Assembly: GCF_032062105.1 (NCBI RefSeq)
Contig: NW_026923961.1
Location: 62,001-126,000, forward strand
Direction: 5' to 3'
DNA: 64,000 nucleotides
DNA from: Saccostrea cucullata
Lineage: Eukaryota
Positions 1-64,000 of the stretch are shown here, piece by piece. The position numbers were made by a program, and so were the translations under genes. Within the stretch, counting starts at the first letter, position 1. Every line of letters begins with the position of its first letter. The notes under the pieces are model-generated. The model did not search any database. It saw only the letters and a program-made list of their open reading frames with translations, and had not been told where the DNA came from.

Positions 1-12160: not shown

Positions 12161-14522
12161 CTGAAAAATAGAACAGAAAATCAGTTTCTGACTAAAATGA
12201 TTCACTTAAATATACTTTAAATACGCTGTTTAACCCTTTGCGACCCCCCTTAAATATGCAATTCGCAGCTGATAAAAACGGTCAAGTTGGTTTAAACCCG
12301 AGATGACCCCAACTACCCTAAAACCAGACAAGCGTGGCCCACTTCAGGTATTGAAGGCTTTGTAATTTTAAAAGAACTCATTTAAGTGGATGCTACATCG
12401 CAGAATTATTTTATCTTTGTACAGCAATGATTTTACCTGAATCTTTGTAATGAAAAGTAATAAGATAAGAAACCTTTTGTTTTAAGAAAATCCTATCACC
12501 AAAGATCTTTATACCAAAGTAAGCGCAGTAGTTTATATTTATTGTTCAAGATAAAAGAGAACCAATGGCAAATCGGATGTGTAATGCAGAATAATTCTGG
12601 TCAGCTATTACATTAAACCTAGAAGTTTTACAGATAATATTGTGTATTGTATAAGTCTAAAGCGGACGGTAGCTTTAAGGTGCTCTGTCCGCCCGTTTCT
12701 GTCCCTTAATCCCGTCATCAATCGCTAAAATCGGCTCAGCTGAGCTAACGTTACGTCATCTGATAGCCTAGGAACGCATTCACAACATTTATTATACACA
12801 ATTCTGTATTTGCTAAGTTTGTAGTTATATAACCGGATAAATTCTACTCACATTAAATCTCCAGCAATTGTTTTTTTCTGTATATTTTTATCCAGAGCAT
12901 ATGCCAGATTTCTCTGAAATATATTGGTTCAAAATTCTTGACAAGAATGAACGATGTTGATGATGATAATGTTTGTGATGACTTTAATTGGTCAAAGACA
13001 ATAATTAGCCCTTTTTTTTAAAAATTATATTATAAAAACAAAGTATTTTTTCCTCATTCCTTTATATTACCAAAGATGGGAAAATTTGGTTACCAAACGC
13101 AAGAAACTATTATTTTTGAAATTACCAAAATGAACATACAGTCTCCATGCACAAACACACAATTAAACTTAATTTTAAAAAAAAGACAGGGAATTATAAT
13201 ATTTGGTGTAGAAAGATTAAAGTATCTCATTCGTATGATTTATAGTTAAAACTTATCTGAAATTATATTTTCATTATATATCATTTTATTTTCTGGTCTT
13301 ATACAAGCATTTTATCATAAAAATACCACAAAGATGCCAATACAAATCTAACTTCACCTTTACAATTTCGGACAACTGAAGCACTGTGTACTTAAAGAGA
13401 TTTTGTTGGTCATTTTTGCAAATATTTACATATAAATATTTATAGATAACAGTGGCAGATTATGTACAGCTATATGCCTCGAGAAAAACATCTTCACAAT
13501 AAAGCCATAATTGATTTACACAGTCCCTACCTTTACGATGTACGAATCCTAATAAATCCGACGGACGAACACATTATACCATTTTTCATTCTAACCAATT
13601 AATTTGTGAATGAACCCTGGACAGGGGTGAGATTCCGGAGAACCTATTTCCGCACGTCACGGTTTGCATCATCAGCAGTATGTAGCCGGCGAGTCAGTGC
13701 CCGGTAACCGTGCTAAGCCATGCCGGATCAATACAGACTTTACCTCCCGGTTCTCTTTTTAAGCGCACTTGTTCGTTTATTCATTGCATCTATATAATGG
13801 AATTTCATTAAATGTGGAAACTAGATAGTGATAAAAGGGCAATTTCTTCATGTAAGAAAACGCTGGAAATGAAACTACTGTACTGTACTTGTATTCATGA
13901 AACATCTATATTTAATATATTTTTTTTAAATTGAAAGATATCCTTTTTTTCTTTTTTTTGTTAAAACAATGTCTCTCTTTCATGATCCTCTTTTCTAGCG
14001 AGTTTTTCGGGTTTTTTATGATATTTATATCTGCAAAACTTGAAAACATTTTTGAATATTGAGCTGCGTCTAGGTGTGTATTGATTCCAAGTGAACATGA
14101 TCTGCACAATAGAGTAAGTCCCGCCCTTTATATAAGCACAAAAATCTATCCAGAGTACATCCCTCAGTGATTTGTACTGTTATAAAAAAAACATTTAACA
14201 TCTTTGTTGTACTTGGAGCACTGTTATTCAGTCCATTAAACATGTTCTTACTCTAACATCTGCAAACATGTATTTCATTATTTAATGGATAAACTTCGTG
14301 AGCAACAACAAAACAATTCAACGTAAAACGGACCATCGCTTCACAAAGAGTATATCTATAAACCAAGGCGGCATTCAACATCGATCCCAATGCAAATGAC
14401 GTCACTTCCGTTTCATACAGGTTATAACCCACAAACTGATCCCCTCCAAATCGATTGCGAGGGGAGAATAACTTGTTTTTCGATGAATTCCCCATGCAAT
14501 GTACTCTGTAAATAACGTCCAT

Positions 14523-14723
14523 GTTCAAGCTCCGGGGCAAAAAACTCAGATGAGCTCACATTTGATCTCGGTCTCACTTTAACCAAAGGAATATGATCTC
14601 AGTCTCACTTTAACCAGAGGAATATGATCTCAGACTCACTTTAACCAAAGGAATATATAGCGGAAAAGTGAGACTGAGATCAAAAGTGAGTTTGTCTTAG
14701 TTTTATGGCCCTAGAGCCCGAAC
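14523..14723. mobile_element. Small MITE-like inverted repeat with three internal 31-bp tandem units
   Basis: GTTCAAGCTCCGGGGC..CTCACATTTGATCTCGGTCTCACTTT is imperfectly mirrored by AAAGTGAGACTGAGATCAAAAGTGAG..GCCCTAGAGCCCGAAC; unit TGATCTCAGTCTCACTTTAACCAAAGGAATA x3. Confidence 0.6.
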
Positions 14724-15109
14724 TTAGAGATGAAAAAATTTGTCAAACGGAAACCATCTCTTTAATTCAAGTTATCTGTTCACTTTATATTTTGATTACT
14801 AGGCAGTAACTATGGTGACAAGCCAAACTAATTGTTTCCAAACAGAGGCTCGTGGGCTACAACGCTAATCCAAGTCAATGCATATAAATTTTCTCTCCAA
14901 GATTAAAAAAACAATTATCTTTTGCCCCGGTAAAAATTAAAACCCAGATTTCGACCCCCTCCCCAGTTTTATAGCCCATGGCTTAAGTAAAATTCAATCT
15001 ACACAAAATGTGAAAGTTTTTGCGACAAATTTAAACCAAAAGATCCATTGTTCCAAAATTATCAAGAAACGAACAGGCAAAACGCTAAATTCATGTTTGC
15101 CCTGTTGTT

Positions 15110-15820
15110 ACACAGAGGATTTCTATAGATTTCATACATACACGCAGGATAACTAAAGATTTCACCCATACACAGGGGATAAATATAAATTTCATCCATA
15201 CACACAGGATAACTAAAGATTTCACCCATACACAGGGGATAAATATAAATTTCATCCATACACACAGGATAACTATGGATTTCACCCATACACAAGGGAT
15301 AACGATAGATTTCACCCATACACAAGGGATCACTATATATTTCACCAATACACACAAGATAACTGTAGATTTCATCCATACACACAAGATAACTCTAAAT
15401 TTCACCCATACACACAGGATAACTATAGATTTCACCCATACACACAAGATAACTATAGATTACACCCATACACACAGGATAACTATAGATTTAACCCATA
15501 CAAACAGGATAACTATAGATTTCATCCATACACACAGGATAACTATAGATTTCACCCATACACACAGGATTACTACAGATTTCACCAATACACACAGGAT
15601 AACCATAGATTTCACCAATACACACAGGATGACTATAGATTTCATCCATACACACAGGATAACTATAGATTTCACCCATACACACAGGATTACTACAGAT
15701 TTCACCAATACACAGAGGACAACTATAGATTTCACCATACACACAGGATGACTATAGATATCATCCATACACACAGGATAACTATAGCTTTTACTCATAC
15801 ACAGAAGATAACTACAGATT
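15110..15820. repeat. 30-bp minisatellite
   Basis: Unit ACACAGGATAACTATAGATTTCACCCATAC, about 23 copies. Confidence 0.95.
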
Positions 15821-16943
15821 TGTTAGAAACTTATTACGTTGTAAAGTTATAAACACCGACTTTACCTGATTATTAATTCTAATTTTTATACGGGAGGAAT
15901 ATATACTTTATAATTTAATCAAATGTTGATGACATTTAATTTGTTATAGGACTGACAGGATTATAGAACAGTAATAAGCTTTTTTTCATTTATAAAAATT
16001 GTTCGCATGATACATGAAAAACAAATCGTGTAAACCCTCTCATTCAACCAACATTTATACAAAGTTTTCAAAAATAATTTGTAGGGATCATATATTGTGG
16101 TCTTGGAAAGGTAAAAAATTTCGTAATATAAATTTGAAAACAACAACCTTAGTACCTATTTTCATTTAACATTTAAAATTGAAAATTGCTCGATGATCCA
16201 CGTATTTCGTATACTGAATCAAAGACGTACGAGAACAAAAATTGGTGTTTATCAAAAAGTGATGAATCAGCAGCATTTTTAAAAATGTGAACTTCTTCCA
16301 CGATTTTCCTAAATTTTTATTACAAATTATTTTAACCTTTAATTATGTCTCCACCATATCTTAAGGCTAGCACATCTTTACAACCTATAGAGGACTACGT
16401 GTTTTTTCCTTTGATAAATTAATGGTTTGACTGTATTTATTATTATGTAGCTTTTATGTTTAAGAATTCGGTAAATTGCGTCTAATTTGCAATTTGGTTT
16501 CAACAGCACTGTGCTGAGCTAATTCATGCATCGATAATGAAGTAATTTTATTATTTATTTCTTTTTTGTCATCCCTGAGATTCGGGGGGGGGGGGGAACC
16601 GTTATACTAAAGGATCAAATTATATCCTCATTTCCGAGCCCCAAGACCGTAAACTGGGAGCAGACTTAAGTCAAAATTTTGATTCTGAATATCTTTATAT
16701 TTCTTTAACATATTATCTACAATTTTGCAGTTATGTATATAATATTCAAGTTCCAACAAATGATGTGGATTTACCTTGGGCTAATGTGCTATAGTCATTA
16801 TTTGATAAAATTTGATTATAAAAGTTTTTCGTACGGACAAATGACTGAGGCGCTAAATTTTGAATTCTACAAAGGCGTGAGTTCCTTTCCGTTCGACACT
16901 AATTTATTTTAGAGTTTAAATTTTTTATCTGTTACGAGAAACA

Positions 16944-18630
16944 AACATGTGACCCATGGGCAACATCGTTCACCTGAATGTGTAGTATCGCGAGTACTTC
17001 GCAGTGATCGAACTTACTACCGCTCTTTTTTGGGGGAGTCCAGAAAGCTCTAGATTGCGTGATATTTCTGGGGCATATTATTAATTACAGTTTGTGAAAA
17101 TCGAATGATTCAAACAATCTTTATGCCGTAATTACAATGTATTGCCAAGGGATGAATTCCAAATAGTAGATTGTCAAATAAGGAAAGTTTAGAGATTTTA
17201 TCTGCTTTCAAAAGTAAGTATTTTCAGTAAAAAGTATATGAGAAGAGTCCGCTTAGTAATAAAAAGTACAGTATATCTTAAAAACTGTAATATATGAGAA
17301 CTAGCTCATGTCGAAGATTTTTAAGGCTGGTTCAGCGAATGTTAAGCAAGAAATTTCAACAGGATTTATTTCTTATCTGCCTTTCTAAACTACACAATGA
17401 TCAATCTTGCATTGTATTCAATAGCACATTGTCACCATCCAAAAAGAGTTCCGCTAAGTTAAGTAATCGCGATATCAAGTAATACTTTTCATACATTTTA
17501 CAAAATTAAAAAAGAAATATTTCCTTGAACAAAATGTAACCCTGAATTCACCGCCATGCCTCAACATCGGTAAGTCTAACTGACCCCTATAGTCATGGAG
17601 AAGAAGGGCCTTTTCTTATCATCAGCTATGTTAATGATCTAGATTCAAGCCCACTCTGACCTAGGATCCAAAGCTCATGGGTGAACAAGGCGTGCAGATT
17701 GCCTATAGCTTCAGATATTTAAAAAATCATATTCGATTTCTGAATAAAGAATTCAAACCGAGTTCTCATCACTGAAATTCATGAAATTAGGATAAATACA
17801 ACTTAACTGAGAAAAACAAAATATCGGAAAAAATTATTCATTATTAAAATATAAGATGGTATTCGTGGGATTCAAACCATAGCAATGAATATCCGGGAGT
17901 ATCATACTGCTTTGAGACTAACACGCTAACCACTACGCTACACAGCTCATGAGGAGTTTAAGTTTAATGGACTTCAATTATTTCTCGGAAAGATGTAAAT
18001 GTTTTGTCATAAAAGTGTACCTTTAAGGTATATTGGGTTTTTGAGACATTTCATGAGACATTTGATTTTTTCCATATATTTCTATGTTAATTTTCTGCCA
18101 TTATTGTGACCTCATCTTATACTCGGAGGTCATGGTTCAGACAATTTAGAATTTAAATTTTCGGAGAAAGCTTCTTTTCGCATGTTTTTTAAGTTTTTAC
18201 CTTTTCTTGCCCAGTGCCTTTTCAGAACATTTTAAGGATATTTTAAACATACATCAGTGAATAACTTCCATCCCCATTTGGTGGCCCCACTTAACCTTTT
18301 GGGCCACGATTTGAACAAATTAAATCTGCACTTCCTCAGAAAGCTACAAAGTTTCATTTTTTCCTGGCCCAGTGTTTCCTGAAAAGAAGACTTGTTAAAA
18401 ATATTAATCCACCCTTTAATATTTTTGACCTTTTCTTGAATATCACCTATGGGCCCTCCTGCCCATTATTTGAAAAATTTAGAATTCCATTTCACATAAT
18501 GATGTTTTGTACAAACTTTGATTAAAATTGGACTGTTCAAAACTCTTGTGGAGAAGACAAAAATTTATAAAAGTTAATAGACGAACAGACAGACAGACAA
18601 GCGGGCGCCGGAAGTAGATGATAAGAAAAT
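16944..18630 (-). mobile_element. Old, interrupted HINE with degenerate Cg170-like monomers
   Basis: 3'-end-like AACATGTGACCCATGGGCAACATCGTTCACCTGA at ~16944; decayed monomers at 18060-18560 resembling 57300-58560; (GACA)n at ~18585. Confidence 0.5.
17857..17946 (-). other. tRNA-derived (SINE-head-like) relic, not a functional tRNA
   Basis: Minus strand shows A-box-like TAGCGTAGTGG and B-box-like GGTTTGAATCC, ending ..ACCA; no clean cloverleaf is evident. Confidence 0.4.
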
Positions 18631-21600
18631 AGGCATCATTCCTATAATTTGGTAAAACAATCAAAAACATATCCTTTTTCCCTTGGGGAGGTCTTTATTA
18701 AAGACATTGAAATCTGGTATGAAAAGCGATGTTTAATACCATCTGGCAAGTTACAAAATTATTATTCATATGCAATCTGAAATAAACATCTAATAAGAAG
18801 TCAACTAACTCCATGATTTAGAGTTATAGGGGCAGACGACGTCTGACTCAGGACAGATTACGTCGGTTTTCATAACGAGCAGACACCGTTCACAAGTGAC
18901 CACGGTCAGTTAACGATTAGAGACATTATTGCGGTCAATTCCCACGCAAAACACGAATACCGTACTGATTTACAGATGTGAGTGCGCTCAATTTTGCTTC
19001 AGAAATAGAAACCCTCTAGACAAAATTACGTATCTTTTTGAAATAAGTTCCCCCTCCTCCCAACTCAAGTCCTAACTCATCTTCCCGCCCTATCCCCTTG
19101 CCTCAAAAGTCTTCGAACTCGCAACTCTCTTTTAACCCTGTGTGCCCCGCCAAAAATATGCATACATTTTAAAAGCAACCGAGTCGAATGAAAAAGGGAT
19201 TCTGAAGGGTATTATCATCCTCTACATCAGTTACAATTCGTTATCCGCCATTTTAATTTAACGAGCTGACGTCACAGACTTGGTAAAAGAGAGATAACCA
19301 CGTGACTTTCTTCTACATCAAGTTGAGCAAACTGAATTCTATAAATTATATTTTGTTTAAAAGTAAAATAGAAAAAATACAATGTGATTGGTAACTGCCG
19401 GGAGATTTTAAAAAGCAAGCTCAGATACGACTAATAAACATTGTTTGAGAACATTTGATGCACCAACATAAGTAGAAATATATGAAAGGTTATGAATGGT
19501 GGAAAATTATCTTGTACACGGCCGTACAAATTCCTGGTAAAGTACAATATGAAGTGTTGCGTTTCCTATCTCAAATCCGGGGTCGGCAATGAGTCAAGGC
19601 CAAGAGGGGTGAAAGATCTCTCAGGGCCTTTTTTTCGTAGAGGCAAATAACATCAACCTCGTAAAAATCAATGTAGCATAGAACGCTTGGATAAAGCATT
19701 AAGTAGCATGCATAATGAGAACGCGATCGGCTGACACGAATTCTAATACTTATATGTGTCTCCTCTTATCTTCTTACCGCGCTTATGCTAATAGTTAGGT
19801 ATCGTAGTATAAAGTGTACTGATCGACTTGTGAAATGGATCATTAGCTTCTCGGATTATCCTCTCCATAACCCCAAACGTTCAGCAGACGATCTCGGGCA
19901 AAAAAATATATACAGCAAGCTCAAGGTTATGGGCGTTTCATTCGATTCATCATTATATATAAGGCGGTAATTATCATAACGGAAGGATAGGTTCAGAAAA
20001 CGGCAATTTTGCGACATCTAGTTCTCAATGCGTCCTTTGGGAGCAGTTACCTCCCCCCACAGTAACGCGCACTTTCATAATTAATCAGCTCATATAGTTC
20101 GGGATGACCAGTTAATCGCTGGCGGGTCACAGCTGCTGCTAGTTTACCGGCATCGAGGAAATTCTGCCCTGTCTATATTTATTAATGGCTTACAAATACT
20201 CAAGGCTCACGGTTTATAAAAGCTCCAGGGCGCCCCATTTTAGCGACATCGTAAAAATAATATAAAAATCATTATTTGCTGCTTCTGTGACTAAAATGGT
20301 CTTGTCCAGGCAGAAAATTACTGTTTTCTTATTTTAATTTTAGAAAAAAAAAATAAACAAATTAAATTGCTTTTTTATGAATGATTTTAGTCAAGAAATC
20401 GATGTCGGTTTCATTTTTAGTCGAAATTAAAAAGAAAAGTACATTGATCAAGTTTTTTTTTTTTTTGTTCAGCACCAACAATTTTCTTTTTTTTTAAACT
20501 TTAAATACAAACCGAGAGATTAACTTTCTAACCTTATAACTTATTACAGTTCAAACAAACTTATGGAGTTTGCAAATGTTTAGCCATACAGAACACAGAA
20601 AGGATTTTAAATGACACTTAGCTTGATAAATAATTTAAAAATATTGATGAATAAAAATAATATGTGCAATATTCTGCAAATTGACCCCTCAATCAACCAA
20701 ATTCTGTAATGTTCTTAATTGTTATTTGTAAAGGGGAATTAAACAGACAATACGAATCGAAGAAGAAAATAAAACGAATTCTAACATATTATCAATGATT
20801 ATAAAACAGCTCTGCATAACGATTTAGATAATTTTCTTTTTAATTTAAATAAACAATATGCTAATAATACCCCCTAAAAAAATTGTTAAATATAGTTAAT
20901 TTTTTAATACTTTGATAAAATACGAAACTTTATTTGACATGAAGTGCCTAAATATTTCCTAAATTACAATTATGTAATTTTTTAGAAATAATTTATGATA
21001 TGAACTATTTCCTTTTGATATAAAGAAAGTCTCGTAAGCCGTAGAAAGAAAAGATATATGAAAAAATGACATTAATGATAACTTTGATTTACATTTTCTG
21101 TTCTTAAAACTTTGACTACATGTAACTGAAGTAAAACCTTTGATTTACTTTAGGGAAAACTTTGATGTACTACAATGAAAACTTAGATTTACTAAAATAA
21201 AAACTTAGACTCACGGACTTTAACCCTTTAGTTAACCGTAGTGTAAACCTTGATTTACTTGAATAAAAACTTCGCATTTAGTGAAAACTTTGATGCAATA
21301 AAAACTGTAGACTGCACATTACAATGGGAATGAAAAAATTACAGTAAGCCGGATAGGACAGGTACGGGATTAAACAGTTTTCACTGTATTATAATCCTTT
21401 TTTTAAAACAAAGCACAAAGTCATTATGAAGTACAAATCAAAATGATATTTAAATGGGAATTATCGGGAACACGTTTATACGCTGCAACCTAAAATACTT
21501 CCTTTTAACATGTTATAATATACTATTCATGTAATTAAGTTGCCATTTTTAAATATCTGGATAGCTTCAGATACAAATTACAATTTAATTACAACTCAAA

Positions 21601-23145
21601 TTCAGTGGAAGTCATAAACTGACAATATGGTTCTATCATTTAATTAGAAGCCGATTGGTATTTTGTGTAATCAATGAATATTGCACGTTCATCTGTCTCC
21701 TCTACAATATCTTACCGGTTATTTAGTACTGTCATCCTGGTTCAACACTCATTTGTTTTAATTTCCTTACTTCATCACTAATTATTTTTCATGATAAGAA
21801 CAATGATTGGGATTTTGGCGGAAGTTTGATGGTGACTTCCGGTTTATTTTGGTAACGATGCGACAAGTACTGGTTTGAAAGAAGGCCGATCTTTGATTGA
21901 TAACAATGGTCATTTATTGACCGCTCGTGAAGGCAGACTGACCCTCGAGTCCTCGTGCATTGTGAGCCAGAAAATCAATCTAACTGTCCGATCTACTGGC
22001 CACAGTCTCAGGAACAGCAGACATTTTAGCTCAGTATGTTTTAAACAATAATTAGCTTCAGTTCCTTAATTAAAACTTCGTTCTTATTATTCAGTTAAAA
22101 ACAGAGAGGGGTATATACACTGAATAAAGTTTAAATCTAGATCTTGAACTAGTACAAAACCTGGTATATTGATCATACGGACATAAAACTTATTTTCTAA
22201 GAAGTGGCTTTAATAATTTGTTTAAACAGTTTAAGCATTTCCATTAATAACGCACACTGCCCTATATCATGTATAAAATCTTCCTTGTATTGGCCCTAGA
22301 CTGACCGCATAAACTGTTAAACATTTGTACAACACAGTAGATAAAATTAATGAATTGATAAAAAGATATACTCACAGAATCAGAGGAGAATCGTGAAGAG
22401 TTATTCCATCCAGCACGGGGCCACACTTTACTGGACTCTCGTTAATTCTGTTCGTCAGTCACACTTCAGTAGTGTGGTGTAGCCAGGATTTTTTTTTTTA
22501 CTCGGCTAGTGCACAGCCGACCTTATGTTGACCCCGCTGATCGCCAGATTTAGAACGAGAGACGATTTAACCCTGTACGTTTGTTTCGGCAAAACGAGAA
22601 TTTTTTTTTCTTGTTGTGTGTGATTTTCGAACAAAGGGCTTTGTAAACATTGAAGATCCTACAAACTGTTAGCGGCGAGTGTAGTAATTTTAATATGGGT
22701 TATAAGGGAAGTCTGGACATTTTCTAAAGGTTTCCTCACCAGCTTCTCTCGGCCCGACATGTGCACGACTGGTCATCCTATCGATCATTTCACGCTCGGC
22801 AGCAGCCTCGTTTGACGTGAATGTGTTAAGAGCGTCGTTAGATTCTAATTAAACACTGTCGTGTATTCAAAGCGTATTATTATGTCTAATGATAAACAAA
22901 GGCGGTAGTTATTTAGCGAGAGATTGGAGTTGATATATATTACAATGAAAAGTGAATATAATCTGGAACGTAAGTTTCAACATCAGCAATATACAAACCA
23001 AAAAAAAACTATAAAAAACATTGGGAAAAAAATCATAAACTTTTCCTCCCTTGGGCACAACATAACTAACTAAAATCTGCTGTACATTTCGCTGCCTCAC
23101 TCGATCCAAAGTATGACGTATGTTTCTAATTGTTACCTCACCACT

Positions 23146-26056
23146 ATCATCAATATCTAATGTCTGTGTCTATTGGTTACTCTGTCATCAATATCTACTG
23201 TCTATTGGTTACTCCGTCATCAATATCTAATGTCTGTGTCTATTGGTTTCTCTGTCCTCAATATCTAATGTCTGTGTCTATTGGTTACTCTGTCATCAAT
23301 ATCTAATGTCTGTATCTATTAGTTACTCTATCATCAATATCTAATGTCTATGTCTATTGGTTACTCTGTCATCAATATCTAATGTCTCTGTCTATTGGTT
23401 ACTCTGTCATCAATATCTAATGTCTGTGTCTATTGGTTACTCTGTCATCAATAATGTCTATGTCTATTGGTTACTCTGTCATCAATATGTCTGTGTCTAT
23501 TGGTTACTCTGTCATCAATATCTAATGTCTGTCTAATATCTAATAATGTCATCAATATCTAATGTCTATTGGTTACTCTGTCATCAATATCTAATGTCTA
23601 TTCCTATTGGTTACTATGTCATCAATATCTAATGTCTATTCCTATTAGTTACTCTGTCATAAATATCTATTGCCTGTGTCTATTGGTTACTCTGTCATCA
23701 ATATCTAATGTCTGTGTCTATTGGTTACTCTGTCATCAATATCTAATGTCTATTCCTATTGGTTACTATGTCATCAATATCTAATGTCTATTCCTATTGG
23801 TTACTCTGCCATCAATATCAATGTCTATTGATAACTCTGTCATCAATATCTAATGTCTATTCCAATTGGTTACTCTGTCATCAATATCTAATGTCTATTC
23901 CTATTGGTTACTCTGTCATCAATATCTACTGTCTGTGGCTATTGGTTACTCTGTCATCAATCTACTCTCTGTGTCTATTGGTTACTCTGTCATCAATATC
24001 TATTGTCTGTATCTATTGGTTACTCTGTCATCAATATCTAATGGGTGTATCTATTGGTTACTCTGTCATCAATATCTAATGGGTGTGTCTATTGGGTACT
24101 CTGTCATCAATATTTAATGTCTGTGTCTATTGGTTACTCTGTCATCAATATCTAATGTCTGTGTCTATTGGTTACTCTGTCATCAATATCTAATGTCTGT
24201 GTCTATTGGTTACTCTGTCATCAATATCTAATGTCTATTCCTATTGGTTACTATGTCATCAATATCTAATGTCTATTGGTTACTCTGTCATCAATATCTA
24301 ATGTCTGTGTCTATTGGTAACTCTGTAATCAATATCTTATGTCTATTGGTTACTCTGTCATCAATATCTTATGTCTGTGTCTATTGGTTACTCTGTCATC
24401 AATATCTAATGTCTATGTCTATTGTTTACTCTGTCATCAATATCTAATGTCTGTGTCTATTGGTTACTCTGTCATCAATATCTAATGTCTATGTCTATTG
24501 GTTCTCTGTCATCAATATCTAATGTCTGTGTCTATTGGTTACTCTGACATCAATATCTAATGTCTGTGTCTATTGGTTACTCTGTCATCAATATCTAATG
24601 TTTGTGTCTATTGGTTACTTTGTCATCAGTATCTAATGTCTGTATCTATTAGTTACTCTATTATCAATATCTAATGTCTGTGTCTATTGGTTACTCTGTC
24701 ATCAATATCTAATGTCTGTGTCTATTGGTTACTCTGTCATCAATATTTAATGTCTGTGTCTATTGGTTACTCTGTCATCAATGTCTAATGTCTGTGTCTA
24801 TTGGGTACTTTGTCATCAATATCTACTGTCTATTGGTTACTCTGTCATCAATATCTAATGTCTATTCCTATTGGTTACTATGTCATCAATATCTAATGTC
24901 TATTCCTATTAGTTACTCTGTCATAAATATCTATTGCCTGTGTCTATTGGTTACTCTGTCATCAATATCTAATGTCTGTGTCTATTGGTTACTCTGTCAT
25001 CAATATCTAATGTCTATTCCTATTGGTTACTATGTCATCAATATCTAATGTCTATTCCTATTGGTTACTCTGCCATCAATATCTAATGTCTATTGATAAC
25101 TCTGTCATCAATATCTAATGTCTATTCCAATTGGTTACTCTGTCCTCAATATCTAATGTCTATTCCTATTGGTTACTCTGTCATCAATATCTACTGTCTG
25201 TGGCTATTGGTTACTCTGTCATCAATCTACTCTCTGTGTCTATTGGTTACTCTGTCATCGATATCTAATGTCTGTGTCTATTGGTTACTCTGTCATCAAT
25301 ATCTATTGTCTGTATTTATTAGTTACTCTATTATCAATATCTAATGTCTGTGTCTATTTGTTACTCTGTCATCAATATCTAATGTCTGTATCTATTAGTT
25401 ACTCTATTATCAATATCTATTGCCTGTGTCTATTGGTTACTTTGTCATCAATATCTAATGTCTGTGTCTATTGGTTACTCCGTCATCAATATCTAATGTC
25501 TGTGTCTATTGGTTACTCTGTCATCAATATCTAATGTCTGTGTCTATTGGTTACTCTGTCATCAATATCTAATGTCTGTATCTATTAGTTACTCTATTAT
25601 CAATATCTATTGCCTGTGTCTATTGGTTACTTTGTCATCAATATCTAATGTCTGTGTCTATTAGGGTTACTCTGTCATCAATATCTACTGTCTGTGTCTA
25701 TTGGTTACTCTGTCATCAATATCTACTGTCTGTGTCTATTGGTTACTCTGTCCTCAATATCTAATGTCTATTCCTATTGGTTACTCTGTCATCAATATCT
25801 AATGTCTGTGTCTATTGGTTACTCTGTCATCAGTTTCTACTGTCTATTGGTTACTCTGTCATCAGTATCTAATGTCTATTCCTATAGGTTACTCTGTCCT
25901 CAATATCTAATGTCTATTCCTATTGGTTACTCTGTCATCAATATCTACTGTCTGTGTCTATTGGTTACTCTGTCATCAATATCTAAAGTCTGTGTCTATT
26001 GGTTACTCCGTCATCAATATCTAATGTCTGTGTCTATTGCTTACTCTGTCATTAAT
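23146..26056. repeat. 38-bp (and 32-bp variant) tandem satellite
   Basis: Unit TCATCAATATCTAATGTCTGTGTCTATTGGTTACTCTG; a variant block near 23565-23960 recurs near 24830-25230. Confidence 0.95.
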
Positions 26057-26680
26057 AAAGTTTTCCCGCGTTTCGTAGAATAGCGGGAAAACATTGTATG
26101 ATAGGAACGTATTTTATTGGAAATGCCTGTTTATGGTAGGCGTGGCCAAAGGAAGGCCAATGAGAAGGTGGTATTTTGTGAAGTGTTGGATCATTCTAAG
26201 CCAGTGCTCCGCAGAACACACACGTGTTTTTGTTTATATCTATATTCAAATTAATACGTTGATATATGTAATATATTATATATATATGTAACATTGTCAT
26301 ATATTTTGATTTTGCTCTATTGTACATGTACATAAACGGTTTTTATGCATACCAAGTACTGCTCCGAATGCACGTCCGGCATTCTCCCTTGAGGCATTAT
26401 TTACATAGCGACGGACACAGGTTTTCCATAGTTACTCGTCTATGGTTTTTTCCTGGGCGGTTTTTAATGTCTTTGATAGGGGTATAATGCATAGCATGTA
26501 ACGCATAGTTAACCAAAACATTGCAGTACTTCATTGATCACATACACAATAATGTATGCCTGTTTGTTATGAATTGTTATTAAATAAATGCCAGCTGCTC
26601 CCACTAAGCTAGCCTGGCTTACAGCTTATGTGTTGTATTATTTGAGGTGTAGTCTGTCAAATAATAAGTGAAGATTATAC
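26052..26680 (+). mobile_element. ~630-bp insertion interrupting the 38-bp array; begins with a HINE-like 5' palindrome and appears 3'-truncated
   Basis: GTTTTCCCGC/GCGGGAAAAC stem followed by ATTG, as at other HINE 5' ends in this window; the satellite resumes at 26681. Confidence 0.5.
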
Positions 26681-26823
26681 TATCTAATGTCTGTGTCTAT
26701 TGGTTACTCTGTCATCAATACCTAATGCCTATTGGTTACTCTGTCATCAATAGCTAATGCCTGTGTCTATTGATTACTCTGTCATCAATATCTAATGTCT
26801 ATTCCTATTTGGTACTCTGTCAC
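26681..26823. repeat. Continuation of the 38-bp satellite
   Basis: About four units of the same sequence as 23146-26056. Confidence 0.9.
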
Positions 26824-27031
26824 TTAAGTCTTTGTCTATTCCTGTTGTTAATCTTCCATATTATGTAATATTATTCTATTACCCGCTGAATAATGAAGCT
26901 ACGCCCTTCAGCGTAGCAGCAGTCAACAGTGCTTGACGACGGGTGATATTAAAAAAATAGCGACTGCGCAGATTTTATACGCGTACGGTTCACTTTTATA
27001 TGTATTTGTATAAAACATTCAGTATAATATA

Positions 27032-27152
27032 ATAAATATTGCATGTAGTTGAGTGTAACATTGAAAATTTTCACCCCTCGAAAACCATTGTGAACATGGT
27101 TTTCTTGGGGCGAAAATTTTCAATGTTACACTCAACTACATGCAATATTTAT
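27032..27152. repeat. ~120-bp near-perfect palindrome (hairpin-type MITE)
   Basis: ATAAATATTGCATGTAGTTGAGTGTAACATTGAAAATTTTC is mirrored exactly by GAAAATTTTCAATGTTACACTCAACTACATGCAATATTTAT; the inner stem is imperfect. Confidence 0.8.
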
Positions 27153-27369
27153 ATAAAAACAATAATATCAAAATATCTTTTTACAGGTATGAATTTAGTT
27201 TATTGTCAAACCATAAACATGACTCATGACCTGGATAGTAATTATATTTTTATTAAATACAACATAGACTACCATTATAAATATCTACTGATCAGACGTC
27301 AATACATTACAGAAGTACATGATGTAATCAGTTCCCCACACTCAGGGGAACAACAATACTGTAATTTAA

Positions 27370-28175
27370 GGACAGACTAGACGTTCCTTAAGGTCAAGAT
27401 CTAGTAAATGAAAGGTGCCTACAGATTTATCAAATTTGAGAAATAAATTCCTTTATTGATGTTTTACAACTTTAGCTTGGTCAAATAAGGTGTTCGGGGC
27501 AAAATTTGTTGGTAAACAAGATTAAAAACTGTATTTTAAACTGTCATTTTCAACGAAAAATTAAGAAAACCAGTCAGGAATATGGGAGTTTTTTTCATAT
27601 TCGACAGAGAAAATGTATCCAGATTACCTACAGTCTCTCAGAAAACGGTAATTAGTATGTTCGATGCCTCTTCTTTAAATCAATATCAAATTCAATATAG
27701 GTATCCGGTTTACTTTTCATATTAGTTCAAATTGAATGTCAAATTGAATGAATTGAATTTTCTACATAATTCTGCTAAAGCCGTGAAGTACGGGAAAAAG
27801 AAAATTGAAATTGATTATGACGTCATAATGGATCTAGCACCAAAAAAGTAGTCTAAAGTTATTACTAGATCCTGACCTTAATAATAGATAAATTTTTCAA
27901 AGATTTTGTCATTGAAGTATTGCCACTTAAACATGCTTACTCACAAAAAATTGAGGTACCTTACCAGGCATTTCTGCAAGATACCATGGGTAGTTTTCCA
28001 TATGTAATCCTTTTGGGAAGAAAAACAATTTTCCAATTTCAAATGTTTAAGTGTTTGGATTTTGTAAAAAAGTTTAGAAACTGGTTTAAAAATCAGAATA
28101 TTATTAAGATTTTGAATATTTTTCTTACATTACGAAGATATACAAAACAAATATTAAGGAACGTCTCGTCTGACC
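27370..28175. mobile_element. TTAA-specific non-autonomous DNA transposon (Kolobok-like), outer element
   Basis: TTAA|GGACAGACTAGACGTTCCTTAA ... TTAAGGAACGTCTCGTCTGACC|TTAA (TIRs with 2 mismatches; GG..CC termini). Confidence 0.7.
27392..27877. mobile_element. TTAA-specific MITE (Kolobok-like) nested in the left TIR of the outer element
   Basis: TTAA|GGTCAAGATCTAGTAA ... TTACTAGATCCTGACC|TTAA. Confidence 0.75.
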
Positions 28176-30099
28176 TTAATTGGTTGTCAATATCTAAATC
28201 GAGGAACAACATAAGAGTTGAAACCAGACGGATACCATTGGCTGCTGACCTTCTTTTTAACCAATAAAACAACTTTTTTTTTTTACCTTTCTTCGACTAA
28301 TTTATCTTTAACCCATATCGCTATAGGACTCCACCTTTCTATAAAATACGCGATACGTCACTATAAATACAAGCATTTCTGCATGCTCTGTTGTTTTTCA
28401 CACAAAAGATTGTTTTTTAGTCTCGTTTTGACAAACTATATTCATCAAGACCTTGGTGCGAGGTAAAGACAATGTCTAATGGCCGTACGGGGACTATAAA
28501 TAGAAAGAGATGACCAACTATAGCTCTCCGCCAAGGTCTCGGAGCGACGATTAATGAGGAGTCCGTCCCTTTGTTTTTATTCCTTTACATAACCTGGAGC
28601 TATATATATCTAGGTGTCCGTCAGCGGCTCCTTACCGTAATTTGGATGGACCTTTCTTTTTCACTCAGTTGAAACAACTGACCAAATGAAAGGAATGGGA
28701 TAGAAAAAAAAACACATCAAGCACAAATTTTAAATTGATTCATTCGCAAAACATAATATGCACAAGGTAAAATACATTTTAATTTATTAAGTTAAGTTTG
28801 CGTGAAAGAAGTCTACAGGAAACATTGTTTTTAAGAAAATCAGATTTGACCAGTTTAATATGGTGTTGTCAAAGAACTGAGCAAAAAAAGTATACAGACT
28901 AGTCTTTCAGCTTTAATTTACCTGTGCCTATAGCTAATATACCGGTATTTTGTAAATGATATCGGTATATGATCATTTTACAGCGCATATTGTGGTCAGC
29001 TGCTTGCTCCCCTGGCTTTACCGCCTCAAGTGTACTGACCAAAGCATTGTTTGGTTTCTATCAGTGACCGTCTTGTTTAAATGTCTGGCCACATCGTGTT
29101 GTCTAGACTCGCGAACGTTTTTACTGGACAAAACCATCTTAACCCATTACATCAGAGAGGTACGGTAAAGGGTAAATCTCCTGTTCTGCCACTGGGTGAA
29201 AGAGTATTTTCCTCTTTCTTTTTAAATACACAAAACTTCCTCTTTCTCTAAAAACAAGCAGCTTACGATATTAATAATTTCCTACCCTGTTTAACGGAAA
29301 TCGTTACAGATTTCTCCACACTTTAACTGAAAACTGACCCCTCCCGCGCCCCGGTCAATTTGTCAGACTGACCTAAATAAGACATTACTTCACCAACACC
29401 AGACCTGAGTAGAACAATAAACTGAACTGTTAGGGATTCAAAGGGCAAAATAACATTTAAAAAATGACGTAGTGTTTTGAACAAAGTTGCGTAAGAACTG
29501 ACCTGGCGTAAAGAGACAGAAAGGTCACATTAACCAGATCACGAGAAGTTGTGATCGAGGGGTGGTCAGGTAACAGCGATAGTGTGAGGGAGGGTGGTGA
29601 GGTATAATGAGTTAGGTGTGAGGGAGGATGGCCGAGTAACGAAGTGGGTGAGAGAGGGGCGTTTAACCAGACATCAACAAAAAATTAAAACCATAATTCA
29701 CGCCTACTTAAAGGAAAGTCTTGCAATCAAAAATATATATCGAGCCATGAAAATCAATTATTCATATCGTCATTATGAACTATTAAGTAAGTGCGGTTCT
29801 AAAAACTTATTATTTTTTTCCTAATTTTAGAAAGCTGTATTACAAGGCTGATAAGATTATTGAGTCGCTTTCTGCGAAATAGGTTCGAAATATTTTAACT
29901 TTTGGATTGTGTCATCCACTGTATATTTCGTTTACTAGTATTCTATCTTACGATAAAGGGCAGATCACTCTAACTGCATAAAAGATCTCAATTTGAAGTG
30001 AGAAATATCCATGGTTTAAGGTGAATTAAGAAAGTGACAAATTAAAACTAAATTATGGCATCATATTAATATGTCAATTAATTTTTTTGTTCCAGAAGT

Positions 30100-32240
30100 G
30101 AAAAAAGATTAGATGGGTTACATGATCATTACGTAATGGCCCCTGCCGACAAAGCAGGTAACAACATTGTCTTCGTTTGTAAAGCTCACATTGTCTTCGT
30201 TTGTAAGGCTCATTTAATTCTACAAATGGTAATCCTACTTACGTATACTCATACTTCCCTTTCTAAACAAGAAATTCTTCAAATATTTTAATATTCCAAA
30301 ATGAATTTGAACTACCGTGTATATATTAGATTCGAAAACGTCATAAAAATCCTTACAAACAGATACATTGCGGGTTCCAGTATAAATGTTCAACCAAGCC
30401 TCTTTCGTTACTCCTCACTAAGATATTGACAGCAGTAAAGGAAAAACTTCAAGAGTACTGTGCAACAATATATTCAAGAAGTGGTGTGAATCAGATGTGG
30501 ATACTCAAAAATTCCAAAGAACTTTTGGACAATTTGAAATCACAAGAATTTTCCAAAATCAACCGCTTAAAAACTTACGACTTTCAACTTTATACACAAC
30601 CATTCCCCACGATAAATTAAAGTCCAGGCTTTTTGATATCATTGACAGCTGCTTTTTCAATAAAAATGGAACTCGTAAATTTACTTACCTGCTCATTGGT
30701 CATTTGCAAAATAAATAATTTTTTGTTAAAACAAATTCTGAATGCACACACAGGTACTCTGAAGTTGAAGATGATTGAGCTTCTGATTGACAATATCTTT
30801 GTGGTTTTTGGAGACCAGGTATTCCAACAATCTATTGGAATTCCAATGGGTACTAATTGCACTCCGCTATAAGCAGACCTATTTTTATATTCATATGAAG
30901 CAGAATTTGTGCAAAATGTAATGCTTGAAAAAAAAAAACACTTGCTGTGACCTTCAACCCGACATTTAGATATATAACACAAGTGAACATGTGATGAAAA
31001 TTTATTAAACGAAAGTAAAGCAAGAAAAAAGTAAAAGTTTGTATTTTGAAAAATAAATCAAGTGAAGTCAAATAAAACAAAGACGAGTTGTAACGCTCAC
31101 ACACGGACACACACACAAACGTTTTCGTAACTCGGAATAGTCCAGAGAATAACTATATTTTTCTTGATGACGGAATGTCCAGTGCATCTTATTTTCACGT
31201 CCGGGATTGTCCACGGCGGATCTAAAACTAACTCTCTCACACAACATACGGGATTCACTCAAACTTCAATTAACACATTTACGCAATTATCACACATACA
31301 AGTCGGACGCTCTTTGAGGTAGAGGATTGACACTAATTCCTTAAATAAATATTGAGTGACAAATTCCTTTTTACCGTCTAAACATTAATTGACTGATAAA
31401 TAATTTTCGACATATTTAAAAACAGGCATTAAAAATAATTCTTTTTATAAATTAAAATTCTGTTACATTTTAAATAAATTTGTTAAAATTTACTTTGTGA
31501 CAATTAGTTAGTTTTAAATTCTCTGAATTCTAAAACTTTAATGTAACATATATCGACGACGTATTGTCAATAAATAATGGTCAATTCCATTCCTACGTAG
31601 ATACTATATATCCTGATGAGCTTGAGATAAAAGATACCACAGAGCCTGACACATCTGTTTCATACTTGGATATTTTACTTGAAAAAGACGTTAATGGTAA
31701 CCTAACAACCAAACTATATTTTAAACGTGATGACTAACTTTTCTATTGTCAACTTCCCTTACTTATGCAGCAATATACCTTCATCACTTGCATACAGAGT
31801 CTACATATCTCAGTTGATTCGATACGCAAGAGAATGCTCTAGACATGAACAATTTCTAAAATGAGGTAAATTATTAACAAGCAAGTTGATGAAACAAGAA
31901 TATCAATAGTCTCGTTTAAAGTCATTGCTTCGTAAAATTTTTGATCGCTACAATGACCTTATCAGCAAATACAATTTATAATTGAGACAAATGCTGACTG
32001 ACGTTTTTCATACTTATTGTTAGTCCATTATTTATACACTGAATTGACGACGGATTTTCCCGTGATTTCCCGATCATGACAAGGAGCACACGGCGGGTGT
32101 GACCGGTCAGTAGGGGATGCTCACTCCATGGCACCTAATCCCACCTCTGATGTTTTGAAGGTCCTTGTTTGCTCTGCTCCAATTTTGTATTGTTTTATGG
32201 ACTTTGATTTTGAATATTGTTCGTTATCTCCATATCCGTC
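30100..32240 (+). mobile_element. Decayed, 5'-truncated Penelope-like retroelement (RT pseudogene plus 3' UTR), possibly Naiad type
   Basis: Motifs across frameshifts: APADKAGNNIVFVCK, YDF-STLYTTIPHDKLKSRL, FQQSIGIPMGTNC, ADLFLYSYEAEF, TFRY|IDDVLSINN, YPDELEIKDTT, SYLDI, VNFPYLCSNIPSS, SQLIRYAR. No GIY-YIG motif after the RT. Confidence 0.8.
30975..31548. mobile_element. ~575-bp insertion (probable solo LTR) splitting the RT YIDD motif
   Basis: Host codons ..AGA TAT ATC GAC GAC.. are split; TATA occurs on both sides; the insert ends ..ATGTAACA; the left terminus lacks a clean TG. Confidence 0.55.
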
Positions 32241-34189
32241 CATACTCAAGGTCGTGTCTTGAAGGTTATAGTATTCGGACTTAATGTAAGATTTGGCTAC
32301 CCTACATCACCCAATCCAAGGTCAGCTTATGATTAACTGGAGTAATTATATTGATGAATTAGTATATATTACGGCCAACTTCGTGATATGTGCGATGAAT
32401 ATTTTAATATGACTGAATGATAATTGAGATAATCATGACTCAGTGATGATTTTGTTGAAGATTCATTGACGACTGAGGTGAATGTCATGGTGGAATTGTT
32501 CATTTTAGTCTTGGTGTTATTCGAATTGAATAAATTTTAAGGTACCCCTCCATCTGTTCATTTATTCCTTATTAGCTTGTAATTTTCCAAAAGAATTAAA
32601 AATATAAGCAAAAAAGAAATTATAATTTGATCATGCGGCCTACCTTGCTGGACAGAAAGTACGTTTTCATTTGAAAGTTTGATAGACGAACAATAAACTT
32701 TATTCCAGCGAGAGTTATCTCTCTTATCAGGCGATTGATCAACCTTGAAACTGAATATAATGATTGGGTTGAATAGGCTGAAGATTTAATGATGATTAGG
32801 AAGATGATTTTATAGACTGAGAAAAAGAGATGATTTTTTAAGACACGGAGATGATTGAAATGATTACAACTGTTTTAAATTCAGTGATGGTTAAAGCAAT
32901 ATGAGCTGCATGGTTGGCATCGGGAAAAATATTTCAATTTTGTAAATAACTATTTTCAATGACAGGAAAATAGAACATTTATAAACTTCTTTTGTTCATA
33001 TTGCTATGGAAGAACTTTTTATAAGCTTTGATCGAAACAAAATTGAATTATTATCGTCCTGTACAATTATGATTTCTTATATAATACTGTATATATATTT
33101 GGTTGTACAGAAATATTTCTTCTGAAACATTTTTGAAATCTATTTTTGTCTTATTGATCGTAAGGGTATAGATTACATACAACGTTAACAGATTTATCAT
33201 AATTACACATTTTAACAGCAAAATAAAATTCTCAAAAATGCAGCTCATATTTCTTTAAGAATACAATTCAGAAAACTCCATGTCGAACAAGGTTACATGT
33301 TAGACTCACTGGTGATTATGATAATGATGTTAATGACTCCGTGTGGTCCGACAAAAATAGTTGAGAGGATTTTGTTGAAGTTTCAGTGATGACATTTTTA
33401 TGTTAAAAGTTGATGAAAGATTGAGGTCGTTAGGTTTCATGTGTTAAGTAATTTGAATATGGATGGAAGATTGAAATGAACATGTTAAAAATGTCGAAGC
33501 TTCAGGGATCAAATGATACAGGCAGTGATGGTGGGAATAATTAGATCTAAGACTCAGTGATATTTAACACAATTCTGCTCTAGTTTAAAGGTCTTCAATC
33601 CCTAATAGGAAGAAATTCAATGAAATAGAAAACATAACAGATATGTAGGCATTGAATACTCAGTTTATATATATACATACTTCCCATTTATTACTATAAG
33701 TATGTTTAGTTGAATGTGTCCTAATTAATGACCTTGAATTTGGTAAGAGTTATCTTCCCTTTTTTAATTAATAAAAGAAAACAATAAAAAATTTGGCTGG
33801 TAAAAAATTGTTTTCAATTATCATGCTATTTTTAATATTTCAATACATCTTTCCACCACAGGATTTATTGATATTCAAATTATTTGAATTTTTATTTAAA
33901 AAAAACCGCTTTTCCCCATAGACTTCAATGCAATCTTTGTTAATTAACTACTGCTTAATTAATGAACTTTTTGAAAATTACTCGTGGGCAATCCTTTTTC
34001 ACTATAAAATGCTTTAATATAATATCAGAGTATTGTGTACTTGACGGACATTTAAGGGTAGAGTATTTGGTCCCATTAGGGATTGAAATCCTTAATGCTA
34101 ACCGAAACTTGTACAGCGATATGTTATTCACTGGCCAATGATTGTATTAAATCAATGTTTTGATTTCGATGATTTAATACACGAAAGAT

Positions 34190-34793
34190 ACATTAGTGAC
34201 TCTGGTAATGATTTAGAATAATTATGTTGATGTGTTATGATGATTTAGAATGATTATGTTGATGTGTTGTTGATGATTTAGAATGATTATAATTATATTT
34301 AAGTGATGGTTGAAAAGGATTATGTTGTTGTGTCGCTGAAGATATAGAAAATACATGGTTACTGTCTAGAAATTTAAGTGATATTTGGGCGAGGGTAAGA
34401 AAACGTGATAGAGGACGAGGCTTGCCGAGCCTTCTTACGTTTTCGACCCAATCCTATTGGTAATGATGAATGATTATGTAGACGTGTTGATGACGATTTA
34501 GAATAATTATGTTGATGTGTTAGTGAAGATTTTAAATGTTAGAATGATTATGTTGATGTGTTGGTGATTTAGAATGATTATTTTGATGTGTTGGTGATGA
34601 TATAGAATGATTATTTTGATGTGTTGGAGATAATATAGAATAATTATGCTGATGTGTTGGTGATAATTTAGAATGATTATGTTGATGTGTTGGTGATTTA
34701 GAATGATTATGTTGATGTGTTGGTGATGATATAGAATGATTATTTTGATGTGTTGGTGATGATTTAGAATGGTTATGTTGATGTGTTGGAGAT
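34190..34793. repeat. 30/33-bp minisatellite (left part; target of the gypsy insertion)
   Basis: Unit TGATGATTTAGAATGATTATGTTGATGTGTTGG. Confidence 0.85.
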
Positions 34794-36386
34794 TGTCACA
34801 ACTGACCTCAAGTTGTGATGGATTCGTTAAATCAGAATTTACAAACCAAAATAAATAATATTTTGTAAGACCTCCTGTATACCAAGAAACAACAAGATTT
34901 ATAAAAATTAACAATAAATTTATCTACATATGTACAATAAACATGAAAACGGCCAAAAGTTCAATCATGGTCATCACTGAACAGATTCACACTTCACACC
35001 ACGTCGCAATGTATGGTCCACCATATTGTCCCTTCCGGTCCACCATATCCCAAAAGTATCCTCACCATGTACACCAATCCTCCCGTCCAGAACAAAAGCT
35101 TAATATACAATTTTGGTCACCTACAATTTTCATAGGGTTTTCTAATAAAATGTTCGAAACACATATCTGTTCAATATACTAGATTTTACAAACAAATAAC
35201 GAAAGAAAACATGTATTTGCCGTTTAACAAGTAAATGAATTAGAGCGTAAATATCTATATTCTCGCTATATTGCTTACAGTTTTACATAGAAAATTGCTC
35301 TTTAAAGCTAACAACAAAAATATTGTAAAGTATAAAAACTTACTGAGCTGTGGCATTTTATACATAAAAACCATATCTGTCATGGATTTGCTATTCTTCA
35401 AAGAATTTTCCCATATATTTCTATGTAAAAGGTCTTGCTCTCAACGCCGCTACAAAACATCCCTGAATCCCAAGATCACACAGCAGGGGAAACAGCTATA
35501 TAAAACACACCCAAGTTCACACAGCATGGGTTATATAAATGCACACCCAAGATCACTAAGCATGGGTAAAGCATAACTCACAGCGAAAATTTTTAAAGAA
35601 CCTCATCTGACACACACTAGCCAACACCCAGTATAAATAACTGACCAAACTACTCAAACGGATGCTTCCATATAAATTTGATGAATTAGTATACGTTGAT
35701 AAAAATAGAACAAATACAACTCAGTGACCAATAGTGCGTAAATGAAATAAACGATAACTCCTAACGCCCAAAATAAAGATACAATGAAACGCATTGAAGT
35801 GGTAAAATTTTCCGTTCGAATGGAAGGTTTTGAGCTATCTTTAGAACGTTTATTGTCATCTTATGACACGCCCATTTCTTTAGAAATGGACAAATACTGT
35901 CAATTTGTTTATTCGAATACCTGTAGAACAGGTTTCCATAAATATAATAGCCAATGAAATTGTCGGTCTAAATAAACACCGAGTAAACACGTGTTCGACC
36001 GAAACATGTGTTGTGGTAACATCAGTAGACATGATAAGTTCAAAAATATGTACATATGCGTTGCAATTTGAGTTTTACAGAAGCAGGGAGTCTCTAACTC
36101 TCTCTTCTAATTTTTAAAGCTTCATTTTACAGTGTAACTCATATTGCTTTTCATAAAAACCAGATTGGAGTGTCCTAAAACATTGAATTGACACATATTT
36201 TCACACTCGTTATATAAATGCACAAAATATGGGCGTGTCATTATGTTGTAACTGACGTTCAAAACATGACCCAGAATGTTTCGTCCACACGGAAAATTTT
36301 ACCACTTCAATGCACTTCATTGTAATTCTTACCAAATCCTGTACAATAAGCTAATATTAAACATTGACACAATGTCACTTGTGACA
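34794..36386 (-). repeat. 3' LTR (1593 bp including a MITE and three replacement patches)
   Basis: Direct repeat of 41124-42100 with about five substitutions outside the indels. Confidence 0.95.
35782..36322. mobile_element. Tc1/mariner-type MITE (TA TSD) in the 3' LTR
   Basis: TA|CAATGAAACGCATTGAAGTGGTAAAATTTTCCG ... CGGAAAATTTTACCACTTCAATGCACTTCATTG|TA; the empty site AAGATAACTC is present in the 5' LTR. Confidence 0.9.
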
Positions 36387-36400
36387 ATACCTCCCTTCTT
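36387..36400 (-). promoter_or_regulatory. Polypurine tract
   Basis: Minus-strand AAGAAGGGAGGTAT immediately before the 3' LTR. Confidence 0.85.
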
Positions 36401-36471
36401 AAGACACAAAATGCAATTTTGTGACATAAATGAAAAACTATGTACACAACAAAGTCTTTATGAACAAGAAC

Positions 36472-39400
36472 TTACTCAGGAACAACACGACTGAGAAAAT
36501 CAGCTCCAATGTTATCTACACCTCTAATAACTTCAGTTCTAAAGTTGAACGCTTGTAGAAAAAGAGACCATCTCATCAATTTGCTGTTTGAAACTTTAGT
36601 CTTTTGTAAATGAAGTAGTGATCTATGATCTGTCTCCACAACAAACGCTCTTCCATACAAGTAAGACTGAAATTTCTGTATAGCCCATACAACTGCAAGA
36701 CACTCTTTCTCCACAACCGAATAACGTTGTTCTCTGTCTAGCAGCTTCCGGCTTGCATACGCAACTGGAAATGTACGTCCATCATGCTTCTGCATCAGCA
36801 CTGCACCAACTCCATGATTAGATGCATCAGTTCTTAAGATGAATGGCTTCGTCAAATCTGGTAATCTGAGAATTGGGCTGTATAGCAACATGGATTTTAA
36901 ACTCTTAAATGAATTATCATGTTCTTGTTTCCAGTCAAATTTGTTTGGAACACCTTTCTTGGTTAAGTCAGTTAAAGGAGCAGCAATAGAGGAAAAGTTT
37001 GGCACAAATTTTCTATAATAGCCAATCAAACCAAGGAAAGATCTAACCTGCTTCTTTGTCTCTGGCCTTGGTGCTTCTTGGATAGCTCTTAACTTCTTGT
37101 TGGTTGGCTGTAAGGTTCCTCCTCCAATAACATGACCCAAGTACTCAAGTTTCGTCTGCGCTAGCTCACATTTAGATGGTTTTGCTATTAATTGCGCTCT
37201 CTGAAGTCTCTCCAGCACTTTTCTCAGTTCTGTAATATGTTCTTCAAAAGTTTCTGTATGAATGAGAATGTCATCAACAAAACTATCAGTATGCTCTAAA
37301 CCTTTGAGAATTTTCCTCATTAGCCTGTTAAAAGTAGCTGGGCTATTCTTCATACCGAAGGGCATTACTTTAAATCTGTACAAACCATCTGGTGTTAAAA
37401 ATGATGTTAAATCTCTGTCTTCTTCTCTCATCGGAATCTGCCAATAACCCTTACATAAATCAAGCTTAGAAAAGAAACGACTATTGCTTATTTTAGTCAT
37501 GATTTCATCTGGATCTGGCATTGGTTCTGGATCAAAAATCGTTACCTTATTCAAGTTACGAAAATCCACACATATTCTCTGGCTACCATCGGACTTCTTT
37601 GCCACGACAATCGAACTAGCATACGGTGATTCTGATGGTTCGATGATATCCATGTCAATCATATGCTGTATTTCTTCTCGGACTGCACTTCTGACTGCAT
37701 ACGGTATCTGATATGGTCTGTTTCTGATTGGTTCTTTGGTAGTGAGATGAACTTCATGCTGGATAACATTCGTTCTACCAGGTAGATCTGTTAAAACTTC
37801 CTGAAATTCATGTAAGACATCATTAATGGATTCAAGCTGATCTGATGACAGTGAATGATTTACCTTAACATCTGTGAATGATTCTGTTGCCTTCATTGGA
37901 AGAAGATGTAACAAATGTTCATTACTGGAGTCCTCTGTTTCCTCCGATTCCAAAACGACACAAGAGGCTAAAGTTGTTGGCGAGTCTGTATTCCTTTCCT
38001 CTCGAACATTGTATTTCTTCAATAAATTTGCATGAAACAAACGAATATGTCCATTCATATCTATCTGGTAATCAGTTTGTCCTTTTCTATCAACTACTTT
38101 GAAAGGTCCTTTCCACTGCATTAAAAGTTTGTTATGGTCTGTTGGAAGCAAAAGAAGAACGAAATCACCAACCTTGAAAGATCTCGGCTTTGTTCTTTTA
38201 TCGTACTGTTTCTTGTGATAATCTTTGGACTTCTGAAGTTCTCTCTGAGCCAGCTCACACGTTCTTGCTAGTCGCTCCTTAAGGTCAAGCACATACTGGT
38301 AAGTAGTTTTCACTTCCGGGTCCTTCTCCTCCTTCGTCCACAGTTCTTTCAAAACTTTCATAGGTCCCCTAACATTACGTGCATAAACTAGATCAAATGG
38401 AGAAAATTTAGTGCTTTCTTGTGGAACTTCTCGATAAGCAAATAACAATGCTGGTAAATATCTATCCCAGTCTTTTGGTCTTTCAAAACTCATTTTCCTT
38501 AACATTGACTTCAAAGTACCATTGAACTTTTCTACTAGTCCATTACATGCTGGATGGTATGGAGTTGTTACTAATTGCTTAAATGATAAAAGTCGACCCA
38601 CCTCTTTCATGATGTTGGAGGTAAATTGCGTACCCATGTCCGACAGAACTTCTTTTGGAATGCCAACTCTGCTGAATATCTCTACCAACGCTTCTGCCAC
38701 CGTCTCTGTATCGATGTTCTTCAATGCAACCGCCTCTGGATACCTAGTACTGTAATCTACAACAGTCAAAATATATCTATTGCCTTTGTCAGTAATTGGA
38801 GAAAGCGGACCTACCAAATCTACGGCTACCCGTTCAAATGGTGTATCAATAAGTGGCATTTTCTCCAACGGAACCTTCGTCACTTTGCCTTTAGGAAATG
38901 TTCTTTGGCATATGTCACATGATTGGCAATATCTCGTCACGTCACCCTGGATTCCAGGCCAATAGAAATTCGACATGATACGGTCTAGAGTTTTCTTTGT
39001 ACCAAGATGTCCGCCTAGGATACTGTCGTGCGCAATCATCATAACTTTCTGTCGCAAAGGTTCTGGAACAAGAAGTTGTTTATACAGTTTTTCATCACTA
39101 ACCTTTCTTGAATGATAATGTCTGTACAACAGTCCTCTTTCAACACTAAACCATGTCTCTATATTTTCACCAATGTTCTTCTTTCTGCCAGTCGCTGCAT
39201 GCTCACGATACACTTTCAAGGAAGAATCATCCATCTGCAGTTGTTTCATCAGATCAATTGTCATATCAGTATCCACTAAATCTGTAACTTTTAGCTTTTT
39301 CATACCTTTCTCTTCTTTTTTCTTTTGATTCCTTGTCTGTACTGCTTGAAGAACTTGACTACACTCTTCTCTAACGTCTTTTCTACACCACTGTGGATCA

Positions 39401-64000: not shown

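What the first reader, a model, noticed from the sequence alone, without database searches (positions are those of the whole stretch)
35382..35687. Three separate satellite-matching micro-patches in one LTR of a young retrotransposon
Seen: the two LTRs are nearly identical, yet at three sites within ~300 bp a short GC-rich motif of the 5' LTR is replaced in the 3' LTR by sequence matching the Cg170-like satellite of the HINEs at 57-62 kb, always in the same orientation. (1) GGCCCCC (41711-41717) is replaced by 48 bp at 35382-35429, ATGGATTTGCTATTCTT-CAAAGAATTTTCCCATATATTTCTATGTAAA; the second part matches the reverse complement of ~61628-61658 with one mismatch, and the first part resembles ~61505-61525. 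(2) TCCAG (41870-41874) is replaced by AAAATTTTTAAAGA at 35586-35599; satellite GAAGATTTTTAAAGAA. (3) GTTCGACG (41937-41944) is replaced by ATGCTTCCATATAAATTTGATGAATT at 35662-35687; satellite GGATGCTTCCATATAAATATGATCAAT (~61371-61397 and ~61526-61552, reverse). Each replaced motif contains or abuts a CpG, and the junctions show 1-2 nt of microhomology. Established: LTRs are identical at insertion, so these changes happened later. Inference: clustered templated-insertion repair (Pol theta-like) or repeated template switching onto abundant Helentron/satellite DNA, which would be a route for seeding satellite sequence into, and damaging, an active LTR. A consensus or polishing artefact is the main alternative.
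Basis: partly seen in the sequence, partly recalled or inferred. Interest (0 to 1): 0.8.

Follow-up and report, generated by a model that had tools for sequence, protein, structure and literature searches.

The report
Satellite-copied patches in one LTR
One of the two end-repeats of a young oyster-type retrotransposon has had three short GC-rich motifs overwritten by exact copies of pieces of an unlinked satellite-carrying Helentron element, which looks like a single DNA-copying accident with repeated template jumps, but raw reads could not be checked.

Summary
The element lies on the minus strand at 34794-42100, with TG..CA LTRs and an intact 5-bp target duplication (GAGAT). Its 3' LTR differs from the 5' LTR by three replacement patches within 306 bp.

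With their 1-2 nt junction overlaps, the patches are exact copies (51/51, 16/16 and 29/29 nt) of monomers of one Cg170-type HINE subfamily. That subfamily lies on other contigs, not in the neighbouring arrays at 57-62 kb.

- P1 is the truncated terminal monomer of that HINE. It has at least 55 identical copies elsewhere. Of 78 genomic places holding its first 23 nt, only this one is outside a HINE.
- All 25 other LTR copies aligned carry the unpatched motifs, so the patches are derived and private.
- Five other LTR pairs of the family show nothing similar.
- The replaced motifs are GC-rich (P about 0.0007) and all touch a CpG (P about 0.007). All six junctions show microhomology.

Best reading (0.5): one error-prone repair or replication synthesis tract with three out-and-back template switches onto HINE DNA. 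Rivals are reverse-transcriptase switching when the copy was made (0.15) and an assembly or library artefact (0.25).

The artefact could not be tested. No public run holds the patched form and the junctions are singletons in the assembly. This is a single anecdotal event of moderate interest.

The parts
34794..36386 (-). 3' LTR of the retrotransposon (1593 bp = 977 bp of LTR + 73 bp net from the patch cluster + the 541-bp MITE + its 2-bp TA duplication). Ends TGTCACAA...TTGTGACA. A purine-rich tract (AAGAAGGGAGG on the element strand) abuts it on the internal side.
41124..42100 (-). 5' LTR (977 bp). It keeps the ancestral motifs GGCCCCC (41711-41717), TCCAG (41870-41874) and GTTCGACG (41937-41944). 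It has three private substitutions, all to A, at 41206, 41262 and 41362.
34789..34793 (.). Target-site duplication GAGAT, left copy. The right copy is at 42101-42105. The element sits inside a 33-bp minisatellite (34203-34793 and 42101-42275).
35376..35376 (+). Private 1-nt insertion (+T), 5 nt before patch 1.
35382..35429 (+). Patch 1 (48 bp) replaces GGCCCCC. It is an exact copy of the truncated terminal monomer of a Cg170-type HINE. The identity runs 35380-35430 (51 nt) when the TC and A overlaps are included.
35497..35500 (+). Private 4-nt insertion (TATA) between patches 1 and 2. Its match to HINE is not significant.
   Evidence: other individuals lack it
35572..35572 (+). Private T>C substitution inside the cluster.
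35586..35599 (+). Patch 2 (14 bp) replaces TCCAG. With 1-nt overlaps on each side it is 16/16 identical to a HINE monomer variant (GAAAATTTTTAAAGAA).
35662..35687 (+). Patch 3 (26 bp) replaces GTTCGACG. With the GG and A overlaps it is 29/29 identical to a HINE monomer variant present 282 times in the genome (this locus included).
35782..36322 (.). 541-bp MITE inserted in the same LTR. It has about 100-nt imperfect inverted ends and a TA duplication (35780-35781 and 36323-36324). A private C>T lies 2 nt beyond it, at 36326.
   Evidence: very abundant in other runs
36472..41244 (-). Open gag-pol frame of 1590 aa: SCAN-like capsid, CCHC knuckle, integrase, reverse transcriptase, RNase H, in that order.
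35279..35293 (+). Ancestral 15-nt exact match, inverted, of the LTR to the HINE monomer. It is also present at 41609-41623 in the 5' LTR. It is the only LTR-HINE similarity above chance length.
57277..58415 (+). Neighbouring related HINE: palindrome-bearing end plus a 166-bp array, in the same orientation as the patches. It is not the donor subfamily.
59782..62015 (+). Second HINE: (GTCY)n microsatellite plus a 166-bp array, in the opposite orientation to the patches. It is not the donor subfamily.

Best explanation
After the retrotransposon inserted, one stretch of about 310 bp of its 3' LTR was re-synthesised in a single error-prone DNA synthesis event. This was either repair synthesis after a break or gap (SDSA/BIR-like) or restart of a stalled fork.

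Inferred sequence of steps:
1. Synthesis stalled three times at short GC-rich, CpG-touching motifs.
2. Each time the growing 3' end came off the LTR template and primed on 1-2 nt of microhomology on DNA of a Cg170-type HINE (a Helentron non-autonomous element).
3. It copied 48, 14 and 26 nt respectively.
4. It then returned to the LTR template 5-8 nt beyond the point of departure. The already-copied LTR part of the nascent strand kept it in register while the foreign 3' tail looped out.
5. The +T, +TATA and T>C changes are by-products of the same low-fidelity tract.

Shown: the patches are exact HINE copies, derived, private, of one subfamily, in one orientation, with microhomology at all six junctions, at GC/CpG sites.

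Inferred: that it was a single event, the polymerase pathway, the stalling, and that the DNA is as assembled.
For: - Structure: TG..CA LTRs and an intact GAGAT duplication show one insertion rather than a recombinant of two elements.
- Polarity: all 25 other LTR copies aligned have the unpatched motifs, and contigs of other individuals join 35375 to 35430 through CTGTCGGCCCCC.
- Copying: P1 is 48/48 exact at 55 or more other places; P3 is 29/29 at 282 places, this locus included; P2 is 16/16. Shuffles gave 0/5000, 2/5000 and 0/5000.
- Context: P1 occurs outside a HINE only here, at 1 of 78 places.
- One donor type: P3's variant lies in the same arrays as P1-type terminal monomers in more than half of the listed arrays (by inspection). 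Single elements hold all three patches in the same order and orientation (C3196/L058: 0, +340, +456).
- Replaced motifs: 15/20 GC against 35% for the LTR (P=0.0007), and all touch a CpG (P=0.007).
- Microhomology of 2, 1, 1, 1, 2 and 1 nt at the six junctions.
- Not a general property of this assembly or family: five other LTR pairs show only substitutions and 1-6 bp indels, and 135 kb of other loci show no isolated HINE patch of 25 nt or more.
- Known precedent: repair synthesis is prone to dissociation and template switches at microhomology (PMC12891019), and Pol theta can copy templates in trans (PMC4912351).
Against: - No read-level support. No public run holds the patched words (best share 0.25), and the patched junctions are singletons in the assembly, with no allelic contig.
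- Template switches between unlinked templates in yeast need about 200 bp of homeology (PMC12891019). Here LTR and HINE share nothing beyond one inverted 15-mer.
- Six non-homologous switches in 310 bp is extreme for any described pathway.
- No DNA secondary structure explains stalling (z=0.17).
- That it was a single event is inferred from subfamily, order and orientation. It is not shown.
Confidence: 0.5

Rival explanations
1. Technical artefact. The patches are not in the animal's DNA at this locus. They arose in library preparation, read correction, consensus or polishing, possibly triggered by poor base-calling at GC-rich or methylated CpG sites.
For: - The patched form is a singleton in the assembly and is in no public run found.
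- The patches match one of the most abundant repeats of the genome. Depth over 35368-35431 in other runs is hundreds of times that of the LTR.
- The replaced sites are GC/CpG sites, which are also known trouble spots for some long-read chemistries (my knowledge).
- The source reads and the assembly method are unknown to me.
Against: - No standard mechanism known to me makes 14-48 nt exact foreign segments flanked by perfect local sequence with only 1-2 nt overlap. Graph-based correctors need k-1 overlaps, and majority consensus would restore the canonical LTR (inference).
- The rest of both LTRs is clean, with no stray indels over about 900 bp.
- Five other LTR pairs, 135 kb of other loci and the rest of the window show no such patches.
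- P1 is out of HINE context at only 1 of 78 places, so the assembly has no systematic tendency of this kind.
Confidence: 0.25
2. The patches were born with the copy. During the last plus-strand (strand-displacement) synthesis across the 3' LTR in the virus-like particle, reverse transcriptase paused at GC-rich sites and switched three times to co-packaged HINE RNA or DNA. This left a heteroduplex that was fixed in the patched form. Under this reading the two LTRs were never identical.
For: - The changes are confined to the 3' LTR, the only LTR that such a late error would mark (standard reverse-transcription model, my knowledge).
- Reverse transcriptases switch templates at pause sites and can make 'deletion with insertion' mutations (Pathak and Temin 1990, my knowledge).
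- The GC-rich positions and the microhomology fit pause-driven switching.
- The patches are exact copies with no later decay.
Against: - It needs HINE nucleic acid inside the particle and six non-homologous switches in one pass. No evidence bears on either.
- The patches' lack of decay has no power to date them (88 nt at 0.5% divergence).
- The same LTR also collected a MITE and a further substitution after insertion, so later damage to this LTR is demonstrably possible.
Confidence: 0.15
3. Three independent double-strand breaks, each repaired by end joining with a captured or Pol-theta-templated filler. Each filler happened to come from HINE DNA because that DNA is so abundant.
For: - Each site on its own looks like a classical deletion-plus-templated-insertion scar with 1-2 nt microhomology (PMC5068794, PMC4912351).
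- HINE/Cg170 DNA is very abundant (PMC7492417).
Against: - Three hits in 306 bp of one LTR, and none in five other LTR pairs.
- All three are in the same orientation and come from the same minority HINE subfamily, in an order found in single elements.
- Extra small mutations lie between the patches.
- Pol-theta fillers are normally copied from within tens of nt of the break (PMC5068794).
Confidence: 0.07

Closest known systems
Interchromosomal template switching during gene-conversion repair synthesis in yeast (Hicks/Tsaponina/Haber; PMC12891019)
   Same: A nascent repair strand leaves its template, copies a stretch from an unlinked sequence and jumps back. The junctions lie at microhomologies. 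Frameshifts and substitutions accompany it in the same tract.
   Different: The yeast events need about 200 bp of homeology between the two templates and copy a few hundred bases in one excursion. Here there is no LTR-HINE homeology, the excursions are 14-48 nt, and there are three of them.
Pol-theta-mediated end joining with templated insertions (PMC4912351, PMC5068794)
   Same: A small deletion plus an insertion that is an exact copy of another sequence, with 1-2 nt junction microhomology. Copying in trans is possible in vitro.
   Different: The templates are normally the flanks of the same break or the opposing end, within tens of nt, and each break leaves one scar. Here the donors are on other contigs and there are three scars separated by 156 and 62 nt of intact sequence.
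MMBIR/FoSTeS-type serial template switching (complex rearrangements; PMC13065848, PMC3678771)
   Same: Several consecutive switches in one replicative event, microhomology at each junction, and short templated segments at breakpoints.
   Different: These events are usually described at kilobase-to-megabase scale and leave rearrangements. Here the scale is tens of nt and the locus stays collinear.
Short-range template-switch mutation clusters (PMC5453318, PMC9435742)
   Same: A cluster of apparent substitutions and indels is explained by one brief switch of template.
   Different: Those events copy the local complementary or nascent strand and create inverted local copies. Here the copied text comes from an unlinked repeat family.
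Cg_HINE elements carrying Cg170-type repeats in Crassostrea gigas (PMC7492417)
   Same: The donor has 166-bp Cg170-like central repeats, a palindrome-bearing flank and a (GTCY)n microsatellite flank, and is dispersed in hundreds of copies.
   Different: The paper describes spread of the repeats by transposition of whole elements. Here only sub-monomer pieces were copied into another transposon, without any HINE ends.

Membership tests
Templated insertion / template-switch mutation (generic) | The inserted text is an exact copy of sequence present elsewhere in the genome | tested here: met
   P1 48/48, P3 29/29, P2 16/16. Shuffle controls: 0, 2 and 0 of 5000.
Templated insertion / template-switch mutation (generic) | Microhomology at the junctions | tested here: met
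   2, 1, 1, 1, 2 and 1 nt at the six junctions. The chance that all six have at least 1 nt is about 0.25^6 (my estimate).
Templated insertion / template-switch mutation (generic) | Derived state relative to the ancestral sequence | tested here: met
   25/25 other LTR copies aligned and the sister LTR carry the GC-rich motifs. The junctions are unique in the genome.
Pol-theta-mediated end joining | The template lies in cis, within tens of nt of the break | tested here: not met
   There is no copy of the patches in the LTR or its surroundings. The only local similarity is an inverted 15-mer 89 nt away. The donors are HINEs on other contigs.
Pol-theta-mediated end joining | Dependence on POLQ | not testable with these tools
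   Needs genetics.
Interchromosomal template switching in repair synthesis (yeast type) | Extended homeology (about 200 bp) between the original and the alternative template | tested here: not met
   The longest exact match between the unpatched LTR and HINE DNA proper is 15 nt, inverted. A 17-nt match comes from one locus only (L069).
MMBIR-type serial switching | Several switches made in one event | tested here: inconclusive
   The patches share subfamily and orientation, their order matches single donor elements, and extra small mutations lie between them. Linkage in a population was not testable.
Cg170-type HINE (donor) | Array of satDNA-like central repeats (about 166 bp) between two flanks, one with a terminal palindrome and the other with a microsatellite | tested here: met
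   166-bp arrays. A flank with GGCCCATGGGCC lies 108 nt from P1 in 9/9 loci examined. A (GTCY)n block lies at 59782-59835. SubTIRs were not examined.
LTR retrotransposon, Ty3/gypsy-type domains | TG..CA LTRs, 4-6 bp target duplication, polypurine tract, gag-pol with RT, RNase H and integrase | tested here: met
   The domain order is integrase before RT (see Noticed in passing).
Assembly or polishing artefact | Absent from raw reads of the sequenced individual | not testable with these tools
   No run holds half of the words or more. Only contigs of other samples could be laid.

The most novel reading that the evidence does not exclude
HINE/Helentron DNA is a preferred trans template for stalled repair or replication synthesis in oysters, perhaps because rolling-circle intermediates or its abundance make it available as single strands. 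Satellite sub-monomers would then be seeded into unrelated loci without transposition. Because these patches lie in the upstream part of a 3' LTR (probably U3, not mapped here), any daughter copy would inherit them in both LTRs, giving a route by which satellite motifs enter LTR promoters.
Probability: 0.1. Interest if true: 0.75.

Novelty: new variant of a known kind. Interest (0 to 1): 0.5.

Why it matters
If the DNA is as assembled, this is a natural, polarised record of a complex template-switch mutation in an animal germ line. It shows three out-and-back jumps to an unlinked, non-homologous donor within 310 bp, at GC/CpG sites.

LTR pairs give the ancestral state for free. The same comparison run genome-wide could therefore measure how often repair synthesis borrows text from abundant repeats. 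It could also test whether Helentron-borne satellites are over-used as donors, which bears on how satellite motifs get dispersed.

There is a practical warning too. Such events inflate LTR divergence and break LTR-based dating and annotation.

As it stands this is one unverified event. It shows no function for the host or the element.

Tried and rejected
- Source reads: one search found no run holding the patched form (best share 0.25). Laying four runs showed only Logan contigs of other samples, carrying unpatched LTRs and separate HINE contigs. This says nothing about the sequenced individual.
- Allelic contig: the unique parts of both flanks occur only once in the assembly.
- Second copy of the patched junctions: none in the genome and none in JGI metagenome contigs (uninformative).
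- Neighbouring HINEs at 57-62 kb as donor: rejected. They match P1 only in part (30/31 over 31 nt) and lack the P1-type terminal monomer.
- Recombinant of two elements: rejected by the intact GAGAT duplication.
- Inherited LTR variant: rejected; 25/25 other copies aligned are unpatched.
- 'In register' mosaic of an aligned HINE and LTR, which would point to a consensus artefact: the offsets do not agree. They are 0/+204/+278 in the LTR against 0/+340/+456 in the one examined element that holds all three in this order (C3196/L058), and in another element (L053) the order differs.
- Hairpin-driven stalling: the ancestral segment has no unusual DNA structure (z=0.17).
- The TATA insertion as a fourth HINE patch: not significant (240/5000 shuffles).
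- Link to the MITE 95 bp away (excision and gap repair): possible, but its proximity has no statistical weight.

Full report
ANATOMY.
The window holds a full-length LTR retrotransposon on the minus strand, at 34794-42100.
- Both LTRs begin with TGTCACAA and end with TTGTGACA.
- The element is flanked by a perfect 5-bp duplication, GAGAT (34789-34793 and 42101-42105). It sits inside a 33-bp minisatellite that continues on both sides.
- A purine-rich tract abuts the left LTR on the internal side, and a 1590-aa gag-pol frame runs 41244 to 36472 on the minus strand.
- Pfam finds a SCAN-like capsid, a CCHC knuckle, integrase, reverse transcriptase and RNase H.
- The intact duplication shows one insertion event, not a recombinant between two elements.

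THE OBSERVATION.
The pairwise alignment shows five substitutions in about 957 shared positions (0.5%). All other differences are confined to the left LTR:
- +T at 35376;
- GGCCCCC replaced by 48 bp (P1, 35382-35429);
- +TATA at 35497-35500;
- TCCAG replaced by 14 bp (P2, 35586-35599);
- GTTCGACG replaced by 26 bp (P3, 35662-35687);
- a 541-bp MITE with about 100-nt imperfect inverted ends and a TA duplication (35782-36322).

POLARITY.
A search of the window's own genome returned 46 matching stretches, and every full-length match lacks the extra 73 nt. In alignments, all other copies carry the GC-rich motifs: 14 over the patch region and 25 over the whole LTR. Contigs from three other coded organisms also join 35375 to 35430 through CTGTCGGCCCCC.

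The same alignment polarises the substitutions. T>C at 35572 and C>T at 36326 are private to the left LTR. Three changes, all to A (41206, 41262, 41362), are private to the right LTR. The patches are therefore derived.

Junction-spanning patterns for P1 and P2 occur once in the 1.17-Gb assembly, so the patches are private to this LTR.

WHAT THE PATCHES ARE.
Whole-genome pattern searches change the picture from 'resembles the satellite' to 'is an exact copy'.
- P1 occurs with 0 mismatches at 55 or more other places. In all nine that I read, it is the truncated terminal monomer of a HINE, lying 108 nt from an element end that carries the palindrome GGCCCATGGGCC. Full 166-bp monomers follow it.
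- Of 78 places holding P1's first 23 nt, 77 are preceded by the HINE flank (CCATGATCAATC or a near variant). Only this locus is preceded by LTR sequence.
- P3 with its two overlaps (29 nt) occurs exactly 282 times, this locus included. By inspection, more than half of the listed arrays holding it also hold a P1-type terminal monomer within about 1.2 kb. P3 is thus a variant typical of the same subfamily.
- P2 with one overlapping nt on each side (16 nt) is exact in a monomer variant. That variant occurs 214 times in HINE context.
- Single elements contain all three. In C3196 (L058) they lie at 0, +340 and +456, in the same order and orientation as in the LTR (0, +204, +278).
- The neighbouring arrays at 57-62 kb belong to other subfamilies and are not the donor.

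CHANCE.
- Shuffles of each patch against 196 kb of HINE-bearing loci reached the observed exact match in 0/5000 (P1), 2/5000 (P2) and 0/5000 (P3) trials.
- In the 57 kb of the window outside the arrays, matches to nine HINE copies are 15-16 nt long. The exceptions are the three patches, at 51, 16 and 29 nt.
- In 135 kb of other loci, matches of 25 nt or more occur only inside true arrays.
- Five other LTR pairs of the family differ only by substitutions and 1-6 bp indels.
The phenomenon is therefore far beyond chance, and it is not a general property of this assembly or this family.

SITE FEATURES.
- The 20 replaced nt are 75% GC, against 35% for the LTR (P=0.0007). All three replaced segments touch a CpG (P=0.007).
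- All six junctions share 1-2 nt between LTR and HINE.
- The ancestral segment has no unusual single-strand structure.
- The only LTR-HINE similarity is an ancestral, inverted 15-mer at 35279-35293. It is not at a junction.

MECHANISM.
The data call for a copying process, because the patches are exact text. The process primes on 1-2 nt, leaves and re-enters the LTR within 5-8 nt, prefers GC-rich departure sites, and used one donor type three times within 310 bp while also making three small errors.

The most economical reading is a single tract of low-fidelity synthesis with three out-and-back template switches. Re-entry close to the exit point follows if the LTR part of the nascent strand re-pairs with its template and the foreign 3' tail loops out.

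Repair synthesis with exactly this tendency (dissociation, microhomology priming, frameshifts, excursions to unlinked templates) is documented in yeast (PMC12891019). Serial switching is the hallmark of MMBIR (PMC3678771, PMC13065848). Pol theta can copy in trans (PMC4912351).

The present case differs from each of these. There is no homeology between the templates, unlike the yeast events. There is no template in cis, unlike typical Pol-theta scars (PMC5068794). The scale is tens of nucleotides with a collinear outcome, unlike MMBIR rearrangements. I therefore file it as a new variant of a known kind, not as a member of any one pathway.

RIVALS.
(a) Artefact (0.25). It cannot be excluded. No public run holds the patched words (best share 0.25), the junctions are singletons, there is no allelic contig, and GC/CpG sites are also technical trouble spots. 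Against it, I know of no corrector or consensus step that writes exact 14-48 nt foreign text between perfect local sequence on 1-2 nt of overlap. The surrounding sequence is clean and the assembly shows no such tendency elsewhere.

(b) Reverse transcriptase at birth (0.15). Pause-driven switching would fit the GC sites. However, it needs HINE nucleic acid in the particle, and nothing supports that.

(c) Three independent end-joining scars (0.07). This is disfavoured by the clustering, the common subfamily, orientation and order, and the absence of such scars in other LTR pairs.

LIMITS.
- Full-length relatives could not be fetched, so the internal region was compared only through the HINE word scan.

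VERDICT.
The event is most likely a single multi-switch copying accident that borrowed text from a Helentron-borne satellite. Whether it exists in the animal remains to be shown by reads or PCR.

Noticed in passing
window 36472-41244 (minus strand): The gag-pol frame has Ty3/gypsy-type domains (Integrase_H2C2, rve, SH3_Tf2-1, RVT_1, RT_RNaseH), but integrase (726-1078) comes before RT (1216-1373) and RNase H (1438-1566). This is the copia-like order known from Gmr1-like elements (my knowledge). No protease family was reported at the threshold used.
   Followed up: partly
window 35279-35293 and 41609-41623: Both LTRs hold an ancestral 15-nt exact, inverted match (AGTTTTACATAGAAA) to the part of the HINE monomer where patch 1 ends. 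In the patched LTR this makes a 13-nt inverted repeat with 35417-35429. No role at the junctions is evident.
   Followed up: partly
window 41206, 41262, 41362: The three private substitutions of the 5' LTR are all changes to A (from T, G and C), lie within 157 bp, and all fall in the first 240 bp of the LTR. This may be a second small mutation cluster or chance.
   Followed up: no
window 35782-36322: A 541-bp MITE with about 100-nt imperfect inverted ends (74% complementary) and a TA duplication. It is very abundant in contigs of other runs. It sits 95 bp from patch 3, and a private C>T lies 2 nt beyond its right duplication.
   Followed up: partly
window 34203-34793 and 42101-42275: The retrotransposon is inserted in a 33-bp minisatellite (unit about GAATGATTATGTTGATGTGTTGGTGATGATTTA) that continues on both sides.
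   Followed up: no
window 7040-11914: A 4.9-kb tandem array with a short unit (spacing in steps of about 27 bp, copies 84-93% alike) was seen in the self-comparison.
   Followed up: no
L053-L062 (e.g. L053:1390-1500): The donor HINE subfamily has about 180 copies (178 places within 3 mismatches of P1). Each ends with a 108-nt flank that starts ACAAGAGGCCCATGGGCC, with a perfect 12-nt palindrome. The adjoining monomer always lacks about 15 nt (GAGAAGAAGATTTTT) relative to full monomers.
   Followed up: partly
L004 and L007 (contig C10835): Two LTR copies 11.7 kb apart differ by large blocks: 371 extra nt at one end, and 43-nt versus 19-nt replacement blocks. They may be two different elements or a rearranged one. 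The blocks were not compared with HINE beyond the word scan, which found a true HINE array next to L007.
   Followed up: no
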